A stretch of DNA of 64,000 nucleotides from Sedimentisphaerales bacterium (lineage in GTDB: Bacteria > Planctomycetota > Phycisphaerae > Sedimentisphaerales > SM23-30): positions 96,001 to 160,000 of the forward strand of contig CAXXFK010000040.1 of assembly GCA_963663965.2 (NCBI GenBank), read 5' to 3'. The position numbers and the translations under genes are program-made. The notes beneath the pieces are model-generated. The model was given only the letters and a program-made list of their open reading frames with translations. It had not been told where the DNA came from and made no database searches. Shown here piece by piece: positions 1 through 64,000 of the stretch (positions within the stretch are counted from its first letter, which is position 1; the number at the start of each line of letters is the position of its first letter).

Positions 1-1959
1 AGCAGAAAAATGAAAATATTTACCGCGATTTTGGGCTGGAATCGGCGATTCAGATTCGAAAACCGCTCTGGTACAGACCTGCCCTATTGCGTGGTGTTTT
101 CAACCTGAGATAATAAGGGCATGTATCTCAAGCGGCACAAGCGAAAAAAGAACAGCAAGTACCATACTTACTACAGCATCGTCGAGAAGCGTAAGATTTC
201 TCGCGGGCGTTATGTGGAGAAGATGGTGTTGTATCTGGGTGAGATCTCCGATTCTCAGAAGAAGAGTTGGGAAAAATCCATTGAGATCATCAACGAAGAC
301 AACAAACCCGTTCGCAAATCATTATTCGCTTATGATCAGGACAAGGATATCCGTGTCGATGTCGATACCATTCCGGTCAAGCTGTCAAAAATGAAGCTGG
401 AAAACCCAAGAGCATTCGGCGATTGCTGGCTGGGTTGTGAGATATGGGACAGGCTGGGGTTGGATAAATTCTGGTCGGAAAGAATCGATACCGCTCAATC
501 ACCGGTCGCCTATTCCAAGGTGGTCAAATTACTCACGGTAAACCGCCTTATCAAGCCGGGCGCCGAGTTTTATGTTCATCAGCACTGGTACAGCCAAACG
601 GCGATGGATGTTCTGCTGGATTGCGATTTTGAGGTGGCTTCCAAAGACCGGCTTTACCGTTGTCTCGACAGAATACTGCCGTACAAGGAAGCGCTTTGTT
701 CTTATCTGAAAGACACCTGGCAGATGATGTTTAACCTGGAATATGACATCCTGCTCTATGACATCACCAGCACTTATTTTGAGGGGTTATGTAAGCAGAA
801 TCCCAAAGCGAAGTTCGGCCACAGCAAGGACCGCCGCAGTGATTGCCGGCAGATCCTGATCGCCCTGGTAGTGACTCCGGAGGGTTTTCCGCTTCATTAT
901 GAGGTTCTGGCCGGCAACACCTCGGAGAAAACCACGCTAAAGCCGTTATTGCACAAAATAGAGGCCAAATACGGCCGGGCGAACCGGGTCTGGTTGATGG
1001 ATCGCGGCATTCCCAACGAAGCGGTACTGGCCTATATGCGCGATAATGGCATTGATTATCTGGTCGGCACCCCGCGCAAATTACTGGATGAGTTCCAGAA
1101 AGAACTGACCGCTAAAGATTGGGAAGAAATCAGTGATAGCGTTCGCATAAAACATATCGACCAAGATGGAGAATGCTATGTTCTGGCCCAAAGCAAAGAT
1201 CGGATGACCAAAGAACGATCGATGCGTAAAAGGAAATTGCGTGCCTATCTGGAAGGATTGGAAAAGCTGAAGAAGTATCGGGATTATGCCCGCTTTATGC
1301 AAAAGCTGGGCCAACTCAAGCATCAGGCCGGCAGTGCTCATCAATGCGTCTCTCTGACCATCCCCAAACCCAAGGACCGGATTGAAGCAGGCGAATTTGA
1401 TTACAAGTTCGAGGCTGACCAATACCGGAAAATGAGCTATCGTGACGGCGCCTATTTTTTACGGACGAGCCAAACCGGAAAAGACGGCGCCGGGCTTTGG
1501 CAGGAATACATGTTGCAATGCAATGTCGAACAGGCCTTCAAAGAACTCAAGAGCGATCTGGGGATCCGGCCGGTGTATCATCATAAGGAAGACCGGGTGG
1601 ATGCCCATGTTTTGGTCGCGTTTATGAGTTATTGCTTACAAGTGACCTTGAGGCATAAACTGCGGGCCAGCGCCTGTGGCCTGACCAGCCAAGCCGTCTT
1701 GGAAACGATGTCACGCGTTCAGATGCTGGATGTGTCCTTTGAAACGCTAGACGGCAGAACTCTGTTGCTGCAGCGCTATACCGAGCCGCAGGAGGATCAC
1801 CAGCTGATTTTGCATCATTTGAAAATGGATTTACCGCCACAAAAACCGCCCAGAATATACAACGATAAACTCAAAAAATGACACCCCCCTTTGGGGACAG
1901 ACCAACCGCACTGACGGGGTCAAAAACCGCGATTTAACCCCCTAATTGCGAAATTCGGG
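1..1959 (+). mobile_element. IS1634-family insertion sequence (left end lies just outside the window)
   Basis: Carries a 586-aa DDE transposase. The right end ...TAATTGCGAAATTCGGG (~1943-1959) abuts host coding sequence, which it truncates. Confidence 0.85.
121..1881 (+). CDS. IS1634-family DDE transposase
   Basis: Motifs LYDITSTYFEG, FGHSKDRRSD, MDRGI, VEQAFKELKSDLGIRPVYH and RVDAHVLVAF. Confidence 0.93.
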   Translation: MYLKRHKRKKNSKYHTYYSIVEKRKISRGRYVEKMVLYLGEISDSQKKSWEKSIEIINEDNKPVRKSLFAYDQDKDIRVDVDTIPVKLSKMKLENPRAFGDCWLGCEIWDRLGLDKFWSERIDTAQSPVAYSKVVKLLTVNRLIKPGAEFYVHQHWYSQTAMDVLLDCDFEVASKDRLYRCLDRILPYKEALCSYLKDTWQMMFNLEYDILLYDITSTYFEGLCKQNPKAKFGHSKDRRSDCRQILIALVVTPEGFPLHYEVLAGNTSEKTTLKPLLHKIEAKYGRANRVWLMDRGIPNEAVLAYMRDNGIDYLVGTPRKLLDEFQKELTAKDWEEISDSVRIKHIDQDGECYVLAQSKDRMTKERSMRKRKLRAYLEGLEKLKKYRDYARFMQKLGQLKHQAGSAHQCVSLTIPKPKDRIEAGEFDYKFEADQYRKMSYRDGAYFLRTSQTGKDGAGLWQEYMLQCNVEQAFKELKSDLGIRPVYHHKEDRVDAHVLVAFMSYCLQVTLRHKLRASACGLTSQAVLETMSRVQMLDVSFETLDGRTLLLQRYTEPQEDHQLILHHLKMDLPPQKPPRIYNDKLKK

Positions 1960-3827
1960 TTAGGTTGAATGGGGCGTTACTCAAAGCGATTTTTTGCTCG
2001 CCGATATTTCTTTCCAGAGCTTCAAGCTGTTTGTCGTAGGCTCCTTTCTCAAATTGAGCCACAGGCTGTGATTGGTATAGCACCTGGATAACCTCTCCAT
2101 TGCGTGGATCCACATCCAACTGGATATCAAATTCGTCGATATGGATATGTGCCAGTGTGTTGTTATCGTAACTTATGCCGGTATCTGGCCGATTGGCAAG
2201 ATGAAACCAATAAGCGGGATGGACATCGACATCTGGCTGATATTCCAGGGAAGTTTCCTCATCGGATGCGCTTTTAATAGATCCCCCAAGCATCACACTC
2301 CATTGATGCTCGCCATCCTTAATCGGTGCCATTGTAAATTCAACCAGAACCTGGCCTTTCGGATCACTGGAAAGGACATGATAGTTCAAAATCGGGCAAA
2401 AATACCGTACCTGTTCCGGGGATAAGACCAACTGGTTTAATATCTGGGTTTGATTGGCCATCTCAGTCAGAATAATACCTTTTTGAGTCGAATAGACCAG
2501 TTCGACACTCAGTGCCGACGCACCCAGTAACTCCTGGAACCAGGTCCCCATACTGCCCCCATCGTCAAGGTCCAGTCTCAGCACGACATCCTTATCCCAT
2601 AACCGGTAACGAGCCATAAATTGGCCCACCTTTTGCATCAGGGCCTCTTTCTCACTCAACTTCCCATCCAGCGGTGTTGCCGGTTCGGTTTCTTCCATCG
2701 TAATGGTCAGGGTCGACTCCAGCGGTTTGTCGCTATCGATGACAGGCGTCACTTCAAAAAAACGAAAACGCCCGGAAGTGTAGAGTTTCCGCTGAATCTC
2801 TTTGATCAGAATATCATCCAGGAGTTGGCCGGTTTTCAAGCCCAGATAGCTCAGAACCTGTTCATCCGAATTGATTTTATTGCCGACCAGTTTAATGGCC
2901 CCGATCTGAGAGCGCACGCCTTCATTTTTAAATGTGATATGAAGCTCGGCCGTCAGCTGACTGTCATGGGTTACCAGTTCAACGGTAAACTCAGATTGAT
3001 AATATCCCAGAACATTCAGCAGACTATGAAGATACTGGGATAATGTTTTGGTAAAGGAAGGAACGAAAGATGGTGGTTGTTCAGTACTCCACAGCAAGGC
3101 GGCATAGACATCCCTGGCCAGTTCAGCATTCATATCGCCTTTCTTAATCGATTTCATGATGTCTGATATATTGGCCGCATCTTTAACGCGGGGATCGATT
3201 TCACTGAGACTGTTGATTAGGAGCCGCGCATAAATAACTACTGCATTTATCGCACAGCTTGTTGTCAGATTCAGTCGCGCCGATTGAGCGAAACCGCAGG
3301 CATAGCGATTCTATGTCGAGGATTTCGCGAGTGAGAAGCGGCTGAAGATGGCGGCAAGATGGGATGAAAAATGGAGTAGTTATTTTTGCGCGGTTCCTTA
3401 ATTTGTTTTTGAGCGTATCGGATGCTCCTTGGATAACCACCGATCCCTTGGTGTAACGCGGCCCTTCTTCGATCACAATCAGAATATGCTCCGGATTGGC
3501 AACATACTCGACATCGACCATGGGAGTGGCAAAACCGCCGTTAAGGTATCCCAGCTGAATTTTTGATTCCAAAACACTCAAATAACGGTCAAGCGAGCCA
3601 ACCGGGGATTGGGCAAGAATAACATCCTTGTCCCCGGACAACGCTTTACAGATCTCTTCTCTGGCATAGGTTTTATTCCCTGCCATAATCAGTGCGTCCA
3701 TGGAATCCATCACACCAACCGTTTTGGGCGGCGTTGCCGCCGGAACAGCCTGGATTACCAATAGGCAAACCCCAAGAAAAACCAATACTGAAACCCATCG
3801 TTTTTGGGGTGTATTTGACATAACCAT
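1960..3827 (-). pseudogene. Secreted POTRA-domain-containing protein, split by a MITE (3220-3397) and truncated at its 3' end by IS1634
   Basis: Signal peptide and POTRA-like segments (IEEGPRY...IQG; IGAIKLVGNK...LYTSGRF). Removing the MITE plus one TTA joins ORFs 3201..3827 and 1934..3157 in frame (...LKNKL-INSLSEIDPRVKDAANISDIMKSIKK...). Confidence 0.8.
3220..3397 (+). mobile_element. Palindromic MITE copy 1 (178 bp), TTA target duplication
   Basis: Terminal inverted repeats GGAGCCGCGCATAAATAA / TTATTTTTGCGCGGTTCC; TTA at 3217-3219 and 3398-3400; near-identical copies at 50898 and 62205. Confidence 0.92.
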
Positions 3828-4158
3828 CTCCTGTTAACATGGATATCCACTCAAGTTATGAATATCACCTTATGGCGCGCGTTATATCAATATTCTTTAT
3901 AAGAGAACCTGGCTTATAGCCTGTACAAACTTGTCTTCCCACCGGCTTAATCTCGGATTCTTCTAAAACCCATCACCGGTCGCCAACCAATATAAGCCTG
4001 CTTGTGATATTCCGCAATAGAAAAACCTGCTTCCAGGACTGCGCAGCCATCACAACCCTTCTATGGATTCTCAGAGAATATGACCCCGAGAATCACGATG
4101 AAATCAACAATAACTTAGGCACCCGGCCATAGTAGCAAACTCATTTTGTCTGGCGCCC

Positions 4159-5190
4159 TCAGTTATCATATTGATAACTCATCAATCGAGCCGCTTCTGA
4201 AGCCGAAATTCGGATAATCGTACCATGACGATACCCGCCCGGAGTAACCATTTTCTGGCGAATACTCATCCAGTGCTTCATGTCTTTACTCTCGTACCCG
4301 CTGGAATAATTCTGGCAGGCATAATAAAGCCGCACCTTCTCCCCGAACTGCACCGCACAGGGCCCCTCCGCCCAGCCTTCCTCCGGCGCCGTAATCATGT
4401 TCGGATCAACCACATAGGGACCTTCCCGGGCGGGCGCTTTAGCCACCAGAATCCCCCGTTTGGGTTCCTCGCGCCGGTCGGCCTTAAAAAACATAAAATA
4501 ACCCTGATCCGCCTCATGATACAGGTAGGAGTCAATCGCCAGACAATCCCCGTTGAATAACAGCCGGGACGGGGTGAATGTTCGAAACTCTTTGGTAACT
4601 GCATAGTAAATCCGTGGATTCGCATGCCCGTTAAAAAGCGCCAGCGTTTCCGGAAAAATATCCCTGACCGAGGAAGACCAGTGAATCAGCCACTCCTTTT
4701 TCTGACTATCCCAGAACAGTTCCGGTGCCCAGATAAAGTCTGTCTTGTCATGGTCCTTCATCAGCTCAATCACACGTTGCTCGCTCCAATGAATCAGATC
4801 CCTGGAACAGGCGTATCCAATCCCTTTATACCTGTTGCAATTCCACGCTATCGTCCATACCAGATGATAGGTACCCTTGTCATCCCTGGCGATCGATGGA
4901 TCGCGAAACACCTCGCCGACCGTCGGCTTCAGTACCGACCTGTCCTCATGAATCACCTGCCACTCCAAACCTTCCCGGCTCACTGCCAGATGCAATCCAT
5001 CTGTCTGGTTGGGTTCCCGATGAGATGTCATCAAAAACCAGTCCCCCAAACTCACCTCTGCCTCATCACCCGCCATGCCATTCTCGGTACCCTGCCCCCA
5101 GGCCATTTGGGCTATACAACAAAGCACCACCCACCCCCCGGCCATTACCATTCGCCTGCCGCAATCTATTCTGTTCATAACCTGCTCCAA
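4159..5190 (-). CDS. Secreted five-bladed beta-propeller glycoside hydrolase (GH43-like)
   Basis: Signal peptide; RDPSI, WAPE, IDS and WAEGP motifs. Confidence 0.8.
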   Translation of the reverse strand: MEQVMNRIDCGRRMVMAGGWVVLCCIAQMAWGQGTENGMAGDEAEVSLGDWFLMTSHREPNQTDGLHLAVSREGLEWQVIHEDRSVLKPTVGEVFRDPSIARDDKGTYHLVWTIAWNCNRYKGIGYACSRDLIHWSEQRVIELMKDHDKTDFIWAPELFWDSQKKEWLIHWSSSVRDIFPETLALFNGHANPRIYYAVTKEFRTFTPSRLLFNGDCLAIDSYLYHEADQGYFMFFKADRREEPKRGILVAKAPAREGPYVVDPNMITAPEEGWAEGPCAVQFGEKVRLYYACQNYSSGYESKDMKHWMSIRQKMVTPGGYRHGTIIRISASEAARLMSYQYDN

Positions 5191-5448
5191 AATCTTGGTT
5201 TTATAAATATGATGAATTGAAAAGGAGTAATAGTGTAAATGATCGATCGGGCAATGAACAACTGCTTGATCATCAAAACAATAACCACATTATTTATAGG
5301 TACTTAAAGAACCTCAAGAACCACCTTCAATTTCAAACCGGATTCCCGCACGCATTACAGAAGCCCGAAGGATCGAAAGGTCTACCGTCCATTCAAATCA
5401 CCGGGGTTTTTATTCTATCGCGCAGACTGCACGAAAAAAGCTTTCCGA

Positions 5449-6375
5449 TCAATGCAGAATCTGCCCTTTAATACAATCGCCCGGCACATCCAGCAACTGG
5501 ATACTGGAGATAGTGCGCATGGTTTTGTGGTCGAAGAAGGTCCAGACCACTTTCTTCTCGGGTGTCACTTCGATAATATGGGGCGCCTTGCCGAACTGGT
5601 TGTGGCCCACCCAGTTGGTCATCACAGTATTGCCATTGGGCAGCCGCTGGAGCCCGGTCATGAATTTCAGACTGATACCCTCGGGCAGGTCCTTCGTCTG
5701 GACCTGCCAGACGATTTTATCTTTGGGATCGACCTCGATCACCTGCTGTTTCTGATCCTTGTCACCACAGGCGATCAGGGTATTGCCGTTGGGCAGCCGT
5801 ACCACGCTGTGTGGTCCGCCCGGCGCACTGATCGTGCGAACCGTCTCGCCCTGCGGATCATATTCGCGCACCAGCTGCTGGCCGTAATGACACACCAGCG
5901 TATTGCCGTTGGGCAGTCTCCGCGCGTTACGAATGTAGGTATGGCCGCCGTCTTTGCCTTCCGGCAGCAGGTCGATACTTTTGACAATAGTCCCGTCCGG
6001 CGCCACATCGAGCAGCCGGCCGTAGTTGCACTCGGCGATAAAGGTATTGCCGTTGGGCAGCCGCTGACAGGCGAAAATTTCACTGGCGGACTCGTATTGA
6101 AAAACCACCTTTTTCTCCCGGGTCACCTCCCGGACCCCGCGGCCGGTGTTAAAGAGCAGGTTGCCATTGGGCAGCACCCAAAGATCGTTGCAGTTTTTGG
6201 CCTCGGCGTATTCCCACAGAACCTTGCCCTCGGCCGAGACCATAAAGACCTTGCCCTGGGTATAGTCGGTACAGGCAAACGGATGGCCGACGCCGGACTG
6301 AATCGGCGCAGCAGATTCCTGGGCATAAAGGCCGCTGATCAGCAGCAAAGTCAGCATCGGAACAATCGTTTTCAT
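5449..6375 (-). CDS. Secreted beta-propeller repeat protein (PQQ-like/arylsulfotransferase-like)
   Basis: Signal peptide; five (R)LPNGNTL-type repeats with G-x-V-V-W blades. Confidence 0.75.
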   Translation of the reverse strand: MKTIVPMLTLLLISGLYAQESAAPIQSGVGHPFACTDYTQGKVFMVSAEGKVLWEYAEAKNCNDLWVLPNGNLLFNTGRGVREVTREKKVVFQYESASEIFACQRLPNGNTFIAECNYGRLLDVAPDGTIVKSIDLLPEGKDGGHTYIRNARRLPNGNTLVCHYGQQLVREYDPQGETVRTISAPGGPHSVVRLPNGNTLIACGDKDQKQQVIEVDPKDKIVWQVQTKDLPEGISLKFMTGLQRLPNGNTVMTNWVGHNQFGKAPHIIEVTPEKKVVWTFFDHKTMRTISSIQLLDVPGDCIKGQILH

Positions 6376-6793
6376 GGCAGTCCTTCAGTTGTGGGTGAAT
6401 TTATTCGAAAGGTCATCATAAACCCCAATACGTACATTGGCAACTGGATTCTATGATTGGCCGTTTCCCCGTACCAGCATCTTCATAGCCTTGTTTGAAT
6501 GGACTTATTTTATAACTGTTTATTCATCATATAGTTAATGGGCTTGCTTAATTTCCAACCAAAGTTTCAATCCAAATCAATCACCCCATCATACCCCCCC
6601 ACTCTACCTGGTTAAACCCAAATCCCTATAGCAAAATTATAAAATTCCCTTTCGTGTGGTCCGTACTACTATCCGTCATTTCTTTGTATTATTTTCGTTA
6701 TTTCATTGCTCAGCAGGGCTTCATTTGTCATTATGAATAGACCTGTTTGAATGCCGGCTCGAAGCTGTAATAATTTACCTTGTCTGCATGCTA

Positions 6794-6830
6794 GGGAGCC
6801 GCGCCTGAATAAATGATACATTTATCGCCA
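6794..6830 (+). repeat. Degenerate left-end fragment of the MITE
   Basis: GGAGCCGCGCCTGAATAAATGATACATTTATCGC versus GGAGCCGCGCATAAATAAATGCTGCATTTATCGC in the full copies. Confidence 0.65.
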
Positions 6831-6867
6831 GGCAATTTTCTTAATTTTGTTTTTATTCCATTTACAA

Positions 6868-7000
6868 TTGAATTTTCCCGTTGTACCGGGAGATAAATAA
6901 TTGACGTGTAATAAGTTGTCTTTCGAGCGATCAGGAATTTTCATACCCATTGGGGATAAATTCATAATTTGTCATTCTCAAACTGATCTTTGGTCAGTTA
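6868..7000 (+). repeat. Non-coding motif (promoter/leader or ncRNA) with a homologous copy at ~36720-36840
   Basis: Shared blocks TTGAATTTTCC, CCGGGAGATAA, TTGACGwGTAAT, TTTCGAGCGA, GGAATTT and ATACCCA in the same order. Confidence 0.7.
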
Positions 7001-7019
7001 GAGCGATCAGGAGATAGCT

Positions 7020-8543
7020 ATGATGGATAGAAGACATTTCCTCAAGTCTGCCGGATTTATGATTTCCGGATCAGCCCTGTTTACCCACGTTACCGATGTG
7101 ATGGCCGCGGCCACGGCTGGCGCTGAGTCGAAAAAGCCCAACATCGTGTTCATCATGACCGACCAGCAGTTTGGAGATGCCATGAGCTGCCGCATGGGCA
7201 AGCGTTATCTCAACACGCCGGCCATGGACAGTCTGGCTGAAAATGGGGTGTTTTTTTCCCGGGCTTACACGCCCAACCCGCTATGTATGCCCGCCCGGAA
7301 CTCGATCTTTACCGGGCGCTATCCCCATGAGACCGGGGTAACCCAAAATGCCAACCCCCAGGGCGGCCGCCTGGCCCTGGAGTTTGTCTTCATGGGAACC
7401 TATTTCCGCAATGCCGGATACACCACGGCTTACACCGGCAAATGGCATATCTGTCTTGACAGCAATGATACCCAAGCCCACGGTTTCCAGATTTTAGCAC
7501 GCCCCAAGCTTGAGAATCCCCAGGACGATAATTATGACTCTCGAATTTCTCATTCGGCCGTGGAATTCCTGCGGCAAAAACATCAGCAGCCGTTCCTGCT
7601 GGTCGTCAGTTTATTGAATCCACACAATATCTGCGAATGGGCTCGCCGCCTGGCCGGACGACAACAGAAGCTTAACTGCGGAGAGATCGGTTCGCCCCCG
7701 CAGTCGGATCAGCTGCCCCCGGCGCCGCAGAACCTGGAAGTGCCCCAAAACGAATCCGATACCATGATTACCCTGCGCAAGGCGTATCAGGTTCCGACGG
7801 GGTCGTTCCCGGTCGGAGATTTTACGGCGGAAACCTGGCGGCAGCACCGATGGGGATACTATCGGATGATCGAAAAGGTGGACGGCGAGATAGCCGGAAT
7901 CCTTAACGCGCTGAAGGCGTCCGGCCTCGAAAATGACACAGTCGTTATTTTTACCAGCGATCACGGCGACTGTGCCGGAGCCCATCGTTTCAATCAGAAA
8001 ACCGTTTTCTACGAAGAGTCCGCCCGTGTTCCGCTGATTATCTCTTATCCGGGTAAAACCCCCAAAGCGGTGTCTGACCGGCTGGTGAATACGGGGGTGG
8101 ATATTCTTCCCACAATGCTGGATTTTGCCGGAGTGCAACCCCCTGCACCACTGAAAGGCCGCTCTCTGAAACCTGTCGCGCTGGGAGAACCCGTATCTCA
8201 ATGGCGCGATTATGTCGTCGTTGAAAACAACATGACCCAGACGCCTGATGTGATGGACGGTATCGTTCCCAAATCCAAAGGCCGAATGGTTCGCACCGGG
8301 CAGTTCAAGTATTGTCTCTATCAGTACGGTCAACAGCGCGAATCCCTGTTTGATATGGAACACGATCCGCTGGAAACGGAGAACCTCGCCAGGAATCCGA
8401 AATATCACGATATTCTACTTGAGCACCGTAAATTGTTGTCGGAATTCGCAGATCAATACCATGATACTCTCGTCGCCGAAATGTTAGCCGACAATATCAA
8501 ACCGAGACCGTTTCCCAAAGCATCAGAAAAGCAAAAATCCTAG
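7020..8543 (+). CDS. Tat-exported formylglycine-dependent sulfatase (S1)
   Basis: RRHFLK Tat motif; PNIVFIMTDQ; CMPAR (CxPxR); GKWH; FTSDHGD. Confidence 0.93.
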   Translation: MMDRRHFLKSAGFMISGSALFTHVTDVMAAATAGAESKKPNIVFIMTDQQFGDAMSCRMGKRYLNTPAMDSLAENGVFFSRAYTPNPLCMPARNSIFTGRYPHETGVTQNANPQGGRLALEFVFMGTYFRNAGYTTAYTGKWHICLDSNDTQAHGFQILARPKLENPQDDNYDSRISHSAVEFLRQKHQQPFLLVVSLLNPHNICEWARRLAGRQQKLNCGEIGSPPQSDQLPPAPQNLEVPQNESDTMITLRKAYQVPTGSFPVGDFTAETWRQHRWGYYRMIEKVDGEIAGILNALKASGLENDTVVIFTSDHGDCAGAHRFNQKTVFYEESARVPLIISYPGKTPKAVSDRLVNTGVDILPTMLDFAGVQPPAPLKGRSLKPVALGEPVSQWRDYVVVENNMTQTPDVMDGIVPKSKGRMVRTGQFKYCLYQYGQQRESLFDMEHDPLETENLARNPKYHDILLEHRKLLSEFADQYHDTLVAEMLADNIKPRPFPKASEKQKS

Positions 8544-8709
8544 TCGCACGCTCAAAAACAGCCGGTAGCCTCAACAAGCGGTCTCAAAATAGCCTCTTCG
8601 CCCCCCGCACAGCGCCGCTTGTGAATGCCTATACCCGCCTATGCATCTCCCCCGTTTTTCAATTCCAAACCGAACCCCCACAAGCATTACCGAAGCCCAA
8701 TGAGTCAAA

Positions 8710-8810
8710 AATCCGCCTCAGGCGGGCTGCCAGTCTCTGGCCGGGGGTGTCAACCCGCCGGAAAATTCGCCCCCCATCCCCTCAAAGGCCTGAAAGGCCG
8801 GCAGGCAGAA
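8710..8810. repeat. Cluster of short REP-like palindromes
   Basis: CCGCCTCAGGCGG, GCCGGGGTGTCAACCCGCCGG and GGCCTGAAAGGCC; related CCGCC..GGCGG palindromes near 11691 and 58609. Confidence 0.5.
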
Positions 8811-8924
8811 TGACTCATTCCAAACATTCTCCTGACTGCCTGATCCACATCATCGACTATGCTAAAATGATTCATCATACTTTGATCCATCCTGTCTCAT
8901 CTTGTGATCTCGTCAAAATATTTG

Positions 8925-9041
8925 CTACAAAATCTCAACGATCTCCATCATCACCTGCCAGCGGTCATTGAAGTAATAGTGCGTCACAGTATCCACCGCC
9001 TCGCCCGGCATCCGCATCTCGATGCGGCGTCCCAAGATATT
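8925..9041 (-). pseudogene. Rhs/YD-repeat core stub, copy 1
   Basis: Translates NILGRRIEMRMPGEAVDTVTHYYFNDRWQVMMEIVEIL*, matching the YDALGRR...T.YYY...WQV.EE pattern of Rhs cores. Confidence 0.7.
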
Positions 9042-9046
9042 TTACA

Positions 9047-9601
9047 TTATGGGAAATCTATTTTGATTGACTGCGCTTCCGGTTTTCCAATTTTTTTAAT
9101 TAATTCGCTTCTTTTAATCGGAATACTAATTGGGGGGGTATCAGGTATAATCAAAATACACAGATTTGTTTTCGTTTTATCATATTCAAGACCAACACTG
9201 ATATCAATTTCTTCATTAGTCAAATAAATCTTAAAATCATGGATAAGGTATCCATTTAAATATTTTGTTCCAATGGCTATAGTACCATCCGTATTTATCT
9301 CATAGTCAATTTCCGGTTGAGCATCTAATAACTCTTTGATTTGTTCCCGGCTAATATCATTAATGGGAATATCAAGGTTATTGAAATTCAATCTGATATC
9401 AGAATTTTTATAACCGGTAATATCGACACCATAAATTGTTATGTCAAATTTTGAGTGTCCACTGCCAACAAATCTGAGCTTTCCACCATCGTAAAATATA
9501 TCATATCTTTTCAAAAAAGTATTAAATTGAATCTCATACCAGACGATCCATATCGTCAAAATTATTAGTACAATGATTACATATTTTCTTTTCATTATCA
9601 C
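9047..9601 (-). CDS. AT-rich hypothetical protein with N-terminal membrane anchor (putative orphan immunity protein)
   Basis: MKRKYVIIVLIILTIWIVW N-terminus (ATG start at 9595 likely); low GC; followed directly by an Rhs stub. Confidence 0.65.
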   Translation of the reverse strand: MIMKRKYVIIVLIILTIWIVWYEIQFNTFLKRYDIFYDGGKLRFVGSGHSKFDITIYGVDITGYKNSDIRLNFNNLDIPINDISREQIKELLDAQPEIDYEINTDGTIAIGTKYLNGYLIHDFKIYLTNEEIDISVGLEYDKTKTNLCILIIPDTPPISIPIKRSELIKKIGKPEAQSIKIDFP

Positions 9602-9618
9602 AACACAATATCCTGACA

Positions 9619-9690
9619 GATAAGCGTACCCTATAAATTTTCAGTCACTATTTTCTGATCCATCCTGTCATCCTGTCTAAATTATTTTTC
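9619..9690. repeat. REP-like CTGATCCATCCTGTC-ATCCTGTCTAAA repeat (short form)
   Basis: Related copies at ~8882-8920, 10436-10505 and 11192-11295. Confidence 0.8.
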
Positions 9691-9774
9691 TAAATTTATT
9701 CATCAATCCCATTGCCATAGACATACAACTCTTATTAGCTTTAATAAAAATGGCGTTATTTCAACTTGTTAGAT

Positions 9775-10233
9775 CTAGGGCAGATTTAGACCTTTGTATT
9801 TTTTTGTAATTCTCTTATCGATTTCATAATGTCCATCGGTATTTCTTTTAATACAAAATACTTCTGCATCAATACAAGGAATAGGCCAATAGCCATATAT
9901 CTGAACTATTACCAACATCTCATCTTCTAATTGTTTCGCCTCAGCTCTCTGATCACAACCTTCAGGAGTTATCCCATATTCCAAAGCGCTATCAGCTCCA
10001 CCTAGATGATAATCTACTGTCCATAATTCAATATCATTCATACTCTTAAATATGACGGAATTAATGCCTCTGAATCTCGTGCCATATGGCTTCATGGATA
10101 TCACTAAATTGGGATTAGATAATATGTCTATATTGACCCCATGATATGGCATAATACCTATTAGCCAAATTAAAACAAATATAACGCAACACAATATTGT
10201 AACAATCAAAATTTTAAACCATTTAATTAGCAT
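9775..10233 (-). CDS. AT-rich hypothetical protein with N-terminal membrane anchor (putative orphan immunity protein)
   Basis: ATG at 10233 gives MLIKWFKILIVTILCCVIFVLIW; shares a W..L.YG..P..Q motif with the neighbouring gene at 10624. Confidence 0.65.
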   Translation of the reverse strand: MLIKWFKILIVTILCCVIFVLIWLIGIMPYHGVNIDILSNPNLVISMKPYGTRFRGINSVIFKSMNDIELWTVDYHLGGADSALEYGITPEGCDQRAEAKQLEDEMLVIVQIYGYWPIPCIDAEVFCIKRNTDGHYEIDKRITKKYKGLNLP

Positions 10234-10435
10234 ATTAGAACTCGTTCCTAAACCTGATGAAATACAGGTCTGATAACCCAAACTTGGATTGGGGCATACC
10301 CAAAGAATAATGGCAGTGTGTCAAAGACTTCATTCCCCAACCCAAAGCGCGGCCGGGTAACCTCGACAACCTGTCACGAATGGCACCGGTCAAGCACAGC
10401 TTGTCGTTGTATAACGCATTATTATCCATCACTTT

Positions 10436-10505
10436 TTTCTGATCCATCCTGTCAATGAGCTGAAAGTCCCGATGGCTATCGGGATGATCCTGTCTAAAAT
10501 ATTTT
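10436..10505. repeat. REP-like repeat, long form with internal TCCCGATGGCTATCGGGA palindrome
   Basis: 70 bp identical to 11226-11295. Confidence 0.9.
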
Positions 10506-10510
10506 TCTTT

Positions 10511-10618
10511 AAAATCTCGACGATCTCCATCATCACCTGCCAGCGGTCATTGAAGTAATAGCGCGTCACAGTATCCACCACCTCACCCGCATCTCGATGC
10601 GGTTGTCTAGGGCATAAT
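10511..10618 (-). pseudogene. Rhs/YD-repeat core stub, copy 2
   Basis: Near-identical to 8925-9041 with a 7-nt deletion; reads YALDNRIEMR../DTVTRYYFNDRWQVMMEIVEIL. Confidence 0.7.
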
Positions 10619-10623
10619 TAATT

Positions 10624-11107
10624 TCAATTATTGGTCCGTTCTACAAATACAATATTATTTTTTTCTATCTTAAAGTATTCCTCTCTACTACCAACGAACG
10701 CTGAAATAAAGGCATCATATTGCCAGTCAGAATATATTTCATATACTTTTCCCTCAACCAAATCAACAGGCTTGCCATCCGCAGGAATATTTTGCTTGGC
10801 ATTATTGATTACGCCATTGTCAGTTTCAAATTCTTTAGGTATTTCGCCATATGCCAATTTCTCCTCATAGAAATAATTTAAGTTGATATCCCAAACAATA
10901 CTGTTCGTTTCGGCATCTCTAATTATGAGCCTGAGTAATCCATTTGTTGTCCCATATTTAATTTTGAAGATAAGTTCATTATCTACCAACGACGGCTGAA
11001 TACTTCCTAGTTTTTTTATTACACCAATAAAATTTAATAAAACCACAATGCCCGCCGCAACAATCACTAACACTATTGCTTTTTTTATATAATTAAATTT
11101 TTTTCAT
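10624..11107 (-). CDS. AT-rich hypothetical membrane-anchored protein (putative orphan immunity protein); likely ATG at 11107 is out of frame by one extra A
   Basis: ORF 10624..11073. With A6 instead of A7 after the ATG it reads MKKFNYIKKAIVLVIVAAG. Confidence 0.6.
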
Positions 11108-11191
11108 AGAAACACCGCATAAGTATTCATACATAAATCATTCTATTTATTATCTATTCAATTCCCCACACTATTAAGCCGGGCGATATCC

Positions 11192-11295
11192 GATAAGCGC
11201 ACCCAATGATTTTTTCTGTCACGTCTTTCTGATCCATCCTGTCAATGAGCTGAAAGTCCCGATGGCTATCGGGATGATCCTGTCTAAAATATTTT
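11192..11295. repeat. REP-like repeat, long form
   Basis: Begins GATAAGCGCACCC as at 9619 (GATAAGCGTACCC); 3' 70 bp identical to 10436-10505. Confidence 0.9.
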
Positions 11296-11884
11296 CTTCA
11301 TAATATCATTCGACAAAACTCAGCGCTTCATCGTACAAGCTTCCATAAGACAACACCCGAACTATCCGCCTCTTCCCCCTCCCCTAACCATCAGAATATC
11401 CCTGTCTTGAACTCTTTTCATATCAGCCACTCCATCCAGATTAAAATCTAATTTACCTCCCTCCATCATATCACCTCATCCAGTTAAATACAAATCCCCA
11501 TAACAAAATCATAAAATTCCCTGCCGTACTACCATCCTTTATAGACTTGTTTTTTCATGAAGTTTTTAAGAACAAATTTATAAGTATTTAATCGCCCTAT
11601 GGTTAATAGTCATTTCCGGTACGAAGTTTCAATCCAAATCTATCCCTCAATCAGGCCAGGGCCCTTCGTGTAGCGCCGCAGGTCGAAGATCCGCCTCAGG
11701 AGGGCGCTCTTCGTGAAGCCGAAGGCGCTTCGTGGTTTAAATCTTAATCGCTTCCAGTTGATTCTAGGTTCTTGTTCAATCGCCCCGAGATAATTCATAA
11801 TTCATCTTCTTCGCAGTTTTTCTTGGTGGCTTTGTGCCTTTGTGTGAAACATCTTAATTTCTAATACAAAATTACTCATAATAT

Positions 11885-11913
11885 TTGACTTTCATAAAAC
11901 ATTACATTATAAT
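11885..11913 (+). promoter_or_regulatory. Near-consensus sigma70 promoter with no protein gene downstream
   Basis: TTGACT (11885-11890), 17-bp spacer, TATAAT (11908-11913). Confidence 0.7.
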
Positions 11914-11985
11914 AATCATCTGGTAAACAACCCCCGAATCCACCGACATAAGTACGGTGTCAATGCTTCAGCATGAAAAAATTGT

Positions 11986-11998
11986 TGTTCTTTGACAA
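11986..11998 (+). promoter_or_regulatory. boxA-like antitermination site
   Basis: TGTTCTTTGACAA versus E. coli rrn boxA TGCTCTTTAACA(A); preceded by hairpin CACCG-N9-CGGTG at 11941-11959. Confidence 0.5.
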
Positions 11999-12099
11999 CT
12001 CAATACAAAAACATCTGGGCCGCCCAATTATCCGGCTTGAGTTAACTTGCCATATTTATCATAGTTTCACCCCACAGCCGCTTAATACCCCCATGAATT

Positions 12100-12435
12100 C
12101 CAAACGAACCCAATTCCGGCATTTTTAACCATAAACTATTATATGATAATTAGTAACAACATATCCTGTATCACAATCCGCCCCATTCCAAAACAAACCC
12201 AACCCAATTAACTCAAGCATCCCTCACCGGATTTCATAATCCCCCATTCAGCCCAACACCCACGCTTCCAAACGAACCCAATCTTACCCAGATTAACATC
12301 TGCCACCCTATCCCCAGCTTTCATAACCCATTATAACCCATCCCGATCCAAACGAACCCAACCACACGAAAATCAATTATAACTTCATTATTTACAGAAC
12401 ATAACAGCAATATCACATTTCACCAAAACAAAAAT
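12100..12435 (+). repeat. Spaced repeat array, CCAAACGAACCCAA / CCAAAACAAACCCAA, ~80-bp period
   Basis: Repeats start at 12100, 12188, 12268, 12348 and (degenerate) 12423; spacers differ and are G-poor. Confidence 0.85.
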
Positions 12436-12457
12436 GGGCGGAATGTTTTCCGCCCAT
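12427..12457 (-). terminator. Intrinsic terminator of the DUF1080 gene
   Basis: ATGGGCGGAA-TGTT-TTCCGCCCAT hairpin with U-tract on the minus strand. Confidence 0.75.
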
Positions 12458-12486
12458 CAGGGATATCATGATCTGAAATCCAAAGC

Positions 12487-13143
12487 TTATGGCAACAGCT
12501 TGACCATAATGTTCTTATAATAGACCGTACTGCCCGGATCGTGCCCTTGCAGGGCGATAGTGCCGCTGGAAACCTTACGGCCGGCCTGTTTGGGCTGACC
12601 GTTCTTCTGAACCTCTTCCGGTTCGGTATAATCAACCGTAACAACGCCATTCACCTTAATGATAATCCGGTTCCCCTGCACGATGATATGCTGGGTAAAC
12701 CATTCATCATCCTTGGCTGGCGCTTCCTTGACATCTTCTACTGCATAGAGTCCGCCAGTCCTGCGCCAGTCACTATGCGAGTTGTTCACCTGAACCTCAT
12801 ACCCCTTGGCCGGCCAGCCGCTATCCTGATATTCAGTATGGAAATACATACCCGAATTCGAATTTGGCTTGGTCATGACATCTGCCTTCCACTCAAAATT
12901 CTTGAAATTGGCATCCGCAACCGGCCCGACATAAAACAAATGACTGCGTTCGCCATTCACCACGATCATCCCGTCTTCAACCTTAAAAGTATCGACATTT
13001 TCATTGGCCTTCCAGCCATCCAGCGTTTTACCGTCAAACAAACTGATCCACTTATCCTTGGGAGCCAGACTTTGACATCCAGTCAAAACCAGCCCCAGTC
13101 CGATCAATGCCATATACATGACTTTTCTCATAACATACTCCAT
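12487..13143 (-). CDS. DUF1080 (3-keto-disaccharide hydrolase family) lipoprotein
   Basis: LTGC lipobox; WISLFDGKTLDGW, NSG, GYEVQV and GTIALQGHD motifs. Confidence 0.9.
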   Translation of the reverse strand: MEYVMRKVMYMALIGLGLVLTGCQSLAPKDKWISLFDGKTLDGWKANENVDTFKVEDGMIVVNGERSHLFYVGPVADANFKNFEWKADVMTKPNSNSGMYFHTEYQDSGWPAKGYEVQVNNSHSDWRRTGGLYAVEDVKEAPAKDDEWFTQHIIVQGNRIIIKVNGVVTVDYTEPEEVQKNGQPKQAGRKVSSGTIALQGHDPGSTVYYKNIMVKLLP

Positions 13144-13504
13144 AAATGAGGTTTAGTAATGTCCCGCGATTTTATTTTATCGCACTTATCACAAAAATAG
13201 CCGGTTTCCATCCAAATGCAAGCGTTATTCTTGAACACCCCGGACCTGGCCTGTTTTTTAAAGTACCCGCGTGAATCCAATTTCATTTGACCCACTCTGC
13301 TTCAGCTTGACAGCAATCTAATCCATTTATATCAAACAGGTTATGTCTGCACATCCCGAAGTAAACACCATAATCCAGTCATCAAACGGGAACTCGCGCC
13401 CGTTTTTACACTTGTTTTACTGATCTGGAAAGGGTATTTCGATTATAAATATAATAGATGAATGCTATTTGAACATCCATAAATCCGCGTAAAACGGTGA
13501 GATT

Positions 13505-14200
13505 ATGAATAAAATTGAAATTTTAGTCGTCGAAGATGAACCCCGGATCAGTGAAGGCCTGAAAGATTTTTTATCGTTCCAAGGCTATAGCGTGACCGTA
13601 GTCACTGACGGACAGAGCGCCGACGATACCGTTAAAAGCAAACGTTTCGACCTGATACTACTGGATTTAATGCTGCCCATTATCAGCGGAGAGCGGCTTT
13701 GCGAAGACTGGCGCGAATCGGGTTTGCAAACGCCCATCATTATGCTCACCGCCAAAGGCCAGGAACACGAACGCGTCAGCGGATTGAATCTGGGGGCGGA
13801 TGATTACATTACCAAACCCTTTTCTCTGGAAGAACTGCTGGCACGGATCAAAGCGGTTTTACGTCGTACCGAACCGGGCCGGGGTGTGGGTAAAGAATTT
13901 ATCTTTGGCCCCTGGCAGGTGGATATTTCCGCGCTCAAAATCCATAATAGTTCCAGTGAACATCAAATCACGACCCGCGAGGCCGATCTGATCCGTTACT
14001 TCGCTTCCAATCCCAATCGTGTGATCAGCCGGGATGAGTTGTTTGAACAGGTCTGGCATGAAAAAATGACCGAACTGGGAACGCGCACCATCGACATGCA
14101 CATCGCCAAATTACGCGCCAAAGTTGAAGAAGACACTGGCGAACCCAAATTGATCAAGACAGTGCGTGGCGCCGGTTACGTGCATGAAGAAACGGATTAA
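13505..14200 (+). CDS. OmpR-family response regulator
   Basis: Receiver (VVEDE, DLMLP, GADDYITKPF) plus winged helix (RTIDMHIAKLR, TVRGAGY). Confidence 0.95.
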   Translation: MNKIEILVVEDEPRISEGLKDFLSFQGYSVTVVTDGQSADDTVKSKRFDLILLDLMLPIISGERLCEDWRESGLQTPIIMLTAKGQEHERVSGLNLGADDYITKPFSLEELLARIKAVLRRTEPGRGVGKEFIFGPWQVDISALKIHNSSSEHQITTREADLIRYFASNPNRVISRDELFEQVWHEKMTELGTRTIDMHIAKLRAKVEEDTGEPKLIKTVRGAGYVHEETD

Positions 14201-14227
14201 CGGCAGTGTTTGCATTGAGATCATCTT

Positions 14228-16450
14228 ATGTATAAGCGTTTAGTGATTTTAACCTGTATTATTTTTATCGTACTGGCAGGCACGGCCTGGCTGGGTTATC
14301 ACGCGATTCGTCTGCATGCTGAAGGTTTGGAAGGCCGACGGATTGGCCAGTTTGCCGCGGCCGGTGAAAATATCCGGCGTGAGGTCTTGCGACGGATTGA
14401 TGAATTTATCAATACTGAGCAAAAACGTCCTTACACCGATTATCAATATTACTACATCCCTGAAGATAAAAACCTGCGCCAGGTGGCCCTGGTGCGCTCT
14501 CCCTTGGCCGGTAAACTGGAACATGAACTGGCCTGCGGATATTTTCAGATTGACGCGCTAAGCCAGATCACCACTCCTTATTATCAGGGCCGGTTGCCCT
14601 ATCGCGATTATCGATCCGACCCCGTTTCAGTATTCGTAAACAACCTGCGCGAACATCTGCTGCCGGCGCTGAACGAAAACTTCGGGGTAAACTTAAGCCA
14701 GGAAGGCGTTTCTCAGCAGGCATTGTTTGAAAATGTTTCGAATCTCCTGATCAGTAATGCCCAGCGTGCCGGTTCCGAACGCCTTGCGAATTCCAAGCTG
14801 GCGCCGGATACGGATGGATTTCGCAATTCACAGTCGCGCCGCGGCATGTACGAGATTAATATTATCAAAGCGCCTCAGGACGCCCAGGTTTATACCCAGC
14901 AACGGACCAATGTCGTCGCGAATGAAGCGTACAACTTGAACCAGACCTTGCCGCAAGAACCTCAAATCGCCAAAAAAGAATCCAAAAACGAAAATGCAGC
15001 ACCGGTCCAGGCCCGTCCGAATACCCCGGTAGTAACGTACTATGACCAACCCAATCCCTCACTGGCAACCCTGGATCAACCGGGTGATAATTACTGGCAG
15101 GAACTTTCGGATTTACAGGACCGGCTGGAAGAATTACTGGACAGCCGTCTCCATTTTATCTTAACGGATCGTCATCGAATGCAACCTCAGCAAATGACCA
15201 GCGCCGTTCAACAGGGCGAGTTCGGGCCACGCATTCAGGCGCGAACAAATGATCACCCGGCGCCTTTGCCGGCAAAAGATACCAGTCAAACCGGCAATGA
15301 CAACACCCAGGATGAATTGGTCTTGATTCGTCAGGAACCATTCGTTCCTTTGGTGGTTTCCACGGAAGACCAACCCGGATCCCTCTTCAATGGTCAGGTT
15401 TATCTGTTGCGCCATGTCCAGGTCGGCAGCGATCATTATTTACAGGGATTTCGGCTGAATGAAAATCGTCTCTTGCAGATCGTTCAGCAGGCGGCCGCGC
15501 AATTTACCTCAGCCGGTCCGATGCCTATGAAATATCAAATCAGCCGAACAGATACCCATGATGCTGATTATACCGCCATTCTCGATTTTGGTTTCGGCAC
15601 CTTGATGCTCAATCTGATCGAAAAAGATCCCCTTTGGATTGCACGGCAGGTTGACCGGCTCAAGTTATGGTATTTTGCCGTGATTGCCTTGATGAGCATG
15701 GTGGTGGTTCTGGGCCTGACCAGTCTCTGGCGGGGTGTCCATGCCCAGGTGGTGCTGGCCCGGAAAAAGGATGATTTTATCTCCGCGGTTTCTCACGAAC
15801 TGCGAACCCCGCTGACCTCGCTGCGCATGTATGCGGAAATGCTGGAAAAAAACTGGGTGCCGTCCGATGAGAAACGCCATGAATATTATGGCTCGATGCG
15901 TCAGGAATCCGAGCGCCTGAGCCGTTTAATCGAAAACGTACTGGACTTTTCACGCATCCAGCGTCATAACAAAAAATACCAGTTCAAACTCGGTGATATC
16001 AACACCTGTGTAGGAAGCACGGTTGAAACCATGCGCGCCTATGCCGAACGATCTGGATTCGAACTGAAAGCGGATTATGGCATTCTGCCTTCGATTCGGT
16101 TCGATCACGATGCCGTGGTGCAGATTGTGATCAACCTGATCGATAACGCCATTAAATATGCCAGAAATGCCGTGGATAAATCGATTTATGTTCGCACCAG
16201 CATGCGTAACGGTTATATTGCCATCGAAATCGAAGACCGGGGGCCGGGAGTTCCTCACCACCAACGGAAAAAAATATTCGATGAATTTTATCGTTGTGAA
16301 GATGAATCAACCCGACAGACTACCGGTACCGGTCTGGGATTGGCTCTCGTTCAACGTTTTGCTCAAGCCCATAATGGCTTTGTCGAATTGCTGAGCGCCA
16401 AACCCAATGGCGCCCTGTTCCGGGTCGCCCTGGCCAGCGATGGAGGGTAA
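14228..16450 (+). CDS. Sensor histidine kinase with a large extracytoplasmic region
   Basis: Two TM segments; SHELRTPLT H-box, NLIDNAIKY, DRGPG, GTGLGL. Confidence 0.95.
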   Translation: MYKRLVILTCIIFIVLAGTAWLGYHAIRLHAEGLEGRRIGQFAAAGENIRREVLRRIDEFINTEQKRPYTDYQYYYIPEDKNLRQVALVRSPLAGKLEHELACGYFQIDALSQITTPYYQGRLPYRDYRSDPVSVFVNNLREHLLPALNENFGVNLSQEGVSQQALFENVSNLLISNAQRAGSERLANSKLAPDTDGFRNSQSRRGMYEINIIKAPQDAQVYTQQRTNVVANEAYNLNQTLPQEPQIAKKESKNENAAPVQARPNTPVVTYYDQPNPSLATLDQPGDNYWQELSDLQDRLEELLDSRLHFILTDRHRMQPQQMTSAVQQGEFGPRIQARTNDHPAPLPAKDTSQTGNDNTQDELVLIRQEPFVPLVVSTEDQPGSLFNGQVYLLRHVQVGSDHYLQGFRLNENRLLQIVQQAAAQFTSAGPMPMKYQISRTDTHDADYTAILDFGFGTLMLNLIEKDPLWIARQVDRLKLWYFAVIALMSMVVVLGLTSLWRGVHAQVVLARKKDDFISAVSHELRTPLTSLRMYAEMLEKNWVPSDEKRHEYYGSMRQESERLSRLIENVLDFSRIQRHNKKYQFKLGDINTCVGSTVETMRAYAERSGFELKADYGILPSIRFDHDAVVQIVINLIDNAIKYARNAVDKSIYVRTSMRNGYIAIEIEDRGPGVPHHQRKKIFDEFYRCEDESTRQTTGTGLGLALVQRFAQAHNGFVELLSAKPNGALFRVALASDGG

Positions 16451-16630
16451 GGAATAGCCTGTCTGTCCGAGAGAGACTTTGACGTAATAGGTGGATTAAT
16501 AATTAATGGGGTTTTAGCGCGTTATTGCGGCTTTTTTTATTGTATTGGAATTCATGTCGGATCATAATCTTGTTTTATGTTTCTACAAATTGTTCGCCTC
16601 TATTAACCTAAAATACATAAGGGGATCATT

Positions 16631-18279
16631 ATGTTAAACGGGCAATTGAAATTGACAACACTCTGGTCGTTCTCAAACAGGTTAAAATCCTTATTGGTCA
16701 TCATCTGGCTTCTAGCTTCGGGCATAAGCAGCTATGCCCAGACGATGGAAAACCTGGCCCGCCCGCATGAAGGACGCAGCCGGCGGGAAACCTCAACACA
16801 CAAAATCAACGAAAAGGGTGAGTTTGATCCCAATGGTAAGCCAGACCCCAGCAGCAACAGTGATAACAAAAGTGTAAAACCAGGCGATACCCGCGTACTG
16901 ATGGATGCCAAAGGGCCGGGCGCCATAACACATATGTGGATGACTTTTCTGGGGCCTGAACCCCATCCCTGGGCTAAAATGGTTCTGCCACCCATCAGGA
17001 GATGTTATTACGCATTTACTGGGATGGTTCAGACCGGCCGGGAGTGGAAGCGCCGGTCGGTGATTTTTTCGCCAACGCGTTCGGCAAGCGCAGTGAGGTG
17101 ATCAGTATCCCTGTTGCAGTTGAGGATGCCGATTCCTATAATTGTTTCTGGTATATGCCTTTTCGTAAATCAGCACGGGTTGAAGTGATTAACCAGAGTG
17201 ATAAACCCATTAGTTTACTTTACTTCAATATCGACTGGGTTGAAAAAGAGATCGCCCCTGATGCGCCTTATTTTTATGCGCAATACCGCCAGGAATATCC
17301 GGTAGAATCCGGTAAGGATTATGTTATTCTGGATACCCAGGGTAAAGGGCATTATGTCGGTACGGTCCTGAGCGTGCGGACCCGGAGCCCCTCGTGGTTT
17401 GGCGAAGGCGATGAAAAAATTTATATTGACGGAGAAACCGACGCGTCCATCTGGGGTACAGGTACCGAAGACTATTTTTTAAGCGCCTGGGGCCTGCAAA
17501 CAACCAGCACTCCCTGTTTTGGCACCTCCTATTTCGACCAGTGGGGCATCGTTGGGGGACATACCAGCGCCTATCGCTGGCATATTTATGATCCATTCGT
17601 CTTCAATACGGCCATTAAGGTAACCATTGAACATTTTGGTTGGATCAGTCCGGATGAAAATCCGGATTACAAATCCACCAGTTGGAACGAACGTCAGGAT
17701 GATTATTCCAGTGTGGCCTTCTGGTACCAAACCGGCCAGCCCACTTTTACCGCCCGCGCTCCTCATGCGCAGGAACGAACGTTACCCAATCTGGACCGGA
17801 TTATTCTGGCCAATCCATTTACTGATCCCAAATACCATGGTCCGGGTACTGCCAGCCCACAGCGTTTGAGTGATTTGTATGCCGATTCACAATTATTCTA
17901 TCGGCCGGCCGAAGATGAAAAAGGCTGGGTGGAGATACCTTTCAAAGTCGATAAAAAAGAACCCAAACGGCTACTGCTGGTGATGACTCGAGCCGATGAT
18001 TACGGCCGGTATCAGGCGACATTAAATGGAGTTAAGCTTGACGGAACGCTGGACTTCTATCATGATGAAATTGATAGCCATGAATACCATCTGCTGGATT
18101 TCTGGCCGGAACCGGGCGATTATGTCTTGCGTCTGGACTGTGTGGGTAAAAATCCCTTATCGCAAGGCTATTGCCTTGGCATCGAATCGGTCCGCCTGCG
18201 CGAACGCCGGCCACGTGTGATTGAATATGGGCATGACAAAGACAAGGACTGGACAAAAGATCCTCAATTATATCGCTAA
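16631..18279 (+). CDS. DUF2961 / GH172-like glycoside hydrolase, split by a -1 frameshift at 16976-16979
   Basis: GPGAITHMWMT, LRIYWDG, WFGEGDEKIYIDG and GTGTEDYF. Adding one A to AAAA gives ...PWAKNGSATHQEMLLRIYW. Confidence 0.85.
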
Positions 18280-18706
18280 TATTATGTGAAAAAACAAAAA
18301 TAAATTTGATAGTAAATCCTTTAAAAATATCAAAATAACGGATTGTTAACCTAAATAATATTTATTTTTGAGGTTTATATATTGAAAGAGCTTTAATAAA
18401 AGCTTATAATGTGATAAATAAAGATATTGCTCGGAATTCAATTTTAATAATTACTTCGATAACGCTAGACAGATTTTAGTGAGTTAATGTATTTATCTAT
18501 ATTAAGTCTGGCAGAATTGGTAATGGCCTAACGGTTCCTTATACACTCCTTCAAGCAGTACCAATGGGTATTTATTATTCTTGGGCGTTGGGGAATGGTT
18601 GTTTTCAGGTAGTTTGCGATTAATTTCGTAAATTAAAAGAATTACCATAAGGCTTTTCGTATCGGGGAATCGTTGGCCGCAGAGGGCAATGCCCGGGGAG
18701 ACGAAA

Positions 18707-21385
18707 ATGTATTGTCGCTGTTTTTGTTTGTTGGTTGTGATCTTGTTGATTTCCAGTATTGTTTCAGGAGGTACTTATAGTGGCGGTTCTGGCAGTCTGT
18801 CCAGTCCCTATGAGATCGCCAATCTGGATGACTGGATGGAACTAATCGCTAATCCAGAGGATTGGGATGTACACTTTATTCAGACAGCCAATCTTGACTT
18901 GAAAAATCAGGGATATCACCAGGCGCCTCTTGCACCTGATACGGATGCTGAGATTTCGGGACATCAGGGGACAACCTTTACAGGTAGTTATAATGGCCAG
19001 GGCTTCATCATAGACAATTTGACAATAATTGCCCCAGATGGAGATTATATTGGATTGATTGGCAATCTAAATGGTATTAATGTCAGTCGTGGCCAGGTGT
19101 TAAATATTAAGCTTACCAACGTTCAGATTGAAGGTCGGGATTATACTGGCGCCCTGGCGGGTTTAATTAGAAACTGGAGTGGCAATGCTCAAAACTGCTC
19201 TGTTTCAGGATCGGTGTCCGGCCATAATTGTGTCGGCGCCTTAGTGGGTTATTTTGATAATAGTACCAGTGCTTCTCAGATCAGCAGTCTGGGTACAATC
19301 GTCAGCGGCAATGATTATGTGGGTGGTTTGGTTGGACGCAATAATGGTCAAATTACTGAAGCCTTTGCGACTGGGGGTGTTACGGGAAACCATCGTGTGG
19401 GTGGCTTGTCTGGTACTAACACCGCTTCAATGATTGATTGCTATGCCATGGGGAATGTTACTGGTAGCGGCGATAATGTGGCTGGTTTGATTGGTGAAAA
19501 TGGCGGCCAGTTAACATCCTGTTACGCTTCGGGGAACATTAATGGAGTCAATCGAGTTGCCGGCCTGGTTGGAACAAATATAGGCACAATACAACTCTGC
19601 TATGCTTCAGGAGCTGCTACTGGTAGTCAAAACCATGTAGGAGGACTGGTTGGCTATAACATTGGTCCCATAACTAATTGCTATGCCTTGGGTGCTGTGA
19701 ATGCCAGAGAAAGGGCTGGTGGCCTGGTGGGAGCCAACGGTAACCTGATCGAAAATTCCTATTCGATCGGGGACGTTGTCGCTAATTTGTATCCGGGAGG
19801 TTTAGCTGGTGAAAATGCCGGCGGGACTGCATCGAATTGTTTTTGGGATGTCCAGACATCGCATCAAAACAATAGTACCGGTGGGACTGGCCTGTCAACG
19901 GAACAGATGCAGGATATGCAGACCTATTTAGATGCCGGATGGGATTTCACCGGGGAAGAGCAAAACGGGACCGATGATCTCTGGCTGATGTCGCCTTGTA
20001 TTGGCTATCCGGTGCTTGCCTGGCAGCCACCGTGTAATCCACCATCGTTTGCCGGGGGAACGGGATCTTGTGAAGATCCTTACCTGATCGAAACTGCTGA
20101 GCATCTTAATAATGTTCGCGTTTATCCTGAGGCTTGTTTTAAGCAGATTGCCGACATTGATCTGGCAACCGCCTCCTGGTTAGATGAATCCGGCTGGCTG
20201 CCGATAGGCGATAATGACTTGCCATTTACTGGCAGCTATGATGGCGCCGGGTATATGCTGGCATTTCTAACGATAGATCGCCCTGAACAAGATGAAGTTG
20301 GGTTGTTTGGTTGTGTGCGAGCGGCCAGATTAATGCATATCGAATTAGCGAATGCGGATATTAAAGGTAAATATTATGCAGGTGCGTTAGCGGGCAGTAT
20401 TGACGATTCTGAAGTTATTGATTGCGTGTCTTCCGGCAAGGTTGCCGCCATTGAATGTGTCAGTGGCTTAATTGGCGGCTCGAGTCAGAGTACAATAAAA
20501 AACTGCGGTTCACATTGTGCTGTTAGTGGCGAAGAACCAGTGGGTGGTCTATTGGGCCGTCTGGAAGATGCCAGTTTTATCATTGACAGCTACGCTACGG
20601 GGTCTGTTACTGGCGAGGGAAATCTTGTGGGAGGATTAATTGGGGTGGTTTGCGATGGCTCCCAGATTTTGAATTGTGGCGCACGCGGTAATGTTTCCGG
20701 CGTTAATATGGTTGGAGGGTTGCTTGGTAATATTCGATCTGGCAGCACTCTGGAGTCCTGCTATGCCATCGGCACTGTATCAGGGAGCGATTTTGTTGGA
20801 GGCCTGATTGGAGAGGTAATGGATAGCCATGTAGTTTGGAGTCTGGCTAAAGGAGAGGTTACGGGTATCTCTTCTGTGGGCGGCTTGACTGGAGCCGTTT
20901 TAGGCAATACTGATGGACTCTCCAGTTCAATTTCTGATAGCTATGCCCATGGTTCGGTACAGGGAACATCAGCCGTTGGTGGTTTTGCCGGTCAGATGAT
21001 TGGAGTAGATGGTGGGCTGGCCTGTATTAATCAATCCTATGCTGTTGGGAATGTCGTTGCCGATTCCAATGCCGGTGGTTTGGTGGGACAAAAGATAGAA
21101 TTTAATAATGGTCAGGTTCAGATTGTTAGCAGCTTCTGGGATACACAGACCTCGGGTCTGACCCATTCAGCGGGTGGGATTGGATTGGATACTGCGGCAA
21201 TGCAACAAGCGGAAACCTTTATTTCTGCTGGTTGGGATTACATCAAAACCTGGGGAATTGGAGAAGGGCAGACCTATCCGTATCTACAGAAAAAAAGCCG
21301 ATCCGATTTAAATGATGATGGTAATATTGATCTGGCAGATTTGGCCATACTGTCATCAGACTGGCTGCTGGGACATCAAAACTGA
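18707..21385 (+). CDS. Secreted GLUG-repeat protein with C-terminal dockerin-like motif
   Basis: Many VGGLVG/CYA.G.V.G repeats in two blocks; GGAG RBS before ATG 18707; C-terminal DLNDDGNIDLADLAILSSDWL. Confidence 0.88.
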   Translation: MYCRCFCLLVVILLISSIVSGGTYSGGSGSLSSPYEIANLDDWMELIANPEDWDVHFIQTANLDLKNQGYHQAPLAPDTDAEISGHQGTTFTGSYNGQGFIIDNLTIIAPDGDYIGLIGNLNGINVSRGQVLNIKLTNVQIEGRDYTGALAGLIRNWSGNAQNCSVSGSVSGHNCVGALVGYFDNSTSASQISSLGTIVSGNDYVGGLVGRNNGQITEAFATGGVTGNHRVGGLSGTNTASMIDCYAMGNVTGSGDNVAGLIGENGGQLTSCYASGNINGVNRVAGLVGTNIGTIQLCYASGAATGSQNHVGGLVGYNIGPITNCYALGAVNARERAGGLVGANGNLIENSYSIGDVVANLYPGGLAGENAGGTASNCFWDVQTSHQNNSTGGTGLSTEQMQDMQTYLDAGWDFTGEEQNGTDDLWLMSPCIGYPVLAWQPPCNPPSFAGGTGSCEDPYLIETAEHLNNVRVYPEACFKQIADIDLATASWLDESGWLPIGDNDLPFTGSYDGAGYMLAFLTIDRPEQDEVGLFGCVRAARLMHIELANADIKGKYYAGALAGSIDDSEVIDCVSSGKVAAIECVSGLIGGSSQSTIKNCGSHCAVSGEEPVGGLLGRLEDASFIIDSYATGSVTGEGNLVGGLIGVVCDGSQILNCGARGNVSGVNMVGGLLGNIRSGSTLESCYAIGTVSGSDFVGGLIGEVMDSHVVWSLAKGEVTGISSVGGLTGAVLGNTDGLSSSISDSYAHGSVQGTSAVGGFAGQMIGVDGGLACINQSYAVGNVVADSNAGGLVGQKIEFNNGQVQIVSSFWDTQTSGLTHSAGGIGLDTAAMQQAETFISAGWDYIKTWGIGEGQTYPYLQKKSRSDLNDDGNIDLADLAILSSDWLLGHQN

Positions 21386-21460
21386 AATCTGGTTTTGAAT
21401 TAGATCAATAGCAATAAATGCCGTAGAATAATTGTTAAGATCGACTATTGGTTCATTTTT

Positions 21461-21490
21461 AAAGGGTTTGAATATGTTTCAAGCCCTTTT
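21461..21490 (+). terminator. Intrinsic terminator
   Basis: AAAGGGTTTGAA-TATGT-TTCAAGCCCTTTT. Confidence 0.7.
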
Positions 21491-21672
21491 GTCTTTATAT
21501 TCAGAATCTTCAATTTTTCTGAACAAATGTCCGGGCCAGCTATATTTATTGAATTGACGATATTTTTTGATCAATATCTTAATGATTCTATGACAATATA
21601 TCTCTATGTTGATCGTTCAATATAACGTGACTATATATTAAAGACTAAAGAATATCTTAAGGGATAAATAGT

Positions 21673-24222
21673 ATGCTAAATTGGCGCTTCGTAACAATCA
21701 TGTTTTTACTTATATCAGTCGTTGTTCTGTGTCATGGGGCAGAGATTGCGGATTCTAATAATATTATCCGGGTTGCCTGTATTGGCGACAGTATTACCTA
21801 TGGTTCGACTATCGCCGATAGGGAACAGGACAGTTATCCGGCACAATTGGGGCGGATGCTGGGCGATCGTTATGAATGCCGGAATTTTGGCGTTTCCGGG
21901 GCGACCATGCTCAAACGCGGTGACAAACCTTATTGGAATCAGACTGCATTTGCAAAAGCGCAGGAATGGAATCCGGATATTGTGGTGATTAAACTGGGGA
22001 CTAATGATACGAAACCGCAAAACTGGCAATATGCTTCTGAATACGGTCCGGATTATCTGGCCATGATAGATGTTTTCAAATCGTTATCATCCAGACCACG
22101 AATCTGGGTTTGTATGCCGGTACCGGCATATCCGGGTCGTTGGGGGATTACCGATGCCGTCGTTCGCGAGGGTGTTATTCCGATAGTGCGCGAGGTGGCA
22201 GAAAATGCGGGTGTGAAATTGATCGATTTGTATCATCCGTTTGTCGGTCAGGCGGATTTATTTCCTGATACGGTGCATCCAAATGCTGCTGGTGCGAAAA
22301 AAATTGCAGAAATTGTGTGTCAGGCCATCCAAGATGGCGATCGATCAGCGGTTCAAATGCCTGGAACGGTATCGAGTTGGAATGGTTATGTCCAGTACGA
22401 CTTTACGCTCGATGGCCGCGCCTGCCGTGTCGTTTTACCTGAACAGATGGCTGAGGGGCGGCCCTGGATCTGGCGGGCGCGTTTCTGGGGACATGAACCG
22501 CAAACCGATCTGGCATTGCTGGCCCGTGGGTTTGCCGTTGCCTATATGGATGTCGCGAATCTGTATGGAGCGCCGCAGGCAGTGGAACATTGGAATAAAT
22601 TTTATGATTTTTTTGTCAATGAACAGGGATTCAATCCTAAACCGGCTTTGGAGGGAATGAGTCGGGGGGGATTGATTATCTATAACTGGGCGGCGGCCAA
22701 TCCGGATAAGGTTGCTTGTATTTATGCTGACGCGCCGGTTTGTGATATTGCCAGCTGGCCCGGAGGCAAAGGGGACGGGCCGGGCAGTGCGTCTGACTGG
22801 AAACGATGTCTGGAAGCCTATGGCCTTACGGAAGAAACCGCGCGGGCGTTCAAAGGGAATCCGATTGATCATCTGCAACCCCTGGCTGCGGCCGGGGTGC
22901 CTTTATTACATATTTGCGGCGCTGTTGATGAAGTGGTGCCGGTTGCGGAGAATACAGCGATACTCAAACAGCGATATGAGGATCTGGGCGGCTCGATCCG
23001 CTTGATCAATAAACCGGGAGTGAAACATCATCCTCACAGTCTGAAAGATCCTGCCGTTATAGTCGAATTCATTATGCAGCATACACTTGGGATCGCTCCC
23101 ACCATAACGCTTCGGGCTGATATGGGGAATAGTGGATTGAAATTCCAGTCAGAAAAATTAGGGCGGGTCGCCTTTCTGGGCGGATCGATTACCGAGATGG
23201 AAGGGTATCGGCCCCGGATTTCACAGACGCTGTCTGAATTGTTTCCGGAAACCCGGTTTGAGTTTATCAATGCCGGTATCGGTTCTACCTGTTCAACGAC
23301 AGGTGCTTTTCGATTGAACGATCATGTGTTATCGAAGGGGCCAATCGATCTGCTGTTTGTTGAATTTGCGGTGAACGATAATCAGGACGCCCATCATACC
23401 GAAACAGAGTGTATGCGGGGGATAGAGGGTATTATCCGGCATGCCCTTCAGGTTAATCCGAATCTGGATATTGTATTGCTTTACACAGCCAATGAATCGC
23501 ATATTGCCGATTATCAGCAGGGGAAAATACCACAGGAAATCGCTGCTCACGAAAGGGTGGCCCGTGCTTATGGAGTCAGTTCGATCAATCTGGCTGCCAG
23601 TGTCGCAGCCCGCATGAAAGCAGGAGAGTTCAACTGGAATACCTTCGGGGGTGTGCATCCGGCGGATTATGGCAATGAGCTGTATGCGGACCTGATTGGC
23701 AGCTTTTTGCGTTGTCATATTTTTGCATCAGATCGCACGGAAACTCGCGCGGCGTTCTATCCTGCACCGTCGCTGGACAAGTTTTCTTACAGTAATGGCA
23801 TATTGCTGCCGATCAATCAGGCCAGACCGGTTAAAGGTTTTGAGATAACGATACCCGACTGGTCAGGGATCCCCGGTCATACGCGGTCACATTATAATAA
23901 GATCCCCCTGTTATGTGGTACTCAGCCGGGCGATGAGTTTGAGCTATCATTTAACGGTACGGCTATTGGATTATATGTAGTTGCCGGGCCGGACGCGGGG
24001 TGTTTGCAGTATCGAATCGATAACGGCGACTGGAAAATAGTCAATCTTTATCATAAACACAGCGCTGGTTTGCATTATCCCCGGACCTGCATGCTGGCCG
24101 ATGAGTTGGAAGGCGGTGATCACCAGCTGACTGTCCGAATTAGCGAGGCGAGCGATGCCCGCAGTCATGGAAACGCGGTACGCATTGTGGCGTTTGCTGT
24201 AAATCCAAAGCCCATCAAGTAG
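21673..24222 (+). CDS. Secreted multi-domain esterase: SGNH/GDSL + alpha/beta hydrolase + SGNH
   Basis: GDSIT..GTND..DTVHP; GMSRGG nucleophile elbow; GGSIT..FAVND..GVHP. Confidence 0.88.
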   Translation: MLNWRFVTIMFLLISVVVLCHGAEIADSNNIIRVACIGDSITYGSTIADREQDSYPAQLGRMLGDRYECRNFGVSGATMLKRGDKPYWNQTAFAKAQEWNPDIVVIKLGTNDTKPQNWQYASEYGPDYLAMIDVFKSLSSRPRIWVCMPVPAYPGRWGITDAVVREGVIPIVREVAENAGVKLIDLYHPFVGQADLFPDTVHPNAAGAKKIAEIVCQAIQDGDRSAVQMPGTVSSWNGYVQYDFTLDGRACRVVLPEQMAEGRPWIWRARFWGHEPQTDLALLARGFAVAYMDVANLYGAPQAVEHWNKFYDFFVNEQGFNPKPALEGMSRGGLIIYNWAAANPDKVACIYADAPVCDIASWPGGKGDGPGSASDWKRCLEAYGLTEETARAFKGNPIDHLQPLAAAGVPLLHICGAVDEVVPVAENTAILKQRYEDLGGSIRLINKPGVKHHPHSLKDPAVIVEFIMQHTLGIAPTITLRADMGNSGLKFQSEKLGRVAFLGGSITEMEGYRPRISQTLSELFPETRFEFINAGIGSTCSTTGAFRLNDHVLSKGPIDLLFVEFAVNDNQDAHHTETECMRGIEGIIRHALQVNPNLDIVLLYTANESHIADYQQGKIPQEIAAHERVARAYGVSSINLAASVAARMKAGEFNWNTFGGVHPADYGNELYADLIGSFLRCHIFASDRTETRAAFYPAPSLDKFSYSNGILLPINQARPVKGFEITIPDWSGIPGHTRSHYNKIPLLCGTQPGDEFELSFNGTAIGLYVVAGPDAGCLQYRIDNGDWKIVNLYHKHSAGLHYPRTCMLADELEGGDHQLTVRISEASDARSHGNAVRIVAFAVNPKPIK

Positions 24223-24242
24223 CCAATTCAAGTAGAATCGGC

Positions 24243-25643
24243 TTAAGGGTAGCTGCGGCGGTAAACACGGACATAATCGACCAGCAGCTGTTGGGGGAAC
24301 GGGGCGGAGATGCAGCTGGGGGAGGTGCAGCCGGGGTAGTTGCCGCCGACGGCGAGGTTAAACAGGATGTGGAATCGCTGATTAAAGGGGGCGGGATAGC
24401 TGCCGTCGGTGGACCACCAACTGTTGATGGTGCCGTAGTGGAGATCGTCGATGTACCAGCGCATTTCAGTGGGGTCCCATTCCAGGGCGTAGGTGTGGAA
24501 ATCCTGGGAGAAATCGGCGTTGTCGGGTTCGTATTTTCGGTAGGTATACTGGTTCTGGGGCCAGCGGCCACCGTAGTGGAGAGTACCCTGAACATAGTCG
24601 GCTTCGTTTGATGATTCGAGAATATCGATTTCGCCGTGAGCGGCCCAGCTGGAATAGGCTTCGCCGTAGGTGGTATCGGTGGGCATCATCCAGAAGGCGG
24701 GCCACATGCCGCCGCCTTTAGGGAGTTTGATGGAGGCTTCGATGCGGCCGTAGAGCAGGTCGACTTTGCCGGCAGAGTGGATGCGGCCGGAAGTAAACTG
24801 ACGATCTGCGTAGTTTTCGCGTCGGGCGGTGATAATTAACCGGCCGTTTTGAACATCAACGTTTTGCGGCCGGTCGGTATAGTATTGCAGTTCGTTGTTG
24901 CCCCAGCCGGAAAGGCCGTAATCGAAGGGATCGTCGTTGCCGGTGCCGATCATGCAGGTCCAGTTGTCGGGGTTGAGGCCGGGGCCGTCGAATTCATCGG
25001 ACCAGACCAGTTGCCACTGGTCGGTTGAGAGGCAGGCGTCGTTGGTTTCGACGAAAACTTCGTAGAGCGAGTAGCCCCATTCGGTGGCGCGCTGGGTGCA
25101 ATTGATGCGTACATATTGAGCCGAATGGGCCGGGAATCGGACCAGGTCAAAGCCGCCGTCAGTGCTGTTGATGGTTTTGACCCGGGTCCACTGGTCGGCG
25201 TCAGTAGATAAATCGATACTGTAACGGCTGGCATAGGCGGTTTCCCAGAAAAGCTGGACGCCTCGAACGGTGCGGATCTGGCCTAGATCAATGAGTAGCC
25301 ATTGGTTGTCGGCAGGCACACTGGACCAGCGGGTGGCCAGGTTGCCGTCGAAAACATTGGCCGGGCCAAGTGAAGCGGTTTCCTGGCTGGACGCAGTCGC
25401 GATAAACGGACTGCATGTTTGAATTAACCAGTTGCGAGACATCCCGTTAAACTGATCCTGCCACTGGTTGGTCAGGATCTGACAGGGAGCGTCAGCCAGC
25501 CAACACTCGGTAAGTATCTGAAGATCGCGGATATCAACCAGACCATTATTGTCGTAATCGCCAACAGGCGCAGCCTGAAGAGCGGTTATCGAAACCAGAA
25601 ATATCAGGAAGGTAAATAATGAGGGTGTCCAGTTATGATTCAT
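24243..25643 (-). CDS. GH16 beta-glucanase (laminarinase-like) with N-terminal dockerin-like and F5/8 type C (CBM32) modules
   Basis: WSDEFDG, GWGNNELQYY, WPAFWMM and EIDILE catalytic motif; DGNLATRWSS CBM32; start placed at ATG 25643. Confidence 0.92.
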   Translation of the reverse strand: MNHNWTPSLFTFLIFLVSITALQAAPVGDYDNNGLVDIRDLQILTECWLADAPCQILTNQWQDQFNGMSRNWLIQTCSPFIATASSQETASLGPANVFDGNLATRWSSVPADNQWLLIDLGQIRTVRGVQLFWETAYASRYSIDLSTDADQWTRVKTINSTDGGFDLVRFPAHSAQYVRINCTQRATEWGYSLYEVFVETNDACLSTDQWQLVWSDEFDGPGLNPDNWTCMIGTGNDDPFDYGLSGWGNNELQYYTDRPQNVDVQNGRLIITARRENYADRQFTSGRIHSAGKVDLLYGRIEASIKLPKGGGMWPAFWMMPTDTTYGEAYSSWAAHGEIDILESSNEADYVQGTLHYGGRWPQNQYTYRKYEPDNADFSQDFHTYALEWDPTEMRWYIDDLHYGTINSWWSTDGSYPAPFNQRFHILFNLAVGGNYPGCTSPSCISAPFPQQLLVDYVRVYRRSYP

Positions 25644-25955
25644 CTCTAGTCCGGATCCTTTATTCAGACGTTCGCATCGTAAAAACAATTATATATCACG
25701 TCCCTGTGAAATGATTATTTTCAGGAAAAATTAGAATGACACAAATTGGCCTTAAATCACCTTTATATTTTACCAATTTGGGCGAATTGGGTCAAGAAAA
25801 AAGGAGGGAGCCTGAAGTTGTGAATGACATCATTTACGGACCGTAAATTTAAACACCAGTATAATGCCGTTTGATGGTTTCTATAAATTGGGTAGTGGAT
25901 CCAGAGACCAGAGCAAGCATTTTTCCTGATGTGAATCTTGCCATACCGTAATTCA

Positions 25956-26010
25956 AAAACAAAAAGACCCCGATGGATCCCCATCACGAAAGAATCCTCG
26001 GAGTCTTTTC
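25956..26010 (-). terminator. Long hairpin terminator of the DUF1559/LamG operon
   Basis: AAAAGACCCCGA...TCGGAGTCTTTT inverted repeat with U-tract on the minus strand. Confidence 0.6.
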
Positions 26011-26034
26011 AAGTTTAAATTGCGATGACCGGAA

Positions 26035-27932
26035 TCAGCGCTGGTTCATATCTTTCAGAACATTTTTCAGCAGTTCCGGATTATCAGTCGTAATACCCTT
26101 TACGCCATATTCAACCAGTTGGCGCATGCGGGATTCATCATTAACCGTCCAGACCCAAAGCTCGGATCCCAGGGCCTCTACCAGTTTGACCGTATCGGCG
26201 GTGACCGTACTATGAGCCCAGTCGATAAAATCAATTCCTTTGGCCTGAATCGCCTGAATGGACTCGATCGTCAATTCATCGGAACCCAGCGCGCCGGTTA
26301 TTATGTCGGGCATCACCTGCTCAAGCTGTTCGAGGAAATTCCAGTCGAAAGCGATCACCATGAGTTTATCATTGACCCGTAATTTGCGGAAGATATCGAC
26401 ATATTGATCAACCGTACCCGTTTTTCGCTCGACAAAGGCGATCATATCCGGATGACAGGCCAGAATGATTTCCTGGATGGTTGGGACCGGTTCACCGGCA
26501 TATTGCGGATCGAACCAGGTACCGGCATCCAGAGTACTCCACTGGTCACGGGTCAGATTCTCAATGGGACCGGTATAAGCGCCGTCGGTCGTACGATCGA
26601 CGGTATTATCGTGCATGACGACCAGTTCGCCGCCGGCATCGGTGCGAACATCAAACTCAACCATATCGGCAAATCCGCGACAGGCCAGACTGGAAGCGAT
26701 GGTGTTTTCGGGATTCTGGGCCGAATAGCCGCGATGGGCTACATTGGCAATCAGATAGCGATTCGGCTGACGGCAATCGCCAAAAGCCGGATCGGTACAG
26801 GCCAGCCACTGCAAGGCGAAATCGAGCAGGTCACGCAAATCGACAAAACAATCCTGATTCAGGTCCATACTGTAATAACCCCAGTCGCCACAAACAGGAT
26901 CATCGTCAGTGACCACTACGGATACGGAAGTCCCATTCATGCCCTGCCACTCAGGATCGGTACTGGTCACAGAAATATATAATTGGGCGATCCGGGTTTC
27001 CTGGTTTTCCAGATCATCCACCGGTACGACCCTGACGGTGCGAAGCTCATCTAACTGGCCGGGCAGGAAAATTAATGTGCGGCCCATGCCGGCCGGCTGA
27101 CCGTCGAACGCTATCAGTTCGTCACCTGAGATTTTAACCTGGACCTGGGAGCCCGGCTCATATTCAGCGGGAAACTCCAGTTTCAAATTCAGAACACCCT
27201 CGCTGCCTTCTGAAATCATTAACAGTTTCGGTTCGACGTTTAAGACCTGTCGGGCCAGCCAGCGGATTTCCGATGGATCAACGGCATGATCATAGAGATA
27301 AACCTCATCCCACATACCGATGCCGGCGTCATTACCGCTATTGCCACCGCCCAGGAAAAGCGTATTACCCGGATCGACCCACGGCCCGGTTTTACTTTCG
27401 GTCAGCTCGCCATCCAGATAAATCCGCGATTTAACCTGAGAGCCCGAACGGGTCCATGAAACCGCAATATGATGCCAATTATTGCCATCAGCCTGCAGAG
27501 CCGGCAATGTCGCGGATACTTCTGTTCCGCCCTGGATACGAAAACGCACAATCCCCGTGTCGTATATCCACATTTCCAATCGTCCGGATTGACTGAATTA
27601 TCGAAAATGGTTTGGTACTGATAAAATGTAAACGGATTATACCACATCGCCACGGTTCCGCTATCGGGCATGGTATAAACGATTTTGACATAATCGTTGT
27701 CCGTTGTTCCCGGATCGGCGCTGACATGATTCAAATCCAACGCCTGGCCCATTTTGCCGGAAACATAAGCATTACTGCCCAGTGAGCCATCTACCATAAC
27801 GCCATGGTACTGTTCACTGACGCTATTATTCAGATCGCCTTCAAAGGCGTAGTGAGCCTTGAGGTCTGCCATGGCCAATCCCGCTGAAAGCAGAATCAGT
27901 AAAACGCAGATAATACCGCTTCGATTGATCAT
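26035..27932 (-). CDS. Secreted LamG + dockerin-like + glycerophosphodiester phosphodiesterase (GDPD) fusion, split by a -1 frameshift at 27576-27577
   Basis: AHRGYS..PENT, VEFDV, HD.TVDRTT and WTVND GDPD motifs. One added G restores DDWEMWIY as in the paralogous domains of the upstream gene. Confidence 0.85.
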
Positions 27933-27962
27933 CTCGAGTCCTCGATTATTATATTAATATTG

Positions 27963-27996
27963 AAACAAGAGCAGGCCGCCTTCCGGCAGCCTGCCC
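27963..27996 (-). terminator. Intergenic hairpin (terminator or stabiliser)
   Basis: GGGCAGGCTGCC-GGAA-GGCGGCCTGCTC followed by TTGTTT on the minus strand. Confidence 0.55.
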
Positions 27997-28060
27997 TAAC
28001 AAGATCCAGGAAAGATCTGTTTATTCTAACAGATCCATATCGTTTCCGGTAACATCCCTT

Positions 28061-30802
28061 TTACTGAATATTCAACCAGAACTTGACAAACTGATCCAGA
28101 TCCATGACATCGACCTTGCAGTCAGCGTTATAATCGCCCTGCGGAGCCGATTGACACTCACCGGCGTCCTGCATCCAGAAACCGGTAAACGTGCTGAAGT
28201 CGGTCAGATCGATCTGCATATCCTCGTTAAAATCACTGCGAGAAGCCAGCACTCGGATTTCCGCCCGGGTCAGTGGCCGCTCATAGATACGGAAATCGTC
28301 GAGGATACCGTTGCAGTCATCCTGGTCCGGATGGCCGCCGCCCAGATAGAGTTGGTTACCGGGATCGACCCAGTCGTTATCCAGATTTTCTGCAACCAGT
28401 TCGCCATTGATGAACAGTTGCTCATCCACTCTGGCCGGATCTTCCGGATTTCGCCGCCAGGTCATGACGATATGATACCAGTTGTCCTGCTCCATCCAGA
28501 AGCCCCGGAGATAACCGGACTGCAGGCGGGCGGAAAACTCGCCGGTGCTATAGATCCACATTTCCCAGTCGTTAGCTTCCACAACATTATCCAGAATGGC
28601 ATTGTAATTGTAAATCTGTTCGGGTTTGAACCACAGCGAAACGGTCCCTCGATCGGCATAGGTATAATCTACCGCGACAAAATCGTTATCTGAGGGATCC
28701 TGGGTGCCTGACAGGCGCAGGCCCTGTCCCAGCATGCCGGGAACATATTCATGGCTGCCATTGGCGCCATCAACCAGACGACTGGGCACTTCACCCACAA
28801 TCGTATTCGGATCGCCGTCCAGGGGCAAATGTACCACCAGACCGATATAACCATAGGGATAAACATCAATCGACATCGTGTCAGACGAATCAAACTGACC
28901 ATCGCTGGCGTATAACATAAAGGTATAGGTGCCCGGCGCCGAAATGGTTACGGAGGTGTCTTCGAGACTGGCATCCGCAATCACATAGTCGTTGGGCCCC
29001 TGAACTTTGGACCACAGATAGGTCATCTTACCCAGCGGGCTGCCATCGACATCCTCGACCGTACCATCCAGTGCCAGGGTCACCTGACCATTTTCCTCCA
29101 GCCAGGCCGCTTGATCCGCAGGTACTGTCACCAGCGGCGGCTTGTTGCCGAGATAGACCAGCGACAACACTTCTTCATCGGATATAGCGCGATTATAGAG
29201 CCGGACATCGTCATAAGTACCGTTACCAAAATCGTTACCGGCATTACCGCCGCTGAGGTAGAAGGTACTGCCCGGATTGACCCATGCACCCGTATCGGTC
29301 TGGGCCAGTAATCCATTGACATACAATTTCACTTCAACCTGATTATCGGTACGCTCCCAGGTACCGGCCAGATGCCACCATTTATTCAGGCAATTGCCAT
29401 CCTCGGCCAGACTGTTCAGGTTGGCGGTGACATAGGAGTCACTCTGCACCCGGAAACGAATACGGGAATCGCTATAAATCCACATCTCCCAGTCATCACC
29501 GTTACCCGAGTTATCAAAGACGGCATGATAATTATAGAGCTGGCGGGGATTATACCACATGGCAAACGAACCATTGTCGGGCATAACCAGATCGACTGAG
29601 GCGTAATCACCCTCGGTACTGAAATCGCCATTCTGCAGATTTAATCCATTACCATACTTACCCGTCGTATAAGAAGACAAACCGCCGCTGCCATTAATCA
29701 AGGTTCCATCATTCATGTTACCGGAAACATCCTGAATGGTTTTACCGTTCCAGGTTTCTTCGAAATCCCAGTGCATGATCAGGCCGCCGTAATTATAAGG
29801 CCGGACGACCACCAGAACGGTATCCCATTCCTGCAACGAGCCATCATCAGCCGTCACTCGGAGCAGATACCGTCCGGGTGAGCTGATAATCGGTTGAGCG
29901 TCTTCCAGGGTGGCATCTTCAAAAACAATATCATTGGGACCGGCAATCTTTTCCCACAGCACGCTGTAGGCTCCGTCATCCACAATTGTGGCATCCAGAT
30001 TCACTACAACGCTGCCCCCTTCACCTAATTCAACTTCCTGGAATTCACCGGCGTCGACTTCCGGACCAAGATTTTCGTTATAGACACTATCGCCGGCTGA
30101 CTGTAACGCCACAATTTCACCGGGAGCCAGGGGAACATCCCACATGGCAATGGTTGAGATCTCAAAAGTGCCATCGTCACCATCCGGTACACCCTGGGCA
30201 TCCGTTCCGCAACAGAATAGCAAAAGCGTCTCGGCCAGACTGAAGCGGCCATCGATAGCCTGCGGATTGCCGATCAAGACACGATGCCCATCCATGTAGA
30301 GATCCTGACGCAACCCGTTATCGACCACCAGCACCATACGATACCAGGTATCCGGCCCGGTGACATATCCAGACGCGCTGGTATAACCTACCGCGCCAAT
30401 ACCTATGGCTCCAGTATTATTGATCGTCCAGTCTGAATCGTCCCCGGGTGTTCTCTCAGGATCGGTCTGAATCAGGTCGTTATAACCCTCTGTCAGACTG
30501 GATGGCGGATACTTGAAATCGATCAGGATAGTGTATTCATTGACTTTTTCGCCATCGCCATTGGGGGCGATGCCATGGGTCAGGGTATAATAACTGCCTT
30601 CTTCGATCAGAATGGCGCCGTCAGAACCATCAACTCCGCTGATAACATCAACACTTCCGGTCAACGCCAGGGCGGCGCCGACGGTAGCGGCGTTGGGATC
30701 CGAGGCTTCAAAGGTCCATAAACCGACCGGTTCACGAACGCCGGCATTCAACGTTACCGACAAAGCCAACAACATAACCAGTAAAAACCAGGACTTCCTC
30801 AT
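28061..30802 (-). CDS. Secreted multi-LamG (concanavalin-like) protein with PKD-like linkers and C-terminal dockerin-like pair
   Basis: Three jelly-roll domains (W.H...W, YVNG, DD.R.Y.R.L); PEVDAG/PLVTVP PKD-like segments; DFNED..DL.D and DYNADCKVD..D. Confidence 0.85.
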   Translation of the reverse strand: MRKSWFLLVMLLALSVTLNAGVREPVGLWTFEASDPNAATVGAALALTGSVDVISGVDGSDGAILIEEGSYYTLTHGIAPNGDGEKVNEYTILIDFKYPPSSLTEGYNDLIQTDPERTPGDDSDWTINNTGAIGIGAVGYTSASGYVTGPDTWYRMVLVVDNGLRQDLYMDGHRVLIGNPQAIDGRFSLAETLLLFCCGTDAQGVPDGDDGTFEISTIAMWDVPLAPGEIVALQSAGDSVYNENLGPEVDAGEFQEVELGEGGSVVVNLDATIVDDGAYSVLWEKIAGPNDIVFEDATLEDAQPIISSPGRYLLRVTADDGSLQEWDTVLVVVRPYNYGGLIMHWDFEETWNGKTIQDVSGNMNDGTLINGSGGLSSYTTGKYGNGLNLQNGDFSTEGDYASVDLVMPDNGSFAMWYNPRQLYNYHAVFDNSGNGDDWEMWIYSDSRIRFRVQSDSYVTANLNSLAEDGNCLNKWWHLAGTWERTDNQVEVKLYVNGLLAQTDTGAWVNPGSTFYLSGGNAGNDFGNGTYDDVRLYNRAISDEEVLSLVYLGNKPPLVTVPADQAAWLEENGQVTLALDGTVEDVDGSPLGKMTYLWSKVQGPNDYVIADASLEDTSVTISAPGTYTFMLYASDGQFDSSDTMSIDVYPYGYIGLVVHLPLDGDPNTIVGEVPSRLVDGANGSHEYVPGMLGQGLRLSGTQDPSDNDFVAVDYTYADRGTVSLWFKPEQIYNYNAILDNVVEANDWEMWIYSTGEFSARLQSGYLRGFWMEQDNWYHIVMTWRRNPEDPARVDEQLFINGELVAENLDNDWVDPGNQLYLGGGHPDQDDCNGILDDFRIYERPLTRAEIRVLASRSDFNEDMQIDLTDFSTFTGFWMQDAGECQSAPQGDYNADCKVDVMDLDQFVKFWLNIQ

Positions 30803-30871
30803 TGGTCTTCTCCTATAACTAGAGATTAATAAAACACTAACAACAAAACGTTCAAACCGGATAGTCCGGTC

Positions 30872-31639
30872 TTATTTCTGCATGTTCTTGACCGCTTCCG
30901 GGGTCATTTTATAACCATCCGGGGCGCTCAAACGCCAGGTATCCAGTCGGGTCACCTCTTCGACATGCCCATCGATAAACACCGCATTCACAACACCATC
31001 TTCCATATCCGGTTTCCGGGCGTTATGAAAGGTGCCAAAACTGTCCCACGCTGGATCATGATAAGCCCAAAAAGCCGTGTCATTAAACGCGTAACTATTG
31101 TAAGGGGGGGTTATCCATAAATTTTCTTCGCCGAAGAAAAATACTTCGGCGTGACGTTTGATTGCTGAAATCTTTTTTTCATATAAATACGCGTTCATCG
31201 AATAAGAATAATTCGGTTTAATGGGGATGCCCGGCGCATGACTGGGATGTTGATCGCCTTTCTTGCGGGCCACATTTAAAAATGTTGGACATAAATGAAT
31301 ATCCTTGGTTTTGAGATATTTCCAGAAAGGACCGGCATATTGCGGATACAGATTCAAGTCAAAATCCGGATTATGCCAGCGGCAGTAGCGATGGGGTTCA
31401 CCGGGATATTCCTCATGACTGTTATAAAAACACATCCAGGGATTGGGCATAACCCCATTGTTATCATCGGCGTACATGGTCGCCAGCACGCCGTAGGATT
31501 TCAGATTGGTTTTACAGACCGCAAATTTAGTTTGTTCCCGCGCCTTGCCCAGAGCCGGCATCAGAATAGAAACCAGTAAAGCAATGATCGAAATCACTAC
31601 CAGCAGTTCAATTAAAGTAAATCCTTTTCGCTTGTTCAT
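30872..31639 (-). CDS. DUF1559-type prepilin N-terminal cleavage/methylation protein
   Basis: [35 protein letters not shown]-terminal H...N..F.DGHV. Confidence 0.92.
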   Translation of the reverse strand: MNKRKGFTLIELLVVISIIALLVSILMPALGKAREQTKFAVCKTNLKSYGVLATMYADDNNGVMPNPWMCFYNSHEEYPGEPHRYCRWHNPDFDLNLYPQYAGPFWKYLKTKDIHLCPTFLNVARKKGDQHPSHAPGIPIKPNYSYSMNAYLYEKKISAIKRHAEVFFFGEENLWITPPYNSYAFNDTAFWAYHDPAWDSFGTFHNARKPDMEDGVVNAVFIDGHVEEVTRLDTWRLSAPDGYKMTPEAVKNMQK

Positions 31640-32805
31640 AGTCTCTCCGAAGATTTGATTTGTTTTAACGCTAACCTGGGCTTTGAACCTGTTTTGATGA
31701 ATCCGATAGCCACCCGCTTCGATTTAAGTCCGACCCCATCCCAATTAACAGTCATCTTTACCCTTGCCAGAAAATTTCCTGAAAACATATCACCCGGACA
31801 CAACCGTTGCTGTTTATCAAACCAACGATGCGCCAACAAAGTCACCAGAGCGCCAGATTCCAGATACTGATCCTGTTTCGTCATAGCTGATCTCTCAGGT
31901 CAATGTCACACTGAATACTACTCAATAACGTTCTCAAATTTTTCAACCAATCAAGGCGCATCACCAGACGTTCTCGAACCGGCCAGGCTATTGAGATCAT
32001 TTCTGAAGATCGCCTTCGATATCGATAGAGGCATAAACGCCCTGCGTTATCAATAAATGAGTCGAAATACCCCGCTACCTCTGTCAGGCATCGATTCTTT
32101 TTTCTCAGAGACGCTGACAGTCTGGTATGAAAAATTTGATTTTCGGTTTCTTCGCTTTTCCTTTGCGATTCTTCCTCCCCTGTAAGATAATTCCACACCG
32201 CATACTCTGCGACATCCCCACTCAGGCTGCTTGTCCACAAGTTGTATAACCGAATTATCTTATATGTTAAGTAAATAGTAAGCCATGTTTTCTGGGCTGT
32301 CAATAACCATTTTTTGATTTTTTTAAGCCTTTTTTCCGTTTGGGCAATAAATATCAAGATGGCACCCTCAATATTGCTCCATAAAACCAGAGCCATCTGT
32401 TTAAATTTTAAATACTTAGTGATTTTAATTCTCATTTCTGGACTCCCTGCGGGCAGGCAACGCAACAGAGTATATTCGCCCGGGGTTCTGAAGCTTTTTA
32501 TTACAATACAGTAACCAGACAATGAAACTTGTAAAAGTGAGAACCCGATTAACATTTGATTAGGTTTCAGTGAGCCTGACTCCAAGACAATCTGCCGGCG
32601 TAGGTTACATCAATTTTTCAATAAATGGTTCGAGTCGTCGTTAGCTCGAATACGATTGTTGCCATCAGATCACAATTCGTCAGTAATACTCAAGTTAAGA
32701 GTGAAATAAATAACAACCAGTAAAAATTAAAATATGATAAAAATTTTCCAAATAGAGGTATTCAAGAGAAAAAAGATCGGCTGTTATTTCAACCTTGACC
32801 CGGCT

Positions 32806-35800
32806 TTATTCCGCCAATAGTTTCTGAATGTACCACCGGGTATCAACCTGGTCGCTTTTTGGGGTGAGTAACAGAGATCCATCCGGTCCGATCAGAAAAT
32901 AGCTGGGAGCGATATCCTCAACCCCGTAATCGGATGACATTTTTGAATGTCGTCCGATACGCACCTGCGGCCAGGGCAGCTGACAGGAATCGACATGTTT
33001 TTTAACGACGAAGTCGGCATTATCCATACTCAATCCGATCAGCTCAAACCGGTCGCCGTACGATGCTTTCAGATCAGCATACATCTCCTTAAGCTCAGGA
33101 ACGTTGGCCACACACGGACCGCACCAGGTCGCCCAGAAATAAAGGATCACTACTTTGCCGCGATAATCCTGCAGCCGGATCGTTTTGCCGTCCAGCGTCT
33201 TAAGGGAAAACGACGGCGCAGGCTTTTTGCCGCCAGATAAATCATGAATCGAAACCTGATCAGGCAATACCCGATTCTCTTCAATGACCAGCGCTTTGGC
33301 ATCCAGATGGGGCATGGCAGCCAGAAAACTCTGACGGGCAATCTGGCCTATCATCCGGCTGGTCAGGATATTCAGATAACCCAGCGCCGGCAATCGTGAC
33401 AAACGGTCCAGACTTCCATCCGTGAAACTGCCCGTTAACCGCACAAAATTCAATTGATCCATACCCGCCAGATTATCCAGACATTCATTCGTCAGATAAG
33501 GGCTGCCGATAACCAGTTTGGTCAGATTGGTCAAACCCTTCAAATGGGCAAATCCCGCGTTGGTAATGGCGGAATGCTGGGTCAGGCCGACCTGAAACCA
33601 TCTCAAATTATGCAGATGCTTCAAGGTGCTGAGATCCTCGTCACTCAAGGCGTCGTAGATACGGACATTATCGATGCGACTGAGCCCCAGGGTCAGTGTC
33701 AGTTCTTCCAGGTTGTGCAACCCCGACAGGTCCAGTCCGGTATCATCCTGCCTGACCTCGGTGATCTTCAAGCGCTTCAGCTTTCCCAGCCGGTTCAATC
33801 CGGATATGCCCGCGATGGAAGCGTTTTTGCAGGTCAACGACAGATCTTCCAATTCTGTCAGTGAGTTGATCTTGACCAGTCCGGCATTGGTTATCGCCGG
33901 CGCGATCAGGTTCAAGGTTTTCAGTTTATTCAAATTGATCAGAGCGTCCAGACCCGCGTCGGAAAATCCAGTACCACCGATTAATAAATACTCCAGTTGG
34001 GTTAATTGAGACAGATGTTTCAGGGCGGCATCGTTCAGCGGGCTGTTCGTATAACCGCCCACCCATAAATGCCGCAGGTTTTTCAAAGTGGCAATCCGGG
34101 CCAGTCCCTGATCGGTTATACCGCCGTTGGGCAGATCCAGATATGTTAATGACGGGATCCGGGCCAGATGCGCCATCCCGGCATCGGTTATTTGGGTCTG
34201 GCCGGCGTCGCGCTTGCCGATATCCAGTTTTTGCAGATTGGGCAACGCCGTCAGGCTGGCCAGCCCCTGGTCGCTGACCTGGGTATTATAAAGGCACAAA
34301 TGCTTCAGCGCGGGCAACCGGGATAAATGCCGCACACCCTCATCACCGATAGACTGATGCATCACATTGACAATTTCCAGGGAAGGAATGGCCGTTAGAT
34401 GCGCCAGACCGGCATCGGTAAAATTAGTACCGCTGAGAATAAGATATCGCAATGTCTTCAGGCCGGTAATATTCGCAAGACCCTCGTCGCCAATGCGTTC
34501 ACCGCCCAGCGACAGTTCTTCAATCGTTTCAGATTTCGACAATGCCTTCAGGCCCTGGTTGGTAATACGGGTGTTATTCCCAACCAGATACAAACCTTTC
34601 AGGGCCGGCAGCTGGACCGCACGATTTAAACCGGTGTTCCCGACTTTGTCGGACAGATTTAATCTTTCCAGTAAAATCAGTCGCGCAATATGATCCAGGC
34701 CCTGGCTGGAAATGTCACCGGCCAGAGTTAATTCACGCAGGCCGGTCAGCTGGGTGACAAAATCCATACAGCTGTCGTTTGCGCTTGCCGGTAATGTCAG
34801 GGCATACAAATCATCCGGCTGCAACTGTCCCAGCGGAGACAGATCGCTGGCAGCCTGTTCACTGACATACAAATGAACCCGCTTCCCTGCCGGAACCGAC
34901 ACCTCGCCCCGGGCATGGCTGAGATAACTGGCTTTATCGCCCCAGTTGACATTGTTATCCCAGTAATGAAATGTCTGGACTTCTCTTTTCAAGCTGTCAT
35001 CCATAATCATAAGCCGGCCCAGCGAACAATCCTCGGGAAAATGCAAAATCCGGCCGGGAATCGTGAGGGCGGCTGGTTCTGCCTGCGTCAGACTGAATCC
35101 GCCAATCAGGGCCAGCATGAAAACACCCAAACCCAGCGACAACGCCATCCACTGGCGCGGCAGACGAGCAGGATATAAACGCTGTTTCAGAATACGAATA
35201 CGTGATACTACTTCTGCGGAACGCGCCATGGGTATCCCGCCCAGGGCAGGCACGGGACCGAGGATTTCCAGGGCAATCGCCGCCAGGGTACTCGAATAAG
35301 ATCGGGAATCGCCGATATAGTTCGCCGCAACCGCGTCTCCGGCCTCTTCGCAGGCGGCGCCATGGGCATCACGCGTCTTCCAGACCAGCGGATGGAACCA
35401 GTAAGCCATCTGGATTAGACGATTCAGCAACAGCCAGAACAGATCTCTCGATTTGATATGCGCGATTTCATGGGCCAATACCCCCGGCAACTGACTGCGA
35501 TAACCATCGGCAAGCATACGTTCCGGAATAATAATGACCGGTTTGGCTAACCCGGCAAGAAACGGCGTTCCCAGCCGGTCAGAATAACGCAATTGAATGG
35601 TGGCATTTACCTGGAAATCTTGCGCCACTCGATTTAGTAATGATTGCAATGGCTCCGGAGCCGGTACCGCCACAGAAACCATTATCCGGATCCGTAACCA
35701 GCCGCAGAGTGTCAGGCCCAACGCCACAACAACGATCAGTCCCCAGGCCGCCGGCAACAGCGAAGATCCATTTTTTCTGATCCAGACCTTAAATGAAACG

Positions 35801-36168
35801 GATGCGTTGACTGACGCCGCAGGCGCCCGAGCAATCACATGGACTTCTGGATCTGTTGCATTGGAGAGCTCCGATCCCTCGACCGGATGGTCCATTGACA
35901 AAACAGCGTCATAGGGGGTATATGCGTCGGCGGCCCTGATGGTCTGTGAGGGCGGCGCAATGGCAACTTTCAGGTAGCCGATAGGAGTCAGAACCGGAAT
36001 GAGTACCAGCCCCGTCAGACAGCTACGCCATACGATCTGACGCCAGCGCGGATTTTGCCGGCGCAAGATACCATTCAAAGACCAGCCAATCAGGAGCAGA
36101 AGTGTGCTTTTTAATAAAATCGACAAGGGCAACGGCAGATCGACCAAGACATTGATGAAACTTCCCAT
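32806..36168 (-). CDS. BlaR1-like M56 peptidase fused to leucine-rich repeats and a C-terminal TlpA-like thioredoxin
   Basis: LAHEIAH, WFHPLVW; many ITD.GL..L..L..L..L.L repeats; FWATWCGPC. Confidence 0.9.
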   Translation of the reverse strand: MGSFINVLVDLPLPLSILLKSTLLLLIGWSLNGILRRQNPRWRQIVWRSCLTGLVLIPVLTPIGYLKVAIAPPSQTIRAADAYTPYDAVLSMDHPVEGSELSNATDPEVHVIARAPAASVNASVSFKVWIRKNGSSLLPAAWGLIVVVALGLTLCGWLRIRIMVSVAVPAPEPLQSLLNRVAQDFQVNATIQLRYSDRLGTPFLAGLAKPVIIIPERMLADGYRSQLPGVLAHEIAHIKSRDLFWLLLNRLIQMAYWFHPLVWKTRDAHGAACEEAGDAVAANYIGDSRSYSSTLAAIALEILGPVPALGGIPMARSAEVVSRIRILKQRLYPARLPRQWMALSLGLGVFMLALIGGFSLTQAEPAALTIPGRILHFPEDCSLGRLMIMDDSLKREVQTFHYWDNNVNWGDKASYLSHARGEVSVPAGKRVHLYVSEQAASDLSPLGQLQPDDLYALTLPASANDSCMDFVTQLTGLRELTLAGDISSQGLDHIARLILLERLNLSDKVGNTGLNRAVQLPALKGLYLVGNNTRITNQGLKALSKSETIEELSLGGERIGDEGLANITGLKTLRYLILSGTNFTDAGLAHLTAIPSLEIVNVMHQSIGDEGVRHLSRLPALKHLCLYNTQVSDQGLASLTALPNLQKLDIGKRDAGQTQITDAGMAHLARIPSLTYLDLPNGGITDQGLARIATLKNLRHLWVGGYTNSPLNDAALKHLSQLTQLEYLLIGGTGFSDAGLDALINLNKLKTLNLIAPAITNAGLVKINSLTELEDLSLTCKNASIAGISGLNRLGKLKRLKITEVRQDDTGLDLSGLHNLEELTLTLGLSRIDNVRIYDALSDEDLSTLKHLHNLRWFQVGLTQHSAITNAGFAHLKGLTNLTKLVIGSPYLTNECLDNLAGMDQLNFVRLTGSFTDGSLDRLSRLPALGYLNILTSRMIGQIARQSFLAAMPHLDAKALVIEENRVLPDQVSIHDLSGGKKPAPSFSLKTLDGKTIRLQDYRGKVVILYFWATWCGPCVANVPELKEMYADLKASYGDRFELIGLSMDNADFVVKKHVDSCQLPWPQVRIGRHSKMSSDYGVEDIAPSYFLIGPDGSLLLTPKSDQVDTRWYIQKLLAE

Positions 36169-36187
36169 GCGGAACGCTCCTTAATCT

Positions 36188-36562
36188 TTATTTTGATGAT
36201 TTTTCCCGTGATTTATTTTTGGCCACGGCTTCCAACTCCAATAGCTCCTCTTTGCTCAACTTCTCGTTTTTGATCAATTCGGCGATAAAACCGGCCGTCG
36301 AGCCATTGGCATAAACCTCCACCAACCGCCGAACCAGTGTCTTCAACGAATTTTTCCGTTGGGTGATCGCTTGGTAGTAATAGGCCTTACCTACCTTGAT
36401 ACGCGAGACATGCCCCTTTTCCAACAACACTTTCAACTGAAAACGTAAAGCCGCGTTCTTAATGTCCCGACTGTATTTCTCCTGGATTTCGGAGGGCTTG
36501 AGTTCCCCGTGTTTCCATAGGATCTTCATGACTTCCAACTCGGTCGCGGTAAATGATGACAT
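36188..36562 (-). CDS. BlaI/MecI/CopY-family repressor
   Basis: ELEVMKILWK, LLEKGHVSR.K.GKAYYY; directly upstream of an M56 gene. Confidence 0.92.
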   Translation of the reverse strand: MSSFTATELEVMKILWKHGELKPSEIQEKYSRDIKNAALRFQLKVLLEKGHVSRIKVGKAYYYQAITQRKNSLKTLVRRLVEVYANGSTAGFIAELIKNEKLSKEELLELEAVAKNKSREKSSK

Positions 36563-36594
36563 GACAGAATCTCCTGTTTAAATAACTAGCTATA

Positions 36595-36651
36595 TGTAGA
36601 ATATACTACAGATTCAGGAGAAAGCAAATTTTTTATGTAGTTTTTTCTACA
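36595..36651. promoter_or_regulatory. Two TGTAG-N6-CTACA inverted repeats, putative operators of the first BlaI
   Basis: 36595-36610 and 36636-36651, 41 bp apart, just upstream of the repressor start. Confidence 0.65.
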
Positions 36652-36719
36652 CTTCAATTCTGTCACACAGATTGCCCTCTTTCAACCCTTTGAAAACAAG
36701 CTAGTTACACCCTTTACCA

Positions 36720-36840
36720 TTGAATTTTCCGTTGCGCCGGGAGATAACTATTTGACGAGTAATTTAAATTTCGAGCGACTGGGAATTTATACCCAATGAG
36801 TAAAGTAATGATATTCCCCGAACTTCTTAGATCAATTTCC
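36720..36840 (+). repeat. Second copy of the non-coding motif at 6868-7000
   Basis: Colinear similarity; no plus-strand gene follows this copy. Confidence 0.7.
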
Positions 36841-36952
36841 CACAGATGAAGCGATGGGCATAGAGAAACAAGCTAATCCGACAGCAATGAGTCCTGAAAA
36901 CGTTGAGTTATCGATAACATACCAATGAATATCAGGCAACAGGAAGGCAGAT

Positions 36953-39900
36953 TCAACGCGAGATACCAAAGCCCGGGAATGGACGCTGGTTGCTGGTTGA
37001 ATGATAACCGGGACGCTGGGGACCGTAGCTGGTATTGGAGTTAAAACGATTCATCTCAAAACCATTGCGATCAGAACGATTACGGTCGCCATTACGATTA
37101 AAGCGGTCGTAACCCATCCCGCCATAACCGCTGCCCATCCCCATGCCGCCATACATTAACGGATTTTCCAATACCAGGTCGGCAATATAATAAGTTTTAA
37201 AAACCATATCCTCACCCGGTTTGGCCGCCCGGATGACAACGATCCCATCGTCATCGACCCGATAGGTCGCCGCGCCGGTCTTGCCACCGGAGACACAGGC
37301 CAGCGCCTGCTTCAATACTGTAGCAGGCGATACCTGGCGCAATTGCATCCGAACCGGATCATCCGGCAGGATACCCAGTTTATCAAGCTCATCCCACATG
37401 ACGACAAAATTCAAACCGGTCTGCATCCGTAGATCGGCGATCACTTCTTCCAGCGGGGTATCCTGATAGGCCACGGTCATACCCATCGATTTTGGCTTTG
37501 GGCTCATTTGCACCGGTTTAAGCTCCGGGCGGTATTCCACCGGTTGAGGTGATGAACTGACCTGGGCGATGTCTGCCACTGGCGGCTGGCTGGAGGACCT
37601 GGTTGCAGGGACCAATTCCGTCGAACCAGCCGGCGGCGATTCGATTCGATAGCGGGCCAGGGCCGCCAAATATTTTTCCCGTTGTTCCGGCGTGACACTG
37701 ACCGGTTGCGAATCGATAGCGGGAACTTCTTTTCCATCAATAATCGTTACATTGGCGATGATGTAGAGCGTCAAGTTGTTGTAATTCAACCCGCCCACAA
37801 TGACCGGCGTATCGGGTAGTATCGTTGCGGACGTAACAATACTCTGGGCTTTCTTTTCCGGCGTTCCGCTACCGCTGTCAGATATGGTTTCGACCAGGTC
37901 GTATTGCAAATCGAGCTTGATCAGTTCGCCCGATTTAAGAATAGTCGCCCGGCCAATAAAGTTGAAGGCATATTTGGGAGAATCGATAGCAACCGTGAAT
38001 ACATCGCCACCCCTGACCGTGACCAAAGGCGACATCAACAGCGCGTTACCATCCGCCGAGTTTCGCGCCATTTCGATCAGTTTATCGACGTCGAATTTAA
38101 AATTGGGCGCCAGGGCTTCCTGGGAGGTGGGATCGAGATTCTCAGCGCCCATGACGGGCGGGCGAGATAGTGAGACCACTTTAAAATTAATTTTCACTGC
38201 CGAGGGCGCCTGGGTGTCCGACGAAACATTCTTTTCTGATTTTTGGGGGGTAACCGTTGCGACTTTGCTGGTTTTACTGGATTGCCCGCCCCCCATACCC
38301 ATACCGCCGCCCGTTTTCTGAAGCAAAGCGACTCTTAACTCAGCCAGCATCGCCTCTTTATAGGCCTGGGGCGTGTCGATCTTTTCCAGTCGCTGTTGTT
38401 GCTCCTGCAAGATCTTCGCTAAAGCGCTGATAATATTAATATCATGTTCCCGGGCGCATTCCAGGGCGACGAACTGCTCCTTCTGCCCGGCTATACTCGA
38501 TTCAAACATCTTCGTCAGGTCCTCGCCTTCAGCGGCTTCCAGTAGATCGATTTGTTCCTGTATCCGTCGTTTGCCGAACTCCTGGGGTGTCAGGGTCCGG
38601 GCTTCCAAAGCGTTTTTCAAACTCTGACCGACATTCAGATCAAATTTTATTCCCATATCGGTCTTAACAAAGGTGATGGGATAAGGCATATATTGATCGT
38701 TTTTGATCGGCATCAGAGTCATAGCACGGGTGCGAGTGGCGCTGAGCGGCCGGAGTGAAACCAGATAAATTTTCTGATCATGATCGGATCCGAACAGTTT
38801 AAAATCCCCTTTTTCATCCCGGGTTAGAACCTCAAAGTCCTGACGCTGTTGATCATTTTCAAAGTAGATCATTTCGGCCAGAAATGCAGGATCATCGCAT
38901 GCCTGTAAAGTGGCTAACATGGTCCTGGCCTGATCTTCGGTGATAATGCTGACCGGTGGAGCGGTTTGTTGACGCGGTACAACCCGCAGTTCAACGCTCG
39001 ATGCCTGAAGCACGGCGGCATTATCGAAATAAAACAGCGCCGTTTCATTGCTGACAAAAGGCTGACCGGCATTCAAGCCGGTATTTTCAATAGTCTGTTC
39101 TGAACAGCCCAGTTCCTGGTTATTTCGATCCAGCGACCGCAGACGGATATCCCACTGACCTTTGGGCCAGGATACCAGGGTATACTTCAATTCAGCCACC
39201 CACTGATTCTGATATTCCGCCGGTACCTGCCGCCAGAACTGTATAGTGTCGCCCGTCCGGTTGCGAGAGGAATGAAACTGCACGGACTGACACTGAAGCA
39301 CCTTGTCCCCCAGTGTCAGGTTCACTGATATTGGATTTTCTTTGTCCAGCGGCGCGCGCCAGAAGTATTCCGTGGCGCTGCCGGTTGAGCCCAGCGGATG
39401 GTAGCCCACCTGGCTGAGATATTCGAAGCGATACGAGTCCAATTGATGCACAAGTTCGATATTGGCCTGCCACCACTGGGCGGCATCCTGCTCGCCCGGC
39501 GCCAGGGCAATTTCCAGCACGGTGTTTCCCCTGTTGGGCACAGACTTCAACTGACGATCCAGCGAGGGATCGCCCAGTATGACCGGCTGACCTTCGAAGG
39601 TGGCCTGACCGCTGTCCGGATCGACCACCAGCCGGACAAAATGCCGCTGAAAACTGGCGCCGGCCTGCGTTGGATCGACCGGTGGCGCTGGATTGGCGTC
39701 AAGGGATTTGATCACAATATCGAATCGTTCCACATCGCGGGCTTCAATGCCTTCATAAACCAGCTTCATTGTCTCGCTGCTGACCGCAGCAACTCCCGCG
39801 ATAATCCCGCTGTTCTCCACATATTGCGAGGCCTGACCCAGAATAAGACCATCCCCGCCCAGCAATCGCACCGAAACTATCCAACTCCCCTTGGGACCGG

Positions 39901-42016
39901 ATAAAAGCTGATAATTCAGCCGCGCAATCATGATCTTGGCTGAGCTGGATGAATAGTCTTCAAAACGAATCGCCTGACAATGGATGCGCCGGTCCGGCAG
40001 CCCTCGCTCGATAATTATTTCACGATCCAGCCCAAACCGTTCGGACACTAAAAACAGGATCCCCTCATCATTCCCTGAACCGGTTCCCGCGGCATCCAAT
40101 AGACTGAGTTTCATTTCGGCCAGCATAACAGCGTTTTTAATACTGTTCTGATAATACTCATGCTCCGGCTTGAACTGCTTGAACTGATAAAATAATTTAA
40201 CGCGTAACGGTTCCGCGACCGAACGTATCGCCTCCAGCGCCCGGTTTATGCGAACCTCATGATTTTCAGTACTGCCGGCGATCAGCCAGATGCCATCTAC
40301 CACTTTACGCGTTTGCGGATCAACATTGCGATACTCCCGCAAAAACTGCAACCGCTGCAGGGCGTTCTGGGCATTATCGACAATATCCGCCTTATCACTG
40401 GTAATGGCATCTTCGAGAATGCCCACCGCCCGGTCATCTTTCAGTTGACCCAGCGCCCAGGCCGCGCAGCGCCGGACATAGCGATCCGGGTTTCTGCGCA
40501 GCATCTCTGCTATGGCATCATAAGAGTCCTGATCACCAAGACTGGCCAGCGCCATCGCCGCCATACCACGCGTAGTCGTCTCTTTATAATTGAGTAATTC
40601 AGTCAGCGGTCCGACGGCAATGCTGCCATCGGGCCATTCCAGCATATCGATAATATAAATCGCCGAACGCAATTTCGTTATTTTCCGATTAGACAGGTAA
40701 GGCACCAGTTGTTCCAGGGTCTGGTCCGCCGGATGTTTCTGGATCAATGAAAAGACACGCCGCAGATTCTCGCTTTGACGTTCAGTCGATTGCGACAAGA
40801 TACTGATCGCTTCATTGATATCCTTTTTAATCTGTTTCTCACCGCCGGTTTCCTTCGCGGCGCCGGCCATCGGGATCAGCACCAGGCCCGCGATCAACAA
40901 TCCGGCCAGACCCGCCAGGCCAATGCGGGCGCTGGTGGGAAACGGCCGCGCCGACATATGGCTGATACGGTCTTTCAGGGCCGACTTCGATTCGACCACC
41001 CCGATCAGCCGCAGGCTCAAACTCGGCCGGCTGAACGCCGTACGGGATAGTTCCAGCAGGGTTCGGGGATAATCTTCTGCCTGCTGCCCCATCGCCGCCA
41101 GCACGGCTTCATCGACGGCCTTTTCCCGCATGTTTCGAATCATCGCATTGGCCAGCCAGAGCAACGGGTGGAAAAAGTAGACCGTTTGAATGGCCGTTTG
41201 AATAAAACTCACCCACAGGTCATAACGCTTGATATGAGTCAATTCATGCAGCAGGACCGCCCGCATCTGATGGGTTGATAACTGGCCGGGCAGATCATGC
41301 GGAATCAAGATAACCGGTCGCAGCAATCCGCAGACCGATGGGCTGGTCGTATTGGGAGAAAGCCGTAATTCAATCTGTTCGGCCATTCCCAACTGCCGGC
41401 GGCACCGATCCAGCAGATCGATTATCCCTGCGTCGGCCGGATCCGCCTGACGGATCAAGCCTCTGACAAACTGCCAGCGCTGGGCAATCAGCAATGTCAC
41501 CAGTAATATCAGCGCCAGCCAGACCGCCACCAATCCCCCCCACCAGGTTAATTCAACAGCAGGCGCCTGCGAAGGAGTCACTGTCTGTGCCTGAACTGAA
41601 GCAGTTGGCTCCGGTCGAGAAGCCGGTATCTCCATAGGCATCTCAGATTTCATACCCATGGGAAAAATCGGTTCACTGTTATAAAACAAGGCTTCCGGAA
41701 CTGTCACAGGAGATGGCAGTTCCGTTACCGGCTCGGCAACCACTGCCCGATTTTGCCAATGATCGATTAATGTCTCGCCAAAACCGCCCAGGTACCAGCC
41801 CAGGCCGGTCGGAGCCGCCAGCGTTACCGGCAACATCAGCTTGACAATCACCAGCAGCCACAGACAATAACGAAAAATCGCCGTTACCCGTTTCCGGATC
41901 AGCCAGTCAATACCCCAGATCGCCAGAATCATCAGGCTGCTCTGGATCAGCATCGGAATAAAAAACCGGACCCACTGATCACCGGCGCCATTCAAAAATT
42001 CTATTACTGCATTCAT
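36953..42016 (-). CDS. Large BlaR1-like M56 peptidase with HEAT repeats, a duplicated unknown domain and a secretin-N-like C-terminal domain
   Basis: LLHELTH, FFHPLLW; RRCAAWALG HEAT repeats; TPLEEVIADLR..TGLNFVV.W and KTYYIADLV. Confidence 0.85.
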   Translation of the reverse strand: MNAVIEFLNGAGDQWVRFFIPMLIQSSLMILAIWGIDWLIRKRVTAIFRYCLWLLVIVKLMLPVTLAAPTGLGWYLGGFGETLIDHWQNRAVVAEPVTELPSPVTVPEALFYNSEPIFPMGMKSEMPMEIPASRPEPTASVQAQTVTPSQAPAVELTWWGGLVAVWLALILLVTLLIAQRWQFVRGLIRQADPADAGIIDLLDRCRRQLGMAEQIELRLSPNTTSPSVCGLLRPVILIPHDLPGQLSTHQMRAVLLHELTHIKRYDLWVSFIQTAIQTVYFFHPLLWLANAMIRNMREKAVDEAVLAAMGQQAEDYPRTLLELSRTAFSRPSLSLRLIGVVESKSALKDRISHMSARPFPTSARIGLAGLAGLLIAGLVLIPMAGAAKETGGEKQIKKDINEAISILSQSTERQSENLRRVFSLIQKHPADQTLEQLVPYLSNRKITKLRSAIYIIDMLEWPDGSIAVGPLTELLNYKETTTRGMAAMALASLGDQDSYDAIAEMLRRNPDRYVRRCAAWALGQLKDDRAVGILEDAITSDKADIVDNAQNALQRLQFLREYRNVDPQTRKVVDGIWLIAGSTENHEVRINRALEAIRSVAEPLRVKLFYQFKQFKPEHEYYQNSIKNAVMLAEMKLSLLDAAGTGSGNDEGILFLVSERFGLDREIIIERGLPDRRIHCQAIRFEDYSSSSAKIMIARLNYQLLSGPKGSWIVSVRLLGGDGLILGQASQYVENSGIIAGVAAVSSETMKLVYEGIEARDVERFDIVIKSLDANPAPPVDPTQAGASFQRHFVRLVVDPDSGQATFEGQPVILGDPSLDRQLKSVPNRGNTVLEIALAPGEQDAAQWWQANIELVHQLDSYRFEYLSQVGYHPLGSTGSATEYFWRAPLDKENPISVNLTLGDKVLQCQSVQFHSSRNRTGDTIQFWRQVPAEYQNQWVAELKYTLVSWPKGQWDIRLRSLDRNNQELGCSEQTIENTGLNAGQPFVSNETALFYFDNAAVLQASSVELRVVPRQQTAPPVSIITEDQARTMLATLQACDDPAFLAEMIYFENDQQRQDFEVLTRDEKGDFKLFGSDHDQKIYLVSLRPLSATRTRAMTLMPIKNDQYMPYPITFVKTDMGIKFDLNVGQSLKNALEARTLTPQEFGKRRIQEQIDLLEAAEGEDLTKMFESSIAGQKEQFVALECAREHDINIISALAKILQEQQQRLEKIDTPQAYKEAMLAELRVALLQKTGGGMGMGGGQSSKTSKVATVTPQKSEKNVSSDTQAPSAVKINFKVVSLSRPPVMGAENLDPTSQEALAPNFKFDVDKLIEMARNSADGNALLMSPLVTVRGGDVFTVAIDSPKYAFNFIGRATILKSGELIKLDLQYDLVETISDSGSGTPEKKAQSIVTSATILPDTPVIVGGLNYNNLTLYIIANVTIIDGKEVPAIDSQPVSVTPEQREKYLAALARYRIESPPAGSTELVPATRSSSQPPVADIAQVSSSPQPVEYRPELKPVQMSPKPKSMGMTVAYQDTPLEEVIADLRMQTGLNFVVMWDELDKLGILPDDPVRMQLRQVSPATVLKQALACVSGGKTGAATYRVDDDGIVVIRAAKPGEDMVFKTYYIADLVLENPLMYGGMGMGSGYGGMGYDRFNRNGDRNRSDRNGFEMNRFNSNTSYGPQRPGYHSTSNQRPFPGFGISR

Positions 42017-42113
42017 TAGTAAGCCCTCATAAAAACCTTGTCATCGGGTTGCCTTGGTCTCGATTCAATCGTCATCAGCCTGTCCATGATGTCCCGGCTG
42101 AAGGCGGGTCTGT

Positions 42114-42494
42114 TCATCCCCTTTTACGTTTTTTCAGAATCTCTTCCAGTTGCTCATAATCTTTGTCCGTCAGCGTTTCATTCTCCAATAGAAACTGCAT
42201 CATGGGTGTGACCGCTCCATTGAAAGCACGCTTGACTGTCTTCATAATCTCTTTCTTGCGGGCCTGGGTGGGCGTGATGGCCGCGCTGTAAAGATACAGA
42301 TTGCGTATCTTCTGAACCGTCAACAGACCTTTCTTTACCATCCGGTCCATGAGCGTCTTCACCGTGGTATAAGCCCAACCCCGCTCACTATTCAACGCCT
42401 CCTGCACGGTTGGGGCCGCCACTGGCTCCAAGTCCCAGACCGCCTTGAGAATCGTCCATTCACTGTCAATTATCTCTTTGATCTCGGTTTTCAT
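42114..42494 (-). CDS. BlaI/MecI/CopY-family repressor
   Basis: SEWTILKAVW, WAYTTVKTLMDRMVKKG; start placed at ATG 42494. Confidence 0.93.
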   Translation of the reverse strand: MKTEIKEIIDSEWTILKAVWDLEPVAAPTVQEALNSERGWAYTTVKTLMDRMVKKGLLTVQKIRNLYLYSAAITPTQARKKEIMKTVKRAFNGAVTPMMQFLLENETLTDKDYEQLEEILKKRKRG

Positions 42495-42608
42495 GCATAT
42501 CTCTCCGGATGGATACAAAAATCATATTCTTAAAAATAGGATATCAGCATGTTATTAAGACGCGGACGCCCGAATAACATATCTATCATCGACATGTATA
42601 TATTATAA

Positions 42609-42622
42609 TCTACATATGTAGA
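42609..42622. promoter_or_regulatory. BlaI/CopY-type operator
   Basis: Perfect palindrome TCTACATATGTAGA containing canonical TACAnnTGTA. Confidence 0.8.
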
Positions 42623-42774
42623 GCGTGCAACTAATTTGTAGATATTTTACGCTTCAAATTGTTATCCTTTTATATAATAACCTGTAATTACTGGAGATAT
42701 GAATAATAAAAATATCTGCCGACACCTATTGGGCAGCTTGGAAATAATATGAAAAATACGGATACAGTGATAGC

Positions 42775-42933
42775 GGATTCATTCAAATTCATCGTCATCT
42801 GGAATTCAATATTGGACTTAACCTTCTGCAAACGAGCCTTCAATAACTCAACCGCCTCTACTGGATTCATATCACTCAGCACGCGGTGTAACCGGTAAAT
42901 CAGCTCCAGTCCCTTGGGATCCAGCGGTAATTT
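42775..42933 (-). pseudogene. rho: Isolated 3'-terminal fragment of transcription termination factor Rho
   Basis: KLPLDPKGLELIYRLHRVLSDMNPVEAVELLKARLQKVKSNIEFQMTMN matches the Rho C-terminal helices (ELLL...L....LRR.L..M...EAME.L...L.K.K.N.EF...M). Confidence 0.8.
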
Positions 42934-43302
42934 TCATCCATTTTCGAGCTTGCGTTATGGAACGAATCGAAATACTTAAAAATGCCCATGCAATATAAAA
43001 TGAGTATGTTTCTTGCAGTCTAAAATTTTAACCATGGATTTCAAAAGACTTTGCATTCTTGCTTGGAGTGGAACAAAGGGATTTTACCGCGAAAAATACC
43101 CGGGATGACGAGACAGTTTATACAGCAAAACACGGCATGGGATTTTTTATTTCATGTTCAAAGCATCGATTAAATTTTCATAATATTAGACTTGACAATA
43201 TACCCTGTAATTGGATATATTAAGGTTATTATTGATTGGTCATTATTTGGTTTTTTTTAAATCTCATCGAGATAATATCATTTATTTTTTGGAGACTGGA
43301 AA

Positions 43303-43911
43303 ATGAAAAAGTATCTGTTCACTCTGGTGGTCTTGGTTTGCTTAGCTTACGGGCAACCGCTTTCTGCAGGAATCGTAACCCAATGGGATTTCAATTCTTA
43401 TAGCTCTGACGATCCTTCCATTGGCAACGGCTCATTCGAACTGGTGGGCAACGCGATCCAGACCAGCGCAGTATCATTAACATGGTATAATATGAAAGTA
43501 ATGGACCTGGGTGATGGCATCGGTTTTTCCGTCTCAACATTAGGCTATGAAGACATCTCGCTTTCCCTGAAGATCATTCGCGGTGATGGATACAGCTATG
43601 CACGAGACTGGTCCTGGTCCTATTTTGATGGTAGCAACTGGATTGACGGACCGGATTTTCATGTCGATAGCTATTCTACCGGCGATATTGAAACCTTCGA
43701 TCTGACTGGTTTGTCAGGTGTGGATAACAACAATGATTTCGAGTTCCGGATATTGACATCAACTTCCTTCACGACCACATCCGGCGTCACCGTTGGCCTG
43801 GATGATGTGACGGTCTCAGGTACTTCCATTGTTCCCGAACCCGCTACCCTGACCATGACCTTGCTGGGACTGGGTTCTCTGATAAAATTGAGAAAAAATT
43901 ATAATAAATAA
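43303..43911 (+). CDS. PEP-CTERM sorting-signal protein
   Basis: Signal peptide; C-terminal VPEPATL + TM + basic tail. Confidence 0.92.
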   Translation: MKKYLFTLVVLVCLAYGQPLSAGIVTQWDFNSYSSDDPSIGNGSFELVGNAIQTSAVSLTWYNMKVMDLGDGIGFSVSTLGYEDISLSLKIIRGDGYSYARDWSWSYFDGSNWIDGPDFHVDSYSTGDIETFDLTGLSGVDNNNDFEFRILTSTSFTTTSGVTVGLDDVTVSGTSIVPEPATLTMTLLGLGSLIKLRKNYNK

Positions 43912-44180
43912 GCTGGTTTGTCATCGTTTGTTATCAGTAGATTATAATCTCCTCAACCGGCAATTGAGCGTCAGTATTGGCCCGTCCGGAACCGGAAAGT
44001 GTCAAGTACAATAAAAGCCGATTGGCCGCAAAATAACCGCTTGCGATCCATTCAGATATTATACCTGCGTTAGCATTTTCATGCACGATGTGTCGACATC
44101 GTGCTTTTTTTGTCCGTTTTTTTCAGTGCAACGGAAGGGAAAATGAGACATTCGGTTTCATGAGTTAGGGGAGTTTTTGA

Positions 44181-44210
44181 TTGACGGGGTCGTTGTAATT
44201 TTGGTATAAT
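44181..44210 (+). promoter_or_regulatory. Sigma70-like promoter of the second PEP-CTERM gene
   Basis: TTGACG, 18-bp spacer, TGnTATAAT extended -10. Confidence 0.6.
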
Positions 44211-44364
44211 ACCCATTAGTTTGTAAACAGGTATGACGCTTTGCTGAAGGCCCGGGCGGGCAGCGGCCAAGCGAAAGGCGTGCAGGTCTTGATAATGTGA
44301 AATTGAGAAAACCAGCGAAACAAGCCGGTTTACCCGGCTAACCCAGGCAAAACAAAGTGAGGAA

Positions 44365-45072
44365 ATGATTATGAAAGCTCAATGGAACATCGTGCCGCGG
44401 ATTCTGGGTCTCTTAATACTACTGACCGCCAGCCATATCGCGCTGGGTTCTCTGATTACAACGCCCGATGATCTGGCGCCGGGCGATCAATATCGTCTGG
44501 TATTTGTCACCGCAGAATTGCACGACGCGTCTTCGGCCCAGATCGAAGAGTATAACTTATTTGTCGCCTCTCAGGCGGCCGGCTCAGCCTCTCTGGCGGC
44601 GCTGAATACGACATGGCGAGTTCTGGGCAGTACCCCCGCCATGGACGCGATAACCAACACCGACACAGATCCCTCCCTCGCCGGCGTTCCTGTTTACAAC
44701 CTGAACAGCCAGTTGGTGGCGACCGGGTATGGCGACCTGTGGGATGGCAGCCTCGGTAACGCCATCAATGTGGACCAGAACGGCAATACCCTTAACGGCG
44801 CTGTGTTTACCGGAACAGGGACCAATGGCCTGGGTTTGTCTGACCGCCAGTTCGGCGCCAATGGCTTTCGCGTTCAATATGGCAACAGCGGACTGGTCAC
44901 ATCGGGCTGGACGACAATCGACTGGTCCGGCTCACTGACCAGCCTGCATTTTTACGGCATATCCGACATCCTGCAGGTTCCCGCCGTGCCGGAGCCCGCT
45001 TCCCTGCTGATGCTGGCCCTGGGCGGGATATCGCTGACTCGAATCAGACAAAAGAAAAACAGATGTAACTGA
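44365..45072 (+). CDS. PEP-CTERM sorting-signal protein
   Basis: Signal peptide; GDQYRLVFVT domain; VPEPASLLMLALGG + basic tail. Confidence 0.92.
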   Translation: MIMKAQWNIVPRILGLLILLTASHIALGSLITTPDDLAPGDQYRLVFVTAELHDASSAQIEEYNLFVASQAAGSASLAALNTTWRVLGSTPAMDAITNTDTDPSLAGVPVYNLNSQLVATGYGDLWDGSLGNAINVDQNGNTLNGAVFTGTGTNGLGLSDRQFGANGFRVQYGNSGLVTSGWTTIDWSGSLTSLHFYGISDILQVPAVPEPASLLMLALGGISLTRIRQKKNRCN

Positions 45073-45399
45073 ACCGTTAAGGGAAAGAGGGGAGGCGACG
45101 TTGTTGCCTTTTCCTGTCATTCCCTTTTGGGGTTTTAAAATGCAGGCATCCGGTGTTATCATGCCATCCATTGCCAACGCCCTTTGGGCGACCAGTATTG
45201 GGTAGAGGAAATGGCATAGCAGTTTGGATTTGAACAGACTATCAGGCCAAAGTAGCGACCACAAAAACAGGTAGAAATGTAGAATTTCCCCTTTTTCCCC
45301 CTTCTTATTCATTTTTTATTTGATATCTCCCACTAGAATCATTACCATTTTTTAAGGTTCTATCCGTTTTTCCACGACTCGATTATTCAGGAGCAGGTT

Positions 45400-45891
45400 A
45401 TGTTTGACAGATTCATGCAAAACGTTAAATCACTGTTCGGCAAAAAGGATGTTTTCCCGGTTGAAGACGGCGAAGAAAAAAACTGGATCATCGGTACCAG
45501 CCAGGAAGAGGGGCTTCCGATTATATTTCGATTAAAAACGGGAATCTCGGACCCAAAAATCAAGCGGAAATATGCCTGGCTGACAATCATCACCTGGAAA
45601 TACGATGATGGAGGCAATGGAATGCCGGACAATGCAGAAAAAATGCGGATGACGATCCTGGAAAACACACTGGAAGAACAGGTTGAAAGCACGGGAACCT
45701 GCCTGCTGTTTGCTTCGCGTACCGGCAACGGACTCAAAGAATTCGAGTATTACATCAAAGATCGGCAAACATTTATCGATGAGCTCAACCAGGCATTAGA
45801 GGATCATGAACCCTATCCCATCGAGATCGACTTCTATCACGATCCAGAATGGGAAGAATATCAAAAGATATCCGAATGGGCAAAACAATAA
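45400..45891 (+). CDS. DUF695-like hypothetical protein
   Basis: NGMP, TGNG.KEF.YY and DPEWEEY motifs. Confidence 0.7.
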   Translation: MFDRFMQNVKSLFGKKDVFPVEDGEEKNWIIGTSQEEGLPIIFRLKTGISDPKIKRKYAWLTIITWKYDDGGNGMPDNAEKMRMTILENTLEEQVESTGTCLLFASRTGNGLKEFEYYIKDRQTFIDELNQALEDHEPYPIEIDFYHDPEWEEYQKISEWAKQ

Positions 45892-46036
45892 AATTGAAAG
45901 GGAGTTCTCCTTTGTCTCTTACCATCGCCTTATTTGGAAGGGCTAATCGGGACACACATCGTTATAAAGATAATCCTTTTACACCTTTATAGTCGCTCAC
46001 CCTGCCTTCCCTCAATCTCTCCCGCTCTCCAACCAA

Positions 46037-46897
46037 TCAGCCATTCCGCCGATTCCGATAGGCCCGCGGCGTCATTCCCGTCAATCTCAAAAACTGACGG
46101 TTAAAATGCGACAGGTTCGAGAATCCAACCTTCAGACTGATATCCAGTACCGAACGGTCCGTTTCCCGTAACAGCACACAGGAGCGCCGGACACGCCATT
46201 CGTTGAGATACTCTACAAATGTCTTGCCGGTCGCCTTGCGAAAGAACCGCGTGAACGTGGGCACGCTCATATGGACCTCCGACGCGATCTCCGCCAGCGT
46301 TATGGCTCGGGAGTGATATTTATAGATATATTCGAAGACCTGCGACAGGATCTGATGGTAGGTCTGGTCAAACGGATCCGGCAAAATCGTCCGGCCGGCC
46401 TCCTCACTGCTCGCCAGACAATCCAGCAACTCGATAAAACTCATTAACTGCGCCATCCCGGCCTGCTGACAGATCCGGTCCATATAGACTTCCGCCCGTT
46501 CGATCGTCCGCGCCGAAAAGGCGATCCCGCAAAAACTGTTCTCCAGCAACCCGTTAATCGGACGAAACTCCTCTTTCAACAACAAATCCAGTCCTACCGA
46601 CTCACGGGTAAAATGCAGCACCACATTATCCTTCACACAGCTGTCATCCACCTGCTTCTCCGACACCCATGTATGCGGAATATCCGCGCCCAGCAGCACC
46701 AGGTCCCGGTTGTAATACTCCTGTATCGAACCGCCGATAATCCGCTTGCCGACCGTACCGCGCGTCAGGACCAGTTCATATTCCGGATGATAATGATAAA
46801 GAAAGTCCGGATGGCCGTAATAATGGTGCAGCAGGACCGATTTGCCGGTGTTTTTAGGCAGCGGGTAAAGTTTCGGTTGGAGATCGATACTATCCAC
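46037..46897 (-). CDS. AraC-family transcriptional regulator
   Basis: HYHPEYEL cupin; FTRFFRK.TG; GFSNLSHFNRQF...GMTP..YR. Confidence 0.95.
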   Translation of the reverse strand: MDSIDLQPKLYPLPKNTGKSVLLHHYYGHPDFLYHYHPEYELVLTRGTVGKRIIGGSIQEYYNRDLVLLGADIPHTWVSEKQVDDSCVKDNVVLHFTRESVGLDLLLKEEFRPINGLLENSFCGIAFSARTIERAEVYMDRICQQAGMAQLMSFIELLDCLASSEEAGRTILPDPFDQTYHQILSQVFEYIYKYHSRAITLAEIASEVHMSVPTFTRFFRKATGKTFVEYLNEWRVRRSCVLLRETDRSVLDISLKVGFSNLSHFNRQFLRLTGMTPRAYRNRRNG

Positions 46898-47268
46898 AAT
46901 GATCGGATAGTATCAGAATATTGATCGATAAACAAGAGAAATCCTGATTATTTGTGTTATATTGACATAAAGTCATATATTCTGCTCATAAAACAAAATC
47001 TTAATTTTATAATTGCATCGTTTTGGTATAGCTTTAGGATACCTCTATAGATTGATTAAGAAATAAATGCGGAATTGTATTTTTTTACTTCAGAAAAACA
47101 AGACATTAAGGGCCTCAAACACAGACCGTCATCCAGTTTCAAGTTTTTTAGGTGCATAATAGCTCATTTTCAGCACATGGATTACAGCGAAGCGGCCTTG
47201 AATGAATTTTAAGGTCACGCAAAAAGCATTTTATCACATACTACCCTTTGCCAGAAAGGACCATTGTT

Positions 47269-48105
47269 ATGAAAAAACAAAATGGGTTTACCCTGATCGA
47301 ACTGCTGGTGGTCATTTCGATTATCGCCTTGCTGGTTGCGATCCTGATGCCCGCGCTCGGCAAAGCAAAAGAGCAGGCCAAAGCCCTGGTCTGTGAAACC
47401 AACATCAAACAACTCATCACCTGCTGGACCATGTACAACAACGATAACGACGGCAAAATGCCCGGCTCTTGGAACAACACCCCCAATCGCCATGGCGGCG
47501 GTAAACCCTCCGACTGGGTCTGGGCGCCCTGGACCGTTGGCGGTACCAATAATGAATCCGATGCCATTCCACTCGCGTCCCTGAAAACTTGCACCGAACG
47601 CGAAAAGATCGAAGGCTTCAAACGGGGCTCCATGTGGAAATATATCCAGGACCCCCAACTGTTGCATTGTGCCAGTGACAAAATCAATTACCGCAGCTAT
47701 TCCATGCCCGATTCCCTCAATGGCCATTGGGGCAGCAATGTCGGCGGAACGCACAACTGGCTCAATCTGATGCGTGTGGATAAAATCAAACGCCCGGCGG
47801 AACGATACGTCTTTTTAGAAGAATGTGATGATCGTGGCTACAATATGAATTCATGGGTTCTCCCCGGCCTGACCGGTAACTCATTGGGCGATCCACTGGT
47901 TACCTGGCATTCCGGATTGAGCAACCTGGGTTTCGCCGATGGCCATGCCGAATCCTACAAATGGTCTAAAGAAGTCGCTGACTATTTTATCAAATTTAAA
48001 TTCTCAACCATCAGTACCGGCACTGGTTCCGGCTGGGGCATGACCCCGACCACCCCGGAAGGAAAACAGGACCTCAGATATCTGCAACGCGGTTTTCCGC
48101 AATAA
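47269..48105 (+). CDS. DUF1559-type prepilin N-terminal cleavage/methylation protein
   Basis: [46 protein letters not shown] (H-X9-DG); AGGA RBS before ATG 47269. Confidence 0.93.
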
Positions 48106-48134
48106 CCCATTATACCAGAAAGTACGATTGCACC

Positions 48135-49475
48135 ATGATGAGCAAAGAAAGAGTGTTGGCCGCGTTCAACCGCGTCCAGACCGATCGAGTTCCCATCGAT
48201 TTCGGGGGCCATCGGTCCTCTGGAATCTCCGCGATTGCCTATGCCCGGCTGCGCGATTATCTCGACCTGCCCCCCAAACCGGTCCGGGTCTACGATATGA
48301 TTCAGCAACTGGCTGTGATTGACGACGATGTCCTGGACCTGTTTGAGGTGGATACCATCGAACTGGGACGCGGTTTTTGTCTCCGGGACAGCGACTGGAA
48401 AGACTGGATACTCCCCGACGGCACACCCTGCCAGGTCCCCGCTTATGTCCATCTCGAACAACGCGGCCTCGACTGGTTCCTGCTGGCGGACGATGGCATT
48501 GAACTGGCCGTTCAACGCGATGGCTGTCTCTATTTCGAACAGACCTGTTTCCCCTATCTCAATCGCAATCCAGAATCCGAATCCTTTGACAACTTGCCCG
48601 ATACCCTCCGGCATGTTGTCTGGGCCTCCGTGCCGCATCCGGGAGCCCACCTGCCCTTAACCGACGAAAATCTAAAAATCATGGCCCAACGTACCCGTCA
48701 GTTACGCGCCGGCACCGACCGGGCCATTGTCGCCCTGGCCGGCGGCAGTATGTTCGAAATGGGCCATTACCTGTTTCGCATGGATGAATACCTCATGAAC
48801 CTCGGCCTGTACGGCGACGCCATGCACCGGTTCCAGGAAAAACTCTGCGAAATGCACCTGGCCACCCTGGAACGATGGCTGACCGCGATCGGACCGTATG
48901 TCGATGTGATCTGTTTTGGCGGCGACGACCTGGGCAGCCAGACCGGATTGCTTATCTCGCCCACCATGTATCGCGAATTCGTCAAACCCTATCACCAGAA
49001 AATCTGGCGGCGCGCCAGGGAACTGACCCAGGCCAGAATCCTGCTGCATTGCTGCGGTGCGATCAGGCCGCTGCTGGCCGACTTCGTCGAGGCTGGTCTC
49101 GACGCGGTTAATCCGGTCCAGATCAGTTGCGAAGGCATGGACGCCGATAGCTTGAAGGCTGAATTCGGTGATGCCTTAACCTTCTGGGGCGGCGGCTGCG
49201 ATACCCGCCAGGTTCTGCCCCATGGCTCCCAACAGGAGATCATCCAACACACCCGCCAACAGATCGACACCATGAATCAAAACGGCGGTTTCGTTTTTCA
49301 GCAGGTTCATAATATTCAAGCGAATGTCCCTCCGGACCACATTGTCGCTATGTTCAATGCCGTAAAAAATTATCCCAACTCTCGGCCCGGCTACTCCAAT
49401 GCCCGCGCCGGACACCGCTCGATCTCATTGCCTTCATCCAAAAATCACAAGCCCCAAAATAAAACCGGAGAATAA
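48135..49475 (+). CDS. Uroporphyrinogen decarboxylase superfamily protein (MtaA/CmuA-like methyltransferase)
   Basis: SKERV..A....DRVPID, GDDLGSQ..LLISP, HCCG, NPVQ, FWGGGCDT and VHNIQ. Confidence 0.88.
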   Translation: MMSKERVLAAFNRVQTDRVPIDFGGHRSSGISAIAYARLRDYLDLPPKPVRVYDMIQQLAVIDDDVLDLFEVDTIELGRGFCLRDSDWKDWILPDGTPCQVPAYVHLEQRGLDWFLLADDGIELAVQRDGCLYFEQTCFPYLNRNPESESFDNLPDTLRHVVWASVPHPGAHLPLTDENLKIMAQRTRQLRAGTDRAIVALAGGSMFEMGHYLFRMDEYLMNLGLYGDAMHRFQEKLCEMHLATLERWLTAIGPYVDVICFGGDDLGSQTGLLISPTMYREFVKPYHQKIWRRARELTQARILLHCCGAIRPLLADFVEAGLDAVNPVQISCEGMDADSLKAEFGDALTFWGGGCDTRQVLPHGSQQEIIQHTRQQIDTMNQNGGFVFQQVHNIQANVPPDHIVAMFNAVKNYPNSRPGYSNARAGHRSISLPSSKNHKPQNKTGE

Positions 49476-49493
49476 CACTCTAATTATACTATC

Positions 49494-50915
49494 ATGACTC
49501 ATCCATCCATTCAATCTGACCGTTCCATACCCGATCTGACGCCGGATAAAATTGATTCAGCCAAACTTAACGTAAGATACCTGATTTTCCTGACCCTGGT
49601 GGCCGCTCTGGGTGGCTTTCTGTTTGGTTACGATACCGCCGTTATCTCAGGCGCCACCGATTTCCTCCAGGAACGATTTCAGCTGAGCGATCTGAAACTG
49701 GGCTGGGCCACCGGCAGCGCCCTGATCGGCTGCATCATCGGCAGCGCCCTGGCCGGTTCCTACAGTGACCGCTTCGGCCGCCGCAACGGCTTGATTGTCG
49801 CGGCGATTCTCTATAGCGTCTCCGCCATCGGATCGGCCATCCCCCAGAACCTCATCCAGCTCAGTATCGCCCGCATCATCGGCGGCATCGGCGTCGGCGC
49901 CGCCTCGCTGCTGTCCCCGCTCTACATCGCTGAAATTGCCCCGGAAAAAATCCGCGGCCGGCTGGTTACCCTGGTTCAATTTGCCATTCTCATTGGCATG
50001 ATCGTCGTCTATTTCGTCAACGCCCGCATCGCCGCCGCCGGTGATACAGCCTGGAATGTCTCGCTCGGCTGGCGCTGGATGTTCGGCTCCGAAACCCTCC
50101 CGGCCCTGTTGTTCGGGTTCGCGCTCATGTTCGTACCCGAAACACCCCGCTGGCTCATCAAGCAAGGCCGGGTATCCCAGGGCACAGAAATCTTACAACG
50201 GATCGGCGGCCCCGGCCATGCCCATAACGAACTGCACGCCATTCAAAACGCAGTCGAGCACGAACAAGGCGATTTTCGCGAACTGTTTCGACGGCGCTAC
50301 ATCCCGCCACTCATCATCGGTATCGGCCTGGCTATCCTGTGCCAGGCCACTGGTATCAATGTGGTCATGTACTATGCCCCCAGAATTTTCGTCAGCGCCG
50401 GTCTGGACCGCTCCGCTGCCATGTCCCAGACCGTCCTGATCGGTTTGACCCAGCTTGTTTGTACCTGCGTCTCCTTTCGTCTGGTCGACGGCATGGGACG
50501 AAAATACTGCCTGTTGCTTTCCTCCGCCGGCATGGCCCTGGCCCTGGGCGCCCTGGGCATCGCCTATGGCTGGGATCAATGCCCCAATCTGGTATTACTC
50601 CTCTGCGTGCTGGCCTATGTCGGATCATTCGCCCTGGGTATGGGCGCGGTCCCCTGGGTCATACTCTCGGAAATCTACCCAACCCGCCTCCGCGGCCGGG
50701 CCATGTCACTGGCCATCTTCTTCATCTGGTTTACTAACTACTGGGTCTCTCAATTGTTCCCCCATCTGCTCAAGACCATGGGTAACAATGTCTTCTGGAT
50801 CTTCACGGCTATGTGCGTCATCGCCTTTCTCTTTGCCTGGCGCATCATCCCCGAAACCAAAGGTAAAACGCTCGAACAAATTGAACATGAAATGTTAGGA
50901 GCCGCGCATAAATAA
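49494..50915 (+). CDS. Sugar porter family MFS transporter; last codons supplied by the MITE
   Basis: GGFLFGYDT, SDRFGRR, PETPRWL, SEIYP..RG and PETKGKTLEQIE. Confidence 0.95.
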   Translation: MTHPSIQSDRSIPDLTPDKIDSAKLNVRYLIFLTLVAALGGFLFGYDTAVISGATDFLQERFQLSDLKLGWATGSALIGCIIGSALAGSYSDRFGRRNGLIVAAILYSVSAIGSAIPQNLIQLSIARIIGGIGVGAASLLSPLYIAEIAPEKIRGRLVTLVQFAILIGMIVVYFVNARIAAAGDTAWNVSLGWRWMFGSETLPALLFGFALMFVPETPRWLIKQGRVSQGTEILQRIGGPGHAHNELHAIQNAVEHEQGDFRELFRRRYIPPLIIGIGLAILCQATGINVVMYYAPRIFVSAGLDRSAAMSQTVLIGLTQLVCTCVSFRLVDGMGRKYCLLLSSAGMALALGALGIAYGWDQCPNLVLLLCVLAYVGSFALGMGAVPWVILSEIYPTRLRGRAMSLAIFFIWFTNYWVSQLFPHLLKTMGNNVFWIFTAMCVIAFLFAWRIIPETKGKTLEQIEHEMLGAAHK

Positions 50916-51078
50916 ATGCTGCATTTATCGCACAGTTTGTTGCCAGATTCAGTCGCGCCGATTGAGCGAAACCGCAGGCATAGTTATTATGCTATGTCGA
51001 GGATTTCGCGATTGAGAAGCGACTGAAGATGGCGGCAAGATGGGATGAGAAATGGAGGTGTTATTTTTGCGCGGTTCC
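50898..51078 (+). mobile_element. Palindromic MITE copy 2 (181 bp), TTA target duplication
   Basis: TTA at 50895-50897 and 51079-51081; same terminal inverted repeats as copy 1. Confidence 0.92.
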
Positions 51079-51131
51079 TTAGGCATCTGACTTTGCATAG
51101 AATAATATATCCAATCATCAGGAGATCAATT

Positions 51132-54100
51132 ATGAAACGATTATCATGGCTCGCGTTATGGCTGGTGTGCGCTCTGGTCACCATGACTGTTCAGGCAGAA
51201 AACACCATCTGGCAAATCGGCCGGGCCGACCACAGCGCGGCGGAGTTTTCGCTCGCGCCTAGCCATTACCAGGATCACACCACCCGGTTCCCGGCCGGAT
51301 GCTATTATGAAATCGGCGCATCCCAGCCATCTGATGACTGGTCTTATGTCCTGCCCGGACCCCGCGATGGCTGGGCCGGCAGCAGCGCCCACTCCGCCAC
51401 TATCGTCTTTGCTCTCGATCAGGCTCCTAATGCCAACTGCCGGCTGGAACTCGCCTTCGTCGATACCCACAACTATGCCCCGCCCAGACTCCATATCCAG
51501 GTCAACGGCCAGTCCCAAACGTTCAGATTGCCCGCCGGCGGACCCGATGACTCCATCAACGGCGACTACGCCAAAGGCAAACCTGCCCAGCTCAACGTCG
51601 ACCTGCCCGCCGGTCAACTCGTCGCCGGCAACAATGTGATCCAGATCGTCAACAATGATGGTTCCTGGTGCATCTTCGATAGCCTCACCCTCAAAGGCTC
51701 CGATGGTCCGTCAACTACTGCTATCAAACCCGACACTCGGATTGTCAATACCCAAACCGGCATGTTCGCCCTGCGCGGACCTGGCGATACCTGCCTCTCG
51801 CCCGTTGATCTCACCATTCTGCATACCAGCGAGCCGGTCAAGGTTCAATTCCAATCTGGAAATAAGACTCTCAGCGCCACCACCCTCAAGCGCGGCCTCA
51901 ACACCATCCAGCTCAGCATCCCTTCTGTAGACGCCGAAACGACGCTCCCCCTGAAACTGGTCATACCCAATACCGCCGCTATCCAGACCTCCGTAACCAT
52001 CCAGCCGGTCCGCAAATGGGAGGTGCACCTCATCCACCAGACCCACCTCGATATCGGCTACACCCACCCCCAGGAAGATGTGCTCCAGCTCCAGGTGGAC
52101 CACCTGAAAAAGGCGCTCGCTTATATCGAAGCCTCCAAAGATTATCCCCCCGAAGCGCAATTTAAATGGCACCCCGAAGGTATGTGGGCGGTGGAAGAAT
52201 TCTTCCGAACTGCCACCGACGCCGAGAAAACCGCCTTCATCAATGCCGCCCGTACCGGCCACATCCATCTCGACGCTTTTTACGCCCAGGCCATGACCTG
52301 CATCTACAGCGATGAAGAACTCTTCGAACTGCTGGCCAGCGCCAAGCAATTCGAAAGGGATTATCAGGTCCCCGTCCTCAGCGCCACCTCGTCCGACATC
52401 CCCGGCTTTGCCTGGGGCGCCGTACCCGTGCTGGCCCAGAACGGCGTCCGCTACTTCAGCGTCGCGCCCAACCGCGTCCATCGCATCGGCCATGTCTTCG
52501 ACTGGGGCGACAAACCCTTCTGGTGGCAATCGCCCAGCGGACAGGAAAAAATCCTGTTCTGGATGAGCGGCAAAGACTACTCCCATTTCCACGGCCAGCC
52601 CATCGGCCATCGCATCACCCCGCAGGAAATCATGCCCGTCCTCCAGGAAATGCAGGACAAAGGCTACCCCTACGATCTCATGCACCTCCGTTACAATATC
52701 GGCGCCGACAACGGCCCGCCCAACCCGGTCCTGCCTGAAGTTGTACACGAATGGAACAAAAAATACGCCTGGCCCAGACTCATCATCAGCACCAACTCGG
52801 CTATGTTCCAGGAATTCGAAAAACGCTATGGCGACCAACTGCCCACCCTGCGCGGCGATTTCACCGGCCACTGGGAAGATGGCGCCGCCTCCACCGCCGC
52901 CGATACCGCCATTGACCGCCAGGCACGCGACGCCCTGGTTCAGGCCCAGATCCTCTGGACCCTGCATAATCCCAAGGGCTATCCCTATAATGACTTCAAA
53001 GAGGCCTGGACCAACGCCATTATGTACGATGAACACACCTGGGGCGCCTGGAACAGCATTTCCGAGCCCGATAGCGAATTCGCCATCCGTCAGGCCGTCT
53101 ACAAACAGAAATTCGCTCTCAATGCCGCCGCCCAGACCAGCCGGTTATTAAACCAGGCACTGGCCTCCGAAATCGTCGGCACTCCCTCCACCATCGATAT
53201 ATACAACACTGCCAACTGGCCCCGGACCGATCTGGTCATTCTAACCGCCGATCAATCCAGAATTGGTGACCAGGTAATTGATGCCGCCACCAACCGGACT
53301 ATCCCATCCCAACGGCTCCAGGATGGATCCCTGGCCTTTGTCGCCCAAGAAGTCCCGCCCCTTGGCGCCAAACGCTACCAGATCAAATCCGCTCTACCCC
53401 TTAAATCCGGTTCCGCCCAGGCCTCCGGCCACACCCTCTCTAACTCGATCCTCTCGATCACTGTCAATCCCGACAATGGCGCCATCAGCAGCTTGAAAAC
53501 CAAATCCAATAATGCCGAATGGGTCCGGCCCGACAGCGCCGGTTTGAACGATTACCTCTACATCATTGGCCGCGACGCCACAAAAAACCACCAGTTGATT
53601 GAAGGCCCGGTCACCATCACCGTTCAGGACCCCGGCCCGCTGGTCGCCACCCTCGTGATTGAATCCGGCGCGCCCGGCTGTAACAAACTCACGCGCAAAC
53701 TTCGTCTGGTCGACGGCCTCGACACCCTCGCCATCGAAAACATCACCGACAAACTCAAGGAACGCCGCCCGGAAAGCGTCTTCTTTGCGTTTCCCCTGAA
53801 TATCACCGGCGGCCAGTGGCGCCTCGATATCCCCTGGGCCATCATGCGCCCCGAACGTGACCAGCTCCCCGGCGCCAATCGCAATTTCTTCACTATGCAG
53901 CGCTGGGCAGACCTGTCCAATAAACGGTCAGGACTTACTCTGGTTTCGCTCGACGCCCCCATGGTCGAGTTCGATCCGATATTTACCCGCCCCTACTCCA
54001 AAGAAGATTGGCGCACCCAATGTCAGCCCGATCAGACCTTCTGGTCATGGGTCATGAACAACCACTGGGAAACCAATTACAAGGCGGATCAGGAAGGCAT

Positions 54101-54470
54101 CATCACCTTCCGCTATGTCCTGCGACCCCATTCCGGCCCCTTCGATCCGGCCGGTGCCGAACAACTGGCACTGCACACCTGCCGGCCGCTCTTGGTCGCC
54201 CCGGCCGATCCGTCTCAACCAGCCCCGCAATTCCCCTGGAAGCTCAACAGCAGAGACATCATCATCAGCGCCATCAAACCCATCGCACCCGCCGGCACCC
54301 TGCTGCGGCTGTTTAACCCAACCAGTGAACCCGCCGTTGCCACCCTGAGCGCCTCCGGCTCACCGCTCCAGGTCCAACACTGCTCACCCATCGGCGAACC
54401 CCTCGAACCGCTCCAACCGCGACTCACTCTCAAACCCATGGAGATCCTCAATATCCGTATCAACCAATAA
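51132..54470 (+). CDS. Secreted GH38-like (alpha-mannosidase family) glycoside hydrolase with N-terminal PL4-domain-III-like module
   Basis: HQTHLDIGYT, DIPG..W and YDEHTWG; AGGAG RBS before ATG 51132 (the ORF-track start 51045 lies inside the MITE). Confidence 0.85.
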   Translation: MKRLSWLALWLVCALVTMTVQAENTIWQIGRADHSAAEFSLAPSHYQDHTTRFPAGCYYEIGASQPSDDWSYVLPGPRDGWAGSSAHSATIVFALDQAPNANCRLELAFVDTHNYAPPRLHIQVNGQSQTFRLPAGGPDDSINGDYAKGKPAQLNVDLPAGQLVAGNNVIQIVNNDGSWCIFDSLTLKGSDGPSTTAIKPDTRIVNTQTGMFALRGPGDTCLSPVDLTILHTSEPVKVQFQSGNKTLSATTLKRGLNTIQLSIPSVDAETTLPLKLVIPNTAAIQTSVTIQPVRKWEVHLIHQTHLDIGYTHPQEDVLQLQVDHLKKALAYIEASKDYPPEAQFKWHPEGMWAVEEFFRTATDAEKTAFINAARTGHIHLDAFYAQAMTCIYSDEELFELLASAKQFERDYQVPVLSATSSDIPGFAWGAVPVLAQNGVRYFSVAPNRVHRIGHVFDWGDKPFWWQSPSGQEKILFWMSGKDYSHFHGQPIGHRITPQEIMPVLQEMQDKGYPYDLMHLRYNIGADNGPPNPVLPEVVHEWNKKYAWPRLIISTNSAMFQEFEKRYGDQLPTLRGDFTGHWEDGAASTAADTAIDRQARDALVQAQILWTLHNPKGYPYNDFKEAWTNAIMYDEHTWGAWNSISEPDSEFAIRQAVYKQKFALNAAAQTSRLLNQALASEIVGTPSTIDIYNTANWPRTDLVILTADQSRIGDQVIDAATNRTIPSQRLQDGSLAFVAQEVPPLGAKRYQIKSALPLKSGSAQASGHTLSNSILSITVNPDNGAISSLKTKSNNAEWVRPDSAGLNDYLYIIGRDATKNHQLIEGPVTITVQDPGPLVATLVIESGAPGCNKLTRKLRLVDGLDTLAIENITDKLKERRPESVFFAFPLNITGGQWRLDIPWAIMRPERDQLPGANRNFFTMQRWADLSNKRSGLTLVSLDAPMVEFDPIFTRPYSKEDWRTQCQPDQTFWSWVMNNHWETNYKADQEGIITFRYVLRPHSGPFDPAGAEQLALHTCRPLLVAPADPSQPAPQFPWKLNSRDIIISAIKPIAPAGTLLRLFNPTSEPAVATLSASGSPLQVQHCSPIGEPLEPLQPRLTLKPMEILNIRINQ

Positions 54471-54494
54471 ATTAACAAATAAATTCTGTACCAT

Positions 54495-54526
54495 AAAGGG
54501 GCATCGTATATGGTGCCCCTTTTTTT
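54495..54526. terminator. Terminator between convergent genes
   Basis: AAAGGGGCATC-GTATAT-GGTGCCCCTTTTTTT. Confidence 0.85.
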
Positions 54527-54534
54527 ATGAATCG

Positions 54535-55821
54535 TCAAGGCTTCGCCGCCTCATATTCCACCGCCCCCATATCAACGGTATCCCCCACCAGCCTGGGCTT
54601 TCTAAAGAAATCCAACTTGGGTATGAACTCATTATTTCCCGCGTCCCGCGCCGGCGCATCGGCCTTGAGCCGCAGATCCCGTTTCGCGTAATCCACAAAA
54701 AATTTATCATAATCGGTAATCGTCAGATTATGGTCGATCTGCCCCACTTCCAGTTGCGATGCGATTTTGGGCGACAGATTATTCCGGATCAGGTTGCCGG
54801 TGCTTTCGGTTTTTTTCTTGTGCTTGGCAATCATAATCCACGGCGGCCCCGGCTTGACATCATTCAAATCCACCACCGTATTATTTATAATCCGGCAGTT
54901 CCTCGCCCCCAGCAAGGTGATCCCGTGCCAGTGATCGATCATAATGATATTGTTCACAATCGTCCAGCCTTCATAATACCCATCAAAACACCCTATCCCT
55001 TGCAACGTCCCGCGATGCTTCTGCTTCGGATCGGTATAATTGATGATCAGGTTCCCCTCGATCAGCACATCCTTCACAACCCCGCTGCCCACGCCCTCCG
55101 GCCCTACACTCCACGATTGAATCCCGTCATCATGGTTCTCATCGACATCGTAACAGTTCCGGATGACATTATAGCGATACACACAGCGATCGCCCAGCGC
55201 CCGCATCCCATCCCCCGAAAAATTCTCGACCGTATTATTCTCAACTATATTATCATTGCCATCCACCGAGATTCCATGATCGACATTCAGCAACCGGTTA
55301 TTCATAATCCGGTTCCGGTCACCCCGGATCAGAAACCCGCTGCACGATTGTTTGACCCAATCCTCAGCCGACCACTCCGCCGTATCCCTGGCCGAATACA
55401 GCAGGCAATTCTCAAATACCAGTTCCGACGCATCCCCTGCCGTATCCACCAGCGTATATGGACGCTCCATCTTTTCTAAATCCGGCGCGAACTCGATACC
55501 TTTAAAATGCCAGTTCCGCGCTTTGCCGGTCCTCAACCGGCTCAACGTCGGATGCTCACCCGGATAATTTTCAATCGTCACTACCCCCTCATTCTCACCA
55601 CGCAGGGTCACCGCCCCATAGTTTCCACCGCGTAAAATAATCCGATCCCCCGCTTTCAACGCCGCTTTCCCACCCGTCACCTCCTGCAAACTCTGCAACG
55701 GCAACTCCAAAGTACCCGGATTATCAGGCCGTCCATGCTCCGGATCCACATAATACGTTGTTCCCCATACCAGTCCGGGAAAACCTAACCAAAGCAGTAT
55801 CAAATATTTATTCATAATCAT
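54535..55821 (-). CDS. Secreted right-handed parallel beta-helix protein (polysaccharide lyase/hydrolase-like)
   Basis: YYVDP..G, GDRI.LRGGNY, NHDDGIQ and C-terminal DMGAVEY; signal peptide from ATG 55821/55815. Confidence 0.8.
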   Translation of the reverse strand: MIMNKYLILLWLGFPGLVWGTTYYVDPEHGRPDNPGTLELPLQSLQEVTGGKAALKAGDRIILRGGNYGAVTLRGENEGVVTIENYPGEHPTLSRLRTGKARNWHFKGIEFAPDLEKMERPYTLVDTAGDASELVFENCLLYSARDTAEWSAEDWVKQSCSGFLIRGDRNRIMNNRLLNVDHGISVDGNDNIVENNTVENFSGDGMRALGDRCVYRYNVIRNCYDVDENHDDGIQSWSVGPEGVGSGVVKDVLIEGNLIINYTDPKQKHRGTLQGIGCFDGYYEGWTIVNNIIMIDHWHGITLLGARNCRIINNTVVDLNDVKPGPPWIMIAKHKKKTESTGNLIRNNLSPKIASQLEVGQIDHNLTITDYDKFFVDYAKRDLRLKADAPARDAGNNEFIPKLDFFRKPRLVGDTVDMGAVEYEAAKP

Positions 55822-55940
55822 CACACCATTCGAAAAGTGAATTTTCCAGCATCGCACCTTCAGATTCGTTGACTCACGTGCCATACGCCTCAGACAGCCA
55901 AACGCCACCTTCTCCAACCTATTGCTCAAGATATGACCCG

Positions 55941-57146
55941 CTATTCAGTATACACCCGGATCGCCTTAACCGGCCGGGTCGGACAGGCCGCCTGACACGC
56001 GCCGCAGCCATTGCATTTCTCCGGATCGATAACCGGAGCAAGGGTATAGCTGGCTTCCGAAAATTCGTAGTGAACCGCGCCATAAGGACACCAGCGTTGA
56101 CAGGCTGAGCATTCCCGGTCATCACCCAGCAGACAGATTTCCATATCAACTTGAGGAAATCCAAGCCTGACCGCCGGTTTCTCATCCAGTGGCAAAGCCG
56201 TCAATGCCCCACTGGGACATACCCCGCCACATGCCACACAGTCTTCCCGGCAATAGTCAGCTGAATAATCCAGCACCGGCGCCAGAAAACCCAGTAGACG
56301 CTGTTGATCGGTATCATAAGTAATAATCTGGGCCGGACAGACCTTGGCACAGTTCCCACATCGAATACAAAGCCCGGCCAAACACGACTCATCAGCCGCC
56401 CCGGGCGGCCGCAGTGGCTTCGGCCCCTTTTTACCTGCTCCCTTAGCCAGCGAACCCCCAACCACGCCCAACCCCATCGCGATAATCGTACGACGGGCAA
56501 CGACAACCAATGATGCCTTCTGTTGGCCAGCGTCAGTTTTGCCAGTTCTACTTCGGAGTAAACCTTTTATTTGCGTTAAAACATCCTGCCAAGCCCCCAG
56601 CGGACAGATCCTCCCACACCACACATTTGGCCAGATCACACAAGCCAGCCAGATCGCCCCCAACACAATCACCCAACTCCAGCCGGACAGGCCTCCCGCT
56701 GCCGGCGGATGACGCAGCACTCCGGAAAACAGCGCCAGCGGATCCAGCCACAGCAACAATGGATAGCCCAGCAATGCCCCGCCCAATGTCAACAGCAGCA
56801 GCCAGGGTCCAAACTTAAATCCTTTCAGGCTTTTACGACCGAATCGCCGCCCCAGGTTACTCGCGGTATCCAGACACAACCCCATCGGACAAAGCCAGCG
56901 ACAAAACCAGCGCGGCCGCCACACCGTCACTATCCCGATCACCAGTCCCGATAGCGCGAATACCTGAAACACGCGGGTAGCAATCAATGTTCCAACCGTA
57001 ACCAGCGGACTCATGGATACCACCGCCGCCGCCACTGAATCCAGCGGTACAAGCCCACCCAGACAGCCAATCATTCCCACCAGTGACAACAGCCTGACCA
57101 CTCGCCGGAAATGTTTCTTTATTATTTTGGGCGCTGGGGTTGTCAA
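55941..57146 (-). CDS. Membrane-bound 4Fe-4S protein (NapH/MauN-like membrane part plus NapF/G-like ferredoxin)
   Basis: CRWLCP.G and CGRICP.G; LRPPGA; several CxxCxxCxxxCP motifs. Confidence 0.88.
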   Translation of the reverse strand: MTTPAPKIIKKHFRRVVRLLSLVGMIGCLGGLVPLDSVAAAVVSMSPLVTVGTLIATRVFQVFALSGLVIGIVTVWRPRWFCRWLCPMGLCLDTASNLGRRFGRKSLKGFKFGPWLLLLTLGGALLGYPLLLWLDPLALFSGVLRHPPAAGGLSGWSWVIVLGAIWLACVIWPNVWCGRICPLGAWQDVLTQIKGLLRSRTGKTDAGQQKASLVVVARRTIIAMGLGVVGGSLAKGAGKKGPKPLRPPGAADESCLAGLCIRCGNCAKVCPAQIITYDTDQQRLLGFLAPVLDYSADYCREDCVACGGVCPSGALTALPLDEKPAVRLGFPQVDMEICLLGDDRECSACQRWCPYGAVHYEFSEASYTLAPVIDPEKCNGCGACQAACPTRPVKAIRVYTE

Positions 57147-57152
57147 AACCGG

Positions 57153-58516
57153 TTATCCGAGATAAGCCTTTTGTTGCAGCAGGATTTCCTGAATTTTTTT
57201 GATTTCCGCTCGACGGGGCGGGCATTGCTGCTTAACCGCTACCGCGGCCGCCACCCCGGCGGCATGACCCGTCACAAAACAATTGGGAATCAGCCGCACC
57301 AGATCGGCCATCTGCATTTCCATACTGACACATCGCCCGGCCGCCAGCACATTATCCACTTTCTCCGGCACCAGCGCGCCATAGGGAATCTGCCATTCTC
57401 CATGTTCGGCATTAGACGCGCCGCCCACCCCCACCACATCCGGATATCGAATCCCCTGCTTAATCGCATCAAGGCGAATCCGATCCACGCCATCCAGCAC
57501 CCGCGTTATCCGAACTCCCAACTGCGGGGCGGTTTCCGTAAGATAAACTTTATCGTAGCCGGGCAGGCTCCGTTTCTTCTGGATATCCTGCCAGATAAAT
57601 TTCCGGTGGTTCATCTCCATCCGGGTCAGCGTCGCCAGATCCAGGCCATCCTCTTTCGGCCCGGTCAGGTTAACCCAGTTCACCCCGGATACCGGCGTAC
57701 GGCCGCCCATCCGGCGCGGCTGCGGCGTATCGCCGGCCTTCTCCCGGTCGATCCGGTCCAGGTTGCCGATCCGGCACACCAGCCCGATATTATGCATCCG
57801 ATGCTCGAACTCAGCCCCCGCCGCGGCAAAGATATCGCCATCCCCCGTCGCATCCACCACCACTCCGGCCCGAATCGCCTGACGACCGGCTTTACTTTCA
57901 AAAACCGCGCCCCGAACAACGTTATCCTGTACAATCGCGTTCACCCCCCAGCAATGCAAAAAGACCTCGATCCCCGCCTCTTCCACCATTTCCACCATCA
58001 GGTACTTGACCGCCTCGGCATCCACCGTCGGATTGCGGCCTTCCCGCCGGTCGATAATCGCCCCATCCATCTTATCCAGCCGCTGCATGATCTCCTCGCC
58101 AATCCCCTGACACACCTGCTTGGGCCCCTTGGCAATATGCCCCAGAATCAGCAGCACCAGCCCCCCTGTCCACAAACCCCCAAAATGGCCGTACCGCTCA
58201 ACCAGCGTCACCTTGCTGCCGGCCCGCGCCGCCGCCAGGGCCGCGCAGATACCCGCCGGCCCGCCGCCCACTACCAGCACATCCGTCTGGCTGAGCACCG
58301 GGATCTCCTGGCGCGGCTGAATAATCCTGCCATCACTGATAATCGCCGGCGACCCGTTATACTGAACCTTGTCTTTCGCGATCACCGAACTCTGAAACCC
58401 ACCCGATTCCCCCACACTCTGCCCCGGGCCCCCTCCGCGCCAATCACACCCGCAACAATACCAGAAACACCCAGATACCGCATCCAGTCTCGACGACTTA
58501 GCTTGTTCTCCATCAT
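57153..58516 (-). CDS. FAD-dependent oxidoreductase with Tat signal; signal peptide separated by a -1 frameshift near 58422-58425
   Basis: VGGGPAG, DATGDGD, IPYGALVP and LAAGRC. Upstream RBS and MMENKLSRRDWMRYLG join in frame if one G is added (...ARGQSVGESGG). Confidence 0.85.
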
Positions 58517-58570
58517 GATTTCCTCAGGTTAGAATAACACACATTTTAATCCAGACGTATATTTATATCG

Positions 58571-58652
58571 CGTAGGATGGGTAACCCCCGGTTACCCATG
58601 TCCTGGATCCGCCGTGGCGGGCTGATCTAACAAGCCTCGCCGTCAGGCGAAA
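58571..58652 (+). repeat. GTAG-type REP and flank, copy A
   Basis: CGTAGGATGGGTAACC-CCC-GGTTACCCATG; downstream CCTCGCCGTCAGGCGAAA. Confidence 0.8.
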
Positions 58653-58902
58653 CTTCATCTTCACATATCTCTCCGTCAACCGCTTCCCAATTCCATCCGC
58701 AATCCCAATCAAACGTGTCATAGCCGCCCTGCTTTGCATAACGATGGTATGTTGACCACTGCCATTCACCGGGCTGTTCGACATAGCCATGTCGAACCGG
58801 ATTAAAATGAATATAATGCAAATGCCTGTCATAGTCAAACGAGGACTTGTGTCGCACAAAAAAATATGGTATTATCCGGTTATCAACACTGTAAATGTAC
58901 AA
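58627..58902 (-). pseudogene. REP-associated tyrosine transposase (RAYT/IS200-like) remnant
   Basis: DYDRHLHYIHFNPVRHGYVEQPGEWQWSTYHRY is the RAYT C-terminal motif; the central HUH region is missing. Confidence 0.85.
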
Positions 58903-59047
58903 ACGACAGTCCTTTTACTTGTGTGATCGAGGCTTTAACCTGATTACAGTTGGCAATTTAGTCAACCTGCAAGCAATACATAAAAGCGTCATCTCAAGGC
59001 TTGTCTAGGTCTCCTGATTAAAAAATCATTATTACATAGGTTCAAAT

Positions 59048-59983
59048 ATGAAGGAATATGTAATTGCATTCATCGTTCTTATCTTAAGTTGTGGTTTTCT
59101 GTTTGCTGAAAGATCATACACTAATATCGATCTGGTTGGTAAGTACGAATTCCCTTTAATGCTGGGGGGCACTGTGGAATTTTGCGATAGTGGCATTTGT
59201 GTTATTACAATGTTCCCGCCACCACTTTCAGGCAAGGGCTCATTAGTAATCAAAGAAACATATAATGTTGTTGGGGATATCATCTACTTCGAAACGATTG
59301 AAAAAAATGGACTAGAAGGCGACCATAAGAAAAGCAAACAGCGGATTATCTCACTGAATGAGAAAGGCTTAAGTCTTATGGATTATTCAAGCGGTAATAC
59401 CAGACTTTACCGTAAATTGTCTGATATTCACATCAATAATTTAGATCCCAATGCTATCCAGGTTTCCGAAGAAAAAATTAAAGAACAGATTCTCGCGTGG
59501 CACATTGACCTTGCTTCGGAAGATGAGAAAATCAGGCTAAAAGCACTGGATCGTCTCAATCCGACATTGGATGATTTGAAAGGATTGCTGGGAGATGATG
59601 CAAAACTGATCTGGCCATTTATGGAGAAATGGCTCGTTCAGATGCGAAACAGTAGTGATGAAGTCCGGAAAGAACGCATCAAACATGGCCCGATCCAATC
59701 TATCATATTGATTAATATCCGGACTGACAAAGCCAGTCAGGTTTATGAAAGGGTATTAAAGCGGATCCCGAAATCAGTTCCGGTTTATCGGGTAGTAACT
59801 AAATATGAAAAAGCAACTACTGGCATCAGCACATTTGTTGTTGTCAACAAGAAACTCAAACTGATTAAAGGACTCGAGATAATGCCCGAAGTGATTGATA
59901 CAATACGTGAACAAAACAAGGATATCAACAAAGAAAGGGATTCTGGTGACCAACCAACGTCAGACTCCGGCAATGCTAAATAG
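59048..59983 (+). CDS. AT-rich secreted hypothetical protein
   Basis: 311-aa ORF with signal peptide; no family recognised. Confidence 0.7.
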   Translation: MKEYVIAFIVLILSCGFLFAERSYTNIDLVGKYEFPLMLGGTVEFCDSGICVITMFPPPLSGKGSLVIKETYNVVGDIIYFETIEKNGLEGDHKKSKQRIISLNEKGLSLMDYSSGNTRLYRKLSDIHINNLDPNAIQVSEEKIKEQILAWHIDLASEDEKIRLKALDRLNPTLDDLKGLLGDDAKLIWPFMEKWLVQMRNSSDEVRKERIKHGPIQSIILINIRTDKASQVYERVLKRIPKSVPVYRVVTKYEKATTGISTFVVVNKKLKLIKGLEIMPEVIDTIREQNKDINKERDSGDQPTSDSGNAK

Positions 59984-59988
59984 AAATT

Positions 59989-60048
59989 GCAAGATGGGTA
60001 ACCCTCGGTTAACCATCCCGACCTAAAAAACCTCACCGTCAGGCGAAA
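59989..60048 (+). repeat. Degenerate REP and flank, copy B
   Basis: GATGGGTAACCCTCGGTTAACCATC ... CCTCACCGTCAGGCGAAA. Confidence 0.75.
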
Positions 60049-60893
60049 GCTTTTTTAACTTCATTTTTTCGGCACATTCCGGCCGTAACCAGACACACAT
60101 AGCAACAACATAAGTCCAATGAAACCGTTTAAATTCATACCCATTCTTTATGCACCCTTTGATCAAATGAAACTTGCTTCATAACAATTCCCTTTGAGTA
60201 ACTATGGCCCGGCCCCAGCATCTATCCACGGCCAGAGTACTCTCGTTATTTCAAACTATTATACAACCCGCCCTCCTACAAACAAACATTTTTCCCGACA
60301 TCACCGGCAATCTCCCACACGACCACCCCAACACCACCTAATCGATTACTAACCAGATCGTTGCAAAAAAGTGCTGTTAAAATTCAGGCCATACTGTCGA
60401 ATATTCCCTTGCCATTTGAGTATGATATAAGGTCTTATAACTATGTAAAACCGCCTTTTTATGGTGGCACGTCACTTTTTAATCTTCCCGGCTGCTGCGG
60501 TTCGTTTGCCCCGGCATTTACACCAATGATTTACAAATGCATAACTGTCTGGAATATAATAGCTTGAATTCTGAAATGCCGTTTTTAAGGCAGATCGCTT
60601 TTAATGCTGATCTACAGAAATGGATCAGAAAAACAAGTTTCAATTCTGACATTAGGGGTATTATAAGACCGAATGCTTGAAAATATAAATAATGCTTGTG
60701 ATCGATGCGAAGTGTTTTATATCAGTTGGTTTTTGGAGTTGTTCGTGTGAATAAGATTTGTGTTAAGTGGTTATTAAGGGACGTCGATCTTTTACCAGAA
60801 CCTACAACATTCTCTTTGCGGACTCGTAGTCCGGCGACTCGTTGAATGTTTGTGTTAAAAAAACTATTAATAAAGATTATTTAGGAGATTCCC

Positions 60894-62105
60894 ATGAAGA
60901 ACGCATGTCGTGGAATGATGGTATTGGCGCTCATTGCTATTATGGCGTCCATGTTAACAGCACAATCTTCCGATGAACAGAAAGCGATCGAGCAGAAGAT
61001 TGCCGCTCTCAAGCAGTCGCTCCAGAAACAGATCAATGACAATGCGGACGTTTCACCCGAGATGAAGGAATTTTCCCGGGAAATTTTACTGCCATTGTGG
61101 CAGAACAAGATTTTTGTTGAACAAATCAAGGTTCAAAATGATAAGAAGGTTCCCTTGGATGATATCAAGACTCAGGATAAGACCTGGATTGAAGCTGAAG
61201 ATGAACTGCCTATTCACAAAGAAATGCTGGGCAACGCCTGCGCAAAGGAGATCAAGCGGATCGTCGCATTGATGCCCGCCATTGGCGAAACCTTTGTCAT
61301 GGACAATCAGGGAGCCAACGTGGGCCAGAACGCGCTGACCAGCGACTACTGGCAGGGCGATGAACCCAAATGGCAGCTGGCTTATAACGACGGCAAAGGT
61401 GGAATTGCCATTGAAAAGGAAAAACTGGACAAGTCAACCAATATTGTGGACCAGAAAATTTCCATTCCCGTTATCGATGAAAAAGGCGATGTGATCGGTG
61501 CGGTCTGTTTTGGTATCAACAAGGCATACGGCCAGGTGATCGGCAAGGTATTGGCCGGCATCAATCAATCCGACAAACTCAGTGACCCCGTGAAAAATTA
61601 CATCAAGGTGAATCTGATCCAGTTGTGCACCAACGCCACACTGGCAAGCGAAATCCAGGCACAGAACGCCAAGGGTTTGACTCTGGACCAGATTAAGGAA
61701 ACCGACCAGACCTGGATCAAGGCCGAAGATGAACTGCCCATCCACAAGGAAATGCTGGGCAACGCCTGTGCCCGGGAAATCATCCGGATAATCAAACTCA
61801 ATCCGGCCATTGTCGAGGCCTTTGCCATGGACAACCAGGGCGCCAATGTCGGGCTGAACGCGCTGACCAGCGATTACTGGCAGGGTGATGAACCCAAGTG
61901 GCAGAACTCTTTTAACAATGCCCAGGGTGGGATCGAAATCAGCAAAGTAGAGTTTGACAAATCCGCCAACGCCCAGCTTCAACAGGTTTCATTGCCGATC
62001 CTCGACGCCAAAGGTCAGGTGATCGGCGCTATTTGTACCGGTTTGAATACGGATGCCATCGGTACGCTGAAACTCGCAGCCGACTGGACCGTTGTCAGCC
62101 AGTAA
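60894..62105 (+). CDS. Secreted protein with two tandem PDC/Cache-like domains
   Basis: Signal peptide; MDNQGANVG.NALTSDYWQGDEPKWQ and Q.S.P..D..G.VIGA.C.G each occur twice. Confidence 0.8.
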   Translation: MKNACRGMMVLALIAIMASMLTAQSSDEQKAIEQKIAALKQSLQKQINDNADVSPEMKEFSREILLPLWQNKIFVEQIKVQNDKKVPLDDIKTQDKTWIEAEDELPIHKEMLGNACAKEIKRIVALMPAIGETFVMDNQGANVGQNALTSDYWQGDEPKWQLAYNDGKGGIAIEKEKLDKSTNIVDQKISIPVIDEKGDVIGAVCFGINKAYGQVIGKVLAGINQSDKLSDPVKNYIKVNLIQLCTNATLASEIQAQNAKGLTLDQIKETDQTWIKAEDELPIHKEMLGNACAREIIRIIKLNPAIVEAFAMDNQGANVGLNALTSDYWQGDEPKWQNSFNNAQGGIEISKVEFDKSANAQLQQVSLPILDAKGQVIGAICTGLNTDAIGTLKLAADWTVVSQ

Positions 62106-62133
62106 TTTCCATTTGAAAATTTGCCATTTATCG

Positions 62134-62166
62134 TCCGGCAGAAAACCTTAAAGGGTTTCTGCCGGA
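62134..62166 (+). terminator. Hairpin after the tandem PDC gene
   Basis: TCCGGCAGAAAACCTT-AA-AGGGTTTCTGCCGGA; no clear U-tract. Confidence 0.55.
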
Positions 62167-62204
62167 TATCCAGTGTATCAATTTATCAAGAGAATCGAAT
62201 GTTA

Positions 62205-62385
62205 GGAGCCGCGCATAAATAAATACTATATTTATCACACCACTTGTTGTCAGATTCAGTCGCGCCGATTGAGCGAAACCGCGGGCATAGCTATTATGCT
62301 ATGTCGAGGATTTCGCGATTGAGAAGCGACTGAAGATGACGGCAAGATGGGATGAGAAATGAAGGTGTTATTTTTGCGCGGTTCC
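62205..62385 (+). mobile_element. Palindromic MITE copy 3 (181 bp), TTA target duplication
   Basis: TTA at 62202-62204 and 62386-62388. Confidence 0.92.
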
Positions 62386-62413
62386 TTAGCAACTACCCGA
62401 AAGGATAAGGACC

Positions 62414-64000
62414 ATGACCGCCATTCAAGAGAGACAAGCAATGAATGCCAAGGAAAATTCGTCTATTCGCCAGGGACTGGGGATTAACGCGAAAATCGCA
62501 TTCCTGGCCGGAGTTCCCTGCCTGGCCCTGCTGGGCTTGGTGCTGGCCGGCGGATGGATGCTTTATCAATCTCAACGCAATCTCGATGCCATTGTCAACG
62601 ACCAGTTTGTCCAGTTGATTGACCAGAAGATCAGCCCCATGATCACCAACGATGTGCTGCCCCTGATTAACACCGATGTCGTCCAGTTGCGGGAAAAGCA
62701 GGATAGTATCAAATTGTTGATGGAAGCCGAAATTGCCGGACATCAGGCGGTGGGCGCGGAAAAACAGGCCTTGGTGGCCGACAATTCCGACGCGGCCAAG
62801 GCGGCCAATGAAGCCAACCTGTCTTATGTCAACGCCTTGGAGGAAAAAATCGGTCAGGCGGCGGCGTTCTTCACCTCCGATGAAGGCAAAGCCGGATTCG
62901 AAGCGCTAAGTAAAGCGTTTGCCGAGTGGAAAGAAAAAACCCGCAAAGTGATCGAACTGGCGGAAACTGGAAAGTTGAACTTTGCCAGAAAATCCAGCGA
63001 TGGCGGCTCGGCATTTCAGACCTTCGAAACACTTTTGGCCGGCTTTAATACGCTCAAGCAGCTGCAGGAGGCCAGTATCCAGACGGCCATGCAACAGGTC
63101 CAGGAAAAGCGGGCCGTGGTCAATCAGGAAGAAAAAGCCATTGCCGACAACAAAACTCAGGTATTGGCTCATACCGCCGAAATCCAGGACCGGAACGACG
63201 CCGCCATCTGGTCTTTTATTGGGGGTGGATTGATCGCTGTCGTCAGTGCGGTTATTTTGGCGTTTGTCATTGGTCGTTCCATCTCCCACCCGATTCGCAA
63301 AGTGACCTTGATGATCAAGGATATCGCCCAGGGTGAAGGCGACCTGACACACCGATTACGGATCAGGAGTCGCGATGAAATCGGTGAGATGGCCGGTTGG
63401 TTCAATATATTTGTTGAAAAATTGCAATCGATTATCAGTCGGATCGCGGCAAACGCCCAAACGTTGTCGCAGTCTGCCGAAGAATTGTCCTCAACGGCAA
63501 ATCATCTGGCCAGCGATACCAATGAAATGAGCAGTCAATCCTCCACGGTGGCGGCGGCGGCCGAACAGCTTACCCTGAATATCGATTCAATGGCCACCAC
63601 CGGCGAGGAAATGTCCAACAATATCAAATCGATCGCTTCGGCGGTAGAAGAGATGACCGCCAGTATTACTGAGGTGGCCCGTAATGCCGAACAAGCCTCC
63701 CAGGTTGCCAATGAAGCGTCTAATCTGGCCCAGTCCAGCGATAAAAAGATCGGACAGCTGGGCGAGGCGGCTGAGGCCATCGGCCGGGTGATTGAAGTGA
63801 TTCAGGACATTGCCGAACAGACCAACCTGCTGGCCCTGAATGCGACCATCGAGGCCGCCCGGGCCGGTGAGTCTGGCAAAGGATTTGCCGTGGTGGCCAA
63901 CGAGGTCAAAGAACTGGCGCGCCAGACCGCCCAGGCTACGGATGATATCAGCAAACGGATTATCGCCATCCAGAATTCCACCTCCGATTCCATCGATTCG
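62414..64000 (+). CDS. Methyl-accepting chemotaxis protein (runs off the window end; absent from the ORF track)
   Basis: [18 protein letters not shown]..., two TMs, HAMP (GDLT.R....[11 protein letters not shown]) and [37 protein letters not shown]. Confidence 0.95.

Follow-up and report, generated by a model that had tools for sequence, protein, structure and literature searches.

Why a bacterial genome should hold a strong promoter and a boxA-like antitermination site leading into an array of short repeats, with no reading frame to be expressed, is the question raised by one locus of the window, the 64,000-nucleotide stretch of a Sedimentisphaerales contig analysed here. The first-pass annotation described the locus as an orphan array of CRISPR-like architecture, either an untranslated multi-unit RNA or a set of recombination or protein-binding sites, and expected it to point to an undescribed system. 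That expectation is upheld, as cassettes of this kind are apparently the entry point to an undescribed class of elements, for which a mechanism is proposed below; no publication on the repeat motif or on the signature of its linked protein came up in literature searches.

Layout of the gene-free cassette

All elements of the cassette lie on the forward strand. The AT-rich upstream part of a shared promoter module (11850..11884, aligned with 11 sister cassettes) leads into a sigma-70-type promoter, TTGACT-N17-TATAAT (11885..11913, 11 of 12 matches), which belongs to the cassette promoter family. By itself this promoter is at chance level (7 sites as compared with 7.1 in shuffles, at a cut of 9/12); it is nevertheless conserved across the family, and its original identification holds. 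A GGTAAAC start motif (11922..11928), seen in most of the 12 leaders that combine promoter and boxA, is followed by the boxA-like site GTTCTTTGACAA (11987..11998), recognised in the first-pass annotation as well, which is one base off the boxA of the organism's own rRNA leader, GATCTTTGACAA, precedes an AAATA-like tract, and presumably acts in antitermination. Beyond it lies a short palindrome module, TGGGCCGCCCAA (12016..12027), with copies of GGGCCGCCCA elsewhere near cores.

The array itself is built from four copies of a 12-nt core, with periods of 88, 80 and 80 in a 15-nt register. Core 1 (AAACGAACCCAA, 12102..12113) and core 4 (AAACGAACCCAA, 12350..12361) belong to type-A units, each followed at an offset of 18 by a degenerate AT-rich element, TAA...TTA at 12132..12156 and TAAC... 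at 12380..12404, respectively. Core 2 (AAACAAACCCAA, 12191..12202) lies in a type-B-like unit, and core 3 (AAACGAACCCAA, 12270..12281) in a unit of type B, the second type of core unit, which has 15 copies among the 233 non-ORF cores of the genome. The A-B-B-A order of spacers proposed earlier is borne out (2000 shuffles per pair; p 0.011 for spacers 1 and 4, 0.0015 for 2 and 3, and 0.26-0.67 for the remaining four) and is explained by the unit types, as units 1 and 4 are degenerate members of the type with an AT-rich element and unit 3 is of the second type. A fifth repeat had been placed at 12423 and a strong hairpin taken as the end of the array; the former is not a core copy, being the T-tail of an intrinsic terminator on the minus strand (12423..12458, 11-bp stem plus T-tail), and the latter (12433-12458) is the stem of that terminator. 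Both lie outside the array and belong to the convergent gene of a 3-keto-disaccharide hydrolase (12487..13143, minus strand; PF06439, E 6e-46), an unrelated neighbour. No sense-strand terminator was found at the array and no sense gene lies downstream of it.

The composition of the locus is as unusual as first described. The top strand from 12090 to 12433 is rich in C and A and poor in G (A129, C116, T77, G22; skew -0.68), a skew of at least 0.6 being found in 0.05% of 20,000 random 345-nt windows, and all three frames contain stop codons.

The distinction from CRISPR drawn in the first-pass annotation also stands. CRISPR repeats measure about 23-47 nt and are separated by spacers that are unique and nearly constant in length, whereas the repeats of the window measure 12-15 nt, alternate with related spacers of 64-73 nt, and are unrelated to the genome's own cas-linked repeat. 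An Rfam scan of positions 8500-13600 gave no match near gathering score and no CRISPR match. The comparison of spacers with phage and plasmid sequences that had been suggested returned, from 50,697 phage and 72,556 plasmid records, merely chance-level matches to the promoter (E 0.6). Identity as a CRISPR array was rejected on these grounds of repeat length, spacers, repeat mismatch and lack of Rfam or spacer matches, and identity as a type III toxin-antitoxin array on the lack of a downstream sense gene, the lack of an Rfam match, and the occurrence of the motif in either orientation elsewhere. The genome's own CRISPR locus has cas1 at G000:C33:87316-89709 and an array of 18 repeats with a period of 66.

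The surroundings of the cassette contain further repeated material. Other dispersed repeat modules lie upstream of it at 11220-11300, 11630-11745 and 11790-11850, and the segment 11675-11725, REP-like by look, has about 60 blastn matches elsewhere in the genome. Positions 11001-11475 are duplicated at G000:C25:96052-96529 with 92% identity, and run X2 contains a variant strain copy. Three consecutive AT-rich orphan ORFs on the minus strand (9047-11073; 184, 168 and 149 aa) are cassette-like and have no Pfam match.

The core motif and its linked gene

The locus had been called an orphan, a description that does not survive a search of its own genome: the core, AAACRAASCCAA, occurs in 258 exact copies in the 7.2-Mb assembly, as compared with 9 for a reversed-pattern control. 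It is an asymmetric 12-mer, neither inverted repeat nor palindrome, and sometimes forms inverted pairs. Its 119 clusters include 25 with an unnamed gene designated STGP, 14 with a second gene family (family 2), 21 with boxA, 9 with a promoter only and 50 others; the search for further clusters that had been recommended identifies 12 loci that combine promoter, boxA and core. The window array is a gene-free, presumably non-autonomous copy of this dispersed cassette family, which may well be a selfish element.

Many cores are accompanied by a second element at a fixed distance. An AT-rich TAA...TTA element, 25 nt in length, begins exactly at offset 18 after 93 of the 233 non-ORF cores; anywhere downstream, such an element is found at 110 of the 233, as compared with 16 in shuffles and 6 upstream. 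A loose match to the IHF consensus peaks at offset 30 (65 of 233), and a single gene of the HU/IHF family was found in the genome. Between the promoters of an rRNA leader (G000:C13:~232880), the sequence GAACGAAGCCAA agrees with the core at 11 of 12 bases, which may be chance.

The association of promoter and boxA with the array, which had been thought meaningful, proves so in the source genome. A core lies within 500 nt downstream of 24 of the 67 boxA-like sites (background 1.2%) and of 12 of the 14 sites having both promoter and boxA; genome-wide, a core comes within 700 nt after 48 of the 215 strong promoter-like sites, and the 45 nt upstream of the promoter are 84% AT at core-linked sites (n=47) as compared with 62% at the others (n=168). 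The 12 leaders with promoter and boxA share these two elements, the GGT start motif and often GGGCCGCCCAA, and the genes that lie downstream of them are mutually unrelated and point in either direction. Of 66 copies of GGGCCGCCCA, 17 are within 400 nt of a core, and the palindrome module is likewise found upstream of a core in the relative G021 (L122). The same type of promoter drives the boxA cassettes, STGP and family 2. Whatever the mechanism, the cassettes distribute strong promoters and signals for antitermination over the genome. The co-occurrence with boxA does not extend to relatives: in the core-rich genomes G021, G030, G035 and G036 a core lies within 500 nt downstream at 1 of 30 boxA loci (30 of 40 sites tested), and boxA was found at 0 of 12 core loci of G132. 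Among the source genome and these five relatives, the addition of boxA is seen in the source genome only.

The gene that multiplies with the core matches no family in conventional searches. STGP is an unnamed ORF of 279 aa (837 nt) present in 26 intact copies, 89-96% identical, whose variable sites fall mostly in third codon positions (43/24/160), a pattern of purifying selection. A profile search retrieved 35,821 clusters at 50% identity (E up to 1e-10). At full length, STGP has no match in Pfam, NCBIfam or PHROG, a sequence search of the PDB returned none, and the ESM Atlas returned unnamed clusters only. The predicted structure (pLDDT 77) is a long helical hairpin behind a basic N-terminus, with no classical HTH and no recognised catalytic fold; fold searches of BFVD and PDB gave nothing at E 0.001, the best Z of 7.8 being generic helical and excluding no family, and detected no HUH or nuclease fold. 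With an STGP relative as query, tblastn found no match in INPHARED phages and six in plasmids. An STGP cassette has one to four core units before the gene, a core read in frame as PNEPN in its tail, and, after the gene, a hairpin whose sequence varies and which is succeeded by TGCGC; a hairpin often stands ahead of the gene as well. In the 26 cassettes, the approximately 95 nt after the stop codon are 42% identical as compared with 93% in the gene, and the post-stop hairpin, with TGCGC next to it, is kept despite changing stems.

A consistently linked gene, for which the first-pass annotation had recommended a search, is at hand: the core travels with STGP across genomes. At 80 further STGP loci, taken from genomes of Acidobacteriota, Planctomycetota, Alphaproteobacteria, Actinomycetota, Chloroflexota and Verrucomicrobiota, cores peak at the 3' end of STGP, 400-800 nt after its start, in sense orientation at 29 loci and antisense at 20, with 3 for the reversed control and near zero in the flanks. 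No recurring neighbour gene, integrase or transposase was found at these loci. STGP is present in 4 of 4 core-rich relatives and 4 of 36 others (40 relatives), and in 7 of 8 genomes with at least 10 cores and 5 of 92 others in a sample of 100 genomes of the class, 88 of which lack it by search; the two samples share G035, and related genomes within them are not independent. G114 is an exception, with 14 cores and no STGP gene detected, and G084 has 37 cores with a reversed control that is also high, at 23. Four Acidobacteria, picked for having the gene, have 81, 52, 22 and 116 cores and 77, 8, 76 and 42 STGP matches, respectively, with controls of 3-5; one alphaproteobacterium has 2 cores and 1 match, and G030 has 176 cores and 2 STGP genes. 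In G132, arrays with a period of 87-88 nt look, by eye, like the core-bearing tail of that genome's own STGP gene.

A core that is found in either orientation and in any frame acts as DNA, and the PNEP(N) peptide would be a consequence of this. The earlier suspicion that the repeats derive from a PNEPN-type coding tail was thus correct in that two multiplied genes translate the core as PNEP(N), and not in that, near the relatives of these genes, it lies in any frame and either orientation. Whichever mechanism holds, the core is probably a DNA site tied to STGP, and the first-pass view of an array of candidate protein-binding sites can be retained as a possibility. The link of a 12-bp motif to a gene in Planctomycetota, Acidobacteriota and other phyla makes a very large unannotated family testable as one protein and one site.

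Terminase homology and a packaging proposal

The N-terminal part of STGP leads to phages. Genes of viral contigs share its residues ~8-39 with up to 81% identity, and the next ORF is a terminase large subunit (TerL) in 10 of 32 tested (32 of 40, near-duplicates excluded); small-terminase PHROGs are matched by 6 of 19 tested phage carriers. With HHalign, STGP matches the group upstream of TerL at 99.2% over 96 columns and two more phage groups at 98.3% and 97.5%. The likeness to small terminases (TerS) lies mainly in ~40 N-terminal residues, and TerS PHROGs are matched, weakly, by merely 1-3 of 86 STGP relatives. By these comparisons, the N-terminal half of STGP has its relatives among the small terminase subunits of phages, and the TerS layout, a helical-hairpin oligomerisation core with an N-terminal DNA-binding part (PMC9611059), may be matched by the hairpin and basic N-terminus of the STGP model. 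The 26 copies in the source genome stand alone and do not adjoin terL.

Another connection to terminases comes from a gene unrelated to STGP. Family 2, a small-terminase gene of the source genome with 15 loci, has the core in its tail, again read as PNEP(N), and one copy directly precedes a TerL of 489 aa (phrog_2, E 3e-12). This TerL (G000:C30:122209-123675; L191:15210-16676, minus strand), like its counterparts at L195-L217, has no capsid genes nearby. A search of the genome with phrog_2 gave two weak ATPase matches and missed this lone TerL, which was found via its neighbour. Chromosomal TerL was found in 33 of 41 genomes, among them 21 of the 22 high-quality genomes of the order, as a single copy almost without exception, and is preceded by a 140-aa gene at 13 of 23 loci of relatives; 8 of 12 such genes match the TerS family phrog_2538, and an HMM of the 13 retrieves 12 family-2 ORFs with weak E-values (3e-5 to 3.5e-4). 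Family 2 thus appears homologous to TerS families, at these weak E-values, and lies upstream of terL in one copy. The usual neighbours of TerL, as labelled by eye, are the 140-aa HTH small terminase, a ParB-like gene and a GNAT/ATPase-like gene, and by these labels the conserved locus might be a domesticated packaging module or a split gene transfer agent. A search for a locus of the chromosomal TerL on viral contigs gave none. A gene transfer agent would combine a conserved terminase with portal and capsid genes; the three portal and capsid families searched for (PF05065, phrog_145 and PF04860) were not found in the source genome. Of 41 phage loci having the shared motif, 1 has the core, as does 1 of 24 loci of the chromosomal TerL, namely the source genome's; the core is therefore not a pac inherited from either group. 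More small-terminase-like genes, beside integrase-like genes in satellite-like islands that lack the core, lie at G000:C22:90757-91143 and C24:3674-4048.

On this evidence, the core most likely serves a protein of small-terminase type as its DNA site, and hijacking of packaging from pac-like sites is the best reading of the cassettes, held tentatively as a proposed mechanism whose chances fall a little short of even. The core would be the double-stranded recognition site of the STGP protein, whose oligomers would bind it and recruit a large terminase, brought in by a phage or encoded by the conserved chromosomal gene, with the result that cutting and packaging would begin at the cassettes. DNA adjacent to a core would be over-transferred or re-integrated, and anything between promoter and core amplified. 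We infer binding, cutting, packaging and transfer by STGP from the relationships described above. Gene-free copies would depend on STGP produced elsewhere; untranslated and C-rich, they would be substrates for Rho, and boxA would therefore stand in for the ribosome and let transcription run through the cores. A like arrangement is described for rRNA and CRISPR transcripts, in which boxA, soon after a strong promoter, protects untranslated RNA (PMC13753749). Against packaging, transduction by itself accounts for spread from cell to cell and not for insertion at new sites, and family 2 could be a mere passenger of a strong promoter module.

Known packaging systems offer partial precedents. Phage-inducible chromosomal islands (PICI, including SaPI) are described as encoding a small terminase that diverts the helper TerL and as being accompanied by chromosomal pseudo-pac sites (PMC9006064); in common with the cassettes they have a non-phage TerS, a site of its own, no capsid genes and further sites in the chromosome. 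The cassettes differ in consisting of a lone gene in dozens of copies and in a site whose 12 bases are kept exactly from phylum to phylum, with packaging here a proposal. They also lack an integrase, a replication module and att sites, none of which occurs in the cassettes examined or recurs beside STGP, and identity as a PICI or phage satellite was rejected on this ground. In phage lambda, cosB is associated with IHF, to which the AT-rich element with its IHF-like match beside the core may be likened. In P22 the pac site is located inside the terS gene (PMC9611059), an asymmetric site within a gene of TerS type as in STGP; the STGP cores differ from both phage sites in lying outside a phage genome, at hundreds of sites, with an IHF-like match that is loose.

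A more far-reaching version of the proposal, possible but more doubtful, is that the cassettes are minimal selfish elements distributed across phyla, comprising a TerS-like gene and a 12-bp pac-like site, which would redirect a large terminase to chromosomal sites, reach dozens of copies, give rise to hundreds of gene-free sites (some of them boxA-antiterminated) and be able to capture domesticated terminase genes of the host. Were this true, more than 35,000 unnamed protein clusters would gain a role, and start points of transduction would be written into chromosomes. Packaging, if true, would also mean a mobile element without transposase or integrase and a route that biases gene transfer in uncultured soil and sediment bacteria.

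Competing explanations for the cassettes

In an alternative that is unlikely without being far-fetched, the core is a target of recombination or insertion, in the manner of Neisseria dRS3 or of REPs in RAYT systems; a trans-acting recombinase or HUH nuclease would insert and duplicate modules at cores and so build the arrays, and STGP would be an adaptor or passenger. Consistent with it are the alternation of cores with spacers of different classes at variable periods, the tandem units of 87-88 nt in G132, the solitary cores of G021, whose flanks are unrelated, the variable-sequence hairpin and TGCGC that end STGP cassettes, and the 11 matches to Y1 transposases in the genome. In addition, the cores of 87 of 107 clusters occupy the C-rich strand, a bias that a process coupled to fork direction would produce, with the rRNA operon of the opposite, G-rich strand type; this bias hints at fork-linked insertion and keeps the alternative alive. 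Against it, no recombinase is linked to STGP loci, the core is no inverted repeat, and two unrelated multiplied passengers, both of terminase type, are left unexplained. A search for dif-like sites found no full site.

Two known repeat systems bear on the same issue. Neisseria NIME arrays are described as a 20-bp inverted repeat, dRS3, that alternates with families of 50-150-bp spacers and is exploited by a phage-derived recombinase (PMC1797815). They resemble the cassettes in the combination of a short constant motif with spacer families in dispersed intergenic arrays; the core differs in being asymmetric, in crossing phyla, in following a TerS-like gene and in the added promoter and boxA, and NIME identity was rejected on the asymmetric 12-mer and the lack of a linked recombinase. 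In REP/RAYT systems, palindromic repeats flank a Y1 HUH gene and also occur as non-autonomous copies. Some genomes with the core, G030 among them, similarly combine very few genes with non-autonomous repeats that number in the tens to hundreds; the core forms no hairpin and its linked gene is STGP, and REP/RAYT was rejected because the core is not palindromic and the gene is STGP.

Closer to the first-pass view is the improbable alternative that the boxA cassettes are untranslated RNAs that titrate STGP protein as a sponge, in the manner of an antitoxin. Retention of a strong promoter and boxA in 12 gene-free cassettes is consistent with it, as are the presence of nusB and rho in the genome, a predicted fold of the window RNA that leaves the cores unpaired, and the core units, often with a hairpin, ahead of the STGP gene. 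The structured RNA ending at a hairpin that was originally envisaged is not recovered, however: the hairpin is that of the opposite gene, and the fold is near shuffles without it (z -1.79, 5 of 100 shuffles equally good; -2.95 with it). The small leader hairpin reported earlier does fold in the window, but it is not common to the 12 leaders with promoter and boxA, which have no common fold and no fixed spacing, with 38-73 nt from promoter to boxA. Nor would an RNA be expected to have its core antisense in 20 loci as compared with 29 sense, sometimes as inverted pairs, to lack a sense-strand terminator in the window, or to show no boxA link in five relatives.

Decidedly improbable is a host anti-phage device in which STGP would act as a poison of phage terminase, with the scattered cores retained by selection on the host as decoys for packaging. 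Intactness of 26 of 26 copies under purifying selection, strong promoters, TerS homology and the described diversion of helper TerL by the TerS of PICIs (PMC9006064) would suit such a device. The distribution of the gene, with up to 77 matches per genome and none detected in 88 of 100 genomes of the class, fits selfish spread better, and a defence gene would need no dozens of dispersed copies.

That the array is a functionless remnant, decayed from the 3' coding end of STGP or family 2, is most improbable: tails of both genes are made of core units read as PNEP(N), and PNEPN is present in frames of the window, but the array has stops in every frame and periods that are not multiples of three, no gene remnant lies between promoter and array, and boxA was kept in 12 diverged cassettes while the remaining leader sequence drifted. 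Scarcely credible is a role of the cores as iterons, with STGP the initiator of small replication origins activated by transcription, a role for which the repeats inside the gene (as lambda ori lies in gene O), the AT-rich element at fixed offset and transcription towards the repeats might speak, since neither the STGP model nor the searches have initiator or winged-helix likeness and the homology of STGP points to TerS. Independently of these alternatives, the cassettes explain many spurious "hypothetical proteins" with peptides of the NEPN, KRTQ or QNKAN type. In G021 (L122-L141), a longer motif around the core recurs at 85 places, several apparently within reading frames, and this solitary motif is reminiscent of the accumulation of uptake sequences.
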